Part shown: piece after piece, positions 1 to 64,000 of the stretch
Position numbering within the stretch: the first letter of the stretch is position 1
How the letters are laid out: every line of letters starts with the position of its first letter
Assembly: GCA_963748825.1 (NCBI GenBank)
Contig: CAVVKN010000005.1
Location: forward strand, 1-64,000
Reading direction: 5' to 3'
DNA from: Methanotrichaceae archaeon
Lineage (GTDB): Archaea > Halobacteriota > Methanosarcinia > Methanotrichales > Methanotrichaceae
Length of the DNA stretch: 64,000 nucleotides
Translations under genes and position numbers: made by a program
The notes under the pieces: model-generated
What the model saw: only the letters and a program-made list of their open reading frames with translations
What the model was told of the DNA's origin: nothing
The model's database searches: none

Positions 1-75
1 TGGTCTTATCAAGGGCTGAGCGGATCAAGTGATAAAAAGGGTCTCCTAGCTGCAATCGAGTGGGTAATGGAATGA
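1..75 (+). CDS. 3' end of an unidentified gene entering the window (...GSSDKKGLLAAIEWVME*)
   Basis: Frame 1 is open to TGA at 73-75. Codons 43-72 recur at 15585-15614 with only synonymous changes, which supports coding origin. Confidence 0.5.
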   Translation, partial: WSYQGLSGSSDKKGLLAAIEWVME

Positions 76-447
76 TTGATTTATACCCTTCTTTTTCTTC
101 CGATGTTCCCTGCTGCAAAATGTAATTCCGAATTATCTCTGCCGTTATGCCCTCACTTACTGTACCAATATATCCACCATCGCTCCAAAACTCGCCCCCC
201 CCAAAAAGTTCTTTCCTGATCTCTTACGAGTTCATCGATGACCCGGAGCCGTTCTACGGCGAGGTTCCAGAGCTTCAAGGACTATGTCACCGTCTGAACA
301 CCCACCAGCCCCTATCTTTGAGGCTCCGAAATAGCACCGACCAAAAACCACTATCTTCTGATTCAGCTACGTAAGCCTCAGGATTTCTATAGCCATCTTC
401 GCGAATTCATGTGACAATCAAGAAGGCTCTTATTTTGTATTGGTACC

Positions 448-507
448 ATGTCTGACCTTGAAGTAGGTCGCATCCTCAAAGAGATAGCTGATCTCCTGTG
501 CGGTTGA
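448..507 (+). pseudogene. short relic resembling the N-terminus of DNA polymerase X/PHP proteins
   Basis: Translates MSDLEVGRILKEIADLLCG*, reminiscent of the PolX first helix (EVA-IL-EIADLLE); only 19 codons. Confidence 0.3.
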
Positions 508-589
508 TAGGCATATCTGTCTGGAATGGATTAATATGATTAATATTATCTAAAATCCAGTCGCTTGATTTCCCTATTTTTTGTTGCGC

Positions 590-910
590 TATCTTTAAAT
601 ACCCATCATCCCTTAAGGGGGAAGGCCGATGTGATGGGTTCGAGGGCTTTGCTTCCGCCTCCTGATCAAAACCGGGGAGGCATGATGGGGCGAAATCTTT
701 AAATACGAACTTCGATCACAATGGCTGCCGAAAAGGGTTCAAGTTTTCTGGTCCATTTCGCGATTTCCCTTCCTGGGTAAGTCCGGATGAGCCAAAAGAT
801 ATAAATATCACGAACACCTTTCGAATTAGGCCAATAATGGATGCAATAGAAGTTTGCTGAAAGGCAACCTTTAAATAGTAGTATTGCGTACAGAATTGGG
901 CCGATGAGGC
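590..910 (+). promoter_or_regulatory. tandem archaeal promoters of the rRNA operon
   Basis: TATA boxes TTTAAATA at 594, 698 and 870 and TATAAATA at 800, each followed ~28-30 nt later by a GCCGA/GGCCAA-like motif. Confidence 0.6.
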
Positions 911-1077
911 GTCGTAACCCAAAAGCAAGGCTCCGATATCATTGAAGGGTCGAGCTATAAAGTTGCGATATAACAAAGATGGAGACGCGAGTTTTTTCGT
1001 GTCTGACATTGGTCTTGGCGACTCAGCCAATTCCGACTGGTTCGGAATAACATATTAAGTGAAATACTTCCTAGTGA

Positions 1078-2548
<1,471 letters not shown>

Positions 2549-2669
2549 AACGTTATGGGTATGCACAAGCATACCCACCCGTAACCAGTTGGAAGCTGAA
2601 AATGTCGACCGAGACCAAAAAGAGAACCAATTAGCCAGCTATTCTGATTATTAGCTGGGGCTAGTACCC

Positions 2670-2742
2670 GGGCTTGTAGCTCAGCTGGTAGAGCGCCGCC
2701 TTTGCAAGGCGGAGGCCCTGGGTCCGAATCCCAGCAAGTCCA
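2670..2742 (+). tRNA. tRNA-Ala(TGC) in the ITS
   Basis: GGGCTTG/CAAGTCC acceptor stem, anticodon loop TTTGCAA, T-arm GGTCCGAATCC. Confidence 0.97.
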
Positions 2743-2865
2743 ATTACAATGCACACATTGAGGCAGACTCGATGTGGAAGGGCGAAGGTCCGTTCTTGAC
2801 GGAGCGGTCCGATGATGCCGTGCACAAGCTTTGCGACCAGACGCTCACTGAGTTTAGTGGGGCAT

Positions 2866-5760
<2,895 letters not shown>

Positions 5761-5810
5761 GCTCCACTAAACTCGGGCGAAATCTGGTCGCAAAGCTTAA
5801 GGCACTTAAC

Positions 5811-5869
5811 CCAAGACCCCGGGTTACGGCCCGGGGAGGCACTAAACCGGTTCGATTCCGGTACTTGGA
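5811..5869 (+). ncRNA. tRNA-like (mini-tRNA) structure in the 23S-5S spacer
   Basis: CCAAG/CTTGG closing stem, CCCCGGG/CCCGGGG hairpin and T-arm ACCGG-TTCGATT-CCGGT immediately 5' of the 5S. Confidence 0.6.
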
Positions 5870-5872
5870 ATC

Positions 5873-5999
5873 GAGCATGGCGGCCAGAGCGACAGGGAAA
5901 CTCCTGAACCCATTCCGAACTCAGAAGATAAGCCTGTCCACGTTCTGCACTGTACTCAGATGCGCGAGCTCTCGGGAACTGTAGATCGCTGCCGTGCTC
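5873..5999 (+). rRNA. rrf: 5S rRNA
   Basis: GAGCATGGCGGCC...CCCATTCCGAAC...GCTGCCGTGCTC; the termini pair. Confidence 0.95.
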
Positions 6000-6180
6000 A
6001 CCTGATTTAATCTATTTTCGCAAAGCTTGAAATTATTGGATTGCTATTACCACTTAGCTATGCTGCACGGTCGATGGGGCTGCTATGTGCCCTAAAAGGC
6101 CAAGCTGCAGAGAGCTGCCGTGCTCATTCCTAATCATATGGCCGTTTGCCCAGGTGATGCCGGGATGGGGGCCCTTGTTA

Positions 6181-6400
6181 TCAACTGTTTTTGGGTTCGT
6201 CCTTGCATATAACAGAATAACGCGGATCAAACGCATACCTGTAAACATCCAGCACCAAGTTGAGCTCGACAACCTTGTTGACTAATAACCTCAAAGACCA
6301 ACGTGCGAAACCCTCTGGTGGATCACTGCAGCTTAATGCAATCAAGTGGGCTTCGAAATCCCCCCGTTTTTTTTGGCATGAGCGCGAGATCTCAAGAGGG
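6181..6400 (-). pseudogene. IS630-family transposase relic with internal deletion
   Basis: Minus frame reads DFEAHLIALSCSDPPEGFARWSLRLLVNKVVELNLVLDVYRYAFDPRYSVICKDE*. This joins the IS630 HTH motif (CS-PPEG-ARW-LRLL) directly to the VLDVY...DE catalytic region. Confidence 0.75.
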
Positions 6401-6553
6401 CTTATTGGGCTTTCTTCGCAGGCGCCGTCAAAATATGTAGATTTAGAGCCTGAAATCTATAATTGATCCCTTTTTCAGTCCAGCTCCTTCCCGCCCCGCT
6501 CACTGGGCGTAACCTTAAACCCTTTTAATGAGCACAGCCTTCCAAGGATTATC

Positions 6554-7582
6554 TTGACCGCAGATTCCTATGCCAAAGCCGTCATCGAAGCCGCCCTCTT
6601 CGCATCGGGCAGAACCCTCACTCCGCGGGAGCTGGCAGATCTTTCCACTCTCTCCGAAGAGCGGGCGCGGGCCCTGGCGGACGACCTGGCAGCGGAGTAC
6701 GCCACCCGCGACTCGGGCATCGAGATCAAGAGCATTGGTGAGGGCTATTCCATGCAGGTCCGCTTCGGCCTGGCCGGTCGGGTCCTCTCCTTCGCTCCAA
6801 AGGAAATCGAGGCTCCACTCATCAGAACCTTGGCCATCATCGCTTACAAGCAGCCCATCAAGCAGAGCGTTCTGGTGGAAATCCGGGGCAACAAGAGCTA
6901 CGATCACGTGAAAGAGCTGGAGGAAAGGGGCCTCATCAACGCGGAAAAGTTCAGCCGCACCAAGCTGCTCACCACCACGCGTGGCTTTGCCGATTACTTT
7001 GGCATCAGTTCCTGCAATCCCCAAGCCATCAGAAGAGCCCTTCTCAAAGATAAGAGGCTGGTGGGCGTCTCGCCCATGTACGAAAGCCTGGCCTTGCGTC
7101 TTGCCCTGGACTACATAGTAGTAAATCCCTACAAGCCGGAGGCGGAGGACCTGGAACGCCTGAAAGAGATTGAGCTTCTCGTGCTCGCCCCCGGCTACGC
7201 AGAAAGGGTCAAGCAGCACTACTCTGGCCAGATGCTGGAGGCGAGTGTTCGCACCCTTTCCCAGCTCAAGGAGAGCGCGGAGAGAATCTGCCAGGAGTCA
7301 GGCTGCGGGGATGTCGAGCCGCTAGCTGCCGAGGTGGACTCGCTGCTCAAGAGATTCCGGCAGAGGGCTAAAACCGCCCGGCCGGTTCGGCCGCTCACGT
7401 CCATGATCGAGGAGATCGCCCGCGACCTGCGCCTGCCTGTACAGGAGGGGGGACTGTCGGTCGCACCCGACTCTGCCGGATTGGAGGCCGATATCCTGGT
7501 GCCCGCTCACCAACCCTACGACATGGACATTCTGGAGAGAATTGTGCAGCGCTACGAAAAAATCCTGGGCGGGAAAAGTTAG
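6554..7582 (+). CDS. scpB: SMC-Scp complex subunit ScpB with long C-terminal extension
   Basis: IEAALFASG, TLAIIAYKQPI, EIRG and TTRGFADYFG motifs in the first ~160 aa, followed by ~180 extra residues. Confidence 0.9.
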   Translation: MTADSYAKAVIEAALFASGRTLTPRELADLSTLSEERARALADDLAAEYATRDSGIEIKSIGEGYSMQVRFGLAGRVLSFAPKEIEAPLIRTLAIIAYKQPIKQSVLVEIRGNKSYDHVKELEERGLINAEKFSRTKLLTTTRGFADYFGISSCNPQAIRRALLKDKRLVGVSPMYESLALRLALDYIVVNPYKPEAEDLERLKEIELLVLAPGYAERVKQHYSGQMLEASVRTLSQLKESAERICQESGCGDVEPLAAEVDSLLKRFRQRAKTARPVRPLTSMIEEIARDLRLPVQEGGLSVAPDSAGLEADILVPAHQPYDMDILERIVQRYEKILGGKS

Positions 7583-7656
7583 TGAAACCCACATGAGCAC
7601 ATTGCTCATGCAAGAAAGATGAAAAATGGATATATTCGCTAAGCCATTTAATTGCT

Positions 7657-7801
7657 TGATATGGGCGGTGAAGGCAGTCCGCCGTTTAGGGGCGTAGACC
7701 TCGTTAGTGAAACTAGCCAAATCCTGCGGATGCAAGAATGCGTCTGTTGAACGCGAATGCGAATGAGCACCCTTTGAGGATTAAGTTATCCGCCCATATC
7801 A
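7657..7801 (+). ncRNA. putative bridge RNA of IS110 #1
   Basis: Closed by TGATATGGGCGG/CCGCCCATATCA. Loop segments CCGCCGTTT (7679-7687) and GTTAGTGAAAC (7703-7713) match the element's own right and left flanks; ATGCGAA (7757-7763) matches its right end. Confidence 0.82.
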
Positions 7802-7815
7802 GGACGGGAATAATC

Positions 7816-9066
7816 ATGGAACTGCAGAGGAATAAAGTTTGTGGCATTGACGTGCACAAACGATTTCTGATAGCAACAATCCTTTCCCGAGACGGGAAGA
7901 AGGATACTCAACGTTTTAGCGTTACCCTGGAAGATCTCTTAAAATTTAGAGATTGGGTTATCGAAAATGGATGTGAACAGGTAGCTATAGAATCAACTGG
8001 AATCTATTGGCATCCTGTACACTCTGTTCTAGAGGGAAAGATCGATTTAATTGTGGCGAATTCCTACAAGATTAAGCATACTCCAGGAAGAAAGACCGAT
8101 GTCAACGATTCCGAATGGATTGCTGAACTTTGTCTCAATGGAATGATTGAGCCTTCCAGGATCTTTCCTAAAGATGATCGAGAGCTGAGAAGGTTGACCA
8201 GAGCGAGAGAAGGCTATGTTAAGCAGATGACTCAGGAAAAGAACAAGATCCACCAATCTCTCGATTCTGCTTGCATCAAATTGGCTTCAGTTATCTCTGA
8301 TATATTTGGCAAGTCCGGTATGTATCTCTTGAATTGCGTTCTAGAAGGAAGAGATATTGATGAGATAATTGAAGGCATTCCATCTGGACGACTCAAGAAA
8401 AAGGCGGATCAAATTAAAGAGTCTATCAAAAGTCGTCTAGAAATCTCCCAGGTCATTTTGATTAGGGGTTCTCTGAGCTTGATGAGATCCATCCAGGAGA
8501 GGATAGATGAGCTGGATGGAGAGATTAGTGCCAGAATTCAGTATCGCAAGAACGATTTAGCCATTGCTATGTCCATTCCTGGGACAGGGTTCGTCTCTGC
8601 TACTGCCATTCTGGCGGAAATTGGCAACTACATTGATTTCAAAAAGCCAGAGCAGCTTGCCGCATGGTGTGGCCTTGTTCCTTCTTTATATCAGTCTGCA
8701 GAAAAGACTATCCTCGGAGGAATAACCAAACAAGGCTCCAAGCATATTCGAAGAATGTTGATTCAAGTCGCCTATGCCATATCGCGAACCAAAGATTCGA
8801 AACTAAAGAAATTCTTCTTGAGGATTCAGGCCAAGAAGGGATCTAAAGTAGCAGCGGTTGCTCTGGCAAGAAAGGTTCTTTGCATTCTTCACCATCTTCT
8901 CATAAATCAAGAAATGTATCTTGAAGACAGAAATAAGAAAAATATGCGTCAGAAGCCCTTAACGCCGCCGTCTCCCATTGAGATGTCGATCCAAGAGATG
9001 ATTGACTGCATCGTCCGGGCAGGTTATGTTGTTACGAAGAGCGAGAGCAGAGGAGGATTCGGTTAA
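7816..9066 (+). CDS. IS110-family DEDD recombinase/transposase
   Basis: GIDVHK, IESTG and KTDVND (DEDD) plus the C-terminal AAWCGLVP..QS..GGITKQG motif. The likely start is MELQRNK; the ORF-track extension runs through the ncRNA. Confidence 0.95.
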   Translation: MELQRNKVCGIDVHKRFLIATILSRDGKKDTQRFSVTLEDLLKFRDWVIENGCEQVAIESTGIYWHPVHSVLEGKIDLIVANSYKIKHTPGRKTDVNDSEWIAELCLNGMIEPSRIFPKDDRELRRLTRAREGYVKQMTQEKNKIHQSLDSACIKLASVISDIFGKSGMYLLNCVLEGRDIDEIIEGIPSGRLKKKADQIKESIKSRLEISQVILIRGSLSLMRSIQERIDELDGEISARIQYRKNDLAIAMSIPGTGFVSATAILAEIGNYIDFKKPEQLAAWCGLVPSLYQSAEKTILGGITKQGSKHIRRMLIQVAYAISRTKDSKLKKFFLRIQAKKGSKVAAVALARKVLCILHHLLINQEMYLEDRNKKNMRQKPLTPPSPIEMSIQEMIDCIVRAGYVVTKSESRGGFG

Positions 9067-9090
9067 ATCAATTTTTCGGGTTTTTCATGC

Positions 9091-9235
9091 GAAACGGCGG
9101 CGGCTCACCCGCGCAGCAAGCTGCGGGGCATCCAAGGCGCCGCCGCATGAAGGTGGAACCAGGTTAAGCTGATCCCAACCTAAGCTGAATACGCATGCCC
9201 GTTATCCCCGATGCAAGCATCGGGGTATTACGATA
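9091..9235. repeat. palindromic MITE-like element (IS200/IS605-end-like hairpins)
   Basis: GGCGGCG...CGCCGCC encloses CCCGCGCAGCAAGCTGCGGGG; second hairpin CCCCGATGCAAGCATCGGGGTATT; related copies at 45978 and 53075. Confidence 0.65.
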
Positions 9236-9324
9236 AAAATAAAATATAACTAATAATATAATAATGAGAACAACTTGTATGACCAACATTATTATTTAAT
9301 CTCTTAAGGAAAATTCAGTGCAAT

Positions 9325-9610
9325 TTATTCTTTTCTGGCAGACTCGTGCTGGATTGCCAACTCTTTCTTCCAGTAAACATTGTACCAGAATCGATGACCA
9401 TTATCGCTTTGCCTACGGTCACGAGATACCCAACCCCATTTGATCAGAATCCTGAGAACTCTGGCGATACGGCGTTCTGCTCGAATTCAATCCGTGTATG
9501 AGGATATCTCCAAGCCAATTACCTCTGCGATATCTTTCAGAGATTTGGCATCGGCTTTGCTATTAGGAAGGGCCACAAGAATAGTCTATGGGTCATTATG
9601 CCGACCAGAT
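9325..9610 (-). pseudogene. degraded small winged-helix-like DNA-binding protein
   Basis: RHNDP*TILVALPNSKADAKSLKDIAEVIGLEISSYTD*IRAERRIARVLRILIKWGWV...NVYWKK; two in-frame stops. Confidence 0.5.
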
Positions 9611-9751
9611 CTTCACCCTCCTATCCGAAGGATAAACAATGCTCATTGGATAAAAACATGCACTATAAGCAAAGGAATTTGGACGGCTGAAGTCGCCAAA
9701 GATTCCCCTTTAATACCATATTATTTGACCTAATTATATAACATATTTGAT

Positions 9752-10222
9752 TTATATATAGCTTCGCCACAATCGTTGCAGAGAGCTTTTCTTTTTGTCA
9801 ATCCACAGATCTGCCGCAGAATGTTGAGTTATTGGACTAGGTCTATTCGTGATCATTTTGGCGGTCTGTGTGTCTTTTTTTCTTTGCATAAATTGGTAAG
9901 CAATCTCTGGGTCCAACTTGTATCTTTCCAGATAGACTTTTCGAGAGAGCTGTTCTCCTAACGAGGAAATGTATATTGGATCGCCTACAATTGGTGTGAC
10001 CTTTCCGCTAGGTAGTATCCACTCAAAACCTTTAGGAGATTCGCATAGCCAGTCTTGCTCAGTATCACTAAGGTTCTGAGGATCGATATCTAATTCGTTC
10101 ATTGCACCGCAATTTTGACAGACAAAGAGATTTTTAATTTTTCCACTCGTCATTGCGGGTTCTATATCCAACACGTTTCTTATGCCACATTGGTGGCATT
10201 TAGCTTTGATTTTTATCCCCAT
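9752..10222 (-). CDS. hypothetical zinc-ribbon protein
   Basis: N-terminal CHQC...CQNC; RBS-like GAGGGGG upstream. Confidence 0.75.
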   Translation of the reverse strand: MGIKIKAKCHQCGIRNVLDIEPAMTSGKIKNLFVCQNCGAMNELDIDPQNLSDTEQDWLCESPKGFEWILPSGKVTPIVGDPIYISSLGEQLSRKVYLERYKLDPEIAYQFMQRKKDTQTAKMITNRPSPITQHSAADLWIDKKKSSLQRLWRSYI

Positions 10223-10552
10223 TTAGCCCCCTCTTCGATTAGTAGTTGAACATTCAAATATAAATAATTTTTTGATGATTTAGTATTTAATGAGCACGAA
10301 CAGCTTCATGGTTTATAATCCCTACCAGATATTTGTCCTCCTAATCACTGAAACAACGAATCCTCATTCGATAAAATGATTGCTCAAATCAATATTGTGT
10401 GTGTTAAGGTTGATTAATTTGAGTTGACAGCTAAAAACAAGAGGCAAAAAAATAATATTTATATTATGACTATTATCTAACTAGCAATCTCCACGACGTT
10501 ATCTTCCGATACCTTCGCAGCTAGTTGGTTGTGCGGTCATTCTTGCTTTTTT

Positions 10553-10874
10553 TTATTTTTTCTTGGTGCTTCGCTTGACCACGACTACCTTTAGCGTATC
10601 CGCTTCGAGCTTCTCCATGCCAACTTTCTTGACTGTTGGCTTCCAGATCTTATCCGGCATCCATGCTGGTGCTCCCTTTGGTTTCTTTATCTGTTTTCGC
10701 TCGCCTGTGAAGACATGCACCTTCTTCGTTCCCCTCTCCCGAAGCCTGATGTCGGTATGACCTCTGTTTGCAGCCTTTAGAGCGGGCTTGTCGGGGTGCT
10801 TTTCCTGTGAAGACTCCCATCTCGTTGCCGTCCTTGTCCCTAAGGGCAAAATTCCTAATTTCTTTCTCAGCCAA
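10553..10874 (-). pseudogene. non-histone chromosomal protein MC1, frameshifted
   Basis: RNFALRDKDGNEMGVFTGKAPRQA and ALKAANRGHTDIRLRERGTKKVHVF...PAWMPDKIWKP lie in adjacent frames; one extra C near 10783. Confidence 0.85.
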
Positions 10875-11020
10875 ATTATCCCACCTACACTAAGGATCGA
10901 TAAATTTCGATGGATCTAATTGTATAAATCAGTTTCCTGGACAATTTATGGCTAAAAAGATGCTCATAATCGGAAATCACTCAGAAAGACTTAAATAGTA
11001 TTACTAATATTATTAATACC

Positions 11021-11092
11021 AGGTAGTAACGCTACCTCACCACGACTCAGGTTCCATCCCCTCAGATATCTCTTCTTGCCTGAGTCGCTGGT
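11021..11092 (+). ncRNA. candidate hairpin sRNA A1
   Basis: TTAAATAG box at 10991; hairpin AGGTAG/CTACCT, then stem CGACTCAGG/CCTGAGTCG with a C-rich loop; paralog at 12002. Confidence 0.45.
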
Positions 11093-11457
11093 TCCCCTTT
11101 CAGATATAAATAGAAAATACGCTATAGGCTTAGACCTCCTCCCACGAAATGTATGGGGGTACAATTCTGATGAGAGGAGACTTCCGCCTGCACAACTCTT
11201 ATTTTATCCTTTGCCAGGATAAAGAATAATCACCTGCAATAGATATAAACTTTTAGTTAATTTTTATAAACACACTGTGTTTATATAAAACTTAGAATTC
11301 GCAATAAACCATTTATTAATTTATGATTATCTATGCTATGTTGATATAATGCAGATTATTTCCTGCACGTTAAGATTCTCTCAAAAGAGAATGGTCACCC
11401 CATCACCCCAAAAACTATTTCTTAAGACAGCAGATATATGCTTTAAGGTGGTTTTTC

Positions 11458-11880
11458 TTGAAGATGGGACTTGTTCTGTTATTAGTAGTTTTGAGCTTCT
11501 CGGAAGTTCTGATATCTGCCGGAACTGATGTGAATTTAAGTTTTGATATGAGAGGAACGATAACAAACGTTCTTTCACCTTCGAGCATCGTTGTAGGCAT
11601 GAATGTGGTTAACCTAGACGGTGTAGATCCATCTGGACTCTATCGGTTCTCATACTCATATCTAATGGATGATCTAAAAGGGTATTACATTGGCAAGGAT
11701 GTATTTGTGAAGGGCAATTATGTCTATTTTGATCTACAAGGAGCATATAATTCAGAGAGCATAAATGAAATGATCCAAAAGGAAATTGTGGATTTGCGAG
11801 ATCAACAGGATTACGGATGGTTAGATCAATCATCGTATCAATCTTATGGAGGCTATACAGGCTTTCGAGTATTTATATAG
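11458..11880 (+). CDS. secreted hypothetical protein, possibly a degenerate SNase-like OB fold
   Basis: Hydrophobic N-terminus; GTITNVLSPSSIVV...VNLDGVD resembles the thermonuclease N-terminus without the DGDT motif. Confidence 0.65.
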   Translation: MKMGLVLLLVVLSFSEVLISAGTDVNLSFDMRGTITNVLSPSSIVVGMNVVNLDGVDPSGLYRFSYSYLMDDLKGYYIGKDVFVKGNYVYFDLQGAYNSESINEMIQKEIVDLRDQQDYGWLDQSSYQSYGGYTGFRVFI

Positions 11881-12001
11881 AGTTGGTGTGAGGATTTAAA
11901 TTGAATTATTGCAGTGACTTTCTCACAGATATCATGAAAAGATAATTTGATAACATATACAATATACAGATAATGTTTAAATACCATTAGTGATATTCTT
12001 T

Positions 12002-12069
12002 AGGTAATAAACGGCTCAGGACCACTACCCTCTTATTCGCATGCATCATGTAATCTGAGCCGTTTACCT
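12002..12069 (+). ncRNA. candidate hairpin sRNA A2
   Basis: TTTAAATA at 11976; 12-bp perfect stem TAAACGGCTCAG/CTGAGCCGTTTA, loop with ACCCTC. Confidence 0.45.
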
Positions 12070-12079
12070 CCTCAGTTAC

Positions 12080-12244
12080 TCAATAGGTAGTGTCTTTCAA
12101 CTTACTGATGCCATTGAATTTTTCGATAGTTTGCTTTCGGCGTTGCCATCTGAGAGCTTCTCTTTCAAGGTCTTCACTTTCGATTGCATTACGCCCTGCC
12201 CTGCCGATCAGTAGTTCCTTGTTCTTCTTTGGTCTTCCTTTTAT
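12080..12244 (-). pseudogene. small basic protein (GRP motif) with ATA start
   Basis: IKGRPKKNKELLIGRAGRNAIESEDLEREALRWQRRKQTIEKF...; preceded by GGAGGGAG; paralog at 50085-50216. Confidence 0.55.
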
Positions 12245-12657
12245 GCTACTCCCTCCCAAGGTAGCTGTCGTTCATGTCTCAGGGGCAATTTTCTTGACCC
12301 ACAATTATTTGGATAGATAAAAATGACTTTTTATGGATATATATCTTTTGCAGAGATGTCAATGTTCTTTAGGAGATTATATAAAAATTTGAGAACGAAA
12401 ATCGGATCTTATGAATGTTGATAAGAAGACACCCAACATGATCTAGGTGGATTTTATGACAGGAATAACTGAGAAATCCTAAAAAAGTAGACATTTCCCC
12501 TTATAATTAATAAGATATCTATAGAGGATTTGTAGACTTTTTATGGAATTCTCAATTTTTTTTGGTTTATAAATTGCGTCACTTGTTGAAAAGATAAAGT
12601 AGATAGAGCAAATGGAGTCTTTGCAGTCGCTCGAATATGAAAAATATTTAATTGGGC

Positions 12658-12912
12658 CTAGAAGCAAGTATCTAGGAGAGATTTTTTCTTTGCTACCCTT
12701 GAATCTCCTGGTTTGATCGGCACTACCTTGATATGTTCCTTGATTTTCTTTTCCACATCTGGCGATGTCTCCTTCACTCCGTGAGCCATTTCCTGATGCA
12801 TACGCGCAAGCTCAATGACCTCATCGTCAGTCTTCGCGCGTACCGCAAATTCGCATCCGGGGTATACAAGCTTACACATAAATTCTCTATAACTTTCCTC
12901 GACCATAGGCAT
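12658..12912 (-). CDS. DUF1059-like small metal-binding protein
   Basis: C...GC.F.VRA.T.DEV......H...AHG pattern. Confidence 0.8.
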   Translation of the reverse strand: MPMVEESYREFMCKLVYPGCEFAVRAKTDDEVIELARMHQEMAHGVKETSPDVEKKIKEHIKVVPIKPGDSRVAKKKSLLDTCF

Positions 12913-13068
12913 AATACCTCACTTTAAGGTTAAATACCTTACCGGAAAATATCATAGGTACACTTACTAGAGTTCAAAACACCAGAAAAGACTTTAACGC
13001 ATAACAGGCACATAACGTGGCATAACGGGAGCGAGCAACGAACATCAATTTAAGACCAAGCATCTTGT

Positions 13069-13368
13069 ATGGAGGAGTTAGAATTGGCTGTTTATAAAAT
13101 AAAATGTGAAGTAATTAGCATTGCAGGAGATAAAGAAAAGTGCATAGGTGCGGCAAAAATGAAAAAAGGCGAGAATTTCGTTTTTGAAGCCAGAACGCCT
13201 GAAGGTATGTGTGTACGAGCATTCAATGCAATCTTTCCTTCAGCCTTTGCGATGCGATATAGCGACAAAATGCCTTGGGAAAAGGGCGAGGGCTATGTGG
13301 AAGTAACCTGCCCGGATGGTGATATAGTTATTAGGCTAAGTCGTATCAAAGAAACGTTACAGGTTTGA
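13069..13368 (+). CDS. TIGR04076-like protein
   Basis: C....K.GE.F......PEGMC..AF.AI.P ... VTCPDG pattern. Confidence 0.8.
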   Translation: MEELELAVYKIKCEVISIAGDKEKCIGAAKMKKGENFVFEARTPEGMCVRAFNAIFPSAFAMRYSDKMPWEKGEGYVEVTCPDGDIVIRLSRIKETLQV

Positions 13369-13469
13369 TGAAAAGACTTTTCTATACTATTTTTAAGTGA
13401 ATTGGGGCCAATCTCCTGTAGAAGATCCCGTTGATATTTGGTCAGCTAATCATGCGGATCAAGAGCTTG

Positions 13470-14117
13470 CAGAGGATATGGGCTTCAAGGTGCTACACGG
13501 TATTGTTGACTGCTTGTGGGCAATTGGTGTGCCAATATCGCATTATAAGGAGCCGGTAGAGAGAGACAGGCATCCTGACGGAGGTTGACTCCTATGACGG
13601 GATCACATTCCTTCCTATGGCTGATGGATCAGGGGCATACAACCGCTACTTCGGAAGACTGGACACGGGAAAGATGAAGATCCGGGGTGTTATGGCTCGC
13701 AAGGTTGACACACCAGAGTATGTACGCCGAATGCAACATGAGTTGTTCGAGGTTCTGGCACGGGCGAGAAGCAAAGAGGAGCTTCGTATTGTGGAGCTTA
13801 AGGCTCAAGAGGTTCGCGAGAGGTACATGATGGGGCTTAAGGACGCCGATGTAAGAGAGCTTGCCATTCCGCGCAGGTTGAACTATTCGCGAAGATGTGC
13901 GGAAGCATCGGCTGTTAAGGCTTATCGGAAACGTGGATTATCGCTGGTTCCGGGCATGGAGATCGGATATGTGGTGAAAGATGCCAAGAAGTGGATACTG
14001 AAAGAGATGCTTCCGAGTTTGATGCTGAGTATTATAGGAAGCTGTAGGGAGAAGACATGGGATGAGGTCGCATTCGTCCTGCTTCGCGATTTTCATAATA
14101 GATTACATCTGCAATGA
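13470..14117 (+). pseudogene. C-terminal relic of a family B DNA polymerase (PolB2-type)
   Basis: GFKVLHGIVDCLW, NRYFGRL and KIRGVMARKVDTP motifs spread over two frames; N-terminal domains absent. Confidence 0.75.
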
Positions 14118-14339
14118 GTATATTTACTCGTAAAAACATGCGGGCATCCCTTTCCCTGCACTCCCAATATCGTTTTTCTGGATAGCTTTCCGCTATGTGA
14201 TGATAGATATTTCGAAAATGCTCCTAGGAATAGATATCAATGCCCAAAATAGCCGTGGACTGGAGCAGGACAAGAGTTAAGACAGATGTAAAGCCCGGCT
14301 CGTTGAAATGATAAAGATAATATGGGAGGTTAGGTTTTA

Positions 14340-15500
14340 TCACTCTCTTCCCAGAGCAGATATACCTCTGAACCTCTCCACTGCTTCGGCTATGCACTGG
14401 GCCACATAGTCCACCTCATCTGTTGTGTTTGACCGACCCATGGTAATCCTCAAAGAGCCGTGGCATTTTTCCGGTCTCAGGCCCAAAGAGAGCAGCACGT
14501 GGCTGGGCTGCAGCTTGTGAGAGGAGCAGGCCGATCCCGTGGACACGGCTATGCCTTTCGAGTCAAGGAAGAGGAGCAGCGATTCGCCTTCTACATAGGA
14601 GAAGCCGAAATTCAGGCTTCCAGGAAGTCTTCGCGTCATGGTTCCGTTGATCCAGGCATCCTTGACTTTGTCCAGAACGAGCGCAGCCAGACGATCGCGA
14701 AGCTCCGTCAGCCTCTGCCCCTCCGAGGCCATGCTCTCGCTGCACAGCTCCGCTGCTTTAGCCAGGCCGACGATGCCTGCCACGTTCTCCGTTCCCGAGC
14801 GCAGGCCTCTTTCGTGTCCGCCGCCCTGCATTATGTTCTCCAGCCGCGTTCCCTTGCGAATATAGAGCGCTCCCACGCCCTTGGGCCCGTAGAGCTTGTG
14901 GGCGGAAAGAGAGAGAGAATCGACGCCCAGGGCGTTTACGTCTGTGGGAATCTTGCCCACACTCTGCACGGCATCGGTATGCAGGTAGATGTCCCTCTCT
15001 GCGGCCAGCTGGCCGATCTCCTCCAAAGGCTGGATGGTTCCAACTTCGTTGTTGGCATGCATCACGGAGATTAGGATGGTGTCGGGGCGAATGGCCGCCT
15101 CCAGGGCAGCGAGTTCGACCAGGCCCTCGCCTGTCACGGGCAGGTAGGTGACGGCAAAGCCTTCCTTCTCCAGTTTGCGGCAGGTTTCCAGGATGGCAGG
15201 ATGCTCGACGCTGGTAGTGATAATATGTTTGCCCTTGTCCTTATTGCGCCGAGCTATGCCCTTTAGGGCTAGATTATCGGACTCCGTGCCCCCTGAGGTG
15301 AAGATGATCTCCTCCGGGTTTGCTGCCAGGAGCTTTGCCACCTTCTCTCGGGATTCTTCCAGAGCCTCTTTTGCCTCCTGGCCAAAGCTGTGCAGGCTGG
15401 AGGCATTGCCGAACTTATCGGAAAGATAGGGCAGCATGGCCTGCAAGACCTCGGGCGCCACGGGAGTGGTGGCAGAGTGGTCCATGTAAATCCGCTTCAT
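14340..15500 (-). CDS. iscS: cysteine desulfurase NifS/IscS
   Basis: IYMDHSATTP, FTSGGTESDN, SAHKLYGPKG and STGSACSS motifs. Confidence 0.96.
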   Translation of the reverse strand: MKRIYMDHSATTPVAPEVLQAMLPYLSDKFGNASSLHSFGQEAKEALEESREKVAKLLAANPEEIIFTSGGTESDNLALKGIARRNKDKGKHIITTSVEHPAILETCRKLEKEGFAVTYLPVTGEGLVELAALEAAIRPDTILISVMHANNEVGTIQPLEEIGQLAAERDIYLHTDAVQSVGKIPTDVNALGVDSLSLSAHKLYGPKGVGALYIRKGTRLENIMQGGGHERGLRSGTENVAGIVGLAKAAELCSESMASEGQRLTELRDRLAALVLDKVKDAWINGTMTRRLPGSLNFGFSYVEGESLLLFLDSKGIAVSTGSACSSHKLQPSHVLLSLGLRPEKCHGSLRITMGRSNTTDEVDYVAQCIAEAVERFRGISALGRE

Positions 15501-15679
15501 CGATGAGAAATATGAGATGCTAGGGTAAATAGATGACGAACTTGGACTGGCCAATCCAGTATGAAAAAAGAGCTGAAAAAAAGGCTCCTCGCTGCAATCG
15601 AGTGGGTGATGGAGTGCTTGAGTTTTCTGTGAACTCTGTGGTAAATGATCGTAGCTTGATAACTATACGCTGGTGGTTC

Positions 15680-15857
15680 ACGGAATAAAACCACAGAGTC
15701 ACAGAGCGCACGGAGGACGAACGGACGGAGAACTACTATTTGCTTAGAAGCAGTATTCTCTCCGTTTCAAGTGTTGGTAATAAGGAAAATTGCGGGTCTC
15801 TGGTGATTTGCGGAATAAAACCACATAGGCAAAAAGCGCACAGAGGACGCACAGAGA
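15680..15857 (+). repeat. CACAGAG-heptamer dispersed repeat, two units
   Basis: CGGAATAAAACCACAGAGTCACAGAGCGCACGGAGGACGAAC...; near-identical copies at 30541 and 30674. Confidence 0.75.
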
Positions 15858-15878
15858 TTCAATTACATCTCGAAAGTC

Positions 15879-15919
15879 AATAGTGACCCAGGGTTAGCCA
15901 CGGAAAATAGCGAAGAGCC
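15879..15919 (-). mobile_element. solitary ISL3-family left end
   Basis: GGTTAGCCACGGAAAATAGCGAAGAGCC resembles the ISL3 end GGTTAGCCACCTGAAACAGCGAAGAGCC at 29970-29997. Confidence 0.65.
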
Positions 15920-16007
15920 AGAAAAAAGCGGACAATGGGCAATTGACCGCGAGTCTGAGCCACAGGATATGAGAAACTATAAGTATGCAGCAAAAGGACG
16001 GAGAAAT

Positions 16008-16256
16008 ATGAATCTGTCCATCCCATTATTTTCAACGCCCCTATTGATAGCTGCGGCCCTTATCGCCCTGGGCTTCATAACTTATCTTATCTCGGCCAGA
16101 CTTGGTGTGGTTCTTATGGGCGCCGGCAGCGTGATCATGGGCGCGGTGGTCATTTTCGATCTGCCCAACGGCATGGGACTGCAAAGCCTGGTGCTCTTCG
16201 GAATGACTGTGCTGGTGGGGGGATGGATGATGTATGTGGGAGTGAAGAATGGATAA
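16008..16256 (+). CDS. small membrane protein
   Basis: Three hydrophobic segments; likely start MNLSIPLF. Confidence 0.75.
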   Translation: MNLSIPLFSTPLLIAAALIALGFITYLISARLGVVLMGAGSVIMGAVVIFDLPNGMGLQSLVLFGMTVLVGGWMMYVGVKNG

Positions 16257-16392
16257 TGATATTGGTAATAATTAAATATAAAACCGATTATAGCTAACGT
16301 GGGGCCGGAGATGATTGGCTCCGGAAAACAGAAAAATCTTCTCCAATGGGAAATGCTTATATGCCACCTCTGCATCCTAGGGTGCGCCGTGC

Positions 16393-16465
16393 GGGGCCAT
16401 AGGGTAGCCTGGTATCCTACAGGACTGGGGGTCCTGTGACCGGCGTTCAAATCGCCGTGGCCCCA
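16393..16465 (+). tRNA. tRNA-Pro(GGG)
   Basis: GGGGCCA/TGGCCCC acceptor, anticodon arm CAGGA-CTGGGGG-TCCTG, T-loop GTTCAAAT. Confidence 0.96.
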
Positions 16466-16640
16466 TAAAATCTTTTTACTGATGCTGGTTTTGGACGTTT
16501 CCATTTCTTCATCTTTTTGGAGTGTGGAATATAAGATATGTACTTTTTGGGGTATCGGACACCAGTTGTGTACTTCCGAAAGTTGGACTTTGGTTGGACT
16601 TTGTCTTGACCAGAATGCGATATCTGGTGTCTGTATTGAG

Positions 16641-16885
16641 AATAGCTATTATTATGATGATTATTTTTATTTCATAATTTGATTTAAATTATATAATTAA
16701 ATTTAAATAGCTAAAAATACCCTTATTAATTGGAGCCCACAGAATGTATACGCCTGATTCCCCGGGGGCTCCATCCCTTTCTATTTCTCAAGCTAATAGA
16801 AGATATAGCGATTTAGATTTAGATTGCTGTTCCTGGTTCTACATTGACTATCTTTGTCCTACCCCTTTCGAATAACATTGTCTTG
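16641..16885. repeat. diverged ~245-bp duplicate of 23978-24225 (promoter, hairpin and 3' relic of a PEGA-like gene)
   Basis: Shared AATAGCTATTATTATGATGATTATTTTTATTTCATAAT...TTTAAATAG...TGGAGCC; the minus strand encodes KTMLFERGRTKIVNVEPGTAI. Confidence 0.85.
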
Positions 16886-17015
16886 TGACCGAGCAGCTAG
16901 GATCAAAAATCGGCATCTGTATTGGTTAAAAGAGCCCAATTTTTGGAAAAAACTTTTGTGCTTATAAAAAGTGTGAAGTAAATAAAAATTATATAATTAT
17001 CACTAGTAGTGTCTA

Positions 17016-17465
17016 TTACGGTTTCTTGAAAAGTACGTTCTTTGTTTTCAGGTCACCACCCTTTTTCGGCCACCATTTTGAATCCTTTCCAGCTGGTGTT
17101 TTGTGATGTGTCCCTAAGGTATGAGTTATCGTAGTGGCTGATACATCCTGGACCTTTTGAATAATCGAATCTTTGTTTGGGCATCCTTGAATACAATTGC
17201 CAATGAATATCTGAGTGGGCAAATCATTTACATCGGTTGAAGAAATCCATTTATATGCTTGATTAAGCCGGGCTGTTATTGTTGGTGTCCCTGGGCATCC
17301 ACCACATGAGACCAGCCCTACAAGTTGAGCATCTGCAGGCAAGCCCGCAAACTCTCCTTCTTTGTTGTTTAGTGCCTTGATGCAAGGATAGCATGCAACG
17401 CAGTCATCGATCATGCAATTATCGCACCCGACGATTAAAACCTTTTCCATAGTCTTCTCCTTCAA
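17016..17465 (-). CDS. CGGC-domain metal-binding protein
   Basis: Cys-rich N-terminus, VSCGGCPG and C...CP motifs. Confidence 0.85.
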   Translation of the reverse strand: MKEKTMEKVLIVGCDNCMIDDCVACYPCIKALNNKEGEFAGLPADAQLVGLVSCGGCPGTPTITARLNQAYKWISSTDVNDLPTQIFIGNCIQGCPNKDSIIQKVQDVSATTITHTLGTHHKTPAGKDSKWWPKKGGDLKTKNVLFKKP

Positions 17466-17525
17466 AATTTTCTATATACTAGTTCATTCCACATTAATAA
17501 AGATTATGGTTAATCTTCACTTTTG

Positions 17526-18586
17526 TGTAGTCCCGAAAGCTTTGACTTTAAATACCCATCAACGGGACATGGGAAAGAAGAATAAAGTTGTAAAGCTAAC
17601 AGATAGGAAGATCCGATATATCATTCGTGCCAAAATCAGAGGCGATAGCACCAATAGAATCGCGGAGGATATGAAATTAAGTCCATCCACTGTGAAATGT
17701 GTCTGGATGCACTGGACGAAAACCAAGATGCCTCTAATCATTAAAAAATTTGGAAGAAAGAAAAAGCCCTTGGATGAAGAGTCCACGAAGCTGATACTTG
17801 AAGTCCACAAAGAGCAAAATTTGGGCGCAAGGAGACTGGAAACGATCATTGATTTCCAGCACAGAAAGCATATCCCTCATAATGCCATTCATAAGGAACT
17901 GCTATTTCATGGCTTGGCCAATGTGAACCGCAACAAATCGAAGCGCAGAAAACCCTGGATTCGGTTCGAACGCAAGCACAGCCTGTCCATGGTGCATCTG
18001 GATTGGCATACAAGCATTCATGATGGAAAAAAGGTGTTCGTCTGCGTGGTCCTTGATGATAGTCCGCGGCGCATTCCCGCGGGCGGGGAGTTCGATGCCG
18101 AAACAACAGAAAACAGCTTATGGCTCCTCAGAGAAGCTATGGATAGATTTGGCTGCCTGGCAAGTATTAGGCAGGTGTTGACTGATAGAGGGACACAATT
18201 CTATGCCAACAAGCGAGACCAGAACGGCAATGCAGATAGCAGATTTGAAGACTTTCTTGAAAAGAATAAAATCAAACATATCAAAGCTCGCGTCAAGCAT
18301 CCTCAGACCAATGGAAAATTGGAAAAATGGAACGACACTTATGAACTTAACAGGTTTAGGTTCGAGAATTTTGACAATTTCGTGAATTGGTATAATACAG
18401 TCAGATTTCATGAATCACTTGATACAAAATGGTATCTACAGACGCCAGATATCGCATTCTGGTCAAGGCTGCCGGAAGGATGCAAATTGGGAATGTTCCT
18501 GAATAGGATGGAGACTGAATTAAATGGTTGATAAAAAATGTAATTTGCGGGCCGTAGTATATAAAGTCCAAACATTCGGGACTACA
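17526..18586 (+). mobile_element. IS481-family element
   Basis: Terminal IRs TGTAGTCCCGAA/TTCGGGACTACA; no target duplication visible. Confidence 0.85.
17569..18531 (+). CDS. IS481-family DDE transposase (integrase core)
   Basis: HLDWH, LTDRGTQF, HPQTNGKLEK and YNTVRFHESL motifs. Confidence 0.92.
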   Translation: MGKKNKVVKLTDRKIRYIIRAKIRGDSTNRIAEDMKLSPSTVKCVWMHWTKTKMPLIIKKFGRKKKPLDEESTKLILEVHKEQNLGARRLETIIDFQHRKHIPHNAIHKELLFHGLANVNRNKSKRRKPWIRFERKHSLSMVHLDWHTSIHDGKKVFVCVVLDDSPRRIPAGGEFDAETTENSLWLLREAMDRFGCLASIRQVLTDRGTQFYANKRDQNGNADSRFEDFLEKNKIKHIKARVKHPQTNGKLEKWNDTYELNRFRFENFDNFVNWYNTVRFHESLDTKWYLQTPDIAFWSRLPEGCKLGMFLNRMETELNG

Positions 18587-18862
18587 CAGATTGGGATTAT
18601 CTTCAATAACCTGAATAACCTTTAGGTCATCATAGTCAAGGGAGTGAAATATAACTGCGACCTCTTGCAAAGTTTTGTGTTCTTCTACCCATCCACAGTT
18701 ATCCCCAAATATTGGCGGTACTATAGCTCCCCATTGAATGGTTTTATCGGGATCACCTTCAACTCCTCCAATAGTCCATGTACCATCGTCATTCTGAAAG
18801 CCAACTCCTACATGTCCAAGACTCTCTACTACAGAAATCTTGCTCGCCGATAAACATGGCAA
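18587..18862 (-). pseudogene. hypothetical gene fragment truncated by IS481
   Basis: The frame (GHVGVGFQNDDGTWTIGGVEG...) runs into the IS481 right end; I found no continuation on the other side. Confidence 0.5.
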
Positions 18863-19069
18863 ATATTGGTTGGATTCCTCAGAAACTTCCCATTATTGGT
18901 TATTCAAGGATTCGAGCATTCAAGTAGAAAAGCAGGATGAGATCGCTGTATGCAAAACCTCAGAAGGCTCTTTATATGATAATGCAATCAGAATCATTAA
19001 GTGTCTATCGATCAAGGATAGAGCACGATATTAATAGTTGTAGGCTATTAATGGACGAGGGGATTAAAT

Positions 19070-20026
19070 ATGAATGGAAATATGAAGGTCTTCATATGTC
19101 TAGTGCTGATTTCTGCCATTTTCATATCGAGTCAAACCGCCTTGGCGAAGAATGTGGGTATTACAATTTCAACGACCTTATCCAGTAGTTACCCTGCAAC
19201 CAATCCTTTGCGCCAAGAGACTGTAGACCAGTTAGATGTGACCGAAAATAGCGGTAATGAGGGGAATATAGGCAATGCACTTAAACAACTTCAAGATGGC
19301 GATGTTCTAGTTCTTTCGGTACATTCCAATCCGGAAATATTTGCAGTAGGCGAAAGAAAACCAATTCCAAAATGGAGCCAATTTTGGGAAACATTTGGAA
19401 TCAATAAACCTCCTGAACTGAGAGCGGTCATTATTGGTGGATGCATGGCAAATAAGGTAGGGGAGACATATAACCCCGCCAGTAAGGAACAACTCGATGC
19501 CATTAGAGCAAGCCTAAATACAAACGCCCTCTTTGCGCCAATTAGTGGAATCAATCCGATTGTGGCTGCAATCGACACCACTACGCTTCTCAACTCGATA
19601 TTGAGCGGAAAGAAATTTGCGGATATAGATCTTGGAGGCAAATGGAATTACATATCCTCAGAGGAAGAGGACAGAGACAATCTAAAATGGGAGGCGAATT
19701 GCCCGGACATATCGGGCTACAAAGCAGGAGAACTTAAGGTTACCAATATCAGTGATAAAGATGCAACATCCATTCCAATCGGTCAAAAACGCAACGTCGG
19801 AGGAAATAACTTCTACGTAAGCCAGAAGGATTGTGAGGTCACGCTGAAGTTCAATGATAATGAAATCTCCGGCACGATGGTCAAGGGTGTTGCCAAATTG
19901 AAAAATAAAGTGAAGGGTACCGTTAGCAGGGCAATCCTGACCCATGATGTGGATAACCTTCAGGTCCTACTGGATCAAATAACTCCAAGTGGAGTGACAA
20001 TCACTAGCATCGGGACACTAAGTTAG
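19070..20026 (+). CDS. secreted protein with a possible caspase/CHAT-like His-Cys domain
   Basis: Signal peptide; VLVLSVHS...AVIIGGC pattern. Confidence 0.75.
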   Translation: MNGNMKVFICLVLISAIFISSQTALAKNVGITISTTLSSSYPATNPLRQETVDQLDVTENSGNEGNIGNALKQLQDGDVLVLSVHSNPEIFAVGERKPIPKWSQFWETFGINKPPELRAVIIGGCMANKVGETYNPASKEQLDAIRASLNTNALFAPISGINPIVAAIDTTTLLNSILSGKKFADIDLGGKWNYISSEEEDRDNLKWEANCPDISGYKAGELKVTNISDKDATSIPIGQKRNVGGNNFYVSQKDCEVTLKFNDNEISGTMVKGVAKLKNKVKGTVSRAILTHDVDNLQVLLDQITPSGVTITSIGTLS

Positions 20027-20197
20027 GAAGGATATTTACTTATCTTCCTGTCACACATATTTTTTAATGGAGATTCCAGGAATTATCAATCCACAAGAGA
20101 GGGATTTTGAGCGATATGGGTCTAATTGGTAATTTTTCCACAATATTTAATAGTGATGTTTGCCATTACTATTAAGTGAATCTCAGGAGGGCACGAA

Positions 20198-21430
20198 ATG
20201 AAACATGGGAGTGGGAAACCGTATTTACCGCTAACACTGCTAGTAGTGAGTTGCATGATATTAGTCTTAGTTCCTCCTATATCCGCAGATACGGTCGTAC
20301 CTGAAGCAAGTAATGCCACCAATTTATCATCCGAGAATCACACGGGCAGGGCGGAAGAAGTATTCGATTTTCCAGCGGATCATGTCTTGCACCAACCACA
20401 AGCAATAGTGAAGAATTTGGAACTCTTCACCGAGTGGCTATACTGGACAGGAGCATTGAAAGATGCAGAGACGGGGGACCTGTACGGAATCCAGTATACC
20501 CTCTTTCATCTGAACATCCAGCCGGGATTGATCGCGTTTATCAATCATGTTGCTATCAGCGATATCTACAATAGTCAGCACCCGTTCTATGGGTACACCA
20601 CTCTCCCGGACCACGCCAATATCACTAATGGCACTGATTCCACCAAAGGGACCTATTGGCAGTATAATGATAATCAAACGACCCTCACCTACTGGAAGGA
20701 CTTAGATGCTTGGAACATCGTGACCCAAGGAAACAGATCTAACGACAATGAACAAGGACAAACCATCTCCCTGAACTTGACCCTGGTTAAAGACAAGGCG
20801 GATTATTACCTACAAACACCAACTGGCATAAATGACCAGGGATTTTGTCTAGGTGTTGGTTCTGAAGATATGGCAGGAAAGTCGTATTACTACTCGAATC
20901 CTGCGATAAACACAACAGGAACTCTGACCATAGACGGACGCAAGATCCATGTTCGTGGAGATAGCTGGTTCGATCATCAGTGGGGTGGATTCGGCAAATG
21001 CTATCCCGCATGGGATTGGTTTAGCTTGCGGCTAAACGATGGTACCTTCGTCATGCTGTATAGCCTAAAAGATCCCTTCTTGAACGACATGCCGAGTCAG
21101 CGTGGATTGACATACATTGACGCTGATGGCAATGTAACATGGTGGCATGGGGAAAATTCCGCTAACCTGACAGCTACCAGATGGTGGACAAATCCATCCG
21201 GCACAAAGTACCCCCTGGATTGGATCTTAGACACACCTGTTGGAAAGTTCGCCCTTGAACCCTACTTTGATGAACAGAATATGGATGTTGAGGACAGTCC
21301 AATCAATTATTGGGAAGGCATAATGAGGGTTCGTGCCGGAGATCTTGGAGGCGAGCAAATTGGGACAGGCTACTTAGAAATGACTGGATACGCGCCCATT
21401 TCCAACCAGGGGAGCTTGTATGCCTTCTAA
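20198..21430 (+). CDS. secreted CrtC/AttH-like double lipocalin protein
   Basis: EWLYWTG, SYYYS, WFDHQWG, WDWFSLRL, YWEG and GYLEMTGY motifs; signal peptide. Confidence 0.88.
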   Translation: MKHGSGKPYLPLTLLVVSCMILVLVPPISADTVVPEASNATNLSSENHTGRAEEVFDFPADHVLHQPQAIVKNLELFTEWLYWTGALKDAETGDLYGIQYTLFHLNIQPGLIAFINHVAISDIYNSQHPFYGYTTLPDHANITNGTDSTKGTYWQYNDNQTTLTYWKDLDAWNIVTQGNRSNDNEQGQTISLNLTLVKDKADYYLQTPTGINDQGFCLGVGSEDMAGKSYYYSNPAINTTGTLTIDGRKIHVRGDSWFDHQWGGFGKCYPAWDWFSLRLNDGTFVMLYSLKDPFLNDMPSQRGLTYIDADGNVTWWHGENSANLTATRWWTNPSGTKYPLDWILDTPVGKFALEPYFDEQNMDVEDSPINYWEGIMRVRAGDLGGEQIGTGYLEMTGYAPISNQGSLYAF

Positions 21431-21527
21431 AGACGATTCCGCAAAAAGTCCACATTTTCCCTATATTAAACTATAATATAATAGGGGGATTTTATAATTT
21501 TTAGGAAATCGTCCAGAGTGGGTTCCA

Positions 21528-21788
21528 TTATCTCTCCTTCAGTGTTTTGCGCCCCAATTCTGTCAGGAAAACTTTCGAGATGGAATTTGGAAGTGTCAAA
21601 CTCGACGGATAATCGCTGATCATAATATCTACGTGCCCTGATTTCTTCAGAAGCATCAGGCGAATTCCAAGTTCGGTTGCATCAAGCTTCAGGATCTCAT
21701 TAACCTTGACAGGACTGATAAAAACCTTTGGCGAAACAGTGTTGATTGCTTCAATGATCTTCATATCCGTATCGTCCATAAATCTCAC
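21528..21788 (-). CDS. small winged-helix protein
   Basis: MDDTDMKII...LKKSGHV...VFLTELGR pattern. Confidence 0.7.
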   Translation of the reverse strand: MRFMDDTDMKIIEAINTVSPKVFISPVKVNEILKLDATELGIRLMLLKKSGHVDIMISDYPSSLTLPNSISKVFLTELGRKTLKER

Positions 21789-22015
21789 TCAATAATATAT
21801 AGCATCTAATATGATTTATAGTGTTGCCCTGTTATATATGCGAGAACTTCCTCCTAAATCGCATTGAGAAACTTCATGGATAGGTTACTTGGCAAGAATT
21901 GCATTAAATTCGAAACTATTGATCTAATGAAAAATACTTAATTAAGTACACGATATGTATAAGTAGACCTCGCACAGTTCCGAATCTATCTTACGGAACA
22001 ATTGAGGGGTACTTA

Positions 22016-22297
22016 ATGGATGCAGAATTCGTTCTGACTTTAGCGTCACAGTCATGGTTGAAATGGTTCAGTTGCCCGCATTGTGGCAGTGATTGTCCTA
22101 CATCTAAAAATGGTCGCTGTACTGAATGCGATGAGCAATTGGTACTTGTAAAAAATCAAGCGGTTGGGAGCGATAATCTTAATGGTTTTTCATGCAATTT
22201 TAATTCTCTAATTCCTCTGCAAACGGGATCGTCTTATTATTACTATAACCAGTGGAATCGATTAGTTAACCCGATAATAGAAATAGATAATTCGTGA
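22016..22297 (+). CDS. hypothetical zinc-ribbon protein
   Basis: CPHCGS...CTEC; RBS GAGGGG. Confidence 0.6.
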   Translation: MDAEFVLTLASQSWLKWFSCPHCGSDCPTSKNGRCTECDEQLVLVKNQAVGSDNLNGFSCNFNSLIPLQTGSSYYYYNQWNRLVNPIIEIDNS

Positions 22298-22336
22298 ATT
22301 AGATGAGGAAATCATCCGTATCCGGCTATTACATCC

Positions 22337-22588
22337 TCACAATTCAGAGAGTTGGGAATTGATCTGCTTGAAATCATCTAGCAGCCTTATGCCTCGATCT
22401 GTTGTTTCGTATTCTATGTTCTTTCCCGGCTTTACCTCTATGAGGCTGTTTTTAATTAGCAGATCGATATAGGGATTTACAGTTCTGAAGTTAAGATTTG
22501 CCTGGTACACAATTTTCGTCTTGCAGGCACCTTCTTTACATATATCTAATATCTGTGAAAGAATCACATGTTTGCTCCTCTTCATCAT
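22337..22588 (-). CDS. archaeal wHTH transcription regulator (HTH_45-like)
   Basis: RSKH.I...IL..C..G..KTKIVYQANLNF...Y..T.RG. Confidence 0.88.
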   Translation of the reverse strand: MMKRSKHVILSQILDICKEGACKTKIVYQANLNFRTVNPYIDLLIKNSLIEVKPGKNIEYETTDRGIRLLDDFKQINSQLSEL

Positions 22589-22981
22589 CTTCTTTCCCCT
22601 CCTTGATATTAAAGTACCTAGATAAGCTCGATAGATATCTTCATAATATCAGCAATATTGTTTAGGTTTAGCAACAATTAAATACTTAACTAATGTTTCC
22701 TCAGTAATCATGTTATTATTATCATAACTCAAATTTATTTTTAAAAATCTTTTAAAAGAAGACATATACTCTTTTTTTAAAACATTATTAACTACAAATG
22801 CTCAATGAGATCGAAAAATTGCAGCAATTTAATTAACATACGTAAATTAATTAGAAATGACTATTAATGCTATTAACTTTGATAAAATTAGGTAATATAT
22901 TATAATTTGAATTTGATGTTGATTGTCGCGACGAGACATCAGATTCAGGATGCTATACCGCAGAATCCTTAATTGTTTTCA

Positions 22982-23395
22982 TTATATAAGGTCGCATGTA
23001 GTGGTAATTTCTTCTAAGTTACTTGATATAAATAATGGGATCGGCATGTGATATTCGATTGCCTTTCTTAACGTTTCTATTCCAAGAGGTTTAGTTAGAA
23101 AATCATCTGCACCAGCCGCAATGCAAATCTCCCGATAATTGTCTAAGGACGTTACAACTATTATCCTTGGATCTTGATGCCATCTCAGACGGATGATTTT
23201 TGTCGCCTCTAATCCATCCATTTCAGGCATTTGGATATCCATGAACACGATATCATAGGAGTGACGTTCTAAGGCTTCAATCGCCTCGATACCATTTATT
23301 GCAGTATCTGCTCGGCGACCAAGCATCTTCAGCATGTGGGAGGCAACCTTCAGGTTAACGACATTATCGTCCACTAACAGGATGCTTAAAGACAT
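22982..23395 (-). CDS. response regulator receiver protein
   Basis: LLVDDN, FMDIQMPEMDG and FLTKP motifs. Confidence 0.92.
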   Translation of the reverse strand: MSLSILLVDDNVVNLKVASHMLKMLGRRADTAINGIEAIEALERHSYDIVFMDIQMPEMDGLEATKIIRLRWHQDPRIIVVTSLDNYREICIAAGADDFLTKPLGIETLRKAIEYHMPIPLFISSNLEEITTTCDLI

Positions 23396-24151
23396 TTTCC
23401 TCCCACTCCATTCAATTTAATGAATGAGTTGTATAAGAATCCTTTGGCTGTAATAATTTTAAAACTGAGTTAACTATATGACTGATAAGATATATACAGT
23501 TCATTGTTATCGTTTTTGCTTTTTAGCTATTAAAACGCCATTCTATTTCTTTTTAAAGAATTATAACTTTGCTTAATATGTAATGAATAATTACTCAAAT
23601 ATTTGACACCATGCTGAGGATTGATGGACAATCGGTTGCATAGCATGCATAAGTAGTTCCAAACTAATATCAAACCTGTCATCGCGACTTTAGACTTAAG
23701 CCTCATAACCTTTCCCAAGAATCCTTGTACTTCCGATCAAAGCCGTACCTGCCAATCATATTCATTTCCCAATACCAAATCGATATCTGCATAGAAGCTG
23801 CCTTTAATATATCCAAAATGTAGACAAATCTGCTATTCATATTATTGTTAGTAATCGTAATATCTATTTAAAGTTTTCGAAAGATGCTGATATATCGTTG
23901 CCAATATTTGAGAAATTATTGATTTTTATTATCTCAATTAGTAGGTAATTTGCAAAATCATCACAAACATCTTTATAATAGCTATTATTATGATGATTAT
24001 TTTTATTTCATAATTAGATTTAAATAATATAATTAAATTTAAATAGTAAAAAATACCATTATTAATTGGAGCCTACAGATATCTACGCCCAATTTCCCCT
24101 GAAGGCTCTCTATCCCTATCTATTTAGCAAGTCAAAATAAGATATGGCGAT

Positions 24152-25102
24152 CTAGATATAGACCGCCGTTCCTGGCTCCACATTGATTATCTTTTGGACA
24201 CCCCTTTGGAAGAACATGGTCTTAGGGTAGTTGAACTGACCATCATAGACTCTAATGTCATGGTTCTGATTGCCAACAACACTAAAGCTGAACCTTCCAT
24301 CCAGAGCATCTCCAATCATACCTTCAGTGCCGATTAATGTGCCATCCAAAAATACTTGATATCCGCGCATGCCTTGGGATACTATTGTAACAGGTGTGTC
24401 CCCATAAGTTGGAGATGGTGTTGTTATCGGAGGCAGAGTCTGAGTGGGAGGAACTTGCTGCGGGTACGATGGCGGATAATTGCTCGTAACATCGATGACT
24501 ATTGAATTGCTCACCTGATTGCCAATAACGAAAAGCAGTATGTGCTGTCCTATCGAATCTGCATAAAATTCTATTTGATTATATCCTGGATAGAAATTAA
24601 AAATATTCTTATACAACTTTCCGTCAGGATGTATCTCGTAGAGGTTACCATTTCCTCCAGTTGATGATGTCGCCATTAACGACAGGCTTGATCCTTGTGG
24701 AACCTTGGCGTACTGAGTCCAGCTTGAAGTGCCTTGTATCCACAGTGAATTGCCACCTGTGTATGTGGCATAAGTCTGGTATTGGGTATATGGCATTGCC
24801 TGCATTTGATAAGTGAAGTAAACTGTAGTAGGTATTTTGTCTTCTATTTCGCCTTTCTTCGGAGCTTCAATATGCTTCTTAGGAGTAGATCCTGTGTACA
24901 TCGAGTAGTACTGAGAATAGATGGGATCAGATGCGCTGGAAGACGATGGATTGCCTCCTACCCAAGGCTGACCAATACCATAATTAAACAGCATTTCTGC
25001 GGTAGCTTCTCCAGGTTGCGTCGCTACGCCATTTCCATCTAATGCTGAGACACATCCTATCAACGATATGATGAGGACAATCGATTTCCAAATTTTATTC
25101 AT
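24152..25102 (-). CDS. secreted protein with C-terminal PEGA-like domain
   Basis: Signal peptide, Pro/Thr linker, C-terminal ~80 aa shared with 25392-26126. Confidence 0.85.
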   Translation of the reverse strand: MNKIWKSIVLIISLIGCVSALDGNGVATQPGEATAEMLFNYGIGQPWVGGNPSSSSASDPIYSQYYSMYTGSTPKKHIEAPKKGEIEDKIPTTVYFTYQMQAMPYTQYQTYATYTGGNSLWIQGTSSWTQYAKVPQGSSLSLMATSSTGGNGNLYEIHPDGKLYKNIFNFYPGYNQIEFYADSIGQHILLFVIGNQVSNSIVIDVTSNYPPSYPQQVPPTQTLPPITTPSPTYGDTPVTIVSQGMRGYQVFLDGTLIGTEGMIGDALDGRFSFSVVGNQNHDIRVYDGQFNYPKTMFFQRGVQKIINVEPGTAVYI

Positions 25103-25391
25103 TTTCTTCCCCCATATACTATCTGACCAATAGAATTACTGCTATTTATTTCGCGCATCTTTTCCATAAAGATTCGCATAGAAGTTTTTCTTAGATCTTA
25201 TGAGTAGATATGTCGCACAAGAATAAAGCCTTATTCTTCATAAGAGTATCAAATTTGATTTTACAAAGCAAGTCTCCCTGATTCTCCAAGCCCAGAATCA
25301 ATAGTATCCTATTGGTAGCAGAATTCGCAAATATCACATAGAAAATATATTTCAATAAATTAAAAATATGCTTTTAAAATTAAATAGCGGT

Positions 25392-26126
25392 TTAGATATA
25401 GACCGCCGTTCCTGGTTCTACATTGATTATCTTTGTCCCACCCCGTTCGAAGAACATAGTCTTCGGATAGTTAAATTGACCATCGAAGACCCTGATATCG
25501 TGGTTCTGGTTGCCAACTACTCTGAAGCTGAAATTTCCGTCAAGCGGATCTCCACCAGTCCCTTCCGTGCCTATGTAATTGCCATCTAAGAATATCTGAT
25601 ACCCTCGCATGCCCTTAGAGACTATTGTTGCAGTAGAATCGCCTGTTGTTGCAGCGGGAGACTGAGCGGTTATATATGTAGGAGCAAGAGATTGAATAGG
25701 TGGATTTGTATAGCTAGATCCTTGATATACCCTAAAGGATGATTTTGTTTGTGCATAATCCATCGTTTCTGCCCAATTTTTTTGGAATGGCTCCCATGTC
25801 ATTCCAGCTAAAGAATTCAATCTAAAGTCGGAATACAGAGGCGATTGATAATACGGGTATATTCCATAGGGTCCAGGATATGTGCCGTTCCTATATTGAT
25901 AAGGATAAGCATAATCCCTGAAAAACTCTGCTCCAAAGTAGGGATAGTACGTCTGCTCCCATGTCTGGCGTTGGTTTGGGGAAAATATAGGATCTGTGAA
26001 GTATTGAGCTATATCACCACTATAAGGTCCGACGTATCCTCCACCAAGATAGTCCTGTCCCCATGCAATGCTAATCAGCAAGCATATGGACACTGTTATG
26101 AACGGCAAGAGTTTCCTATAAATCAT
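25392..26126 (-). CDS. secreted Tyr/Pro-rich protein with C-terminal PEGA-like domain
   Basis: Signal peptide; GMRGYQIFLDG...KIINVEPGTAVYI shared with its neighbour. Confidence 0.85.
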   Translation of the reverse strand: MIYRKLLPFITVSICLLISIAWGQDYLGGGYVGPYSGDIAQYFTDPIFSPNQRQTWEQTYYPYFGAEFFRDYAYPYQYRNGTYPGPYGIYPYYQSPLYSDFRLNSLAGMTWEPFQKNWAETMDYAQTKSSFRVYQGSSYTNPPIQSLAPTYITAQSPAATTGDSTATIVSKGMRGYQIFLDGNYIGTEGTGGDPLDGNFSFRVVGNQNHDIRVFDGQFNYPKTMFFERGGTKIINVEPGTAVYI

Positions 26127-26297
26127 ATAATTTCACAAAATGTCATTATCACTAATAGAATTTAACACTACCTATTCTTAATTTTTCACTCGAAAGATAC
26201 CCTCTTTTAATAATTGAATTATCTCGTTGCTTAAATCTGAAAAAAGCATACCTTCCCCTATGTATTTTTATAGAGGAATGTAGACTTTTTATGCATT

Positions 26298-26966
26298 ATG
26301 GCAGAACCAACAGTTGAATCGATATTTGGCATAAATGCTGGTGTCGTATGGCGAGCACTTAATCAAAATGGTCCAACCAACATTGGTGACCTTGTGAGAA
26401 TTACATCAATGAGCCGCGAAGAAATCTATGGTGCGGTAGGCTGGCTTGGTCGTGAAGGTAAGATTCTCGCGGAAAAGCGAGGACGAGCTATGGTATTCTC
26501 ATTACGAGAGGCAGAAGCACCTTTGGAAGCCTTTGAGCGCACAACCATAGGAGATTCTGTGCCACAAGAGCAAATGCTGCATAAGGCAAGCAGGCCACCA
26601 AAGAAGACCACAAAAGCCCGCAAGATCAAAGCCCCAACCTCAAATCTCGGAGCAGTAAAGAAGGCACTGGAATTCATCCTTTCCGAGTTAGAAGCAAACC
26701 GTGAACCCACGCCAACACAAGTATCGAAAGCAGTAGGCATGGACAGCAGACAGTTGGGAATAGCTCTTTCCAAACTGGACATCAAGTCTAAGTCCATCAA
26801 TAGTGGAGGCAAGAGCGCTAAAATCTATCCACTTGCCTTGAAGGCAAGGGTATGGGAGCTGGCGGCGCTTGATGCAGAGGGACTGCAAAAAATGTCAGAA
26901 GCGAAGTCCAGTGTTGTGGAGAATGAAAGGGAGCGTAATCGAGGGAATTATACGGTATTTGATTAA
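26298..26966 (+). CDS. DUF2582-like wHTH protein with a second putative HTH region
   Basis: G.NAG.VW.AL...AVGWLGREGKI motif. Confidence 0.8.
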   Translation: MAEPTVESIFGINAGVVWRALNQNGPTNIGDLVRITSMSREEIYGAVGWLGREGKILAEKRGRAMVFSLREAEAPLEAFERTTIGDSVPQEQMLHKASRPPKKTTKARKIKAPTSNLGAVKKALEFILSELEANREPTPTQVSKAVGMDSRQLGIALSKLDIKSKSINSGGKSAKIYPLALKARVWELAALDAEGLQKMSEAKSSVVENERERNRGNYTVFD

Positions 26967-28236
26967 TTTTTTTTCTAATCTACAGAAGGTTCCTCGCTAT
27001 TTCAAGTGGGTAGATTGAACTGCAATTTTCCAAGTCTAAGATATATAATTAGTATGAGATTCTTCGTTGTTCTGAACCCTCTTGCACTGCTCTTTGCAGA
27101 TTGAACCATGCTGTTTATTCCTTCAAGCACGCCGTTGGATATTTTGGTTTCAGCATAATTTATTATTTCGCTCCAATGTGACTTTATTGTTTTGGCAGCA
27201 TCAATAATAGGTTCTATTTGGCTGTGTGTTGCCCAATAATACCATTTTTTGAGGAAATCCTCCGCAAGGAGCTTATCATTAAATGTCCAAAAGTCTTTCA
27301 GACTAAGCTTGAAATTGTATGCTTTGGATGTCATCAAATTCATATCTTTGAGAGAGCCCAGCTTCTCTTTTTCAGCCAATGAAAGATCATTTGGATTCTT
27401 AAGCCACATATATCGAGTATTTTTTAATTCTGCATTGTGGTGCTGCTCCTCGCGACGTACTTTATCCACTGCCTCATTTACCATCTTCATAACGTGGAAT
27501 TTATCAAAAGTAAGAGACGATCCAGGAAACTGTTCCGCTATTCCTGATATGAATGCAGGAGAAATATCCGAACAGAACATCTCAATATTTTCCGATGCTC
27601 CATTATGATCCTCAAGGTCTTTTTTAAATGAGCTGATAACACTCGCATCTTTGCCCTCGCATACGTATAGAACTTTATTATTGTCGAAATCAACGAATAG
27701 CGACACATATTTATGAAATTATGCACATGAGGTTTCATCTACGCCTACTATTTTTACTTGAGAATGATCTTCTTTAGATCTAGATTCAGGAATATAATAC
27801 GACAATACCCTCCAGATCCTTGTATCATGCTCACCGATAATCTCAGCTACGGCACTAATTGACATATTCTGGGCAAAAAGAAGTATCAGTGCATCCATTA
27901 GCAATGTGAAACCTGTGCTCTTCCTAGCCCATGGAACATCAATCAATCTGATTGAACCACATTTCTCGCAAATTGTGCGTGGCACTCTGGCATGAATATA
28001 TGCCTTAAATTGGAAAAAATTAAGGTGCCGCCATACTTTTTCCTTTGTATCATGAATGCAGTTGTTTGGATTTTTGCAATTTAAACATTCAAATCTACTT
28101 CCTGGGATAAAATCGATATGAATATCCAGTTGCTTTTTAGCACTGCTGAATTCTATCGACTTGATATACCAAGGATCTTGAAGATTCAATGCAAGTTTCC
28201 CATGGAAAACCACATAAATCAAAAACAGGAGGCGAT

Positions 28237-29556
28237 CTATTCACCACCCCCGGATGGCCTATTATTGCCGGCTTTTGCCATAGAAATGGCTCCAAGCTCA
28301 CGCATAAGTGCATTCTTCCTACTGCCCTCCTTCAGATGATAAAAGGCATCCACAATTGCAGCGACCCTATCCGTTAAATGCTCTTCCTTAAATGAAGGTG
28401 CCTGGCAGGACTTATCCTGGCTCGATCTACTCTTCCTGCATTCATCTTCTTGATACAACTCCTGGTTTATAAGAAGATGATAAATGAGACAGATGAGTTT
28501 CCTAGCAACGGCGATGATCGCTACGTTACGCTCCTTCTTTTTAATCAATCTCTTGAAGAATCTGGACAGCGCCGTCTTATTCATATTTGATATGGTCTGG
28601 GCTGCTTGGACAAGTATAACTCTGATATGCTTGGAACCCTTCTTTGTAATTCCACATTTTTTCTTCTTGCCTGCAGATTCGTTTTCTCCAGGATTGAGGC
28701 CACACCATTTTGCGATCTGGTTCGGAGTCTTAAAATCTCGGTAGTTTCCAATCTCCGACAGTATGACCGATGCAGATGTGAATCCAATTCCTGGGATCGA
28801 CATGACTATGGCCAGATCTTTGCTCTTTTGCTGAACCTTTTTCAGGACCTCAAGGCTTAGCTTCTCCATTTTGGATTCGAGATTGTCAAGGATTTCCAGA
28901 GCATCTTTTAAGAGCATTCTGTTTGTATCATTCAGACCATTTTCGAGTGCTGATCTAATCAGGTCTTGCTTCTTCCTTATCTTTCCGGAGGGTATGCCTT
29001 TCAAGATCTCTTCGATGGGCTTCTCTTCAGCCAGACAGTCCAGGATGTATCTGCCGGACTTGCAGAAAATATCGTCCATGGTAGAACTGAGCTTAACGCC
29101 ACTTGATGATAGATATTTATGAATCCGATTCCGGAACTGAGTTCGTGTCTTGACATATCCGGACCTGGCTCGCGTCATCATCCTAAGGTCTCGGTCATCA
29201 TCGGTAAATACGCGATACCTTTTGATTTGACCGTTCAAGCAAAGGGTTGCGATTCGGTTTGAGTCTTTAGAGTCGGATTTGTCATTTGGAATGGTTTTTA
29301 TCTGCAACGGATTGGCTACAATTGTATCTATGGTTTTGCTCAGGGCATCATAAATCGGCATCCAATAGACGCCAGTAGCTTCAAATGCCACTTGTTCGCA
29401 TTTGTTGGCAACCAGCCAGTTTCGGAATCTCTTAAGCTCGGCTTTTGTTGTACCAAAATTCTCTCGAATTGGCAGCACATCATCGCCAGTTACTGTGGCA
29501 ACGATCAAATCTTTATGGACATCTGCTCCGCAAACTCTATCTCTTCGTCTTTTCAT
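28237..29556 (-). CDS. IS110-family DEDD recombinase/transposase
   Basis: GADVHK, FEATG, KSDSKD and KWCGLNPGENESAG motifs. Confidence 0.95.
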   Translation of the reverse strand: MKRRRDRVCGADVHKDLIVATVTGDDVLPIRENFGTTKAELKRFRNWLVANKCEQVAFEATGVYWMPIYDALSKTIDTIVANPLQIKTIPNDKSDSKDSNRIATLCLNGQIKRYRVFTDDDRDLRMMTRARSGYVKTRTQFRNRIHKYLSSSGVKLSSTMDDIFCKSGRYILDCLAEEKPIEEILKGIPSGKIRKKQDLIRSALENGLNDTNRMLLKDALEILDNLESKMEKLSLEVLKKVQQKSKDLAIVMSIPGIGFTSASVILSEIGNYRDFKTPNQIAKWCGLNPGENESAGKKKKCGITKKGSKHIRVILVQAAQTISNMNKTALSRFFKRLIKKKERNVAIIAVARKLICLIYHLLINQELYQEDECRKSRSSQDKSCQAPSFKEEHLTDRVAAIVDAFYHLKEGSRKNALMRELGAISMAKAGNNRPSGGGE

Positions 29557-29567
29557 ATGCGTTTCTG

Positions 29568-29716
29568 CCTGGTATGGGCAGATGATCTTTCCCTGATGTG
29601 GGATAATTTCCCATGCGCGTTCTAAGACGCAGTCCCGTATTCGGGGGGATCTTGGCCTGTTTCAATCACGGGATCAAGCGTCCCATAAACTTGCCGGCCT
29701 TCACTGCCCATATCCG
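29568..29716 (-). ncRNA. putative bridge RNA of IS110 #2
   Basis: Same scaffold as 7657-7801. Loop segments GCAAGTTT, GTGATTGAAAC and CATGGGAAA match its own flanks and right end. Confidence 0.82.
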
Positions 29717-30061
29717 GCTTAACGTGAACGGATAACAATATGTGGTTTTCCATCCGTCACGTGTGAGCCTCTGCCTGGGGCGCATGGTCGTTTGAATAGG
29801 TCTTCCTGCGAGAGAGTCACGGATAATAATTCAAGAAATGACATTATTAAACCTTACCCCAGGAAGTAAAAATCCTCCCGGATGCCAAACCAGCCTATCC
29901 GGGCTGGATGCCATCCTGCTTGCTGATTTCTTGATTCCTGTCCTCGGATTTCATTTAATAGTAACTTGAGGTTAGCCACCTGAAACAGCGAAGAGCCATA
30001 TCAATTTTGTAACGGCGAACATGGCAATAGCTCAAAATCGTTATCAGCAAAAATAAATTTA

Positions 30062-30146
30062 TGCGGGGAAAGGGATTCGAACCCTTGAACTCCTGCGAGA
30101 ATAGATCTTGAGTCTATCACCGTTGGCCTGGCTTGGTTATCCCCGC
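30062..30146 (-). tRNA. tRNA-Leu(CAA)
   Basis: GCGGGGA acceptor, anticodon arm ATAGA-CTCAAGA-TCTAT, long variable arm, GGTTCGAATCC. Confidence 0.96.
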
Positions 30147-30269
30147 ATTCGACCTGCCTTGGAGCAGATCGAGGATAATGCAAGCACCTCCGGGTTTATG
30201 AATCTTGCCATCCGCAGCGCCCTGCGCCCACGGGCCTCCGTCCGCCCGAAGCCCTAGCCAGCGAGTCGT

Positions 30270-30425
30270 TCACGCATCCACGTGATTTACGCAGACCCAG
30301 TGGTAGTACCCGTGAATGCCCGTGCCCGTGACCTCGTCAAACTCTTCCAGTTCCTGGCCGCAGATCTGGCATGTCTCGCCATCCGGCACCTCGATCTCAG
30401 CATCATTGCATAGTACAACTACCAT
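30270..30425 (-). CDS. 51-aa putative zinc-finger microprotein (not in ORF track)
   Basis: MVVVLCNDAEIEVPDGETCQICGQELEEFDEVTGTGIHGYYHWVCVNHVDA*; CxxC...HxxC, GC-rich third positions. Confidence 0.7.
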   Translation of the reverse strand: MVVVLCNDAEIEVPDGETCQICGQELEEFDEVTGTGIHGYYHWVCVNHVDA

Positions 30426-30479
30426 TCAAGTTCTCATAAGGGGCTGCAAGAGACATGAAGCTTTCGGGTAATTGAGGTA

Positions 30480-30725
30480 TAATTGCGCATCTCTCTGCCG
30501 TCTGCGGTTAGTATTCGTAGCTGACGATTTAACTGGGTCTACGGAATAAAACCACAGAGGCACAGAGGACGAACGAACGGAGACGCTATTACTGCTGATA
30601 ATAAGGTAGATTTCACGTCTCTGCGACTCTGCGTCTCTGCGGTTAGTATTCGGAGCGGACAAGCTCTGGGTTTACGGAATAAAACCACAGAGTCACAGAG
30701 CGCACGGAGGACGAACGAACGGAGA
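30480..30725. repeat. cluster of CACAGAG/CGCAGAG heptamer repeat units in both orientations
   Basis: Units at 30541 and 30674 (+) and CTCTGCG-type runs at ~30490 and ~30620. Confidence 0.75.
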
Positions 30726-31136
30726 TTACTTTTCTTTCGATCCGCTCTCAAACTCCTGGAACGTGCGCAGCGCCGAGGCCAGTATTTTTGTCTGGCCGAT
30801 GTTAGCAGCAATGAATAACGCATCCAGGATCTCGTCCTCGCTCGCCCCCGCGCGCGCTGCTGCGCTCATGTGCACCTTTAGGCACTTGTCTGCGCCACAG
30901 CTGGCCGCTGCGGCCACGGCCAGGAGCTCCGCGACCTTGGGCTCCAGGCTTTGGGGCCGCAGGGCATAGAAGTCCTTGAGGGCGGAGAAGATCATGAACT
31001 CTGGTCGGCGGGCCATGACCTGCAGGATAAAGGGCACGATGCCCAGCATCTTTTCGGTGTCGTCGAGGATGTCCTCCTGCAGGGAGGTGCTTTGCTCCAG
31101 GAGGGCTTTGATGAGGTCTTTGTTTTCGGGTTTCAT
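30726..31136 (-). CDS. carboxymuconolactone decarboxylase/AhpD-family protein
   Basis: LEPKVAELLAVAAA...C...CL..HM.AA..AGASEDEI. Confidence 0.88.
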   Translation of the reverse strand: MKPENKDLIKALLEQSTSLQEDILDDTEKMLGIVPFILQVMARRPEFMIFSALKDFYALRPQSLEPKVAELLAVAAAASCGADKCLKVHMSAAARAGASEDEILDALFIAANIGQTKILASALRTFQEFESGSKEK

Positions 31137-32581
31137 TTGTGTGGGTCATCTCCTTGCCATTGGGCGAGCTTTTTCCTGGCCTGGTCGGCGTAGGGGCTTT
31201 CGATCTGCTTGAAGATTTCATAGGCAGCCTTTGTGAATTCCATGGCTTTCTCCCGCTGGTCTTGATCATCAAATATCTCTCCTAAATTGCCCAGCCAGGT
31301 TCCTTCATTCCTTCTGTCCCCTATCTCACGGGCGATGGCCAGAGCCTGCTGATAGTACTCGATTGCCTTGCGGGGCTCCCCTAGGTCAGAGTATGCAAGG
31401 CCCAGGCAGCCCAGATGTACACCTTCATTCCTTCTGTCCCCTATCTCATGGGCGATGGCCAGAGCCTGCTGATAGTACTCGATTGCCTTGCGGGGCTCCC
31501 CTAGGTCAGAGTATGCAAGGCCCAGGTTGCCCAGATGTACACCTTCATTTCTTCTGTCCCCTATCTCACGGGCGATGGCCAGAGCCTGCTGATAGTACTC
31601 GATTGCCTTGCGGGTTTCCCTTAGGTTAGAGCATACAAGGCCCAGGTTGCCCAGATGTACTCCTTCATTCCTTCTGTCCCCTATCTCACGGGCGATGGCC
31701 AGAGCCCGCTCATAATATTCGATGGCCTCGCGTCGCTCTCCCATATAATAATAGGCATTGCCCAGATTACCCAGGCGGCTTCCTTCACTCCGCCTATCTC
31801 CGATCTCGCGGGAGATCTTCAGAGCTTGCTCATGGTACTCGATTGCCTTGCGAGGCTCGCCCTGATGAGAGTAGGCACCGCCCAGGTTGCCCAGAGCGAT
31901 CCCTTCGCCTCGCCGGTCGCCGATCTCACGGAAGATCTTCAGAGCCTGCTCGTGGAACTCGATGGATTTGCGGGGCTCGCTTAGCAGGAAATGAATTACG
32001 CCAAGCTCGATCAATATATTTGCTCGCTCTTTCTGATCACGGATCTTCTCTAGCAAATACTCATTAATCCTCTGGCGCCTCAGCAATTCCTCCTTGTTCT
32101 GATAGCTGAGGCTTAATGGTTCGGACAGCGCCTCCACAGCTTGAAAGGCTGCCCCCTGATCCTCACCTTTTAGTATGTGATATCCTCCTCTATACCTCCA
32201 AAAGTCGGGTGCTTGCCAGATCACATCATCCAGAGCTGCTGGAGTCATAAAGATCAGGCTCGGGACCCCGGCATCGTAAAAAAGCTCGCGAAAGTTGTTA
32301 AGAGCATCTAGAACATCTTGGGCAAGCGTTTCGGGAAGAATCCAAATTAGGATCTCTTTTTCCTTCGGCTTAATGCTCCGAAGGTCGGAGATGAGGCTGT
32401 CTCCTTTCTCCACCGGCAGGATTCTGGCGGGAAATCGTGCCTTTATAACATCTATTACCTTCTCTCGATAAGCTGGAGAGGCGACAGTGCAGAGAATAAG
32501 GTTTCTTTTTCCCTGAGAGATCTCCAGCTCCGTGAGCAAAAGATCGATCTCATCCAGATCCTCTAGGGAGATAGGCTCCAT
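31133..32581 (-). CDS. TPR-repeat protein with degenerate NTPase-like N-terminal domain
   Basis: About six 40-aa repeats (LGNLG.AY..LGE.RKAIEYY.QAL.IAREIGDRR.EG); N-terminal LNNFRE...APDFW motif; start MEPISL overlaps the upstream ATPase. Confidence 0.9.
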   Translation of the reverse strand: MEPISLEDLDEIDLLLTELEISQGKRNLILCTVASPAYREKVIDVIKARFPARILPVEKGDSLISDLRSIKPKEKEILIWILPETLAQDVLDALNNFRELFYDAGVPSLIFMTPAALDDVIWQAPDFWRYRGGYHILKGEDQGAAFQAVEALSEPLSLSYQNKEELLRRQRINEYLLEKIRDQKERANILIELGVIHFLLSEPRKSIEFHEQALKIFREIGDRRGEGIALGNLGGAYSHQGEPRKAIEYHEQALKISREIGDRRSEGSRLGNLGNAYYYMGERREAIEYYERALAIAREIGDRRNEGVHLGNLGLVCSNLRETRKAIEYYQQALAIAREIGDRRNEGVHLGNLGLAYSDLGEPRKAIEYYQQALAIAHEIGDRRNEGVHLGCLGLAYSDLGEPRKAIEYYQQALAIAREIGDRRNEGTWLGNLGEIFDDQDQREKAMEFTKAAYEIFKQIESPYADQARKKLAQWQGDDPHK

Positions 32582-33816
32582 TTCTCCACCAGTGGAAGCA
32601 GCATGGCGTTTACCTCGCACCATCTTCCAATCTCATCCTCATACTCGACCGCAGTCATGCTGAAGAGAAGCTCGCGAGTCAGAACCGAATCAGGCCCCTC
32701 TTCCCTGGCCTCCTTGCATTTGTTGATCTCCAGCAGCTTCTTTTTGTGGGCCTCGGTGAGGGTTCGATCAAATGTCATCCTCAGCTTCTCAAGAGCGGAA
32801 GCGACGTCATTTTTGGATATGCGCTTCTGCCCTTTGCGAAAGGCGTTAAGCGATGCCTCTTTCATGACCTCCACCAGCTCGGAAAGCTTGCCGGTAGACT
32901 CGATGGCATATTCCAGAACCTCCTTCTGCAGAAGATCCGGCTCTATCCTGCGGGAAATTACATCTGAGTAGAACTTCCGGCCTTCTTGGTGCTGCTCTCC
33001 ATTTCTCTTAAACACCGGCATTTGCAGAAGGATCACATCGCCGTTAAATGCATGCCTGACGTTCTCGTACTGGGGATGAAAGGCCAATGGTATGGGAAAT
33101 GTATAAACCACAAAGCAGCTCGGCTCGATAAGGAGCTGATAGTTTTTGTAGAAAAAGTCCTCAGATTGCTGGCCTCTGGCCAATTTATCCAGATCATCTA
33201 CTATTATTACCAATTCTTTTCCAGATTTTTCCTCGATGTCTACTATCAGCCAGTTTAGCTTCTGAATGAGATCGCTGATCTTCTGATCCAGTTCCGTCCT
33301 GAGGCACTGCCTGGTCTTGGCCTCCCGGCTGAGCTTGAGGATGACGATCTGGCTCAAGGAGAGCCCGGCTGAGCTCTGGCTGGTTACCTCCTCCTCGGTT
33401 ATGTTCGTTATTCGCTTGGTGAAATCCTGGAAATCCTTCTCGATGTCGGGATGAAGAGCAATTCCTTCCACCCTGGCGATATCGTAGACTTTGAGCGCCA
33501 TGGAAACAAAGAAGTCGCGAAAATCGAAGTCGCTTAAATTCAGATCATCCCGGATAGAGTAATTCACCACCAGAAAGCGACTCTTATCCAGCGCCGCCTC
33601 CAGGCGGTGCAGCTCAGTGCTTTTTCCAGAGCCTCTGAAGCCCAGGAACAGATACTTCTCTTTCCTGCTGGCAAGCTCAATTCGATCTTTTAAATCCGCC
33701 ATGGGAGATATAAAGCCTGGACGCTCGACGTAGAAATCCTCGAACTCTTGATCCTCTTTTAGCGGCTCGACATAAAAATTGTTGTAAGCCTCTTTCAAAT
33801 TCTTTGCCCTGGGCAT
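32563..33816 (-). CDS. P-loop ATPase
   Basis: Walker A GFRGSGKST, Walker B IIVDDLDK. Confidence 0.9.
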   Translation of the reverse strand: MPRAKNLKEAYNNFYVEPLKEDQEFEDFYVERPGFISPMADLKDRIELASRKEKYLFLGFRGSGKSTELHRLEAALDKSRFLVVNYSIRDDLNLSDFDFRDFFVSMALKVYDIARVEGIALHPDIEKDFQDFTKRITNITEEEVTSQSSAGLSLSQIVILKLSREAKTRQCLRTELDQKISDLIQKLNWLIVDIEEKSGKELVIIVDDLDKLARGQQSEDFFYKNYQLLIEPSCFVVYTFPIPLAFHPQYENVRHAFNGDVILLQMPVFKRNGEQHQEGRKFYSDVISRRIEPDLLQKEVLEYAIESTGKLSELVEVMKEASLNAFRKGQKRISKNDVASALEKLRMTFDRTLTEAHKKKLLEINKCKEAREEGPDSVLTRELLFSMTAVEYEDEIGRWCEVNAMLLPLVEKWSLSP

Positions 33817-33888
33817 GACATCAACCAGCACTCTGAATAGCTCTCTACTATGATAACCATTTTGATGCCATCATCCATTTTTCGCCCC

Positions 33889-34931
33889 TCAAGCCTCCAG
33901 CGTTATCGCCCGGATCTCGATCTGGATCTTCTGCTCATTCGGGTCCAGCACCAGCTCCAGCCGGTCCAGCGGCTTGCTTGGGTCTGTGTCCACCTTGGCA
34001 TAGAAGTAATGTCCCTGATACTCGTAGGCGGAGCTGGCTGTGCTTGGCCAGGAATAGGCCGCTGCAACCTTGCTGTGCTTCAGCTCCGACTGGATCTCTG
34101 CTCTGTCATAAGCCCATTCGGCAATGTTCACTCCCATAGTCAGATCCGTTGTCTCGTAGCTTCCGTCCTCGTACCAGACATTAATGTGGCCCACCTTAAC
34201 GTTATCCGGCACTCCGATGCTCCATCCGGCAAACTCCAGAACATGCACTGCATCGGCTTTCTGGCCTTCCAGGTCGATGGAGGCAGTGGTCTGCTCTGCA
34301 TTGGCTTTCAGTGCCACTCCTTCCACCTGAAATTCAATTCCGTTGTAAGTATGAGCGGTTCCGTTCCCAATGGCCGTCGACTGGCCTGAGGAGGTACCTT
34401 TGCCCCTCCAGGATGCCATCCATTCCTGGGCTGTGTCCCAGTCCACTTTTCCCGGAAACTGAGTGAACATCAGAAACCCGGAGGTCTCCTTGGATATAGC
34501 ACATTGCGAGCTATCCCCATTGCAGTAGACATTCCAAACTTTGGGCTTGTTATTGTCTCGCCAGGATGCCAGCCAGTTGGTTGCGGTATCCCACGTCACC
34601 TTGCCCGGAAACTGGGGAACATGAGCATGCCCGTGGGCTCCTTGGAGACTGCGCACTGCGAGCTGTCCCCATTGCAGTAGACATTCCAGACGGCAGGCTG
34701 AGCAGGATAGCCGTTGGTTTGCATCCAGGTCTGGATCGTGCTCCATTCTACTTTGCCGGGAAAGACATTAAACATCAAATCTCCGCTGGGCTCTTTGGCC
34801 ACTGTGCAGCGTGAGCCGTCTCCACTGCAATAGACATTCCAGACATTCAGATCCTCAGTGACCTGGGCCAGAGCCGGTGAGATAATTGCCGCCATCCACA
34901 AGAAGATTATCAAAAAAGATTTGATCTTCAT
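33889..34931 (-). pseudogene. secreted triple-repeat protein with beta-sandwich C-terminus, single frameshift near 34615
   Basis: Signal peptide MKIKSFL...; three VWNVYC.GD.S.C...KE..G.LMF..FPGKV.W repeats; a C-run one base short splits repeat 2. Confidence 0.8.
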
Positions 34932-34980
34932 AGCGATCCACTCCACTCTTAATCTACGATTCTGATGCGGTTTCTTGCTT

Positions 34981-35559
34981 TCAGCACACCATTCTCTCGA
35001 AGCACTCCTTGCAGAGCACCTTTCCGCCGGCCGTCCTTCCCAGAATCTCCATGAAGCCTTCCCCGCACTCCTGGCACTTGAGGGAGGGATAAATCTTCGC
35101 CTTCTCCGGTGCGGGAATATCAACCTCTTTCACCGCGAGAAGATCCTCGTCTTTGCCGCTCAAGATATTCTCGATGACCTGGGACCTCAGCCCCTCAAAC
35201 TCCTTCTTCTCCTCCGAAGAAAGCTTTCCAGCCACCGCCTTCTGCCGCATTGCGTCCATCCCCCGGAAGACATCGCCCTTGAAGTAGATACGCATCGCCC
35301 GGTTCTGATCGCGGGAGTAGAAGGTGAAGACCTGCTTCCCATTATCCACGAATAGCAGATTGCCCTTGCCGGCTGTGCAGCCCAGGAGCGACTGCACCGC
35401 ATCCACGCTGCATGATGTGTTCTCGGCAATGCAGACCAGCTCCTCATCCTTGGAGCGGGGATAGTGCTCTTTTGCATACTTTGCTACTCGATAGCCCATG
35501 GCAAGGCCCGGGCAGACGTGGCCGTGAAACTTTGCCGCTTCTTTAAAATCCTCTTCCAT
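34981..35559 (-). CDS. fmdE: FmdE-family protein with C-terminal zinc finger
   Basis: FHGHVCPGLAMG, C.VDAVQ..GCTAGKGNL and C..CGE...C..C motifs. Confidence 0.9.
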   Translation of the reverse strand: MEEDFKEAAKFHGHVCPGLAMGYRVAKYAKEHYPRSKDEELVCIAENTSCSVDAVQSLLGCTAGKGNLLFVDNGKQVFTFYSRDQNRAMRIYFKGDVFRGMDAMRQKAVAGKLSSEEKKEFEGLRSQVIENILSGKDEDLLAVKEVDIPAPEKAKIYPSLKCQECGEGFMEILGRTAGGKVLCKECFERMVC

Positions 35560-35773
35560 AATAGTCACCTGGTTTTGAATCTTGCTAGTACTTGCGTTGG
35601 TTAGGAATAAGTAAAGAGCGGTCGGCGTCAATGAGGATGATATGGGCTTCTTGTGTTTGTGCCTTGGAGTTGAGGGGGGCAGATCAGGAGACGCGGGAAG
35701 AGTCCACGAAGAATTTATTAGATGCTATGAGGGATTCTACTTCTGAGGAATTTGCGAATAGGCATGTGATTGG

Positions 35774-36151
35774 ATGAATAGATATCTAAAGATTTGGCTC
35801 TTCGGTTTTCTGCTTTGGCTGATACCATTTGCAGTATCGGTTTTGATCTTCCCGCTGCGTACGTCTCAGCGGCCGCTCTTTGAGTCGATCATGCCCGTAG
35901 TAATCGCTATCTGGACTGTGTTCTTCTCCATTCTCTATCTATCCGGGAAAAAGAGCGATCTTCTCAAGGAAGGCATCTTTATTGGCATTGCCTGGCTCTT
36001 GATCAGCATAGTGTTGGATCTAATGATATTTATTGAAGGACCGATAAAAATGCCTCTTTGGGACTATGTAGCAGACATTGCGGTGACTTATCTCATGATC
36101 CCCACAATTACGTCCGGGTTTGGCTATCTCATGGAGCATCGCGCTGAATAA
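35774..36151 (+). CDS. membrane protein
   Basis: Four hydrophobic segments. Confidence 0.8.
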   Translation: MNRYLKIWLFGFLLWLIPFAVSVLIFPLRTSQRPLFESIMPVVIAIWTVFFSILYLSGKKSDLLKEGIFIGIAWLLISIVLDLMIFIEGPIKMPLWDYVADIAVTYLMIPTITSGFGYLMEHRAE

Positions 36152-36174
36152 ATTACAATCGAAAATTTGATTGG

Positions 36175-36873
36175 TTATTCATGAAGATCGAATGCAGACG
36201 AATCGATCTTTCCAATGCCTCCGCCTCTTCCTTTGTTGGAAACGGAAAACCCCATCTCCTCCAGAAGCACTCTCGCCTCTCCCCGCCCATGTAGCAGCAC
36301 CTCGGCCAGATCCTCCGGGCAATCGATGTCGCATCCCGCCCGGAAAGACTCGAAGACTGAGACCTCCAGCCCCGCCTGCCTGGCAAATTCCAGATGCTTG
36401 GGAAAGCTCAGCCCCTGGTAGCAGGTGCGAAACTCGGGGGCCCTGATGAGGATCATGTTGGTGCCGCCTCCCCGCCCCGGACAGAGTACCACATCGCTCT
36501 GGCAGCTCAGAATACCTGCCACATCATTTGGCGCCAATAGAGCCAGATCGGCCATGACGATTAGAATATCACGTGGCCATCCTTGCCGAGCTTCGTCTGT
36601 GATCAATGCGTTTAAGGCATCGTTCAGATCCAGCTCCGACTCCTGGATCTCGACATCGTAGCCGACGTCCATGATATCCAGTCCCGGTCGGGAGAGAATC
36701 GTCACTTTGCCAAAACCAGAAACGGTTCCAAGAACATCCCTGAGCATGGCAAAGGCCAACAGCCTTCGCTCTGCAGGCTCCAGCGCCGGGGCCAGCCTGC
36801 TTTTGGCATCGCTCCGCTTAAAAGGCACCACGATCTGAACCGGTCTATGCACGCCCCCGGCTATCTGCGGCAA
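36175..36873 (-). CDS. cofC: 2-phospho-L-lactate guanylyltransferase
   Basis: VPFK...AKSRL, AMLRDVL, MADL, GRGGGTN and DIDCPEDL motifs. Confidence 0.93.
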   Translation of the reverse strand: MPQIAGGVHRPVQIVVPFKRSDAKSRLAPALEPAERRLLAFAMLRDVLGTVSGFGKVTILSRPGLDIMDVGYDVEIQESELDLNDALNALITDEARQGWPRDILIVMADLALLAPNDVAGILSCQSDVVLCPGRGGGTNMILIRAPEFRTCYQGLSFPKHLEFARQAGLEVSVFESFRAGCDIDCPEDLAEVLLHGRGEARVLLEEMGFSVSNKGRGGGIGKIDSSAFDLHE

Positions 36874-36884
36874 TCGATAAAATC

Positions 36885-37616
36885 CTATCTCCTTAGGTGA
36901 GGCCGGATCACGTCTTTGTCCTCAGCCATAAATACCGAGTCGCCGCCAGAGCGAGGATACTTCAGGCCGCGAAAAACAACAGCAGGAGTCCCGTCTCCCG
37001 CCTCGCCCATGAGCAGATTGGCCATTGCCGCGATCTCGTCCACTATGGCCTCTAAGGTGATCTCCAGGGCCTTGCCGTGCAGGTCTTGCTCCCCGCGCCA
37101 GTCTCGCAGAGCGGCAATGCCCGCCCAGCCGATCGCCACGCCCGCCACACCAGAGCGAAAGGGCCGGCCGCAGGTATCGGTGATGATTACGGCGCAGTCC
37201 TTTCCTAGCTCAGCGCGAAGCCGCTTGGCGCTGGTGCAGGGGTCTTCCGGCAGCAACAGTATCCGGGCGTCTCCCACATTGGACTGATCGATGCCGGCAT
37301 TAACGCCCACATGACCAAAACGTGTCACTGTCAGCAGAAAGGGCCTCTCCAGCAGAACCTCCACGGATTCGTCCAGGACCGCCTGCACAAATCTTGGGTC
37401 CTTGCCGACATTCTGGGCGATCTCAATGGCTCTGTCGGTGGGATGATAGCTTTCCAGCTCCCGGAAACGGCCCTCCGACTTGGCCACGATGGTGCTGGCA
37501 AGACAGAGTACATCTCCGTATTGAAAATTAAAAAGAGATTTGACAAGTGAGGCGATATCGTCGCCTTCCTTGATGATGGGCAGGCCGCGAATGACATAGC
37601 CTTGCATTGATGGCAT
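36885..37616 (-). CDS. cofE: coenzyme F420:L-glutamate ligase
   Basis: NAGIDQSN, ITDTCGRPFR, DEIAAMANLLMGE motifs; the true start lies downstream of the ORF-track start. Confidence 0.93.
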   Translation of the reverse strand: MPSMQGYVIRGLPIIKEGDDIASLVKSLFNFQYGDVLCLASTIVAKSEGRFRELESYHPTDRAIEIAQNVGKDPRFVQAVLDESVEVLLERPFLLTVTRFGHVGVNAGIDQSNVGDARILLLPEDPCTSAKRLRAELGKDCAVIITDTCGRPFRSGVAGVAIGWAGIAALRDWRGEQDLHGKALEITLEAIVDEIAAMANLLMGEAGDGTPAVVFRGLKYPRSGGDSVFMAEDKDVIRPHLRR

Positions 37617-37617
37617 T

Positions 37618-37851
37618 CTATTGAAATCGCGCATCAAAAGGCATCTTGCTGAGGCGATAAAGCCTGGCCTGAACCAGGAGATCAAGCAGATAGGAGTAGT
37701 TCTCGGCGACGATCGCCGCCCTCTCCTCGCTGATCTCTGTCCAGGGAAGACCACCATAGCCTTCGGCATATTCCATCCAGAAGGCTGGCGGAGAGAACTC
37801 AAGCAGATACTTGTTCTCCTCGGTAAAAGTGAGGGTGATCTTCTCTTCCAT
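37618..37851 (-). CDS. conserved hypothetical protein
   Basis: Tightly packed between the aIF-2beta gene and cofE on the same strand. Confidence 0.75.
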   Translation of the reverse strand: MEEKITLTFTEENKYLLEFSPPAFWMEYAEGYGGLPWTEISEERAAIVAENYSYLLDLLVQARLYRLSKMPFDARFQ

Positions 37852-38481
37852 CTAAGGCACCTTGCCCGTTCGCTCCACAACCTCGGCGAAGGCCAAAGTT
37901 CCGCTGATCTTCTTGATCTTGGCCTTGACGATCTCGCCCTTGACGGCGCTGGGCACGAAGATGAGATATTTATCCACCTTGGCTATGCCGTCGCCCTTGT
38001 TGCCCACGGACTCAATGCGTAGCTCATAAGTCTCACCCTCTTCGATGACATCCTTCTGCACGATCGTGGCAGCCTTTCTCTTTCTCACCGGTCGGTGAGC
38101 GCCGCAGGCATCGCACTTGAGCGTCAGAACGCGATCGCTCTTGAGGAGGTGAGTATCTGGCAGCCTGCACTCTGTGCAGACCACATACTCCTCGAAGTAG
38201 GACTCTATCTGGCGGGCGATGGCAGTCTCGCCGAACTTTCCCTGAAAGACGCCGCGCTGCCCCTCGATCTTGCCCGCTGTGCCCATCTCCTGGAGCAGAT
38301 ATTTCATGAGGTGCTCCGGTTCGCGATTTAGTGTGTCCGCGATGGCTCCGAAGTTCTCCAGTACGGTGGTCTTGCCCTCGTAAAAGACCTTGACGGAAGG
38401 TATGACGAACCGCTCCTTGGACTCCCGAGTGGCCGGCATCTTCTTCATGGCCCGATCCAGGCCCGCTAAATAGTCATCCAT
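37852..38481 (-). CDS. eif2b: translation initiation factor 2 beta subunit with TRAM domain
   Basis: ENF..IAD.LNR, C.EC..PDT and C.ACGA motifs; TRAM G.KGDGIAK. Confidence 0.95.
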
Positions 38482-38494
38482 CCAGATACCTTAA

Positions 38495-39010
38495 TTATTT
38501 TATCAGCTCTTGACCCGACTCTACTATTATCTGAATCGGTGTCGGCAATTTATGCCCGGCCCTTGTCAATGCCACCTTGGCGTCGTTAAGGTATGCAAGG
38601 GGTATTCCCACGGTAAAGAGCTTCTGGCCTGCCTCGACCCTGGCCGCAGTTCCCACAGCCTTGCCGAAAGCCATCCTCATGCCGCTTGAGACACGGTCGG
38701 CGCCTGCACCCGTAGCCTGCTTATTTTCCCGGATTACATGGTGCGGATAAGTCCGAAGCTTGAGGTGGAAGTTGGTTCTGCCTGCCATTTTCATAAGGAA
38801 ACGGTTGGCTGCAACTCTGGCTGCTTCAAGTGCGGTATGCCTGATTTGGCAAGGTTCCTTGACCACCAATGTGATCTGGATGGGAAAATCTTCAGTCAAA
38901 TTTCCCATGTCATAGTGTACTACTTTGCTTCCAGGAACGCCGCCCATGTATTTTCTGCGCGTGTAGGGCCGTTCCCTCCTTCTATACATGCTTGCTGGCT
39001 TGCGTGTCAA
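38495..39010 (-). CDS. rpl10e: 50S ribosomal protein L10e/uL16
   Basis: [11 protein letters not shown] and [17 protein letters not shown] motifs. Confidence 0.97.
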
Positions 39011-39086
39011 AACGAAATTCCTCCGATAATCCTGAGATTGGTGCTACTATGCACCCTACTTATAAGGTTTGGCCTTAATTGCCGGC

Positions 39087-40334
39087 TTACACCGTGATGG
39101 GCGTAGAGAAAGACATCTCTTTAGCCAGAGGCCTCTTCATGAGCGTGCGGATATCTTCCGGACTTTTTGCATTTGCGACCGTCCACATGAGCTTGACCAG
39201 GGCTACCTCGGGCAGCATATCCTCGCCCTCAATTGCTCCGCCGTCCAGCATATAGCGTCCGGTATCGTATACCCGGTCACATATTCTGCCCCGCAGGCAT
39301 TGGGAGGTTATCACTACAGGGATATTCTCCTCTGTGGCCCTCTTAATGCCGTCTATCCAGTCGGATGCCACGTGGCCCAGGCCTGTTCCCTCTATCACAA
39401 TGCCGCGATAGCCTTTATCGATGTAGTAGTTCAAGATCTCCGGCGAAGATCCGGGCGTGTACTTCACCAGGGCGCATTTAGGCTCAAGCCTGTCCATAAC
39501 CTCCAGTTCTACCTCGCCACGCCGTCGGTAAGGCTGGAAGGTCTGAATCTTTCTGGTGAGGTAGTCCACCTTCCCAAGCGGCGCCTGGTTTATGCTCTGG
39601 AAGGCGTCCCGGCGGGAAGTATGCATCTTTCGGACACGCGTGCCTCGGTGAATGGAGCAGTAGTCATCGCTGGTTGTGCCGTGCATCACCACACAGACCT
39701 CGGCAATGTCGCTGATGGCAACGCTTGCCGCACAGACGGCATTCATGGAGGCATCGCTGCTGGGTCGGTCGGAGCTCCTCTGCGAGCCCACGAGGACTAC
39801 CGGCACCGGCGTCTTCAACATAAAGGAGAGCGCTGCCGCGGTATACATCATGGTATCTGTGCCGTGGGTTATGATCACGCCCTCTGCGCCTGCACAGATC
39901 TCCTCCGCCACTGATTGCGCGAGCTTTATCCAGTATTCGGCGCGCATGTTCTCGCTCAAGATCTGATAGATGACGCGGGCACGGTAGTTGGCGATCTCCT
40001 CCAGCTCCGGGATGGCGGATATTATCTCGCCTGCGGAGAACTGACTGGTGACGGCTCCCGTGCGGTAATCGACCTTGCTGGCAATGGTTCCTCCTGTGGA
40101 TAGAATGGAAACCTGGGGGAGGCCTTCTCTTACTTGCAAAGGCCTGTCTTTGTGCAGTGGCAAGCTTTCCGGGCGTTTTTGCAGGAGCGTTAGCTCACAC
40201 TTAGCGGCACATAGGCCGATATTGTAGCCGTTGTCCAGCTTTATGACCATGTATCCTTCGCGCCGGGAAGGCATGAGCACGCCCTCAAAGGATGTGCCGT
40301 CCCTCTCTACGGAGATTCTGTCTCCAAGTTCCAT
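39087..40334 (-). CDS. gatD: Glu-tRNA(Gln) amidotransferase subunit D
   Basis: [39 protein letters not shown] and [10 protein letters not shown] motifs. Confidence 0.97.
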
Positions 40335-40461
40335 TTTTGTCTCACCAGATCCACATTAACCCCTGCTACTTTATGCTAGGCATCTAAAAACGTTGCCCTT
40401 GAGTTAGATAAATACTGATCAAAAAAGGCTTTTATCTCAAGAGGAAGCTAAACTGCAGAGG

Positions 40462-41286
40462 ATGTTAGTGATGCACAGATGGGACCCCAATGTGTATGAA
40501 AAGAGTTCGTCGGCTCAGCAGAGGTGGGCGCAGGAACTTCTATCCAAGATCTCAATCCGAGGGGACGAACGGATACTCGATATCGGATGTGGAGACGGCA
40601 AAATCACCGCGGAGATTGCACTCCTCGTCCCCAGGGGATCTGTCAATGGCCTCGATAATTCCGGGGAGATGTTGAGCTTCGCCAGGTCCCGGTTTCTGCC
40701 TTTGAGCTGGCCTAACCTTGCCTTTCAATATGGAGATGCTTCGGAATTAAAGTACGAAGATGAGTTCGATCTTGTTCTCTCCTTTGCATGCCTGCATTGG
40801 GTGCAGGATCATGGACCGGTTCTGGAAGGGATCAAACGCAGCCTCAAGAACGGCGGCAAGGTTTTGATGCAGTTTGGAGGCCGGGGCAATGCTGCCGCGA
40901 TTCTGGTGGTTGTAGATGGGCTAATTTCCGAGAAGAAATGGTCCGGATACTTCGAAGGTTTCAGGTTTCCTTATGGCTTTTTCGGCCCTGACGAGTATCG
41001 GACCTGGCTTGAATGCGCAGGCCTGAGAGCCTTGAGGGTGGAACTGGTAGCAAAGGATATGGTCCAGAAGGGACGAGAGGGTTTGATCTCCTGGTTCAAG
41101 ACTACATGGCTGCCGTATATCGAAAAAGTACCTGAGGATTTGCGAATGGATTTCATTTGCGAAGTAGTTGATCGGTATATCCGGATACACCCTCTCGATG
41201 ACGAGGGAAATGTCCATGTCGGAATGGTAAGACTGGAAGTGGAAGCCGAAAAGAACACGAAGAACGGTTTGCAGGAGAAGAAATGA
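40462..41286 (+). CDS. class I SAM-dependent methyltransferase (Tam-like)
   Basis: ILDIGCGDG and SFACLHWV motifs. Confidence 0.9.
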   Translation: MLVMHRWDPNVYEKSSSAQQRWAQELLSKISIRGDERILDIGCGDGKITAEIALLVPRGSVNGLDNSGEMLSFARSRFLPLSWPNLAFQYGDASELKYEDEFDLVLSFACLHWVQDHGPVLEGIKRSLKNGGKVLMQFGGRGNAAAILVVVDGLISEKKWSGYFEGFRFPYGFFGPDEYRTWLECAGLRALRVELVAKDMVQKGREGLISWFKTTWLPYIEKVPEDLRMDFICEVVDRYIRIHPLDDEGNVHVGMVRLEVEAEKNTKNGLQEKK

Positions 41287-41816
41287 TCAATTTTGTTACC
41301 AGCAATAATGGAAAGTTTGCGGAAGCCCGGGCCATCTTCGAGGACCTCGTGCAAAGGGACATCGGCTATGCTGAGATACAGGCAGACACGCTGGAAGAGG
41401 TGGCTCTCTATGGCATGAAAGAGGTCGCAGCCAGGTTGCAGGGGCCGGTGATGCTCGAAGATGCCGGCCTTTTCGTAGAAGCTCTAAAAGGTTTTCCGGG
41501 CGTTTACTCCGCGTATGTGCAAAAGACCATAGGCAACGCCGGGATACTGCGGCTCATGGAGGGCCAGGAGACACGAAAAGCTTTCTTCAAATCAGTGGTC
41601 GCCTATGCCGAGCCGGGCATGGAAACCGTAATGTTCTCAGGAGAGGTGCACGGGCAGATCGGCTTTGAGCCGCGGGGCAAGAAGGGCTTTGGCTATGATC
41701 CCATCTTCTATGTGGGCGACGTGAGTTTAGCGGAGATGGATCTGGTGAATAAGAACCAAATCTCCCATCGCGCCGGTTCGATGAGGGCTCTAAAAAAATG
41801 GCTGGACAGCCACTAA
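41283..41816 (+). CDS. non-canonical purine NTP pyrophosphatase (RdgB/HAM1)
   Basis: TSNNGK, EDAGL, GFPGVYS, GFGYDPIF and SHR motifs. Confidence 0.95.
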   Translation: MINFVTSNNGKFAEARAIFEDLVQRDIGYAEIQADTLEEVALYGMKEVAARLQGPVMLEDAGLFVEALKGFPGVYSAYVQKTIGNAGILRLMEGQETRKAFFKSVVAYAEPGMETVMFSGEVHGQIGFEPRGKKGFGYDPIFYVGDVSLAEMDLVNKNQISHRAGSMRALKKWLDSH

Positions 41817-42027
41817 ACCCTTTTTCGCCGATGGCGTCATATCGGCATTTATCAGGATGGAAACGGGACCTCTGCTGGGATGCGATGCAAAGGGTTTGGT
41901 TGCTTGAGGCGAACTGAATGCCGTATTTTCATTTAGCTTAAATAATTATTTCAATATTTTATTCTTTTTTTTTTTGATAGGTGCGAAGGAAAACCGTGTC
42001 TTTGCCTGGTGGGAAAGGCGGGCAGAT

Positions 42028-42288
42028 TCACTGCCGCTTTTTCTCCAGGGCACAGCGCGGCAGCAGCCTGGCATCGATGGCTTTGATGTGGGGCGCCTGG
42101 ACTGCAGAAACATAGACCTTGCGCTCGCCTACTACGATTACGTGATCGGTCGCCTTGGGCGGGCTGATCCTGATGGAGAACATCAGGGGGCCTTCACATG
42201 TGGTAGCCACGCGTAGGTCAGTAGAGCGGGCGCGAATGTACTCCTCCATCTCCGGAGTGATCTTGAAGGGAAACGGTTTTTCCGGCAT
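42028..42288 (-). CDS. small hypothetical protein
   Basis: MPEKPFPF... frame divergent from rnp4 with an AT-rich spacer. Confidence 0.6.
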   Translation of the reverse strand: MPEKPFPFKITPEMEEYIRARSTDLRVATTCEGPLMFSIRISPPKATDHVIVVGERKVYVSAVQAPHIKAIDARLLPRCALEKKRQ

Positions 42289-42355
42289 TGATCTGAGCAA
42301 ATGGCTCCAGGATATAGAAATAGGTTTTATATCCCGACTCCCCACAGGAAAAGCC

Positions 42356-42670
42356 GTGAGACGGAGAAAGGACAGCCATAAAGCCAGAGACCTGGCCCTG
42401 CAGCGCATGGAGAGGCTCTTTGCGCTGGCAGGCGCAGCGCACGCGGCCCATCCGGAGAGGAGCGACAGATACGTGCAGATCGCCAGGAAGATTTGCACCC
42501 GTACCAGAGTCAGAATGCCCCACCCGCTGAAAAGGCTCTTTTGCCGGCACTGCGGCAGCTTTCTCTCACCGGCAGGGACGAGGGTGAGGCTTCGCGAAGG
42601 CATCCTGACCACCACCTGCCTGTTATGCGGCGAGCAGATGAGGCGACCTTACGGGTCCAAAAAGAACTAG
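42356..42670 (+). CDS. rnp4: RNase P protein component 4 (Rpp21)
   Basis: R...LF.LA, RY...A..I, CRHC and CLLCG..MR.PY motifs. Confidence 0.92.
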   Translation: MRRRKDSHKARDLALQRMERLFALAGAAHAAHPERSDRYVQIARKICTRTRVRMPHPLKRLFCRHCGSFLSPAGTRVRLREGILTTTCLLCGEQMRRPYGSKKN

Positions 42671-42786
42671 CCGGAAAGGATCCGCCCGAAAAGGACAAGA
42701 GGCCAGAACTAAGAGGGTTGGTCTTGGCGGTCCAGGAAAAAGTCGATGCAACTATTCTAACTGGACGCCTTAATGATTGAGCAAAT

Positions 42787-43248
42787 CTAATCGATACTAT
42801 CTGATGGAGACATCCCCAGTTGATCGTAGCCTATGTACTGCATTATGCGATCCTTTTTGTCTCCGATCAGTTCTTTCTCGCGATCGAGTATCTCTCTCAC
42901 CAGGGCATTGATTGGCACATTTCCATCCCAATTTCTGGCCAAGATGTCAGACGAGCTTGATTCCTTCACCACCTCATTGGCAATAAACGCGCAAAGATAG
43001 ATATCATCTACATAGCCGGCCGGACCGTACTTCTCCTCGGAGATGATGTCCTCTGGAAGGATAAAATATGCAATGGCGGCAATTACCAGCGGCGACATCG
43101 ACCTGGGAAGAGCGCTGTCATCCAGGAGTTTGGTCATCATTCTGTAGAGGGCCGGAGCCTGCGCAATTAGCTGGGAAAATTCGCCCTCATAACCGGATAT
43201 GTCCTTTTCCAGTATGGCATCAAATCTCTTCAAATTAAACCACCTCAC
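42787..43248 (-). CDS. YkvA/DUF1232-family protein
   Basis: AIAYFILPEDII.E..GP.GYVDD motif. Confidence 0.85.
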   Translation of the reverse strand: MRWFNLKRFDAILEKDISGYEGEFSQLIAQAPALYRMMTKLLDDSALPRSMSPLVIAAIAYFILPEDIISEEKYGPAGYVDDIYLCAFIANEVVKESSSSDILARNWDGNVPINALVREILDREKELIGDKKDRIMQYIGYDQLGMSPSDSID

Positions 43249-43335
43249 TCCTTAGTCATGGATATTCCCAGGGGAAATACCCTGCTTTAGAATATGCTAT
43301 TGATGGGTAATTAATTAACTTTTGTGCCATGATTT

Positions 43336-44130
43336 TCAAAGGTGCTCTGCAAGATCGGCCAGCGACTCCAGCACCATATCGGGCTTCACGCCGGTGCTTT
43401 TCGCAATCTCTTCTTGATACTTTCCCGTTTTGACCAGTATCCCCTGCATGCCCATCTCCTGGGCTCCAAGTACATCGGTCAAAATGTCATCTCCTATCAT
43501 GGCTGCATCTTCTGGCCTTATTCCCAGGTCGCTCAAAGCCAGTTGGAAGAATTGTCGCGAAGGCTTTCCCATCAGCTCCGCCTTCTTTCCTGTGGCATAT
43601 TCAAGAGCTGCAACAAAAGGACCCGTTGATAGGACCAGGCCTTGCGGCTCCATCCAGTATCTATCCTTCTCCAGTGCCAGGATCTCCGCTCCATCTAAAA
43701 TCAGGCGCAGGGCCTGGTTAAGGCGGTCGAAGGTAAAGCTGTTTCCGGCGTCTCCAATTACTACATAATCCACGTCGTCTTCACAGATGCTGATATCAGC
43801 ATCCTCAAAATCCCTGTGCACGTCTCCGGTGGTGAGAAGGAAGCATCTCTCTTTTCCTGATCTCTTCATTTTCTCGATGGCGGCCAGGGGTGGGGTGTAG
43901 ATGTGCTTGGCGGGAACACTGTATCCCAGGCCCTTGAGACGCTCTGAAACGGAGCTGCGACAGCGGCGTGTGGAGTTGGAGACGAAGCGGTAACCATATC
44001 CCAGCTCCGACACGCGCTGCAGGCATTCCCTGACTCCCGGAATAGGATTCTTGCCCATGTAAAGAACGCCATCCAGATCGACGAGAAATGCCCGGACAAC
44101 GTTTGGAATTTTCGGTTGGTTTGAAGACAC
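43336..44130 (-). CDS. HAD-superfamily subfamily IIA hydrolase
   Basis: DLDGVL, GKPS, MIGDD..TDV and VKTGKY motifs. Confidence 0.92.
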   Translation of the reverse strand: MSSNQPKIPNVVRAFLVDLDGVLYMGKNPIPGVRECLQRVSELGYGYRFVSNSTRRCRSSVSERLKGLGYSVPAKHIYTPPLAAIEKMKRSGKERCFLLTTGDVHRDFEDADISICEDDVDYVVIGDAGNSFTFDRLNQALRLILDGAEILALEKDRYWMEPQGLVLSTGPFVAALEYATGKKAELMGKPSRQFFQLALSDLGIRPEDAAMIGDDILTDVLGAQEMGMQGILVKTGKYQEEIAKSTGVKPDMVLESLADLAEHL

Positions 44131-44245
44131 GACCTCACCTCCGAGCTATTCCAAGATATATTTTGCGAAGATTACATTCAGTGCCAATGTCGTCCAAGAG
44201 TGGGCGCGCCTTTGATAAAGCTGTAGTGCATAGAAGCCTCAACCG

Positions 44246-44908
44246 ATGTACGATTATCTCCTCAAATTGAGCACATGGGCTCTGCTCGCCCTGACGGCCA
44301 TCTGCATGATCTCTTCCGGCGCACAGTTTAACGGCACTACCTATCATCTAGGGGAAAGAGAGGCTCTGATCACTGTGCCCGTAAATGCCGGCCAGTTAAA
44401 TATCACACTTTCCGAGAAGACGGATAATATGACGCTCTTTGACGAATCAGGCAAGAACGTCACCTTCAATAGCAGCTATCGATTCTGGCGGGGAGACCAT
44501 ATCTACAGCCTGACCTTTGCGAGGCCCGTCACAGGAAGGCTGGTTTACACCATGCGTCTGCAGGGCCAGCAGTTCATTCTTCCCATTAGAGATCACGGCG
44601 GCCCGCTGCGCATAATTTTGCCGGCAGGCTTCACGACGGGAGAGCGCAGCTTGGGCGTAGCCCGGCCGGCGCCGGACGAATTCGTGGAGGATGATTCTGG
44701 CAGCATTCTCACCTGGAATAATACTACGCAAATCTCGTACATCGAGGTCAACTATTACCGGAGAGGCGCTCCCCAGGCATTGATGATTATTCTTGCCATA
44801 CTGGCTCTGACTGGCCTGGTCCTGCTGGCTCAGTACTACACGAGCATAAGAAAACTGAAGGCGGCCAGGATGGAGATGGAAAACGAGACGAATGGGAAAG
44901 ATCGCTGA
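44246..44908 (+). CDS. exported protein with C-terminal membrane anchor
   Basis: Signal peptide and C-terminal TM helix followed by a basic tail. Confidence 0.8.
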   Translation: MYDYLLKLSTWALLALTAICMISSGAQFNGTTYHLGEREALITVPVNAGQLNITLSEKTDNMTLFDESGKNVTFNSSYRFWRGDHIYSLTFARPVTGRLVYTMRLQGQQFILPIRDHGGPLRIILPAGFTTGERSLGVARPAPDEFVEDDSGSILTWNNTTQISYIEVNYYRRGAPQALMIILAILALTGLVLLAQYYTSIRKLKAARMEMENETNGKDR

Positions 44909-44940
44909 TGTCTTCGTGTGTTTTTTAGAATTGGGATGAA

Positions 44941-45864
44941 TTAGGACGGGTGGGCTGGCGGTATGCCCTCTGCCTCGAACTCCTTTTTAACGGCCTCTCT
45001 TATATCGCAGGCGATACTCTTAGCTACATTTCTGCCGGGAATGGTAACCTCCAGCCGGAGAGTCAGCTCCGAGTATCTGGAATTTGCAAGCTGCACGCTC
45101 ATGGGCTTGTCTTTGAACACCAGGGGGTGGCTCCTGGCATTCTTGAGGATGATCTCCCTGGCCCGATCGATGTCGGAAGCCTTTTCAAGGTCGAAGTCCA
45201 CCGCCCAAGTTATCTCCGGCTCCCTGATGGACCAGTTGATAATCGGCTCCATGCTTATGATGCTATTGGGGACAATGATTCTCTTATTATCTGTGGTTTT
45301 AATTACCGTATGCCTCAGTGTCAGGTCCTCCACCTGGCCGTATTCTCCTCTGAAATCAACCAAATCTCCCACTCGAATTGGCTGGAAGACTGCTATGAAG
45401 ATGCTAGATGTGAAATTAGAGAGAGAGTCCTTGGCGGCATAGCCGATGACAAGACCGGCAATGCCTGCGCCAGCGAGAATGGCTGTGACCAGGCTTTGGA
45501 GCTGCGGTATCTGAGAGATGATGAGCATCAGGCCGATTACGTAGATGGTGGCCGAAAGCAGCCTGCGCATCATGAGCTGCATGGTCTCGTCCATCTTCAT
45601 CTGAACTTTGCTCGCCACTGTGGGAATATAATTCACCAGCATGCGATCTAAGATGCGAGCGGTGTGACAAGTTAAAATCATAATCAATACTATAAAAGAT
45701 ACATTTAAAAAAATAGAAGCCAAATCTATGCTGCTGATGGTATTTGCCAAAATCTGAATAAAAACAAGGTCAACATGTCTGCCTGTCATTGAATCCACAG
45801 TCTTTTGAATCCAATTCGCCAGAAGAATCGGATCGGTTATGCCTGCCATTACTGTAAGATTCAT
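44941..45864 (-). CDS. mscS: MscS mechanosensitive channel
   Basis: GLVIGYAAKDSLSN, PIRVGD, G.VEDL.LR.T and IVPNS motifs. Confidence 0.92.
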   Translation of the reverse strand: MNLTVMAGITDPILLANWIQKTVDSMTGRHVDLVFIQILANTISSIDLASIFLNVSFIVLIMILTCHTARILDRMLVNYIPTVASKVQMKMDETMQLMMRRLLSATIYVIGLMLIISQIPQLQSLVTAILAGAGIAGLVIGYAAKDSLSNFTSSIFIAVFQPIRVGDLVDFRGEYGQVEDLTLRHTVIKTTDNKRIIVPNSIISMEPIINWSIREPEITWAVDFDLEKASDIDRAREIILKNARSHPLVFKDKPMSVQLANSRYSELTLRLEVTIPGRNVAKSIACDIREAVKKEFEAEGIPPAHPS

Positions 45865-45977
45865 CAGAGCTAGGAAAGGAAAAAGGATACATAAACGTTT
45901 CCGGACTTCTCGGGACAATACAGAGTTGCAGACGAAGCCGCAGATAGCCCAGGAGAAATTTGCTGAGATCCTCCATG

Positions 45978-46004
45978 CCCCGCGCAGCAAGCTGCGGGGT
46001 ATTC
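45978..46004. repeat. palindrome related to 9108-9130
   Basis: CCCCGCGCAGCAAGCTGCGGGGTATTC. Confidence 0.7.
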
Positions 46005-46313
46005 ATTTTTAAATGAACTATGCAGATGCGAAGGCATTCAAATCCGCCAGGGAAATCTTCGACTGCACTTGCGTAAAAGTCCCAGCAAAGGCGCAATTTC
46101 CACGATGAACAACGGATTAATTATCAATATTTTTTAAGTATTATTAAATCTCGGCCTAATCCAATAAAGGGAACAGAGCATTAATAGAGAAAAAATTAGG
46201 AGGATCATGTCCAGAAAACGCCCATGCCACATCATTTGCTATTTCTAGAATGATTCGACTTATTGCTACTCAATACGAAAACTTTATTACCTTGTAATAC
46301 ATACTGGTCGAAT

Positions 46314-46396
46314 GGAGAGCTGCAGCAGGACCTCCTTTACCCTTGATAAAAAACCTGTTGTAAGTCCCTGGCAAGTCTGCCACGCCAGGGCGCTCC
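46314..46396 (+). ncRNA. candidate structured sRNA with anti-SD loop
   Basis: Stems TGCAGCAGG/CCTGTTGTA (loop ACCTCC) and CCCTGGC/GCCAGGG, closed by GGAGAGC/GCGCTCC; TTTATTA box ~30 nt upstream. Confidence 0.4.
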
Positions 46397-46519
46397 TCTT
46401 CTGATTCTGAGATACACATCAGAAAAAAAGCTATTTTGATAGCGAATCTAAATTGGTCAAAACGGTAAATCCAAATGCCGAGGACTATGATCTTAGTCCT
46501 TATCCCTGTTAAAAATCAA

Positions 46520-46770
46520 ACTGCGTGCGGCCACCCCACCCTAAAGGGATGGGGTATGCTTCGGGCCGCACGCACGCCCGGTTAGCTGGAGATCAGAAAT
46601 CATCGAGCTTTCGTTGACCAGATCCCCTTGATCTGAATTATCGTAACTCTGTTTTCGGTTCCCAGAGAGTCCTTGTTAATCAATCTAAGAGAATGTGAAA
46701 ACCGGGCGAGGGTTCACTTCATCCCCAACCTGAAGGTTGGGGTATTCGTGACCCTCTGCACTCCCGATGT
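46520..46770. repeat. two IS200/IS605-end-like palindromic elements
   Basis: TGCGTGCGGCC-ACCCCACCCTAAAGGGATGGGGT-...GGCCGCACGCA and GAGGGTTCAC-...CCCCAACCTGAAGGTTGGGGTATTC-GTGACCCTC. Confidence 0.65.
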
Positions 46771-46858
46771 AATAAAAGGAGCTGTAGAGGTTATTGGTAT
46801 TTGAAGGGCGACCTTCGGAACGGGCACTTTCAGCGATGGATATGCGAAAGATACCAGT

Positions 46859-47014
46859 TTATATGACTTCCTCCCCACTGCCTTCGCGTTCCCAGGTATT
46901 TTTGCGATCAGCAAGTGCTTTATTCCAAAGATGCCTGCAAGTTTCCAGCGTTAAGGCCAATTGTACTTCCTGTTGTTTGTTTGGGTATAGCCTGAACTTG
47001 TAGGCAGTTTTTAT
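46859..47014 (-). pseudogene. tnpB: internally deleted IS605 tnpB (N-terminal HTH fused to a right-end-like sequence)
   Basis: KTAYKFRLYPNKQQ...LETCRHLWNKALADRK then AGTGGGGAGGAAGTCA. Confidence 0.8.
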
Positions 47015-47050
47015 ATTGATTTAGATATGGCAGGTGCATGCTATATTAAG

Positions 47051-47383
47051 TCAACATGAGCTTTGCAGGCAAATCTCAGGTTTCACAATCAGTTTATCTG
47101 CATTACCAAGCAAGCGCTCGAACTTCTTTATCTGGTCTATTCCTCTTGGAGTCGCTCTATGAACAATCTTAGATCCTTCAGTAACAACTTCAATGAACCC
47201 TTCATCGATTAGAAGCAAATACGATATCACTTTCATAGAATTCGGGCTGGATTGATGCATAATCCTCGTCTTACTCGCACCGTTTGCGCATGTCTTAAGA
47301 ATCCGTGATGCAACCAGATCGTTGGCTTTTGTTTTTGATCTCGTGTTCTTTCCCTCCTGCAAGTTATAATCACGAAAATTCAA
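47051..47383 (-). CDS. HTH_45-like wHTH protein, possibly degenerate
   Basis: ILKTCANGASKTRIM...HRATPRG; paralogous to 22337-22588. Confidence 0.6.
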   Translation of the reverse strand: MNFRDYNLQEGKNTRSKTKANDLVASRILKTCANGASKTRIMHQSSPNSMKVISYLLLIDEGFIEVVTEGSKIVHRATPRGIDQIKKFERLLGNADKLIVKPEICLQSSC

Positions 47384-48098
47384 TCGTCCGAGATAGGCTT
47401 CTTCAAATCCGAAATATCTTCATTCATGGCTGAGGCCATGTTCATGAAGGCCATTAGGATGCAAGCGGCCATTATTGCGAGCAGATATTTCGTAACCCAT
47501 CTCATAGATCATAGTACACTCTTTAAGAATCATATAGACGATTACGTATAGATCTGACTATAATACTGGACTGATCCTATCGAAACTATTTTACTTAACA
47601 CTGATTAGTACTTTTGTAAGGTGGTCCACGAAGATTCGCCTCTGAGTTGTAATAATACTATTCAAGCGGCAGAGGATTATGCATCTACGCGGCGGGGGCT
47701 CCAAGCCCCTCTGCCTTGCTCTCCCTGGCCAGCTCCCGGGCTCTGAAGCAGACCTCCAGGGAGGCCGCCATCTAGCTCTATGCGCGGCGCTGGACACTCA
47801 CCTGCAGAAGATTACCGAGCTGGCTAACCCTGGTGTTCTGCATCTACAGCGAGCCGTTGAAAGGCCGGGCGAAGCTAGAGGCGAGGATGCCGGGAGAGCA
47901 GAGGACGCTGGAGCGTACTCGTGAGGTAGCGATAGACAAGCACTGGAGGACCTCTGAATCTGATGGGGTTTTCTTCAATCGCCAGAGAGATCTATAAACA
48001 AAAAGTTTTAAGAAGAATCGCATACAAAATCAGCTTGTCCATCCGTGGGCTAATGCAATCAAAATCTTGTACCTAAAGGGGGTAAGAAGACGAATCAT

Positions 48099-50039
48099 TT
48101 GATTCTAATGGGCATAGCAGTTGTCATATCTGTGGCCACAGCAACCGTTCTGGTTGCTCCCATAGAAGCTGCACAGCCTTTGAACGGCTCAGAAAATAAC
48201 ACATCCCTAAACCTTGATCCGAGCAAGATCACCACAACATGGAATCTATCATTTCTCTATAAGGACAAGTACACTGCCAAGGCAGAGTATGAACGGCTGA
48301 ATATGACAGTAAATGAGATCAACCAGACCTTCCGGCCAAGGTTCAGCAATCTCACCGGAACAACCTTGCTTGATTATATCCAAAGCGATGAAAATTACTC
48401 AAAATCATTCAATGTTCTATATGCATATGCAAATGCGCAGAACAGCCTGGATGTTAATGACTTATTCTTCCAGGAATTCCTCTCAGACGTCCAGAATCTC
48501 TCTACAGAATATGTAAAGGCCAACTCCTTTGCCGATGTATTGCTGAAATCGCTTCCAAGATCAAAGTGGGACAAGCTATTTGCTGAGGAGCCGCGATTGG
48601 AAAAATACCGCTCCTATCTTGAGGCCAACTACATCCGATTTGTGGATCATCGCCCTAAGAATGAGACACATGCCGCATATCTAGCAGACCTCTCAAATCA
48701 GCTCATGAAACTTGATACCAACGCCGAGAAGCGGATCACCAATAATGTAACCCAAGCAGGGAACATAACTCTCGAAAACGGCGAGCAATACGCCGTTAAC
48801 TTCTCATCTTACTATGATCTTCTCATGACCAATATAGATAGGAATGATCGGAAGAAATGCTACGATAAACGTTATTACCATCTTTTCAATGAATCGAATG
48901 AAATGGGAGAGATCTATGTCATCAAATCAAAGCTCGATGATAAGTATGCGAGAGAGTTGAACTACTCAGATGCTTATGATGCCATGATGTTCGGCTCATA
49001 TCTCAATGCATCACAGATTGATGAGATGAACCAGGTACTCAAGGAGCGAAGAGGGGATTTCGATAGATATTATGAGTTCCGCACGGCCAAGATGGGTATC
49101 CGAGAGCTCGCACCCTATGACCTCTTCCTTCAGCTTATGAAGAATCCTGACAAGAAAACCAACTATACAGATGCCGTTGAGGAGATATACACATCACTTG
49201 CGTTGATGGACCCGGCATTCGATAAGGCGTTTATAAAGACAGTCACCAGCAATTCAATTGATGTTTATCCGAATCCCGATCATGGAAAACAGTCCATACA
49301 ATATGCTCAGGATCTATGTGCTCTGAAGCGCCCAGCGCTCGTATTCCTGAACTATAAAGGGCTGATAGATGACAAATCCACTATAGCTCATGAGATGGGC
49401 CATGCAATCGACTTCTATATCATGGGTCAGTCGCTGGATTACATCTACTGCGGTGGCACCATTTATGAGATGGAGATACCATCCACATTCAACGAGGAGC
49501 TCTTCATGGATTATGCAATCAAGAATTACGACAGAGATACCGCCATTGCAGTCTTGGCAAGTCATATCTACAATTATGCCAGAACAATGCCTCGCCAAGC
49601 CATGATCACTGAGTTTGAACATAAGGCCCATCAGCTTGTCAGTCAGAAGGGAAACGTCAGTGGCTCAGATATGAATGCTCTTTGGGACAGCATTGCAAAT
49701 GAATATAAGAGCGATAAAGTTGCCTACTACTCTAGGATTGAGCCTGAGTGGCCTTATATTAGCCATATCTACTTCACCGATAATTATTACACATTCAACT
49801 ATGCTCTCTCGGAGGCTATAACACTGTCACTCTTCAAGATATACAAGGAGAATCCGGAGGAGTTCAATAAGAACTATGTCGCATACCTATCTGCAGGCAC
49901 AACTATGACTCCGCCAGAGAAGCTCAAGAAATACTTCGGATTGGAGATCAACAGAAAGCTCTTCGAGGACGCCATGGACATAGTGAAGCTCAGGGTAAAT
50001 CAGCTGGAGGAACTGAACAACGAGACAAAATCAAATTAG
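48099..50039 (+). CDS. exported oligoendopeptidase F (M3B)
   Basis: TTWNLSFLY, AHEMGHA, EIPSTFNE and H.Y...YY.FNYA motifs; signal peptide. Confidence 0.92.
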   Translation: MILMGIAVVISVATATVLVAPIEAAQPLNGSENNTSLNLDPSKITTTWNLSFLYKDKYTAKAEYERLNMTVNEINQTFRPRFSNLTGTTLLDYIQSDENYSKSFNVLYAYANAQNSLDVNDLFFQEFLSDVQNLSTEYVKANSFADVLLKSLPRSKWDKLFAEEPRLEKYRSYLEANYIRFVDHRPKNETHAAYLADLSNQLMKLDTNAEKRITNNVTQAGNITLENGEQYAVNFSSYYDLLMTNIDRNDRKKCYDKRYYHLFNESNEMGEIYVIKSKLDDKYARELNYSDAYDAMMFGSYLNASQIDEMNQVLKERRGDFDRYYEFRTAKMGIRELAPYDLFLQLMKNPDKKTNYTDAVEEIYTSLALMDPAFDKAFIKTVTSNSIDVYPNPDHGKQSIQYAQDLCALKRPALVFLNYKGLIDDKSTIAHEMGHAIDFYIMGQSLDYIYCGGTIYEMEIPSTFNEELFMDYAIKNYDRDTAIAVLASHIYNYARTMPRQAMITEFEHKAHQLVSQKGNVSGSDMNALWDSIANEYKSDKVAYYSRIEPEWPYISHIYFTDNYYTFNYALSEAITLSLFKIYKENPEEFNKNYVAYLSAGTTMTPPEKLKKYFGLEINRKLFEDAMDIVKLRVNQLEELNNETKSN

Positions 50040-50084
50040 CGTATACTATTCGGATGTATTTTATCTCGGCGGGGATGAGTATGG

Positions 50085-50216
50085 GGGCGTCCCAGGAAAG
50101 ACAGAGATAACTTGGTTGGCAGGGCAGGCCGGCAAGCTATAGAGCAAGAAGATCTGTAGCGTGAGTCGCAGAAGTGGACGCGCAGGAAAGCGACGTTGGC
50201 CAGATTTGCGCAATGA
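50085..50216 (+). pseudogene. paralog of the small basic GRP protein at 12080-12244
   Basis: GRPRKDRDNLVGRAGRQAIEQEDL*RESQKWTRRKATLARFAQ*; the ATG at 50081 is out of frame by one base. Confidence 0.55.
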
Positions 50217-50244
50217 ATCGAAGAAGCTGAAAGGAGAGAATAAA

Positions 50245-50592
50245 ATGAGTGATGAAGCGGTTAAAGCAAGCATTTGCCCTGGTATGGGTGTGTGCCATTT
50301 GGAAACGGGCGTGCAGGCAATCATCCCCATGCAGATAGAGCCAGAAAAGATCGTGGAGGCACTAGATGCCATTCTAAACGCCATTAAGAACAATATCGCA
50401 GAGGGCATTGGTTGTTACCAAATAGCATGTATGATGTCGAACGACGTCGGCGCGATGTTGGTCGTAAGCACCGATACCGAGGAAGGTATGCCCGAAGCTC
50501 TTGACTCATTCCAAGCTGCGGCAAAGGCGTTTGCAGAGGGAGCGGGCAACGCAAAAGCTCAATGGGAAATGCAGAACAAGGACGTTACTTAG
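50245..50592 (+). CDS. hypothetical protein
   Basis: RBS AAGGAGAG before MSDEAVKASICPG. Confidence 0.65.
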   Translation: MSDEAVKASICPGMGVCHLETGVQAIIPMQIEPEKIVEALDAILNAIKNNIAEGIGCYQIACMMSNDVGAMLVVSTDTEEGMPEALDSFQAAAKAFAEGAGNAKAQWEMQNKDVT

Positions 50593-50629
50593 GCCCGCAA
50601 GATAATCTAGTAAATTCTTTTTTTGTGCC

Positions 50630-50880
50630 TAAACAGGGAAGCAGAGTACAACAAGAAGAAGTTTCCCGGTCTCGTCCACAGAGTCAAAGCCCCTAAAGCT
50701 GCTTTTCTCATATTCACTTACGGCAAGGTAGTATGCACCGGGTCCAAGAACGTCGAGGATGTTCGCACGGTTATCACCAACCTGGCCAAGACGCTCAAGT
50801 CCATCGGCTTCGAGAATATCAATATGGAGCCCGAGATCCAAATTCAGAATGTTGTGGCTTCTTACGACCTGAAGACCCGT
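50630..50880 (+). pseudogene. tbp: TATA-box binding protein fragment
   Basis: [29 protein letters not shown]...IQNVVAS.DL; lacks the N-terminus and most of the second repeat. Confidence 0.88.
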
Positions 50881-51705
50881 GTCAACTACCACGCCCTGAA
50901 GGACGTGGCTTGCGACTACGTAAAAAGTCGTGTCGCGTCTGGCGGGCTGACTAAACCGCCCTGAGACTCAAGGATATACCTCAAGTCTCGTGTTCGGTGC
51001 TCAATATTCATTGCACCAACTCTATCGGCATGGGTCTCATAACCGCATTTTTCGCATCGGAAGGATATGCCCTTCCGGTTATTTCGGCTGATGTGGTTAC
51101 ATCTTGGGCAGGTTTGGGAAGTAAATTCAGGATTCACGTAGATTACAGCTATCCCGGCTTCTTTGGCTTTGTATTCCACAAAGCCTTGTAGCTGTCGAAA
51201 TGCCCAACTGGAATGCTCCTACCTAAACTCTTTTGATACTTTGCTTTCCGTTCTCTTCCTAATACCTGTCAAATCTTCCATACCGATCACCGAGACTTCA
51301 TTTTGCATTGCGAACTGAACGAGTTTTTTAGATACATTATGATTTATGGCAGTCATAAACCGTGTCTCTCGATCAGATAACTTCTGTAGAAGTCTCATGC
51401 TAGATCGAGTGCCCAAATAGCGACCGCCCGCCTTCTGAAGTCTCCGGCGTTCCTTGGATCTAATGTTTCGGTGATTTTTAATCTCGCCGCCTGCAAAGAA
51501 TTTACATTCCTTGTCAGTCGTCGAGGCAACAGCTAGACAATTAATACCGACATCAACGCCCATGAAGGTAGTTGCATCAACTATATTCTTGTCTGGAATA
51601 TCCTTCTCACAGGCCAGATGGAAAAAGTAATCTCCGTCTTTGTGTAAACAAAGCTTGGACGCCAGATACTTCCAAGATCCGTCTAGGTATTTCTGAGCGT
51701 ACTGG
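50881..51705 (-). mobile_element. tnpB: IS200/IS605 tnpB element, 3' part with intact right end; tnpB pseudogene
   Basis: GVDVG, MEDL, TSQTCPRC..CEKC and HADRVGAMNI motifs; TAG at 51219-51221; right-end hairpin CCACGTCCTTCAGGGCGTGG-TAGTTGAC. Confidence 0.88.
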
Positions 51706-53041
51706 TAACTTGACTTACTCATATTAACTTTTCTTCCAGGGATTTTGGCACTCCAGATGCTAAGAATTGGCTCAATTCAAAACCAAACACTATGCATTTT
51801 GGACATATTAATCTGAGGGCATATTTGGTTAGCATATATTCTATCCAATATCATTATTATTAGGCCTGAGCACAACTATATTTGAATAAATATTTTCTGT
51901 CCCAAAGAGTCTCTTACGATTTATAATGAGATATCTTGGCACTATGCCTAGATATATATCTATCATTAATAAATTTAATTAGCTCTTTTTCACGATAATG
52001 TTTTCCTGGAAGATCATATTCCCGAGGATACACTGGAAGAGATGCAATTTGTGTCCAGAGTTCACCTCTTTCCGTATCTCTAACAAATATTCGAATCCAT
52101 TGTGAGGATGGAATCTGCGTCGCGATATCCTCAACAAGGACTGCAGAAGGTTCTCCATCCAATACCACGGTCTTGGTAGGACAGCGTCCATGGCGAGATT
52201 TTCTTTCCGGAATACCGATTTTAGGCTGTTTTAGCCAGACCCACGTATCGCGATGAATATCTGCGATGTAGATTATTCCTTCTGCATCCAGATCATTTCG
52301 AAGCCAAGGCAAATCACCATAGGCTGAATCCATGCCAACCCAGCCAAACGGCACTCCGTTATCTCTGGCATGAAGAATCATCTCTTTGGCAAGCTGAGCC
52401 TTATTTTTAAAGGTAACTTCATCAGGTACTCCTGCTTCTCTTCGGCGAAAGAGATCTTCTGCCCATTTTTTCGGCAAGTACAGACGCTCATCGATCAGAG
52501 TTCGGTTTCTTCCATTGACATATCCTAGAAAAACTCCGACCTGACAGTTATCAACTTTTCCCAATCTCCCGCAATACTGGCGAGTCACACCTACTGAATT
52601 TTCGCCCTGCTTCGGGAAGCAGGATTCGTCGATGTGAATGGAACCATTGATTTCGTTGCCAATCAACTTCGTTACGTCTTTTTGGATTTGATTCAAAATG
52701 AGATCATCTCTCCAGTGAGATTTTGAGATCATGTGTTGGAGAGATTGTTTGCTTGAGCCAGGGACTACTTGGGCGTATTTGCTCATATTTCCTCGTCCTC
52801 TCTCTAGAAATATACCACTTATGTATTGAAATACTCTATGGTCAATAGATCTGGTAGAGGTACGACAAAATATTTTATATTCGATTTTCAATCTCTTCAA
52901 AGTGCGACGAACCATTCGCAATTTTGCTTGCGAGAATTCAGGATTCAATTTCAGAATCATACCCCATTTTTTATATTATAGGGGCGTTATAGTAAATATA
53001 ATTAATTAGTAATAGTAACTGAATGTGAGGTAGTCAAGTTA
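51706..53041 (-). mobile_element. IS701-family element
   Basis: IRs TAACTTGACTTACTCATATT / AATGTGAGGTAGTCAAGTTA; truncates tnpB. Confidence 0.8.
51914..52960 (-). pseudogene. IS701-family transposase, apparently with a C-terminal internal deletion
   Basis: IDESCFPKQG.NSVGV.RQYCG.LGKVDNCQVGV and DSAYG present; no RW.IE-type motif seen. Confidence 0.75.
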
Positions 53042-53133
53042 GTGATGTCCTCATGATCTTCGAGAAATATGGATTGAAACGGCGGCGCGCACCCACGCAG
53101 CCTGCAACTTGGAAGTTATTACCGGTAATCAAC

Positions 53134-53928
53134 TCAAAGCACGTCCCTTACCCGGTCGTAGCTGAAGACCGGCCCGTCCTGGCAGGTATGATAGGGGCCG
53201 ATGGCGCAATGCTCGCATTTGCCCACGCCGCACTTCATGTGACGCTCTAGGGAGACGTAAATATCAGCCCGGTGAAATCCTCGATCCATGAGTTTCCCGG
53301 CCACGGCGTTTATCATCACCGGCGGGCCGCAGATGGCCGCAGAGCCGGGGGCCACGTCGAAGCTGTCGATGAGACTTGTGACTAGGCCTACATTTCCCTT
53401 CCAGGACTCGTCGCCGATGTCCACCGTCACCGCCACCTCCATGTCAGCCCTCTGCCAGCTCTTGTACTCCTGCATGAAGTAGAGGTCCTGGCGGGTCCGT
53501 GCTCCGTATGCTACGGCCACTTTGCCGAACTCCTCCCGCCGGTCGGCAATGTAGTTGATCAGCGATCGAAGAGTGGCAAATCCCGAGCCGCCACCGGCGA
53601 TGACCACATCCCTCATCATCCGGTCCAATGGAAAGCCGTTCCCGTAAGGGCCGCGTATTCCGACTACATCTCCGACCAGACAGTCCATGATCCCGCTCGT
53701 TACCTTTCCCGCCCTACGGATGCATAGCTGCAGGCTTCTTCTGGTAGGAGATGAGGCTATGGAGATGGGACATTCGCCCAGGCCGAAGACGGAGATCATC
53801 ACGAACTGACCGGGCAGATATCTGAAGTCCGCTCCCTCTTCGAGGAGCTCCAGTGTGATTAGGTAGGTGTTTGGAGACTCTATATCGATATCCACAATCT
53901 CTGCCTGCATGGGGATGTACTCGCTCAT
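53134..53928 (-). CDS. FAD/NAD(P)-binding subunit (AsrB/sulfhydrogenase gamma-like)
   Basis: PGQF, PISIAS, RGPYGNGF, GGSG, CGPP.M and MKCGVGKCEHC...CQDGPVF motifs. Confidence 0.92.
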   Translation of the reverse strand: MSEYIPMQAEIVDIDIESPNTYLITLELLEEGADFRYLPGQFVMISVFGLGECPISIASSPTRRSLQLCIRRAGKVTSGIMDCLVGDVVGIRGPYGNGFPLDRMMRDVVIAGGGSGFATLRSLINYIADRREEFGKVAVAYGARTRQDLYFMQEYKSWQRADMEVAVTVDIGDESWKGNVGLVTSLIDSFDVAPGSAAICGPPVMINAVAGKLMDRGFHRADIYVSLERHMKCGVGKCEHCAIGPYHTCQDGPVFSYDRVRDVL

Positions 53929-54926
53929 CTTCTTACCTCCCGACGGCTCTCCACCGTTAGATTTACTCGATTTATGGCCGCAGGACAGGCTAGAATGCAG
54001 CGTCCACAGCCCACGCAGCCAGGAAGACCTATGATCTGCTCTATGTCCTCGAACTTGTCCTGGTACCAGTGATGCAGGCGCTGCCCTGGCGTGCGCCGGG
54101 GATTGGCTCCACCCGTCAGGCGGGAAAATCCGGATAAAAGGCAGGAATCCCGGCATCGCAGCCTCTCTCCGTCCGGAACGCCTAAGTCGAAGATGTTGAA
54201 GCAGTGGCAGACGGGGCAGACGAAGGTGCATCCCCCACAGCCCAAGCACTCTCGGCCCAGCGCCTCCCAGTCCGCTCTTTCCATGGCCGCCCTGATTTGA
54301 GCGCAAGATCGGTCCTGCGGCATGGACTCTCTTGCCTCCTGCAGGAGCCTGGCCTTCTCTTGAAGATGCGCCGATCCCGCAGGCTGCAGGAGATCTGCAC
54401 CGGCATTAAGAATCAGAATGCCTGCTGGTGTCTCGGCCTCGCATAAAAATCCATCCCCGATATCGGTGAGCTGAATATCGCAGGGATCTCTTGCCTGCGG
54501 CCCTGCCCCAAACGCGGCGCAGAAGCACTCACTCCCAGGAGCGATGCAGTTTTGCACGACCAAGGCTGTGGCCCTTCGGCGGCGAAAGTAAGCCTGGTCA
54601 AGGGGCTTTTGGCCAAAGATCTTATCCAGTACAGCTATGGCGTGCAGATCGCAGGGCCGGATGCCAAACAGCAGCCGGGGAGGGATCTCCTCCTCTTCAA
54701 AGGTGTAACGCCCCGCTTCCTGGATGTAGCGAAAGAGCACCTCTTTATGGGGGAGCAGGAACTCTGTCGGCGGAGAGAGGGTTTTCGTCTTTAAATCAAG
54801 GGTTTGGCCCTGCCAGGTGGCAAAGACCGGCCCTGCTTCTGTTGCCACCGGTGCGATGACCTCAATTTGCCGGCTGAGAGCTTCCAGGAGGGGAATAAGC
54901 CTATCTCTCGGGAGGAAGGCCTTCAT
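53925..54926 (-). CDS. 4Fe-4S subunit (AsrA/sulfhydrogenase beta-like)
   Basis: GIRPCD, CLGCGGCTFVCPVCHCF and CVGCGRCILACP motifs. Confidence 0.92.
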   Translation of the reverse strand: MKAFLPRDRLIPLLEALSRQIEVIAPVATEAGPVFATWQGQTLDLKTKTLSPPTEFLLPHKEVLFRYIQEAGRYTFEEEEIPPRLLFGIRPCDLHAIAVLDKIFGQKPLDQAYFRRRRATALVVQNCIAPGSECFCAAFGAGPQARDPCDIQLTDIGDGFLCEAETPAGILILNAGADLLQPAGSAHLQEKARLLQEARESMPQDRSCAQIRAAMERADWEALGRECLGCGGCTFVCPVCHCFNIFDLGVPDGERLRCRDSCLLSGFSRLTGGANPRRTPGQRLHHWYQDKFEDIEQIIGLPGCVGCGRCILACPAAINRVNLTVESRREVRR

Positions 54927-56956
54927 GATATCACCTTCTGCAGACGTGCTGCTGAGACCTTCAGCTCCGCAATCTTGGAAACGGGATCAAGAGACTGGGC
55001 GGTTAGAGCATTGGCCGGTGCCTCGGAGAAGTGAATGGGCAGGAACAGATCTCCTTTGGGAAGGCCCTTCACCAGCCGCGCCTCCACGGTAACGCTGCCT
55101 CGCCGGGTCTCCACTCTGACCTTCATGCCTTCCCTAATACCCATGAGCCTTGCATCCTCGGGATTGATCTCTACAAAGGGAGCGGGAACCTCTCTATCCA
55201 GAAGAGAAGTCCTGCGAGTCATGGTCCCGGTATGAAAGTGGTAGAGGCTGCGTCCGGTGGTGAGCGTCAAGGGATAATCAGCATCAGGAGTCTCGGGAGG
55301 CTCGATGTACAGGACGGGGCGGAGACGAGCCCGGCCCTGCGAAAAGCCATCGACATGTAAAATGCTCGTTCCCGGATGATCTTTCGATGGGCACGGCCAT
55401 TGCAGCCCCTCAGGCCCGAGGCGCTCATAGCTAATCCCTCCGTAACTGGGGGTAAGCGATGCAATCTCTCTCATGATGTCACCAGGCGAAGAATAATCGG
55501 CTTTCAACCCTAGCCTTCGTGTCAGGTCAGAGATCCACTCCCACTCCGCTCTCGCATCACCCGGAGGGGCTACAGCCTGCCGGACGCGCTGCACCCGCCT
55601 CTCGGTTGAGGTGAATGTCCCGTCCTTCTCGGCAAAGCAGGCCGCAGGAAGGATCACATCAGCAAGAGCGGTGGTGTCAGTTGGGAAGATATCGCATACC
55701 AGCAGGAACTCCAACTCCTTCAGAGCTTTGAGGACGCGGGAGGAATGGGGGTAGCTTTGGACGGGATTCTCGCCAACGATTATCAGGCCTTTGAGACTTC
55801 CTGCTTCTGCGGCCCAGAGCATCTCTAGAGCAGTGAGCCCCGGTTCCTCGGGAAGCGAGGCGCTCCAGGCTTCCTCAAATTTGGCACGGGCCTTGAGACT
55901 GGATACGGGGTTGTATCCGGAGAATACCGTTGGAAGAGCACCCATATCACATGCCCCCTGGACATTCTGGTGACCGCGCAGAGGATAGATGCCCGTCCCC
56001 TCCCGGCCTACATTTCCCGTGACCAGAGCGAGGTTGGCCAGGGCCTGGACAATATCTGTGCCTTGAGCATGCTGGGTAACCCCCATGGCATAGACGATTG
56101 CCGCACGCTCCGCTCCTCCAAAGATCGATGCCGCTTTGGAAATATCGGTCGCTGGAATTCCCGAGATCTCCTCTGCCTTGCTGGTGGTGTAGGCCCCCGC
56201 GGCCTGCAGCGTCTCTTCAGAGCCAACGGTGCGCTCTTCGATGAATTGCCAATCGATCATGTCCTGCTGCACAATGATATTCAGGAGAAAATTGATCCAG
56301 ACTACATCTGTTCCCGGCCGGGGGGAGAGCCAGAGATCAGCCAGCTCCGCCAGGTGCGTTTTTCGTGGATCGGCAACAATGAGCTTTGCCCCTCTGGCCC
56401 GGGCCCGGAGGATGTAGGAGGCCACCAAGGGGTGCTGCTCGGTAGTGTTGGACCCGACAACCAGAATGGCATCGGAATTCTCCAGGCTGGAGATGGAACC
56501 TGTCATAGCGCCGCTTCCCAGAGCAAATCCCAGGCCGGCAACGGTTGGAGCGTGGCAGAGCCTGGCCACGTGGTCCACGTTGTTCGTCCCCAGCGCGCCG
56601 CGCCCCAGTTTCATGAGCAGGTAATTCTCCTCATTGGTTCCCTTGGCAGAGGTAAGAACGCCCAGAGCCTGCGGACCGTACTCCTTTTGGATGCTTCGCA
56701 GGCTTGCCGCCGTCAGATCGAGGGCTTCATCCCAGGTGGCTTTGATCATTTGATCCCCCTGCCGGATCAGGGGATGGCTCAGCCTCTCCGGATGGCCCAC
56801 GAAATCCCCAGCCAGCCAGCCCTTGATGCACAAACTGCCCCTGGACATAGGATGGGCGGGCGAAGGTGAGGCGCCCACGATCCGGCCGCCATCCACATGC
56901 AGGAATAGCCCGCAACCGCAGCCGCAATAAACACAGGTTGTATGAACTTTCTCCAT
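54923..56956 (-). CDS. fdhA: formate dehydrogenase alpha subunit (Cys-type, Mo/W-bisPGD)
   Basis: CVYCGCGC...C, ARLCHAPT, LRGHQNVQGACDMG and EKDGTFTSTERRVQ motifs. Confidence 0.95.
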   Translation of the reverse strand: MEKVHTTCVYCGCGCGLFLHVDGGRIVGASPSPAHPMSRGSLCIKGWLAGDFVGHPERLSHPLIRQGDQMIKATWDEALDLTAASLRSIQKEYGPQALGVLTSAKGTNEENYLLMKLGRGALGTNNVDHVARLCHAPTVAGLGFALGSGAMTGSISSLENSDAILVVGSNTTEQHPLVASYILRARARGAKLIVADPRKTHLAELADLWLSPRPGTDVVWINFLLNIIVQQDMIDWQFIEERTVGSEETLQAAGAYTTSKAEEISGIPATDISKAASIFGGAERAAIVYAMGVTQHAQGTDIVQALANLALVTGNVGREGTGIYPLRGHQNVQGACDMGALPTVFSGYNPVSSLKARAKFEEAWSASLPEEPGLTALEMLWAAEAGSLKGLIIVGENPVQSYPHSSRVLKALKELEFLLVCDIFPTDTTALADVILPAACFAEKDGTFTSTERRVQRVRQAVAPPGDARAEWEWISDLTRRLGLKADYSSPGDIMREIASLTPSYGGISYERLGPEGLQWPCPSKDHPGTSILHVDGFSQGRARLRPVLYIEPPETPDADYPLTLTTGRSLYHFHTGTMTRRTSLLDREVPAPFVEINPEDARLMGIREGMKVRVETRRGSVTVEARLVKGLPKGDLFLPIHFSEAPANALTAQSLDPVSKIAELKVSAARLQKVIS

Positions 56957-57221
56957 GATTTTTCAGGTTAGAACTGCATGGCAGGATATAACAACGTTTT
57001 GGCACTTTGGCTCTCCTCGGAAGAGAACCTATATCCTTCAGCCCTTCCACTAATTCGTGAACAGGACGGGGCTCATGTTCAAAGAATGAAAAAACACTAT
57101 GTGGCTCAGTTTTTTCATAAGAATGTGAGATCGGTGGTGGCCTCGGTATATCCGGCCAATCTGTTTGCACGGTGAAAGCCCTCAAAAGAAGAACCAGGGA
57201 CGATGACATGGAGATGCTACC

Positions 57222-57710
57222 TTAATCTGTCATTATCTCCCCGAAGGTTTGGGAGATCCACTCCCTTATCTCGTCTCTGACCTGCCGGAAGGCCTCAAGC
57301 TGTTCCTCCTCTGACCCCGAAGCAGCTGCTGGGTCGGCAAAGCTTTTGTGAATGACCTCTTTTGCTCGGGGAGACTTGCTGGGAAGCTGCAGCTGTGTGC
57401 TACAGATGGGGCAGGCCTGTTTCGCCCGGTCGCAGACTGTGACCGCCAGGTTAAATACGGTATCCTGAAATTCGTGGGACGATTTGGAGCGCTGAGCGGA
57501 GATGTCAATGCCGATTTCCAACATGGCCAGCACAGCACGAGGGTCGACTGAGGTGGCCATGACGCCGGCGCTGTAGGCCTCGTATCGATCACCGTGCATG
57601 GCCCTCAAGAGGCCCTCTGCCATCTGGGAGCGAGCGGAGTTGTGAGTGCAGAGAAAGAGAACCTTCTTTTTTTCCAGATCTCCTGGGGTTGATGTCATCT
57701 TATGTCTCAA
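57222..57710 (-). CDS. arsC: arsenate reductase / LMW-PTP family
   Basis: FLCTHNSARSQMAE, TVCD...CP, F.DP and FRQVRDEI motifs. Confidence 0.9.
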   Translation of the reverse strand: MRHKMTSTPGDLEKKKVLFLCTHNSARSQMAEGLLRAMHGDRYEAYSAGVMATSVDPRAVLAMLEIGIDISAQRSKSSHEFQDTVFNLAVTVCDRAKQACPICSTQLQLPSKSPRAKEVIHKSFADPAAASGSEEEQLEAFRQVRDEIREWISQTFGEIMTD

Positions 57711-57799
57711 TGCTCATCTAATGCTCATCATAATAGATCAGCATTTTGATTGGTCAAGGAGCCTTGAGAATTCCAATGGCAATTTTTCTGACAACCCAG

Positions 57800-57995
57800 A
57801 CGGCTTTCATTTCTGTCCTTGCCAACATGGATCATCTGGGCAGGACTGCTTTCTGCCGCCTTATCCGCGCATTCCTCCATATCTTCGAAAGCCACGCAGT
57901 CATTCAGCTTCCCTGCGATCCGAAACTTCGCAGCTACTTGACTCCGTCCGTCCTCTGCATTCGCTACAAAGAAATCAGGGCAGGCTCCCACATCT
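57800..57995 (-). pseudogene. 5'-truncated duplicate of the ferredoxin at 59194
   Basis: ACPDFFV.NAEDG.SQVAAKFRIAGKLN shared; first Cys cluster missing; last Cys changed to Ser. Confidence 0.8.
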
Positions 57996-58142
57996 CTTGC
58001 TTACGATCTCCAATTACAGGCCGGCTGCTTGGGGCTCAACCAAACATTCGGGGACGGATGAAGGTGCTCTTTCTCTTTTGAAAATTTATTTATAATAAGA
58101 AGCTAACAATTAACTATTCTATTTAAGGAAAGGTGAAAATGT

Positions 58143-59081
58143 ATGAATGGAAAATATTGGAAGTTTTCTTATGCAGTGGTGTTTTTATTGACAATATTAG
58201 CAGTTGCATCTGATTTGCCTTCTGATCCATATGCGACTTCTAATCCCTGGAAGGTTAATGTTACACTTGAGAGTCAAATCTATCTGCCGACCCCACGACC
58301 CATACCTGACGTTTTCTTCGAGCTCAATAATAGTACGCCTGACATGGTATATCGAGCAGAGCTTGGACAGACAAAAGATGAAATGAACCTGGAAAAAGAA
58401 GCCTATGCTACGACCAACGCAACGCCGCGCGATACATACAAAATAACGCAAAATCCACTCGGGCCTTTTCCCAAAGGGGAAGATCTTGGTTTCACGTTGG
58501 GTCAGTGGATAGCAGCGAATGGCAAGGGAACTTATGTAGAAGAGAATGGAAATGCTGCACTGAACCTGACACTGCATAACTTAGTGCCTAATGGAACCTA
58601 CACCCTCTGGTGCAATCGAGTTACGATGCCTCCGAATTATCGAGAGGAGCTTACGCCGATCGGTGCTTCCGACGGCTCAGAGAATGCATTTATGGCAGAT
58701 TCCGGGGGAAATAGCACATTTAATTTGAGGTTCAAAGCGTTGCCTGCCAGCACTAATTTAACATGGAAAGATTATGTAGCCATGTACGTCACCAAGCAGG
58801 TTCCTATCAAAACTAACATAACCTGGACGCTGATCGCATTGGTATATCATAGCGACGACAAGACTCATCGCGCGACGCCTGGTGATTGGGGCAAGACCGC
58901 TCATTGTCAGCTTGTTCACCTGATGTACTCAAAGCCACTCCAGACATTCGAAGAGTGGAAAAATGCCACGAACGTAACTGCTACCGCTCAAACTGAGGAA
59001 AAGCAGCCTGGCTTTGAAGTTATATTTGCGTTAGCCGGTCTGGTTGCCTCGGCCTGTATTTTGATGAACAGAAGACGCTAA
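58143..59081 (+). CDS. PGF-CTERM surface protein
   Basis: Signal peptide; C-terminal QPGF, TM helix and RRR. Confidence 0.88.
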   Translation: MNGKYWKFSYAVVFLLTILAVASDLPSDPYATSNPWKVNVTLESQIYLPTPRPIPDVFFELNNSTPDMVYRAELGQTKDEMNLEKEAYATTNATPRDTYKITQNPLGPFPKGEDLGFTLGQWIAANGKGTYVEENGNAALNLTLHNLVPNGTYTLWCNRVTMPPNYREELTPIGASDGSENAFMADSGGNSTFNLRFKALPASTNLTWKDYVAMYVTKQVPIKTNITWTLIALVYHSDDKTHRATPGDWGKTAHCQLVHLMYSKPLQTFEEWKNATNVTATAQTEEKQPGFEVIFALAGLVASACILMNRRR

Positions 59082-59193
59082 GGGCTAACAATTGTCCATG
59101 CGTAGGGACAGTGGCCGGATACTGGGTCTGGAGGTCTGCAAAGGATCAGGATTCCGGCTGTTCCTGGACAAGCATCCGAATATCGAGCGAAAT

Positions 59194-59445
59194 CTAAACA
59201 GGATCAAAGCCCTGTGCAGGCGGACCAACATGGATCACCTGGGCGGGACAGTCTTCTGCCGCCTTTTTCACACATTCCTCCAGATCTTCGAAAGCCACGC
59301 CCTCATTCAGCTTACCTGCAATCCGAAACTTCGCAGCTACCTGACTCAATCCGTCCTCTGCATTCTCAACAAAGAAATCAGGGCAGGCCTCCCAGCACTG
59401 GCCGCAGCTTATGCAGCCCTCTCGATCTATTATTACGTTGATCAT
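59194..59445 (-). CDS. ferredoxin
   Basis: CISCGQC...CP and AAEDCPAQVI motifs. Confidence 0.92.
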   Translation of the reverse strand: MINVIIDREGCISCGQCWEACPDFFVENAEDGLSQVAAKFRIAGKLNEGVAFEDLEECVKKAAEDCPAQVIHVGPPAQGFDPV

Positions 59446-59530
59446 AAAATCATCCTGTCATCAGTGAGTATTGAATTATTTTATCGTTTACTTTAATGCT
59501 TCTGTTGATATTGCAGGAGAAGTTACATTG

Positions 59531-59845
59531 ATATCCCCTGCACACCTTTTGATGACGATGACCCAGGACGAGCAGGAACACAAAGAGATCCTGCATGAAA
59601 TCGAGGCACTCGGCATCATGCACGAGAAGATCACGCAGTCTTCAGAATGCCGGGAGTTCAACCGTCGCATTGCCTTGTTGCTGCAGAGGCTGGAAGACTC
59701 AGGATTCTCCCGGCTGGCTGACAGAGCCATGGATCTCCTGGCCTCCTGCAATCCCAAGGACCTCTCCCAATGCGACAGTGTGCAGCGAGCCAGGGATATC
59801 CTGGAGAGGCTAAGAGTGCTGGCCAGGGATAGCTTTGGCAAATGA
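59531..59845 (+). CDS. hypothetical helical protein
   Basis: Open frame with GC-rich third positions; start uncertain. Confidence 0.6.
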   Translation: MSPAHLLMTMTQDEQEHKEILHEIEALGIMHEKITQSSECREFNRRIALLLQRLEDSGFSRLADRAMDLLASCNPKDLSQCDSVQRARDILERLRVLARDSFGK

Positions 59846-59986
59846 TTGATTTGCCAGTCGGACGAGAGCCGGGGTTTGGCCGGACCCCGACTGGGGATGC
59901 TCGTCGGCAGGTGGCAAGGGCGCAGGCGTCCCGGTCGAACGAGTGGATCTGTGGCTTTATTTGATCGAATGGCCATAAGATGCATA

Positions 59987-60178
59987 ATGAAGATCGGGGT
60001 GGATTATGTCGCCGAGCTTTATGAAAGCGGCGATTTAATCATACGAGAGGCAGCAGAGATTTTGCAGCTCAACTTCCGCCAGACAATGGATATTCTAGAG
60101 AAAAGGGTTGGCGGAAATGTGGAACCTGAGCAAGAGGCCAGGGCATTGAATATCGCTAAAAGGTTGGCAGAGAGATAG
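59987..60178 (+). CDS. UPF0175-like small protein or fragment
   Basis: LYESGDL.IREAAEIL.L pattern. Confidence 0.5.
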   Translation: MKIGVDYVAELYESGDLIIREAAEILQLNFRQTMDILEKRVGGNVEPEQEARALNIAKRLAER

Positions 60179-60228
60179 TAATTGCGATAAGGATATATGC
60201 AGAAAAGACAGATTATTAGCGAGGATTT

Positions 60229-61290
60229 ATGATCAAAGAGACTAAACGGATAAGATTGCACATAGAGACAAAAAATAACAATCATAAGCCTGTCTCAGCC
60301 GTTATAGTCGCAGAGAAGTTCCAAAAAATTCAAAATATAATTTGCTACATAGTTGATGATCTAGAAGGAAACGCACCGCGCAGACGTGGAGATTTTCCGA
60401 ATAGCGTCAAAGAGAGATGCGAGCTGGTGCTCACGGGCATGAGCATGGGAAGCCTTGACGCAGAATTGAGCATATCTGATTCGCAAATAGTTCTTCCAGG
60501 GGAAGAAACCCATGGAGAGAAGGCAATCGCTATCGGCAATGAAATTGTACAGGCAATCTCAGAAGAAGGTGACATATTCACCGTGGTTTCAAGATATATA
60601 AAAAATGAAGAGCGATCATATCGAATCATTAGAGAATTTGAATCAATTTGGCCGGATGGCGAATCGAGATATAATATTCATTTGAACTTCGGCAAGAATC
60701 CGGTGATATTCCTAGACCCCGCCCGAAAGAATGCCCTCCGGGCTATACTTTCCAGGCCGCCTGAAAATACGGAGAAATCCGTGATGGGGCGATTGATGGA
60801 GGTCAGAGTCGACCAAAAGCGAAGCTTTCAGATCGATACGATGGAAGGATTAGTGACCTGCTTATATGCCCATGCACTGGAAGAAAAAATTGTTGAGAAT
60901 ATAGGCCGATTGGTTCTCGTTCGAGGCATCATGGCATTAGAACGGGGAAAATATACATTAAGCCTAAAAGATGAGAAATCCCTGGAAGGCATAGATTGGC
61001 TACCGTTATCTGATGTGAAGATTGGGGGAAAATCAATAAAGCTAAAAGAGCCTATTTATCTCGAGGTATCATATGAAGATGATAATTATATTATATCAAA
61101 TGATAGATTCCATTTAAGAGCTGAAGACCCCAGTTTGAAAGCTGCAATCGCTGAGATCAACGAGGAAATTGAGATCCTATGGGAAGACTATGTTGAAGCC
61201 GGCCTTGATGAATTGAGCCAAGATGCACTGGATCTTCGAAGAGAGCTGATCTCGGCGTTGGGCGGAGAATCTGCTGATGCCCAAGCGTAA
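60229..61290 (+). CDS. hypothetical protein with HicB-like C-terminal domain
   Basis: Long ORF; C-terminus PIYLEVSYEDDNYIISNDRFHLRAEDPSLKAAIAEINEEIEILWEDY. Confidence 0.75.
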   Translation: MIKETKRIRLHIETKNNNHKPVSAVIVAEKFQKIQNIICYIVDDLEGNAPRRRGDFPNSVKERCELVLTGMSMGSLDAELSISDSQIVLPGEETHGEKAIAIGNEIVQAISEEGDIFTVVSRYIKNEERSYRIIREFESIWPDGESRYNIHLNFGKNPVIFLDPARKNALRAILSRPPENTEKSVMGRLMEVRVDQKRSFQIDTMEGLVTCLYAHALEEKIVENIGRLVLVRGIMALERGKYTLSLKDEKSLEGIDWLPLSDVKIGGKSIKLKEPIYLEVSYEDDNYIISNDRFHLRAEDPSLKAAIAEINEEIEILWEDYVEAGLDELSQDALDLRRELISALGGESADAQA

Positions 61291-61432
61291 AACACGCCGG
61301 ATTGTATCATCCTTAACCAAGAAAGGATTCATCCCCAAGAAAGGTCGATCGAAGCATACAAAATATACTCTATTTGTGGAAGGAAAAAAGACCAGCGTAT
61401 TCACCTGGATTCATGTGGACACATTTATATAA
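61277..61432 (+). pseudogene. truncated HicA-like toxin
   Basis: MPKRKTRRIVSSLTKKGF...GRSKHTKYTLFVEGKKTSVFTWI; overlaps the upstream stop; ends prematurely. Confidence 0.6.
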
Positions 61433-61460
61433 CAAGGTTATTGCGTTATAGGCACCAAGA

Positions 61461-61920
61461 TTACCACATCTTGTACCCCAGGTACCTCACCGCATAGATC
61501 AGCCCGATCACTATCACCACCACCCCGAAGATCTTGGTGACGTACTTGCCGGCAGAAATGTACTTCTCGCCTATATCTGCCCGCCCACTGCCCGGGAAAA
61601 CGTCGCTATGGGAATCACAGGCACGCCGTGGCCGACGCCGAAGACGAAGAGCATCAGGCCTCCTGCCAGGGGCGTCACATTCTGGGAAAGAGAAAGACCA
61701 GAGAGACGGCACAGGGGGCCCGGCCCAGGGCAAAGAAGGCGCCCAAAGCAAAAGCGCCGATGAATGCCGAGTGCTGGAATAGGGCCATGGAGATGTTGAC
61801 CAGCCGCTCCATGATTCCTCGTCTCTCTGGGGCAGATTCTCCTGGAAGTGCCCCGAAAAGGCGAATTTCGTTATCGAAGACATGAACAAGAGCACTGCAG
61901 AGGTATTCAGCAGACTTCAT
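61461..61920 (-). pseudogene. CcdA/DsbD-like membrane protein relic
   Basis: GAFALGAFFALGRAPC and KYVTKIFGVVVIVIGLIY in different frames. Confidence 0.55.
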
Positions 61921-62176
61921 CTCGAAAAATACATTCCCGCCCGAATTAATTTTTTGCTATCCCCTACAAAAACCATAGCGCAGCGGTTTATTCTTTCAGG
62001 ATCTTATAAACTCCGGTCTTACCATCTCCAAAGCTTCCTCGATGGTCTTTCCAAAGGTGACACATCCGGAAGTGATGGGACCCCTATCGTGTATACCCCA
62101 TCTTCAGGTTCCCATCGAAGCCGCACATGATATCGTAACATCTTCATTGAAACTCTACGGTAAATCGAGCCTCATC

Positions 62177-62440
62177 TCACGTCTTCATTGCCCGGCTCTC
62201 GTCGATCACGATGTAGTCCTTGATGGCTACCACGGAGCTGAAGGGTATGAGCACAAACCTTCCGTCTTCCCTGTACTTCATGCGGTTCAGCTCCTTGTCC
62301 GGCTTGACCTTCAGATCCACCATCTTTCCGGTCTGCACCTCAAAGATCACATCTTCCAGCTCGCCTAACACCATGCCGTCGATGTTTACGATCTCTTTTC
62401 CTGCAATGCTTCCCGAGAACACCTTTCCCATTCCCCTCAC
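62177..62440 (-). CDS. PRC-barrel protein
   Basis: GKEIVNIDG..LG...D..FE..TG and IPFSSV.AIKDYIVI motifs. Confidence 0.9.
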   Translation of the reverse strand: MRGMGKVFSGSIAGKEIVNIDGMVLGELEDVIFEVQTGKMVDLKVKPDKELNRMKYREDGRFVLIPFSSVVAIKDYIVIDESRAMKT

Positions 62441-62468
62441 CTAAAATCCCTTTCAATTGATAAATGCA

Positions 62469-64000
<1,532 letters not shown>

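Follow-up and report, generated by a model that had tools for sequence, protein, structure and literature searches.

How does an insertion sequence select the site at which it integrates? The question is raised by a locus in a Methanotrichaceae archaeon, where the DNA ahead of an IS110-family recombinase gene repeats the sequences found on either side of the element. The stretch of DNA analysed (the window) is 64,000 nucleotides long. An original prediction, made from the letters alone, took the element for an RNA-guided recombinase, a reading that is supported by the protein domains, by the catalytic residues, and by covariation between guides and sites across sub-families. It is very probable that positions 7587–9093 are an intact, recently active insertion sequence (IS) that chooses its site by means of a self-encoded RNA.

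The Element and Its Recombinase

The intact IS110-family element (7587–9093) begins 4 nt past the stop codon of ScpB, at the 5′ edge of a REP-like genomic repeat whose consensus begins AGTGAAACGGCGG. Its features, and those of the flanking target, are as follows.

7578–7584 (+): left target half (LT), GTTAGTG; in independent family-A insertions the left flank ends with AGTG, and AAAC follows
7581–7584: AGTG within LT, common to most insertions; overlaps the ScpB stop codon TAG at 7580–7582
7585–7586 (+): core AA, left copy; junctions of sub-families E and C and of locus L015 share only AA(A)
7587–7657 (+): left end ahead of the RNA gene, starting AC + C
7590–7597: terminal inverted repeat CACATGAG, within the left end
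7592–7610: hairpin in the left end
7619–7626: ATGAAAAA, an inverted copy of TTTTTCAT in the right end
7630–7636: TATA-like ATATATT, ~25 nt before 7658; putative promoter, by reading alone
7658–7803 (+): bridge/seek-type non-coding RNA gene; covariance model R1 (142.6 bits), alignment A1, consensus structure and fold
7679–7687 (+): 5′ side of the target loop, CCGCCGT-TT (RTG role); complements the top strand of core + right flank
7689–7702 (+): inner hairpin of the target loop; A1 pairs 32–34/44–46
7703–7713 (+): 3′ side of the target loop, (GTT)AGTG-AA + AC (LTG role); left flank + core in the same sense
7740–7754 (+): invariant hairpin GCGU..ACGC ahead of the donor guide; helix 4, 98% of cells paired
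7757–7763 (+): left-donor guide ATGCG-AA, in the same sense as right end + core
7816–9066 (+): IS110-family DEDD/Ser recombinase, 416 aa; Pfam and alignment to IS621
9067–9091 (+): right end, finishing in GGGTTTTTCATGCG
9092–9093 (+): core AA, right copy; an RNA-library contig with another flank diverges directly after 9093
9094–9100 (+): right target half (RT), ACGGCGG; start of the REP-like repeat, which runs to ~9250

Non-coding DNA amounts to 229 nt upstream of the recombinase gene, as against 25 nt downstream, and the RNA segment ends 12 nt short of the recombinase start codon. The terminal repeats, CACATGAG and CGCATGAA, form an imperfect 8-bp pair (7/8) with extensions, judged by eye, of 3 nt on the left and 0 nt on the right. 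As is usual in the IS110 family, which in ISfinder's sense comprises the IS110 and IS1111 groups, insertion is site-specific (with a specificity particular to each sub-family) at a shared 2-nt core, and there are neither long terminal inverted repeats nor a true target duplication.

The claim that the element is intact is borne out by a whole 416-aa reading frame (7816–9066) in which the D, E, D, D and Ser positions are all kept. Pfam recognizes the N-terminal RuvC-like DEDD domain (PF01548, 4.2e-24, residues 9–153) and the C-terminal Tnp domain (PF02371, 5.7e-23, residues 250–333), and phmmer aligns the protein with the IS621 transposase 8wt6_A at an E-value of 1.4e-12. The catalytic positions shared with 8wt6_A are D (GIDVHK), E (AIESTG), D..D (KTDVNDS) and Ser (LYQSA), with a numbering offset derived by hand from the phmmer alignment. 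No IS1111-type structure was among the PDB matches, and the plasmid annotations of bacterial relatives read “IS110 family” and nothing finer; the recombinase is placed here in neither the IS110 nor the IS1111 clade.

Matches between the RNA Gene and the Insertion Site

The repeated segments that first drew attention to the locus are present as described. The left flank plus core, GTTAGTGAAAC at 7578–7588, recurs at 7703–7713, while CCGCCGTTT at 7679–7687 is the reverse complement of core plus right flank, AAACGGCGG at 9092–9100. Likewise, ATGCGAA at 7757–7763 agrees with the right end, which reads CATGCGAAAC at 9086–9095. Such loop–flank matches lie far beyond chance. The 11-mer GTTAGTGAAAC occurs at two places in the 64-kb window (0.00 expected from 100 shuffles) and at three in the 2.88-Mb genome. 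The last of these is the same left flank beside a second copy of the element, on contig C18. The 9-mer CCGCCGTTT occurs three times in the window against 0.26 expected, and its third copy, at 53077, is part of another copy of the target repeat.

The length of the shared core needs to be revised. Copies of GAAAC do bound the element, at 7584–7588 and 9091–9095, as the original prediction had it, but as a core this is too long: comparison with sub-families leaves only AA (7585–7586 and 9092–9093) as obligatory. In the window element, target and donor have AAAC in common, which is coincidental beyond AA. The outermost three bases of the 11-nt match, GTT, have no counterpart at most of the other sites where this IS is inserted. 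At the other extremity of the 3′ guide, AC (7712–7713) equals the dinucleotide that opens the left end and is handshake-like, resembling a handshake guide in its sequence; family E keeps this AC in its guide although its right flank begins with TG.

Copies, Junctions and Probable Recent Activity

The assembly holds two copies of the element, one of them truncated at its 5′ side. The truncated C18 copy differs by one mismatch in 1342 nt, lacks 7589–7752, and reads ScpB-GTTAGTGAAAC|GCGAATGCG.. at the resulting junction. Three routes to this junction were considered, namely recombination between two copies of GTTAGTGAAAC, recombination of the left junction with donor-guide DNA, and recombination at TTG-AA-CGCG; none produces what is observed, and a 3-nt AAC microhomology is the only feature remaining. 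An assembly chimera was rejected because the two sides have just 3 nt in common.

Contigs from four RNA libraries, belonging to four studies, cover the region, in agreement with the expectation of a transcript; these are Logan contigs, which give neither strand, ends nor level, and RNA libraries may contain DNA. The predicted junction, CATGCG-AAAC-CCACATG, is also found, in a single contig from RNA-library run X16. This contig reads ..TTTTTTCATGCG-AAAC-CCACATG.., goes back by 1502, has a depth of 11.3 with 35 nt on its shorter side, and represents either a circle or a head-to-tail tandem of the element. It has one T more than the window and thus comes from a relative. In the same run, a summed contig depth of 293–430 over 7656–7783, compared with 16–80 over the reading frame, points only weakly to a short RNA of high abundance, contig depth being unable to rank parts of a gene. 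Contigs that end in Illumina adapter stop at 7778, 7785 and 7789. Positions 7400–7527 and 9256–9300 have no contig cover, an absence that is uninformative.

These data bear on the idea that the element, though descended from bridge-RNA ISs, has become immobile in its source genome, so that the matches are fossils of a past insertion. The small number of copies, the truncation of one of them, and the derivation of the junction contig from a relative speak for it. Nevertheless, it is unlikely given an intact reading frame with its catalytic residues, guides that are perfect against both flanks, a second copy with a single difference in 1342 nt, RNA-library contigs that hold junction and flank variants, and closely related genomes with copies at different sites. 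Recent activity of the window element is the better account.

Structure and Conservation of the RNA Gene

The stem-closed segment noticed upstream of the recombinase is real, with limits that place it at 7658–7803 (146 nt). Its closing stem comprises 13 bp (7658–7670 with 7790–7803), and the segment folds with a minimum free energy (MFE) of −55.3 kcal/mol (z = −3.72), a value reached by 0 of 200 shuffles. The comparative structure places the two target-matching segments opposite each other, as the sides of a single internal loop with a short hairpin between them; in the single-sequence MFE fold, part of the 3′ target guide pairs with a strand of the closing stem and is not open. The consensus structure has 95.4% of cells paired, as opposed to 27–42% when the partners are slid, and includes four pairs with changes on both sides. 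For example, the inner-hairpin pairs 32–34/44–46 of A1 show a compensatory exchange between AU and GC in four sequences. Indels in A1 are 1, 2 and 4 nt long.

A search of Rfam with 7000–9800 (E up to 1) returned no matches. Among genomes sampled from the class, 49 of 151 have matches to model R1, and in the sample from the phylum the figure is 11 of 151, source genome included; the closed genome G005 has about 20 R1 matches. By contrast, R1 found nothing (E up to 1, default filters) at the closest bacterial relatives of the recombinase that were searched, a Bacillus thuringiensis plasmid locus (L067, 37% identity) and a Paenibacillus locus (L065, 40%); if these two loci have RNAs, they differ from the R1 family. 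The TATA-like ATATATT at 7630–7636 is not kept in all sub-families.

Covariation of Guides with Sites and Ends

The idea was put to the test on relatives from Methanothrix and from other Halobacteriota, and sub-families with different loops occupy correspondingly different sites on both sides of the target. On the left, a contiguous match of at least 6 nt is present in 25 of 38 cognate pairs but in only 1 of 508 non-cognate pairs, in which a flank was set against the guide of another class. On the right, the corresponding fractions are 14/35 and 2/546. Mean match lengths, cognate against non-cognate, are 5.5 and 2.5 on the left and 5.3 and 2.8 on the right.

Within family A, to which the window element belongs, there are 13 distinct left junctions, nine of which match the 3′ loop side over at least 6 contiguous nt when the core is counted. 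Copies of the same IS elsewhere, in other genomes and in RNA-library contigs, thus lie at sites related to AGTG-AA-ACGGCGG, which is the result that the original prediction called for. Right flanks in this family are AAACGGCGG (window, C18 and L057), AAACGGCAG (L011) and AAACGGGGG (L032). Some of this likeness may reflect conservation of the REP-like target, and the argument therefore rests on the sub-families. There the 5′ loop side covaries with right flanks that include AAACGGCGG, AAGCAACGG, AATGTGGGA, AAAATATCA and AAAGGATG. Loop CCGTTGCTT of L015/L062 matches right flank AAGCAACGG at 9/9 positions, as does UGAUAUUUU of L017 with AAAATATCA, and the 3′ side of L017, TTTATAAAAC, matches its left flank at 10/10. 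In family E, loop TTCCCACATT matches right flank AATGTGGGA at 9/9 positions in both L022 and L054, and guide CTGCGGAAAC matches left flank CCTGCGGAAAC. Guide and flank also have AGTCAAAC in common in L058, ATTGAAAC in family B, and CCCTAAAC in family C, where TCATCCTTT further corresponds to AAAGGATG.

Not every insertion conforms to the same degree. Left matches are poor in L013 (2), L008 (2), L063 (3) and L024 (2, with 3 on the right); L035 has 4 and 2, L019 has 2 on the right, and most copies of family B match their right flank over 4–5 nt only.

The donor side behaves similarly. Right ends were located by a generic motif in which the guide was not used, and the 5 nt of the left-donor guide are identical to the 5 nt before the right-end core in 23 of 25 distinct elements. 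Five guide variants are represented (ATGCG, ATGGG, ATAGG, ATGTG and ATAGC), and a sixth, ATACA, occurs in L071. This locus, together with L069 and L070, was found with R1 in other families of the phylum; all three are out-of-sample, show the same matches, and have fully compensated outer stems. A right-donor guide, sought as the reverse complement of AA-ACCCACATG and its sub-family equivalents, was not found on either side of the invariant GCGU hairpin or in the 3′ single strand. The candidates TCAT/ATCAT of families B and C gave short and inconsistent matches and were rejected.

Could the protein alone pick the site, by way of the REP-like repeat, with the upstream segment acting as a leader or attenuator of the recombinase mRNA that has captured pieces of target? 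The family-A target is indeed a conserved repeat, the segment finishes just ahead of the start codon, and the literature describes IS110-family elements in REP sequences long before their RNAs. This explanation is nonetheless very improbable, since the unrelated targets ATTGAAAC, CTGCGG-AA-TGTGGGA, TTTATA-AA-AATATCA and CCCT-AA-AGGATG are each found in the loops of their own sub-family, in every case at the same pair of positions, with a sense match at one and an antisense match at the other. Flank capture would yield neither this split nor the match to the right end, and the A1 indels and conserved helices fit an RNA. The least credible proposal is that the segment works in cis as DNA (a binding platform or cruciform at the left end): the contigs carry no strand information, and the closing stem is nearly palindromic, which is why the anchor search matched both strands, but R1 scores 142.6 bits on the + strand with no minus-strand match listed over 7658–7803 (E up to 1), the opposite strand gives 14–19 bits against 143 and 105 bits at window positions 29571–29717 and at L059, helix G-U pairs (seven sequences at pair 13/140 and four at 12/141) would become A-C on that strand, and the segment lies 70 nt inside the element, away from its tip.

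The preferred reading is thus of a guide RNA. A transcript of 7658–7803, about 125–146 nt long, would fold into a stem-closed, multi-branched structure with one branch bearing an internal loop, the two sides of which would serve as the target guides. The recombinase with its bound RNA would bring a circular form (..CATGCG-AA-ACCCACATG..) to the target AGTG-AA-ACGGCGG, and strand exchange would take place at the AA core. RNA–protein binding, strand chemistry, RNA ends and promoter are what we infer in this scheme. In short, the locus is best regarded as a real bridge/seek-RNA element with a function deduced from sequence, and “programmable”, the term used in the original prediction, would apply to it in the sense of natural guide–site covariation.

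Significance

Descriptions of bridge and seek RNAs date from 2024 and concern bacterial elements. The mechanism is already known, and the window element is a distinct archaeal version and not a new principle. What is added is that the same guide-RNA logic, naturally reprogrammed, is now documented in methanogenic archaea. Published and preprint work has already mined bridge RNA variants on a large scale, and the resulting sets may contain the R1 family. The mixed IS110/IS1111 architecture bears on the relations between the two groups and on which RNA features are truly required. In addition, compact recombinase/RNA pairs already suited to archaeal transcription could serve methanogen genetics.

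A broader reading is put forward tentatively, as possible but somewhat doubtful: the element may typify a phylum-wide archaeal guide-RNA lineage with an IS110 position, IS1111 polarity and a multiloop donor site, its cassette being inverted relative to IS621. If so, it would be a living intermediate between two described groups and would be transcribed from an archaeal promoter, not from a sigma-70 promoter formed at the junction. Such a lineage would have undergone natural reprogramming to at least six targets within one genus, among them the two edges of a single REP-like repeat and, in CRISPR repeats, the ATTGAAAC end. A sister family that targets this end of the repeats would, if the reading is true, erode CRISPR arrays by RNA guidance.

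Comparison with Known Systems

Archaeal IS110 elements have been recorded before, purely as transposons. A preprint by Vaysset et al. (10.1101/2024.06.21.599552) counts 662 archaeal IS110 recombinases, and ISC1229 of Sulfolobus is an archaeal IS110 element (PMC10883916). These have archaeal hosts and the same protein family as the window element; the available text of the two sources describes no RNA, target or guide for them. Similarly, in the accessible portions of the literature on archaeal bridge RNA, on Methanothrix/Methanosaeta IS110, and on IS110 with CRISPR repeats, no source describes the window element. The predicted bridge RNA tables of Durrant et al. and the trees of Siddiquee et al. 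may already include the R1 family.

The two systems most relevant here are the bridge RNAs of IS621 and the IS110 group (Durrant et al. 2024, PMC11208160; Hiraizumi et al. 2024, PMC11208158) and the seekRNAs of the IS1111 family (Siddiquee et al. 2024, PMC11187229), which are compared below on the features that these papers set out. As in IS621, the gene of a DEDD + Ser recombinase is preceded by an RNA encoded in the left end; the target loop has a bottom-strand and a top-strand guide that each span a 2-nt core; the donor guide corresponds to right end plus core; the natural target is REP-like; and there is a 2-nt handshake-like extension. A circular RE-LE junction would be a further likeness. 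The RNA nevertheless departs from the IS621 type, in which LTG is at 50–58 on the 5′ side of the loop and RTG at 77–80 on the 3′ side (PMC11208160, PMC11208158), within two successive stem-loops (TBL and DBL). In the window element, the guide order is reversed, with the top-strand binder 5′ and the bottom-strand binder 3′; the handshake-like AC sits after the bottom-strand guide; one outer stem encloses all branches; and the donor guide is in a multiloop. The core is AA where that of IS621 is CT, and the protein has 416 aa where those of IS621 have 326–328. Unlike IS621, no sigma-70 junction promoter is expected in an archaeal host.

The guide order is that of the IS1111 seekRNAs, a point that the original prediction had overlooked. 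Further likenesses to IS1111 are the inverted repeats near the ends and the donor-binding bases in a multiloop, as in many IS1111 elements according to Durrant et al. (PMC11208160). The terminal repeat is shorter, however, at ~8 bp with extensions of 3 and 0, against 11–13 bp with extensions of 7 and 3 in IS1111. Moreover, the long stretch of non-coding DNA precedes the recombinase gene, where in IS1111 it follows tnp; Siddiquee et al. note exceptions in which it is upstream, such as ISMtsp17 (PMC11187229).

The element and its neighbors

All strings named in the original prediction for this IS110-family element (family A, 7587-9093) were found at the positions it gave in a string check of the window. 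The window contains just two copies of GTTAGTGAAAC (0.00 expected), one at the left flank (7578-7588) and one in the 3′ side of the RNA target loop (7703-7713), while AAACGGCGG is found at the right flank (9092-9100), as its reverse complement in the 5′ side of the loop (7679-7687), and at 53077 (0.26 expected).

Features of the window
494/897-6139: rRNA operon upstream of scpB and the element (16S 1078-2548, tRNA 2670-2742, 23S 2863-5765, 5S 5876-5997)
7816-9066, plus strand: recombinase ORF, 416 aa, PF01548 and PF02371
9092 to ~9250 and 53073-53130: REP-like repeat, starting AGTGAAACGGCGGCG, then CACCCGCGCAGCAAGCUGCGGGG..UAUUGCGUUUAAAAA; 15 one-mismatch sites genome-wide
28197-29791, minus strand: second IS110 element (family B), left end ~72% identical to family A
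29568-29714, minus strand: family-B RNA gene, same RNA family, 143.2 bits with the covariance model (R1)

The recombinase aligns with the IS621 transposase (PDB 8wt6; E 1.4e-12), with four acidic residues and a serine conserved. The left neighbor is scpB (PF04079), which is uninterrupted by the insertion because its stop codon falls within the left target half. Four contigs carry the rRNA operon with >99% identity: C5 (the source of the window), C7, C10, and C18. An inverted repeat, ATGAAAAA/TTTTTCAT, links an internal left-end site (7619-7626) with the right end (9081-9088) and, as read by eye, varies jointly across sub-families (ATGGAAAACC, CATGAGAAACC, ATGTAAAA); it may be a binding site for a protein or belong to a promoter.

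Loop guides and insertion sites

Of 36 further genomes in the genus, 22 had relatives of the left-end DNA, vs. none of 24 genomes from two other families of the class. The RNA gene was collected with its flanks in 53 sense copies, which form sub-families with differing loop sequences. In each of these, the left flank is repeated by the 3′ side of the loop and the right flank is complemented by its 5′ side. The predicted agreement between loop and insertion site thus extends to other copies. With each pair scored by its longest uninterrupted match, core included, and after dropping rows with identical flanks and guides, matches of at least 6 nt were seen for left flanks in 25/38 distinct cognate events vs. 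1/508 other-class guide pairs, and for right flanks in 14/35 vs. 2/546; the events are independent as insertions, not as guides, because a guide is common by descent within a sub-family. Two loci (L025, L051) had no left flank, and the flank of L046 was chosen automatically and may be wrong. Matches were poor at L013, L024, L035, and L063, on the left side of L008, and on the right side of L019, and most family-B right flanks match merely AAAC plus 0-1 nt.

Target repeat and core

The right flank is the start of a repeat dispersed through the genome. An exact search of the organism's own genome for the reconstructed site, AGTGAA+ACGGCGG, gave nothing. Allowing one mismatch gave 15 copies, vs. 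a composition-based expectation of 0.09 exact ones, and in 14 of these the same GC-rich hairpin motif comes next (listing read by eye). The element therefore lies at the 5′ edge of a REP-like repeat, for which no Rfam match was found. A family-D element (L056) sits at the 3′ end of the repeat (..CGTTTAAAAC).

The GAAAC/AAAC core originally proposed is present as a string at this site; the obligatory core is smaller, since target and donor have only AA in common in family E, family C, and L015, whose right flanks do not start with AC. The family-E junctions, for example, read TGCGG-AA-ACCCTCATG (left) and CATAGG-AA-TGTGGGA (right).

Donor guide

Right ends were sought among 33 distinct elements by a generic motif (T-run, CAT, NNN, AA) at the expected distance; 25 had a candidate and eight had none. 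In 23 of the 25, the 5 nt following the invariant GCGU hairpin of the RNA equal the 5 nt preceding the core (variants ATGCG, ATGGG, ATAGG, ATGTG, and ATAGC), and the other two differ by 1 nt. The match of ATGCGAA (7757-7763) to the right end, proposed from this element, is thereby borne out with independently found ends. No guide for the other donor half was assignable in the RNA.

In one genome (G021), copies at two sites (L033/L048 and L049) have in common a 6-nt deletion of one GCGAAT unit in the donor-guide region, and their 5′ loop side holds CCGCAGTTT. Interruptions in these elements prevented recovery of their right flanks.

RNA structure and distribution

The RNA alignment (28 sequences) contains four helices: an outer stem of 13 bp, the GGC/GCC stem that closes the target loop, a hairpin inside that loop, and the invariant GCGU/ACGC hairpin. 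With two more closing pairs, 95.4% of cells are paired, vs. 27-42% after sliding. Both-sided changes occur at four pairs, and the covariation score was reached by 0/500 shuffles, a statistic weakened by the relatedness of the sequences. In distant members found later, the outer stems are wholly different in sequence, still complementary. The single-sequence fold has a z of -3.72, yet closes part of the loop differently.

R1 detected the RNA in 49/151 genomes of a class sample (by family, f1 39/74, f3 7/67, f4 2/4, f2 0/3, f5 0/2) and in 11/151 of an even phylum draw, the own genome, with its nine matches, being counted in both. R1 had no match at the loci of the bacterial proteins most closely related to the recombinase. 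A 2081-nt contig labeled as a Rikenellaceae MAG (L059) carries this archaeal IS, at 88% identity in the protein, along with two copies of the RNA gene, of which one is whole and the other cut; mis-binning of a Methanothrix contig is a likelier explanation than transfer to a bacterium.

Other copies and family B

A second copy on C18 has one mismatch in 1342 nt and lacks 7589-7752, the first 164 nt, including the whole target loop; only AAC is common to both sides of the junction. It follows a near-identical (99.4%) rRNA operon and scpB (operon, scpB, and IS together spanning C18:141606-149645, vs. window 897-9131), and its right flank is different, yet again starts AAACGGCGG. Either a second locus or strain variation within a mixed assembly may account for this copy.

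The loop of the family-B element in the window has ATTGAAAC on its 3′ side and GGCAAGTTT on its 5′ side; the right flank, AAACTTGCA, matches over 8 nt, and the left, ATTCAAAC, with one mismatch. On contig C12 (~108.1-118.9 kb) of the same genome, there is a CRISPR-like array with a 37-nt repeat ending in ATTGAAAC (56 matches, ~73-nt spacing). Several family-B elements lie exactly after ATTGAAAC in this array (L003-L006, L068), as do others in G005 (L041, L042) and at L038. One copy is inserted after ATTGAAAC in the guide DNA of another, yielding tandem, 5′-truncated neighbors. These sequences suggest that family B is an IS guided by its RNA to the ends of CRISPR repeats, for which no description was seen among the papers listed by a literature search on IS110 and CRISPR repeats.

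RNA-library contigs

Part of the IS stretch is present in six RNA runs, and contigs from four of them (four studies) were aligned. The contigs span 7581-9097 and include different flanks of the same IS; one with a different flank departs exactly after 9093, and one crosses an RE-AAAC-LE (right end to left end) junction. They fall short of proof of transcription.

Comparison with known systems

A site at the edge of a REP-like repeat is a feature in common with many bacterial IS110 elements. In the IS621 bridge RNA, the left target guide is described at 50-58, the right at 77-80, and handshake bases at 81-82 (Hiraizumi et al., PMC11208158). The same guide roles are seen here with the sides swapped and a handshake-like AC placed after the bottom-strand guide. 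For seekRNAs of the IS1111 type, the top-strand complement is described as coming first, and the non-coding region as lying downstream with few exceptions (Siddiquee et al., PMC11187229); donor sites of many IS1111 elements are reported in a multiloop (Durrant et al., PMC11208160). With guides ordered as in IS1111 and the RNA upstream, this RNA family thus combines IS1111-like polarity with an IS110-like position. Archaeal IS110 recombinases were already known, with 662 reported in a 2024 preprint (10.1101/2024.06.21.599552) and ISC1229 of Sulfolobus as an example (PMC10883916), and a 2026 preprint (10.64898/2026.10.21.760802) reports mining non-canonical bridge RNAs on a broad scale. There is therefore no new principle here; the novelty is a variation on the known RNA-guided IS110 scheme.

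Follow-up and report, generated by a model that had tools for sequence, protein, structure and literature searches.

Two insertion sequences, E1 and E2, situated in a 64,000-nt stretch of archaeal DNA (hereafter the window; it contains an rRNA operon at 1078-5997), are very probably IS110-family elements of an active type, characterised by an IS621-like bridge RNA, an inverted cargo, a core composed of AA with an overhang of the guide, and a second match between the RNA and the donor. The most notable result of the analysis is the targeting of CRISPR repeats: as judged from guides and flanks, the E2 subfamily appears to be aimed at the ATTGAAAC end of these repeats.

Elements E1 and E2

E1 occupies positions 7585-9095 (+ strand), with its bridge RNA upstream of the recombinase gene and with the stretch 7585-7815 constituting its left non-coding end. 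E2, also of the IS110 family, lies on the - strand at 29793-28195 and comprises the RNA (29714-29571), the recombinase gene (29556-28237), and the two copies of the core AA (29793-29792 and 28198-28197). The E1 recombinase (7816-9066, + strand) is 416 aa long and that of E2 439 aa, and the identity between them is 46%. Both comprise the Pfam domains PF01548 (E 4e-24 and 1.5e-21) and PF02371 (E 6e-23 and 1.4e-25), with the N-terminal RuvC-like DEDD domain and the C-terminal Tnp domain of IS110-family recombinases, and both have D12, E59, and S294, which are aligned with the catalytic residues of IS621; the GID, ExTG, and KTDxxD motifs align with IS621 as well. S294, aligned with the IS621 serine, is located in a GLxPxxxxS motif, in the form ..S-A rather than S-G. 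A phmmer comparison of IS621 from the PDB with the E1 recombinase (E 1.4e-12) aligns both domains. PF02371 ends at residue 333 of 416 in E1 and at residue 329 of 439 in E2, and the C-terminal 45-50 residues past the Tnp domain, with a motif like ..EMI..I..AGY.V.K, are kept across the clade, whose recombinases are 397-441 aa long; the C-terminal tails mentioned in a preliminary description of this DNA are therefore present in both proteins and conserved in the clade.

The clade is present in 98 of 301 Methanosarcinia genomes (search at E ≤ 1e-40), while viral contigs searched with the E2 recombinase by a method detecting close relatives only gave no relative. Elsewhere in the genome there are one further E1 copy, four E2-type copies, and one fragment. 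The second E1 copy (G000 contig C18:141571-142971, - strand) has the same scpB-like left flank as E1, and its left end is deleted, with ..GTGAAAC joined straight to GCGAATGCG, which corresponds to a loss of window positions 7589-7749; this copy is devoid of the target loop and of half of the donor loop. The break is located between two GAAC-like sites, as if the recombinase itself had made it. A lone E2-type left end of 329 nt, 92% identical, is found in G000 contig C23 (222035-222361), where the RNA region and the first 28 codons are kept without the recombinase gene. The window also contains a tandem repeat at 31302-31895 (4.9 copies of a 120-nt unit, 84% matches).

The bridge RNA

The E1 bridge RNA (7658-7800, + strand) comprises four helices: the closing stem formed by 7658-7668 with 7790-7800, two stems of the target loop (outer and inner), and the donor loop's inner hairpin. 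The 11-bp closing stem encloses both loops, each of them with an inner hairpin. On visual inspection, E1, E2, L025, and L033 could plausibly have an outer stem in the donor loop as well; it was left uncounted, its register shifting between subfamilies. The covariance model R1, built from the upstream regions of 34 relatives aligned as one structured RNA, gives 129.2 bits for E1 and 132.1 bits for E2. It has 103 hits, and the RNA lies upstream of the gene in nearly all of the 100 sources, the hit stopping 15 nt short of the start codon in E1 and 14 nt short of it in E2, and being upstream in other loci too. R1 also finds the RNA in Methanosarcina-type elements (36-76 bits), whose proteins are only 39-43% identical. 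In the alignment 96.8% of the cells are paired and compensatory changes occur at 21 of the 23 pairs (75 distinct rows); none of 500 shuffles reaches the observed level, and slid controls give 29-40%. A comparison with Rfam 15 gave no gathering-score match in the window and none at E ≤ 10 over 7570-7830.

Metatranscriptome contigs from four studies, at least 90% alike, cover 7581-9097 and break into unrelated flanks at 7579-7581 and 9091-9097; being contigs of relatives and not raw reads, they speak for presence, not for strand, start, ends, or level. One RNA run shows a contig depth of 293-430 over 7656-7783 versus 16-80 elsewhere, and three contigs of that run end at 7778-7789 and continue into adapter sequence, which is a hint only. 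One RNA-library contig (depth 11.3, shorter side 35 nt) joins 9085 to 7584 across CATGCG-AAAC-CCACATG with a single AAAC, as expected of a circular intermediate with abutted ends; a tandem copy would look alike.

Target guides and their order

The 3' target guide of E1, GTTAGTGAAAC (GTTAGTG-AA-AC; 7703-7713, + strand), consists of the left flank, the core, and a 2-nt overhang. It is identical to the left junction (7578-7588) and occurs twice in the window versus 0 expected. Its GTTAGTG part is the left target flank (LT; 7578-7584, + strand), which overlaps the stop codon of scpB, a gene located at 6554-7582 and identified by Pfam PF04079. The 5' target guide, CCGCCGTTT (7679-7687, + strand), is the reverse complement of the right junction AAACGGCGG (9092-9100), with 3 matches in the window versus 0.26 expected. 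In E2 the 5' guide GGCAAGTTT (29695-29687, - strand) faces the right junction AAACTTGCA, and the 3' guide GTGATTGAAAC (29669-29659, - strand), which fits CRISPR repeats at their 3' end, faces the left junction CCTATTCAAAC. In E1, E2, and all aligned members the guide for the right flank is situated 5' of that for the left flank. The preliminary description had recognised this order, and the matches of guides and junctions in E1 and E2 bear it out; its value as a possible mark of a new subtype is lost, since the same order has been published for IS1111-family seekRNAs (PMC11187229).

In 87 insertions the left flank matches the 3' guide at 4.15 of 7 positions on average, versus 1.87 for guides swapped between elements (500 trials, maximum 2.25), and in 74 insertions the best 9-nt match of the right flank to the 5' guide is 6.89 of 9 versus 5.04 (control maximum 5.42); these insertion counts overstate the evidence, because insertions of one genome and those of related elements are not independent. 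L032 and L033 are inserted next to a different, distant IS110-family gene (32% identity) of opposite orientation, and their right junctions do not fit their 5' guides. In L022 (G046:C1) a long tandem array of a ca. 15-nt unit (AGTGCAATGTCAATT-like) starts directly past the right junction.

The right target flank of E1 (9094-9133, + strand) is the start of a REP-like palindromic repeat (ACGGCGGCGGCTCACCCGC...) present in nine copies in the genome, and E1 appears, by these matches, to be aimed at that start. Six unoccupied copies read ..RGTGAAAC|GGCGGCGGC.. with a single AAAC. The insertion is scarless, the empty REP-like and CRISPR sites holding one copy of the core. The empty sites were taken from other REP-like copies of the genome; an empty orthologous E1 site downstream of scpB was found in none of 19 relatives, in which the scpB 3' end diverges past the stop codon and the REP-like repeat is absent. 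One unoccupied REP-like copy, at 53070-53100 of the window, reads GGATTGAAACGGCGGCGCGCACCC and combines an E2-type left match (GATTGAAAC) with an E1-type right match.

Core sequence

The left copy of the E1 core is AA at 7585-7586 (+ strand); it is followed by the first letters of the element, AC (RD1-2), which are matched by the guide overhang, and then by CCA (7587-7591, + strand). Both junctions were available for 74 distinct insertions, the left ones being anchored on the conserved CATG and the right ones on the match to the donor-loop 3' strand. AA is found at both junctions in 70 of them and AG in two, the latter representing one subclade, in which all three core-reading guide positions are altered to match. 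Past AA, 15 insertions have no further identity between the junctions, 43 have 1 nt of it, 15 have 2 nt, and a single one has 4 nt. Among 65 distinct RNAs, 61 end their 3' target guide in the two letters of RD1-2 (AC in 53, GA in 3, TC in 3, AA in 1, and AG in 1); counted by insertions, the overhang equals the donor RD1-2 in 71/74 and the target RT1-2 in only 15/74. By these counts the obligatory shared sequence appears to be the dinucleotide AA (AG in one subclade), not AAAC, and the overhang behaves, by analogy with IS621, like a handshake guide.

AAAC is seen at both ends of E1 and E2 because their targets start with AC, like the element. It is the 5' guide that sets the third letter, which is variable (T in L018-L022, G in L034) and so not obligatory. 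Since 59 of the 74 insertions share at least AAA, many members may have a 3-nt core; the crossover point within any shared run of letters is not readable from the sequence.

Element ends and the donor loop

The right end of E1, CATGCG with the core AA, lies at 9086-9093 (+ strand), and the RNA-run contigs lose their match to the window at 9091-9097. With the ends abutted, the donor junction reads CATGCG-AA-ACCCACATG.... In both E1 and E2, AAAC is followed at a distance of 3 nt by CATG at the left end and preceded by it at a distance of 2 nt at the right end. The subterminal inverted repeats of E1, ATGAAAAA (7619-7626, + strand) and TTTTTCAT (9081-9088, + strand), are 8 bp long, and those of E2, ATGGAAAACCACATA and its complement (29753-29739 and 28216-28202, - strand), 15 bp. 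Their distance from the AA core is 3 nt at the right end, while at the left end it amounts to 32 nt in E1 and 38 nt in E2. Both the placement of CATG and the offset of the repeats agree with the preliminary description. Asymmetric subterminal repeats of 6-15 bp are present in 54/54 representatives, 2-3 nt from the core at the right (6 nt in three) and 29-40 nt at the left, and the right non-coding end extends ca. 26-46 nt past the stop codon in most members.

The 3' strand of the E1 donor loop, ATGCG-AA then TG (7757-7765, + strand), repeats the right-end letters and the core. Its 7-mer is found downstream of the gene with 0-1 mismatch at the 74 junctions scored, and the donor loop tracks the right-end variants CATGGG, CATGCG, CATAGG, CATGTG, CATGGC, CATGGT, CATACC, CATGCT, and CATGCC; at the positions facing LD-1 and LD-2 the identity is 0.98 (56 representatives). 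Identity counts and swapped-partner controls were used because the mutual information between RNA columns and end positions is dominated by shared ancestry past the four strongest pairs. The donor-loop overhang equals RT1 in 53 of the 74 insertions and RT1 together with RT2 in only 24, a weak indication of a possible second handshake.

The 5' strand of the E1 donor loop, ATGCAAGAA (7730-7738, + strand), has a same-sense copy in the left end of the element, at 7608-7616 (+ strand). This box is situated 1-3 nt before the left inverted repeat. With up to 2 mismatches in 10 allowed, 37 of 54 representatives have it at element positions 20-29, and it covaries with the loop across subfamilies: the sequence is ATGCAAGAA, ATGCCCAAA, GCACCCAAA, ATAAATGAA, GCACCGAAA, or GCCCAGA, and a match of 8-10 nt is kept. 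A change of sequence with the match preserved indicates that identity is being selected for, as in the other guides. The preliminary description, according to which only one donor guide is recognisable, was in this respect incomplete, the right-end match being accompanied by a second, covarying one to the left end. Between the core and the box there is a hairpin, read from the sequence in E1 as CATGAGC-ACATT-GCTCATG (7592-7610, + strand), with perfect arms of at least 5 bp in 28/54 representatives and with differing arm sequences. The donor-loop 5' strand is not complementary to the letters adjoining the core, and no consistent complementary site was found for it inside the element.

Alternative readings

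The RNA was assigned to the strand of the gene because G-U pairs are frequent. Its transcription from the opposite strand, which would make the guide order only seemingly flipped, is barely credible: the helices are mirror-symmetric and the contigs of the RNA libraries carry no strand information, but the common G-U pairs (pair 22-114 in 46 distinct rows, 18-118 and 19-117 in 7 each) would turn into A-C, and the opposite-strand R1 hits reach 20-25 bits versus 91-148 for the full hits in the Methanothrix relatives seeding the model. Nor would the other strand bring back the IS621 order in element coordinates, because both guides switch sense together. Hardly more probable is a true 4-nt core, AAAC, with both strands exchanged over four letters. 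It would account for the presence of AAAC at the two junctions of E1, of E2, and of all copies lying in CRISPR arrays, and for the coverage of AAAC by both target guides; however, 15 of the 74 insertions share AA only, the left junctions of L018, L020, and L022 (..CTGCGG AA AC) differ from the right ones (..CATAGG AA TG), L015 has AAAT at the right, and letters 3 and 4 agree with the donor in 71 insertions and with the target in 15. Of the AAAC core put forward in the preliminary description, its coverage by both guides in E1 and E2 stands and its length does not. A 2-nt core flanked by chance identity had also been considered there; the two letters are upheld, while the flanking identity is not due to chance, the AC of the target being that of the element.

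A more serious alternative, though still a rather unlikely one, is that the likeness of the box and the donor loop is a duplication relic or reflects shared protein binding, with no RNA-DNA contact. The match is same-sense, unlike the prediction of the IS621 scheme, and has no consistent antisense partner inside the element, in keeping with such an origin; the 8-10 nt match kept while the sequence differs between subfamilies argues to the contrary. It is also improbable that the elements are ordinary IS1111-family members with the RNA region moved upstream, as in ISMtsp17. They do share with that family a top-strand-first guide order and subterminal repeats of 6-15 bp, but their recombinases of 397-441 aa exceed the 330-350 aa found there, BLASTP against the IS4321 recombinase aligns the C-terminal domain only (33% over 121 aa), whereas phmmer against IS621 aligns both domains, and R1 has no match in the IS4321 locus, its best score being 10.3 bits, inside the gene.

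Proposed mode of action

In the preferred reading, that of an IS621-like bridge RNA with an inverted cargo, the RNA would work as in IS621, while the cargo, i.e., the RNA gene and the recombinase gene, would be turned round with respect to the recombination sites. The 5' strand of the target loop would pair with one DNA strand of a flank and the core, and the 3' strand with the other DNA strand of the opposite flank and the core, running 2 nt further; this run-on would correspond to the donor and not to the target, in the manner of the handshake guide of IS621. From the point of view of the RNA, such a loop would be laid out conventionally, and it is in element coordinates that the right-flank guide would come first. 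The donor-loop 3' strand would read the right end and the core, and the 5' strand would match the box beside the left subterminal repeat instead of the core-adjacent letters. We infer that the box may be contacted as a second donor site of the same DNA strand, the hairpin acting as a spacer that brings it near the core; the strand-exchange chemistry is likewise presumed.

A bolder view, offered tentatively and with considerable doubt, is that of a third IS110 topology, in which the polarity of strand exchange would mirror that of IS621 and the donor would be read at two sites of one DNA strand, the right end with the core and the box at the left repeat, the DNA hairpin between them acting as a turn. 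One subfamily would in addition have become a specialist for type I-B CRISPR repeats, namely for their conserved 3' end of 8 nt.

Targeting of CRISPR repeats

The guide of the E2 subfamily, GATTGAAAC, matches the 3' end of CRISPR repeats. E2 itself is located in the window at a single look-alike site, CCTATTCAAAC, while contig C12 carries four E2-type copies inside an array of 55 repeats, each standing exactly past a repeat ending in GGATTGAAAC and in the orientation of the repeat. There, the guide GYGATTGAAAC fits the end of the repeat, and spacers form the right flanks. Directly upstream of the array, on the same strand, is a type I-B cas operon (coding for Cas1, Cas4, Cas8b, Cas7, Cas5, Cas3, and Cas6b). 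Array-inserted E2-type copies are also present in four other genomes, in three repeat families. In metagenomes (40 contigs with 37 scorable left flanks), 33 of the 37 flanks have ATTGAAAC as their end and 22 recur within the contig, and the flanks with E2-type insertions represent at least four repeat families. In the published texts searched, no account of the insertion of IS110 elements or bridge RNAs into CRISPR repeats was found.

The 5' guide, GACAAGTTTAT, is constant across genomes in the RNAs of the E2 subfamily (E2, L049, L050, L053, L065, and L067), and it cannot match the variable spacers that form the right flanks past AAAC. Two of the E2-type copies on contig C12 (108730-111797, - strand) are arranged head to tail, the right end ..CCATGGGAAAC being fused directly to AGGCCAAG.., the letters past the 3' guide in the RNA gene of the next copy; the guide-coding DNA itself thus served as a target or recombination site.

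On the bolder view given above, every repeat in an array would be a landing site, the array promoter, possibly together with cutting by Cas6b, would supply the transcript of the bridge RNA and the recombinase, and each insertion would split the immune memory of the host. A bridge RNA directed at the conserved repeat end would represent a naturally occurring example of an RNA-guided system that targets another's memory locus. Such targeting bears on array decay and on the conflict between mobile elements and host defence, and it raises the question of how elements of this kind are transcribed.

Comparison with known systems

Bridge recombinases are being developed into programmable tools for genome writing, and the rules of their action come almost wholly from IS621 and its close relatives. 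A widespread archaeal clade that keeps the 2-nt core and the handshake logic, yet inverts the cargo and reads the donor differently, shows which of these rules hold generally and which do not, and offers a system with an AA core.

An archaeal IS110-family element linked to CRISPR repeat sequences is already known, namely ISC1229 of Sulfolobus, bound by the CRISPR-repeat-binding protein Cbp1 (PMC10883916). There, the protein sites are located inside the transposon, and the part of that paper available for comparison reports neither insertion into CRISPR repeats nor a matching guide RNA.

As far as the portions of PMC11208160 and PMC11208158 compared here go, the clade resembles IS621 in having a recombinase with the DEDD and Tnp domains and a catalytic Ser, an RNA that has two internal loops and is encoded upstream of the gene, guides to both DNA strands that overlap on a 2-nt core, a 2-nt extension on the 3' strand of each loop, scarless insertion, and, for E1, a REP-like natural target. 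In IS621 the LTG (50-58) precedes the RTG (77-80), as the preliminary description correctly quoted, and the handshake guide extends the 3' guide of the loop and pairs with core-adjacent donor letters after strand exchange (PMC11208158). In the clade, in contrast, the guides come in the opposite order in element coordinates, AA stands in place of CT as the core, the subterminal repeats are asymmetric and 6-15 bp long (2-3 bp in IS621), and an 11-bp closing stem surrounds both loops. The donor-loop 5' strand of the clade matches, in the same sense, a subterminal box 20-30 nt from the core and not the core-adjacent letters. The recombinase is ca. 90-110 aa longer than that of IS621, with a conserved C-terminal tail, and the similarity is only at E 1.4e-12.

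The orders of guides in IS110 and IS1111 elements have been tabulated in a 2026 review. According to the sections of PMC11187229 consulted, in the IS1111-family seekRNAs tested the top-strand match lies 5' of the bottom-strand match, while in ISEc21 the bottom-strand match comes first, as in IS621. Top-strand-first order and subterminal inverted repeats of 7-17 bp are hallmarks of the IS1111 group (PMC11187229; PMC11208160), whose recombinases have 330-350 aa and whose RNA sits downstream of the gene, an upstream RNA region being noted for a few members, e.g., ISMtsp17 (PMC11187229). The clade shares with the seekRNAs of ISEc11, ISPa11, and ISKpn4 the guide order, the target-overlapping matches, and subterminal repeats of similar length, and differs in the upstream position of the RNA and in a recombinase of 397-441 aa. 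With ISEc21 it shares an upstream RNA region with matches to both target strands and differs in the top-strand match being first.

Among the traits ascribed to the IS110 group (Siddiquee/Durrant), the upstream RNA is found in the clade, and the bottom-strand-first order and the absence of repeats or their length of 2-3 bp are not; among those of the IS1111 group, it has repeats (6-15 bp) and the top-strand-first order, but neither a downstream RNA nor a protein of 330-350 aa with full-length similarity to IS1111. The upstream RNA combined with the IS1111-type order, repeats of 6-15 bp, and a recombinase of 397-441 aa appears to fit neither group as described in the published texts compared. 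No description of this combination was found in the published texts compared, nor was anything found on guide order in archaeal IS110/IS1111 elements; a model in the figures or supplements of Durrant 2024 or in a 2026 preprint (86 bridge-RNA models, 10.64898/2026.10.21.760802) may equal R1. The distinct bridge-RNA subtype suggested in the preliminary description thus retains as its ground the unmatched combination of features, together with the lack of an Rfam 15 counterpart, and loses the flipped order.

A bacterial relative, L101 (37% identity, 381 aa), is carried by the Bacillus thuringiensis plasmid NZ_CP074713.1 (215625-219149). Its left end, ..TAAAATAAAC|AATCATGAC, the box, and then ATGAAAAG, has the layout of the clade; R1 gives a weak hit upstream of the gene, with a 3' guide, GTAAAATAAAC, that corresponds to the left flank. 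Since L101 shows it, the flipped layout is probably not confined to archaea. In comparison with the known systems, then, the flipped order is an established feature, while the combination in which it occurs here, and the donor box, appear to be new.

Follow-up and report, generated by a model that had tools for sequence, protein, structure and literature searches.

What directed an IS110-family element into the middle of an ISL3 transposase gene, and can that choice be read from the element itself? The window (the whole 64,000-nt stretch of DNA analysed here) contains two such elements, element #1 (W1) and element #2 (W2), the second of which is an intact IS110-family insertion sequence of 1595 bp at 28199–29793 on the minus strand; its clade occurs in Methanothrix-like archaea. 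Our main reading, to which we assign a probability of about 0.85, is that W2 is an intact, recently active member of this clade that moves by bridge-RNA-guided recombination, as IS621 does. The mechanism is that of the published bridge RNA (as described in PMC11208160): the initial annotation read it correctly but overrated its novelty, guide–target covariation on such a scaffold having been established since 2024, and W2 provides a clean natural illustration of it, not a discovery.

Structure and boundaries of the element

The features of the insertion and its comparator are as follows.

28199–29793, minus strand: IS110-family element W2, 1595 bp, one of the two AAAC copies included
28237–29556, minus strand: recombinase gene of W2, 439 aa, assigned from Pfam domains
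28199–28236, minus strand: right end of W2, 38 nt, closing in GTGGTTTTCCATGGG
29794–29800, minus strand: left target arm CCTATTC, ISL3 codons L-F
29790–29793, minus strand: AAAC at the left junction of W2; putative crossover core AA at 29793–29792
28190–28198, minus strand: second AAAC copy (28198–28195), then right target arm TTGCA (28194–28190)
27002–28198, minus strand: downstream portion of the ISL3 transposase gene that W2 interrupts, with an additional in-frame TAA at 27719–27721
7589–9095, plus strand: element #1 (W1), 1507 bp, with its predicted bridge RNA at about 7659–7800

W2 comprises a gene for a DEDD recombinase of 439 residues and, upstream of it, a predicted structured RNA of ~144 nt, and its non-coding ends are unequal (233 nt on the left versus 38 nt on the right). 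The recombinase matches the Pfam families DEDD_Tnp_IS110 (PF01548; 1.9e-21) and Transposase_20 (PF02371; 1.6e-25) and is 46% identical to that of element #1. Its similarity to the IS621 transposase chain 8wt6_A is distant but significant (E value of 1.1e-8, C-terminal domain), as is that to the ISCro4 chain. The two window recombinases (two proteins compared) agree at D12, E59, D95/D98 and S294, and in the alignment with the IS621 chain S294 falls on the ESG-motif serine, the residue roles being taken from the paper. A short inverted repeat of 6 bp (CATGGG/CCCATG) lies on either side of the core, and one of 12 bp relates the right end (28202–28213) to an internal site in the left end (29742–29753).

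W2 breaks the ISL3 gene at CCTATTC-AAAC-TTGCA. On the minus strand, the flank CCTATTC (29800–29794) is followed at the left junction by AAAC (29793–29790), and the element end CATGGG (28204–28199) is followed at the right junction by AAAC (28198–28195) and TTGCA. AAAC thus stands at each junction of a precise insertion, and excision of 28199–29793 (1595 nt) in silico gives GAAGACCTATTCAAACTTGCATTGAAT, which encodes EDLFKLALN. The insertion point had been fixed in the initial annotation by this restoration of the ISL3 frame, and independent evidence agrees. A degenerate-pattern scan of seven loci found SQEDLFKLALNLQ in two uninterrupted ISL3 orthologues (L082 and L083), the other five giving no pattern match, and in one Logan contig (run X4) position 28194 is followed directly by 29790, so that 1595 bases are skipped, four letters fitting either side. 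This contig has a depth of 2.1 and a likeness of about 90%, from which its source is a related ISL3 copy rather than this strain. The boundaries are thus backed by orthologous empty sites, by the skipping contig and by copies of 93% identity that lie in different surroundings. A search of the genome for a paralogous ISL3 with an empty site found none; this ISL3 is single-copy there. Contigs at least 99% alike (runs X1, X2 and X4) depart from the window at the element ends, one of them running from the W2 end into a CRISPR repeat, and W2 therefore appears to have been active recently.

Predicted bridge RNA

The RNA would be encoded by the 233-nt left end and closed by a helix, P1; its internal loop P2/P3 would hold two target guides and a second, multi-branched region the donor guide, which equals the right end plus core. 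The following features were assigned.

29571–29714, minus strand: predicted bridge RNA of W2 (alignment A2 and RNAalifold)
29714–29704 with 29581–29571, minus strand: closing helix P1 of the predicted RNA
29616–29631, minus strand: conserved hairpin P5 (UGCGUC..GAACGCG)
29687–29695, minus strand: right target guide GGCAAGUUU, from the 5' side of the target loop; pairs with top strand AAACTTGC(A)
29659–29669, minus strand: left target guide GUGAUUGAAAC, from the 3' side of that loop; reads in the same sense as the left flank followed by AA and AC
29607–29615, minus strand: donor guide CAUGGGAAA; reads in the same sense as the right end CATGGG followed by AA and A

Analysis of alignment A2 (26 sequences) with RNAalifold gave a fold of 22 pairs, 12 of which show compensatory changes. 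The W2 RNA has a minimum free energy (MFE) of −54.4 kcal/mol (z of −3.53), and none of 200 shuffled sequences was equally stable. In hairpin P5 (columns 124–127/135–138) three of the four pairs are formed in all 26 sequences. The scaffold motifs that had been noticed in both window elements, together with a G-C to A-U change in the closing stem, were recovered as described, the pair at columns 45/183 being AU in 20 of the 26 sequences and GC in five. Elements #1 and W2 have in common the scaffold P1, P2, P3 and P5, a putative AA core and AAAC at both junctions. No Rfam family reached its gathering score in the window, and none appeared at E values of up to 10 on 29540–29810.

A local hairpin, P6, placed after the donor guide was dropped, as the alignment register differs between groups. 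In the MFE folds of W2 and L044, two of the four RNAs folded, the stretch read as P6 pairs at long range with the segment immediately after P2; a long-range helix in place of P6 is tentatively suggested by these folds rather than by alignment counts. Five contigs from an RNA library (run X17; 90–99% alike) extend over portions of the gene and over 22 nt in the 3' part of the RNA; they come from relatives, may represent DNA carry-over and are no proof of transcription. The RNA would presumably be transcribed and then bound by the recombinase.

It might be argued that the segments act as DNA, with short homologies between left end and target driving recombination and no guide RNA involved. Some insertions do fall within the DNA that codes for the left guide of a further copy (the C12 tandem pair and L106), which shows its resemblance to a target. 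However, the helices around the segments are kept by compensatory changes, which indicates that an RNA fold has been under selection; of the two segments, one complements its flank and the other has the same sense, as in the RNA–DNA pairing of IS621; and the related IS621 requires RNA in vitro (PMC11208158, PMC11208160). We regard the DNA-only explanation as very improbable and retain guidance by a bridge RNA.

Guide segments and their targets

The variable segments match the W2 flanks and right end to the extent first reported. The right guide GCAAGTTT (29694–29687) complements AAACTTGC at eight of eight letters, giving an anchored run of 8 with the core counted; in the left guide GTGATTGAAAC (29669–29659) seven of the last eight letters are identical to the W2 flank; and the donor guide CATGGGAAA (29615–29607) is identical to the right end over nine of nine. 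In element #1 the left guide GTTAGTGAAAC matches its own flank at 11 of 11 letters and the right guide CCGCCGTTT is complementary to AAACGGCGG. Element #1 targets the edge of a REP-like palindromic repeat, many unoccupied copies of which are present in the genome. The matching segments occupy identical alignment columns in element #1 and in relatives, and in each of the 26 aligned RNAs the loop hairpin has the right guide on its 5' side and the left guide on its 3' side.

That the guides vary with target and donor on one scaffold, as the initial annotation inferred from two elements, holds across the alignment. Left-guide identity is 5.27/8 with own flanks versus 2.46/8 with foreign flanks (15 representatives of the 26 aligned), and the anchored run of the right guide is 6.54 versus 3.15 (13 representatives). 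The observed value was reached in none of 100,000 permutations for the left guide and none of 100,000 for the right, figures that overstate independence because the related loci are kin. The right guide follows the right flank in W1, L026, L071, L027, L012, L038 and W2, and the donor segment (ATGGG, ATGCG or ATAGG) follows the right end (CATGGG, CATGCG or CATAGG) in 12 of 13 representatives. Apart from the shortness of the matches, nothing speaks for accidental resemblance of 8–11 nt within a 230-nt non-coding region; with matches in identical columns across 26 sequences with differing flanks, and permutation tests that exclude it, chance can be set aside as an explanation.

The junction overlaps vary between groups: those of L071 have only AA in common, group E has GGAA and L012 has AAA. 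If the crossover position is fixed across groups, these overlaps point to AA as the core at which exchange would take place. On the left-guide strand the two letters after the core match AC of the element, not the target, in groups E and B, L012 and L071, where the target reads TG, AG, AA and GC. The 3' strand of the W2 target loop likewise continues with AC, which would fit the element's own left end rather than the target, in a manner comparable to the IS621 handshake guides. Neither a column-by-position scan nor a 5-mer word scan in both senses found a guide (RD) for the left end of the element. The 3' half of P5 was considered as such a guide and rejected, its matches to ACGC-type ends showing no covariation. 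In L105 the right end, AAAC and left end are abutted, which represents either a tandem pair or an assembled circle.

Association with CRISPR arrays

The left guide of the clade, GAUUGAAAC, is identical to the 3' terminus of CRISPR repeats. Repeats of this kind, from four families, account for 27 of the clade's 42 distinct left junctions, each located at that terminus; at 25 of these 27, additional repeat copies are present in the same locus. A further 14 of the 42 lie outside recognisable CRISPR repeats. The array in the element's own genome adjoins a complete type I-B cas operon and contains 55 repeats, with three full copies of the element and one truncated copy. The spacers following element copies are of normal length, and comparison of the array spacers with the genome and elements gave no match beyond one 18-nt chance match in C7. 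The GATTG-AAAC-TTGC consensus suggested earlier holds on its left side, ATTG-AAAC being near-invariant (A in 37, T in 37, T in 42 and G in 40 of the 42 junctions); its right side does not, as there is no conservation beyond AC.

Because the left guide coincides with the repeat end, the clade would home to the repeat–spacer junctions of CRISPR arrays and insert in the orientation in which the array is transcribed. A broader proposal, which we hold tentatively and at slightly less than even odds, is that an archaeal IS110 clade has tuned its left guide to an 8-nt tag, ATTGAAAC, that ends several CRISPR repeat families, with RNA-guided homing to repeat–spacer junctions always along array transcription and with arrays as the main habitat. 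The leader promoter, perhaps with a Cas6 cut just upstream, could supply a transcript for both the bridge RNA and the recombinase, and with every insertion the array would be divided and lose the use of one spacer. Together with an upstream RNA gene, the reversed guide order would then constitute a third arrangement beside those of the IS110 and IS1111 groups. A mobile element with an RNA guide that reads a conserved CRISPR-repeat end was not found stated in full-text searches of the literature. The supplementary target-motif tables of Durrant et al. may already include archaeal or CRISPR-repeat targets.

Against this background the window copy is an exception. W2 alone among the 42 distinct left junctions has C instead of G at −1, in agreement with the earlier suggestion that the insertion tolerated a mismatch in the left arm. 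The TTC of the flank is conserved in the orthologues L082 and L083, so this C already mismatched the guide when W2 inserted. In the permutation-test matrix, the W2 left guide fits the CRISPR-repeat flank at 5/8 versus 3/8 for its own flank.

The initial annotation had the guides switched to the ISL3 site, which would imply natural reprogramming, i.e. guides that evolved toward this site or toward ISL3 elements generally and a flank match that is adaptive. The fit of the right guide to all eight letters of AAACTTGC would agree with this, as would the G in GGCAAG, which betters the match to the ISL3 site relative to GACAAG, the commonest form in the clade. The left guide, however, is the clade standard for CRISPR ends and is mismatched to ISL3 beside the core; the right guide GGCAAGTTT is also carried by L105 and L107, which occupy other sites; an ISL3 gene is the location of none of the remaining 41 distinct clade junctions; and the genome has no second copy of this ISL3. 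Reprogramming is thus unlikely, and the claim of a switch does not stand. According to the preferred reading, a CRISPR-directed element would have landed in ISL3 with a left-guide mismatch beside the core and an extended right guide matching at eight letters. As a natural off-type event, the window copy suggests that extended right-arm pairing can offset a mismatch beside the core, which is relevant to off-target prediction.

Comparison with known systems

W2 resembles the IS621/IS110 bridge recombinases (Durrant et al., 2024, PMC11208160; Hiraizumi et al., 2024, PMC11208158) in its combination of DEDD and Tnp recombinase domains. As in IS621, the RNA is encoded in a long left end upstream of the gene, the target loop carries two guides for opposite target strands that overlap at the core, the donor guide fits the right end plus core, and handshake-like extensions follow the core in the W2 clade. 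Both prefer repeated sequences as targets, these being REP elements for IS621 and CRISPR repeats for the W2 clade. In IS621 the LTG occupies nt 50–58 and the RTG nt 77–80, with the order and strand rules described in PMC11208158 and PMC11208160, and the core is CT with a near-invariant second T (same sources). Unlike IS621, W2 has its right guide 5' and its left guide 3' of the loop hairpin, a putative AA core (TT on the other strand) and a donor region that forms a multi-branch loop instead of a simple internal loop; its protein is only distantly similar, by the C-terminal match given above, and its host is archaeal. The reversed guide order is equivalent to the IS621 geometry with the DNA turned round, the core then reading TT. 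The system is hereby documented in methanogenic archaea, and the opposite guide order and putative AA core widen the design space of programmable recombinases.

The guide order of W2 equals that reported for IS1111-type seekRNAs (Siddiquee et al., 2024; PMC11187229). Short inverted repeats adjoin the W2 ends (CATGGG/CCCATG) and may correspond to the subterminal inverted repeats of 7–17 bp in the IS1111 group. In IS1111-type elements the RNA-coding region follows the transposase gene (PMC11187229), whereas that of W2 is upstream. The W2 scaffold bears on the origin of the IS110 and IS1111 arrangements. A plasmid search for named IS110/IS1111 members returned mostly unnamed 'IS110 family transposase' matches.

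The nearest hint of a mobile element whose RNA guide reads a conserved CRISPR-repeat end comes from Thermus thermophilus, where 32 bp at the catalogued end of the IS110-family elements IS1000A/B are described as identical to the CRISPR repeats of HB8 and HB27 (PMC6352166). In the account given there, the authors drew no targeting interpretation and named no guide RNA. We take the identity as a sign that an IS110-family element is located in CRISPR repeats in Thermus too, although IS1000, considered here by its description only, differs from W2 in having a bacterial host and an unrelated repeat. Among bacterial relatives, the Bryobacterales copies (L055–L061 and L075) have variable flanks and a different upstream RNA.

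Element W2 and its insertion site

The features of the window needed here are the following, W1 being the other IS110-family element, used for comparison.

1078-5997: rRNA operon
7589-9095 (+): element W1
7738-9066 (+): recombinase gene of W1, with a likely true start at 7816
27719-28222 and 27002-27706 (-): ORFs of the ISL3 transposase gene harbouring W2, encoding its N-terminal domains and its DDE domain
28199-29793 (-): element W2
28237-29556 (-): recombinase gene of W2, 439 aa, with both Pfam domains of IS110-family recombinases

The rRNA operon marks the window as archaeal, and the nearest related loci are found in Methanothrix/Methanotrichaceae assemblies. The two recombinases share 46% identity (186/406 residues). 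On the minus strand, the left junction of W2 reads ...GAAGACCTATTC AAAC GACCATG... and the right junction ...CCATGGG AAAC TTGCATTGAAT... The initial annotation had placed the insertion by removing 28199-29793, as excision of these 1595 nt restores EDLFKLALN, and three independent lines concur. Relatives of the N-terminal part of the ISL3 protein occur in 48 of 105 genomes searched within the family, the best being open frames of 408-418 aa, and two of the seven loci scanned by pattern (L082 and L083) read uninterrupted SQEDLFKLALNLQ. A contig from the public sequencing run X4 fuses 28194 to 29790, skipping 1595 bases, with four ambiguous letters that equal the AAAC copy; at ∼90% likeness and a depth of 2.1, it derives from a related ISL3. 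No second copy of the W2-interrupted ISL3 was found in the element's own genome. Contigs at least 99% alike from runs X1, X2 and X4 follow W2 and diverge from the window at positions 28195 and 29797, indicating near-identical copies elsewhere in other samples; the loose end in X1, on the other strand, belongs to the third CRISPR-repeat family described below.

The ISL3 gene also carries an in-frame TAA (27719-27721, - strand) between its N-terminal and DDE parts and, since orthologues have a single open frame, is broken twice. A 12-bp inverted repeat (ATGGAAAACCAC) links a site within the left end of W2 (29742-29753, - strand) to the right-end terminus (28202-28213, + strand). The ATGAAAA-like motif at the left-end site is kept across the family ∼60 nt upstream of the RNA; it may serve as a site for the recombinase or belong to an archaeal promoter.

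RNA scaffold and guide covariation

The alignment covered the 163 nt preceding the start codon in 26 elements, namely W1, W2 and 24 of 80 related loci, taking one or few per sequence type and excluding duplicates, truncated loci and bacterial loci devoid of the scaffold. RNAalifold gave helix P1, which closes the structure, helix P2, closing the first internal loop, and hairpin P3 within that loop, as well as a conserved hairpin P5, with 22 pairs in total, 12 of which have at least one sequence altered on both sides. These common helices bear out the scaffold proposed to be shared by W1 and W2, and the G–C to A–U change noted in its closing stem corresponds to pair 45/183 (AU in 20 sequences, GC in five). 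Folded alone, the W2 RNA reaches -54.4 kcal/mol (z -3.53, equalled by 0 of 200 shuffles) and that of W1 -49.5 (z -2.63, equalled by 2 of 200). An Rfam search with the window and the left-end region of W2 gave no family matching the RNA, a predicted bridge RNA (29571-29714, - strand).

The left guide is the 3' strand of the first loop and has the same sense as the left flank plus AAAC, matching over 5-11 letters in nearly all 26 elements, while the right guide, the 5' strand of this loop, is the reverse complement of AA plus the right flank, with anchored runs of nine letters in W1, L071 and L027, eight in L026 and W2, and seven in L012. For permutation, 15 of the 26 elements were taken, one for each target class, with the right junction known for 13. 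Left guides matched their own flank at 5.27 of eight positions and foreign flanks at 2.46; right-guide runs averaged 6.54 against their own flanks and 3.15 against foreign ones. Neither value was reached in 100 000 permutations, although the elements are kin and their independence is therefore overstated. The donor guide, which follows hairpin P5, reads ATGGG, ATGCG or ATAGG plus AA and tracks a CATGGG, CATGCG or CATAGG right end in 12 of 13 representatives; the sole exception, L045, possibly has a miscalled right end. A guide for the left element end was sought in the RNA and none was found.

The pattern of guide–flank matching is nonetheless plain. The three variable-segment matches first noticed in W2 are real and sit in functional alignment columns. 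The observation is confirmed and its interpretation, that the guides co-vary with target and donor, is supported by the excess of own-flank matches and by the tracking of the right end.

Insertion sites of the W2 clade

Elsewhere in the genome (G000), W2-type copies comprise three full ones (93% identical), a 5'-truncated one and a left-end fragment.

C12:108656-118905: type I-B CRISPR array, 55 repeats, spacers of 34-39 nt
Upstream of the array, same strand: complete type I-B operon (cas1, cas4, cas8b, cas7, cas5, cas3, cas6b)
C12:108734-110199: 5'-truncated W2-type copy, co-oriented with the array
C12:110199-111793, 112458-114052 and 114199-115793: full W2-type copies, co-oriented with the array
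C23:222041-222361: left-end fragment, 321 nt, containing the RNA gene and first codons; left flank ending TATTA/AAAC

The full copies are flanked on the left by the end of a 37-nt repeat finishing GGATTG/AAAC and on the right by a spacer. The W2-type copies occupy trailer-proximal repeats and the spacers that follow them are of normal length. GATTGAAAC occurs 81 times in the genome, counting both strands; the array contains 55 repeats. The C23 fragment is broken off within the recombinase gene. The starts at window 28199, C12 110199 and C12 114199 differ by exactly 82,000 and 4,000, the latter being the sum of two 1595-nt copies and repeat–spacer gaps of 146 and 664 nt; we take these round offsets to be coincidence.

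A census took in W2-type left junctions from three genome stretches, 12 genome-contig loci and 33 metagenome loci, using all those whose flank measured 40 nt or more, counting identical flanks once (L103 equals L104, and L114 equals L120) and excluding L102 and L110 for their short flanks. This left 42 distinct junctions. At 27 of them the element has entered a CRISPR repeat, always at the same position; four repeat families are represented (16, 6, 4 and 1 junctions, with L107 assigned by hand to the second), and further repeat copies are present within the locus for 25 of these 27. One other junction falls within the DNA encoding the left guide of a different copy, and the remaining 14 are elsewhere. 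By repeat orientation, the elements are always oriented as the array is read, and one may speculate that a leader promoter or Cas6 serves those inserted in arrays. Positions -4 to -1 of the flank are A (37), T (37), T (42) and G (40 of 42), followed by AAAC. The predicted consensus GATTG-AAAC-TTGC thus stands on its left side, as ATTG-AAAC over the 42 junctions, whereas nothing is conserved past AC on the right.

In full-text searches of main articles, no paper came up that names CRISPR repeats as the target of an IS110 bridge RNA. The nearest precedent comes from Thermus, where 32 bp at the end of the catalogued sequence of the IS110-family elements IS1000A/B are noted to equal CRISPR repeats (PMC6352166). 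In Sulfolobus, Cbp1, a protein that binds CRISPR repeats, is reported to bind copies of the IS110-family ISC1229, which may be a related clue. Homing of the W2 clade to CRISPR repeats merits follow-up.

Sister copies are inserted directly after left-guide-coding DNA (GATTGAAAC/AGGCC) at C12:110199 and L106:240; it seems that such DNA resembles the target closely enough to draw them in. At the right junction of L105, a right end, AAAC and a left end are abutted, which could also be an assembled circle.

The window copy as a probable off-type insertion

Tolerance of left-arm mismatches, proposed from the W2 site, is borne out: a C at -1 is unique to W2 (1/42 junctions) and, since the TTC codon is kept in ISL3 orthologues, the mismatch was already present at insertion. 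The right arm of the site matches the extended right guide (TTGC), and the guide variant GGCAAGTTT, shared with L105 and L107, which sit elsewhere, predates the ISL3 insertion. On these grounds the insertion is taken to be off-type, the left-arm mismatch having been offset by additional pairing in the right arm. L003 has a similarly extended right match. A half-matched bridge RNA is reported to account for many off-target insertions of the published bridge-RNA element IS621 (preprint 10.64898/2026.08.31.748434); there, 'half' denotes the donor-binding or target-binding half and not a target arm, making this background rather than support.

An unoccupied site, GATTCAAACTTGCC, lies on the - strand of C6 (offset 163264 of the reverse-complemented sequence); it has a nine-letter match to the W2 right guide and, like the ISL3 site, a mismatching C at -1.

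Comparison with IS621 and IS1111

The bridge-RNA mechanism is already known, and the W2 clade is a novel variant of it. The junction overlap is just AA in L071, GGAA in group E and AAA in L012, and the donor is conserved as CATNGG-AAAC-NNNCATG; a fixed 2-nt crossover must therefore be AA. The IS621 loop runs from a stem through the left target guide (nt 50-58), a stem-loop and the right target guide (77-80) to the handshake guide (81-82) (PMC11208158, PMC11208160), an order of target guides that is reversed in the W2 clade. The AC after the core in the left-guide strand agrees with the left end of the element rather than with the target, as can be distinguished where the target differs (TG in group E, AG in L009, AA in L012 and GC in L071); this is the behaviour of an IS621-type handshake guide. 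In the donor guide, the letter that follows the core agrees with the target for groups E, F and H. From this comparison we infer that both post-core matches would fit the geometry of IS621 with the orientation of the DNA inverted, in which case the core reads TT; the near-invariant position of the IS621 core is reported as the second T (PMC11208158, PMC11208160). In IS1111 seekRNAs the top-strand complement comes first, with the opposite order in the IS110-type ISEc21, according to Siddiquee et al. (PMC11187229); the W2 clade combines an IS1111-like guide order with an IS110-like position of the RNA gene.

Element W1 and a sister group

W1 lies at the border of a palindromic, REP-like intergenic repeat (window 9096-9150), reading GTGAAAC/GGCGGCG..CACCCGCGCAGCAAGCTGCGGGG.., many unoccupied genome copies of which match the W1 guides (for example C14:10080, C17:48634 and C10:183774). 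The copy at window ∼53071-53110 (+) starts GGATTGAAAC/GGCGGCG, is unoccupied and fits the W2 left guide. A second W1 copy (C18:141601-142946, - strand; 99.9% over 1346 nt) lacks the first 161 nt, comprising the left end and the RNA target loop, but has a 60-nt left flank identical to that in the window, so that either this flank, which contains the end of the scpB gene, is duplicated or the assembly shows it twice.

A sister group (L012-L021, L035) has ten loci in one Methanotrichaceae assembly, all in one repeated sequence, ..CTTCTGGGGCTA/AAAC/TAATGGTTTTACTAGCGCGCTC.., and its two guide variants, TTTAATTTT and TTTATTTTT, are associated with two right-flank variants.
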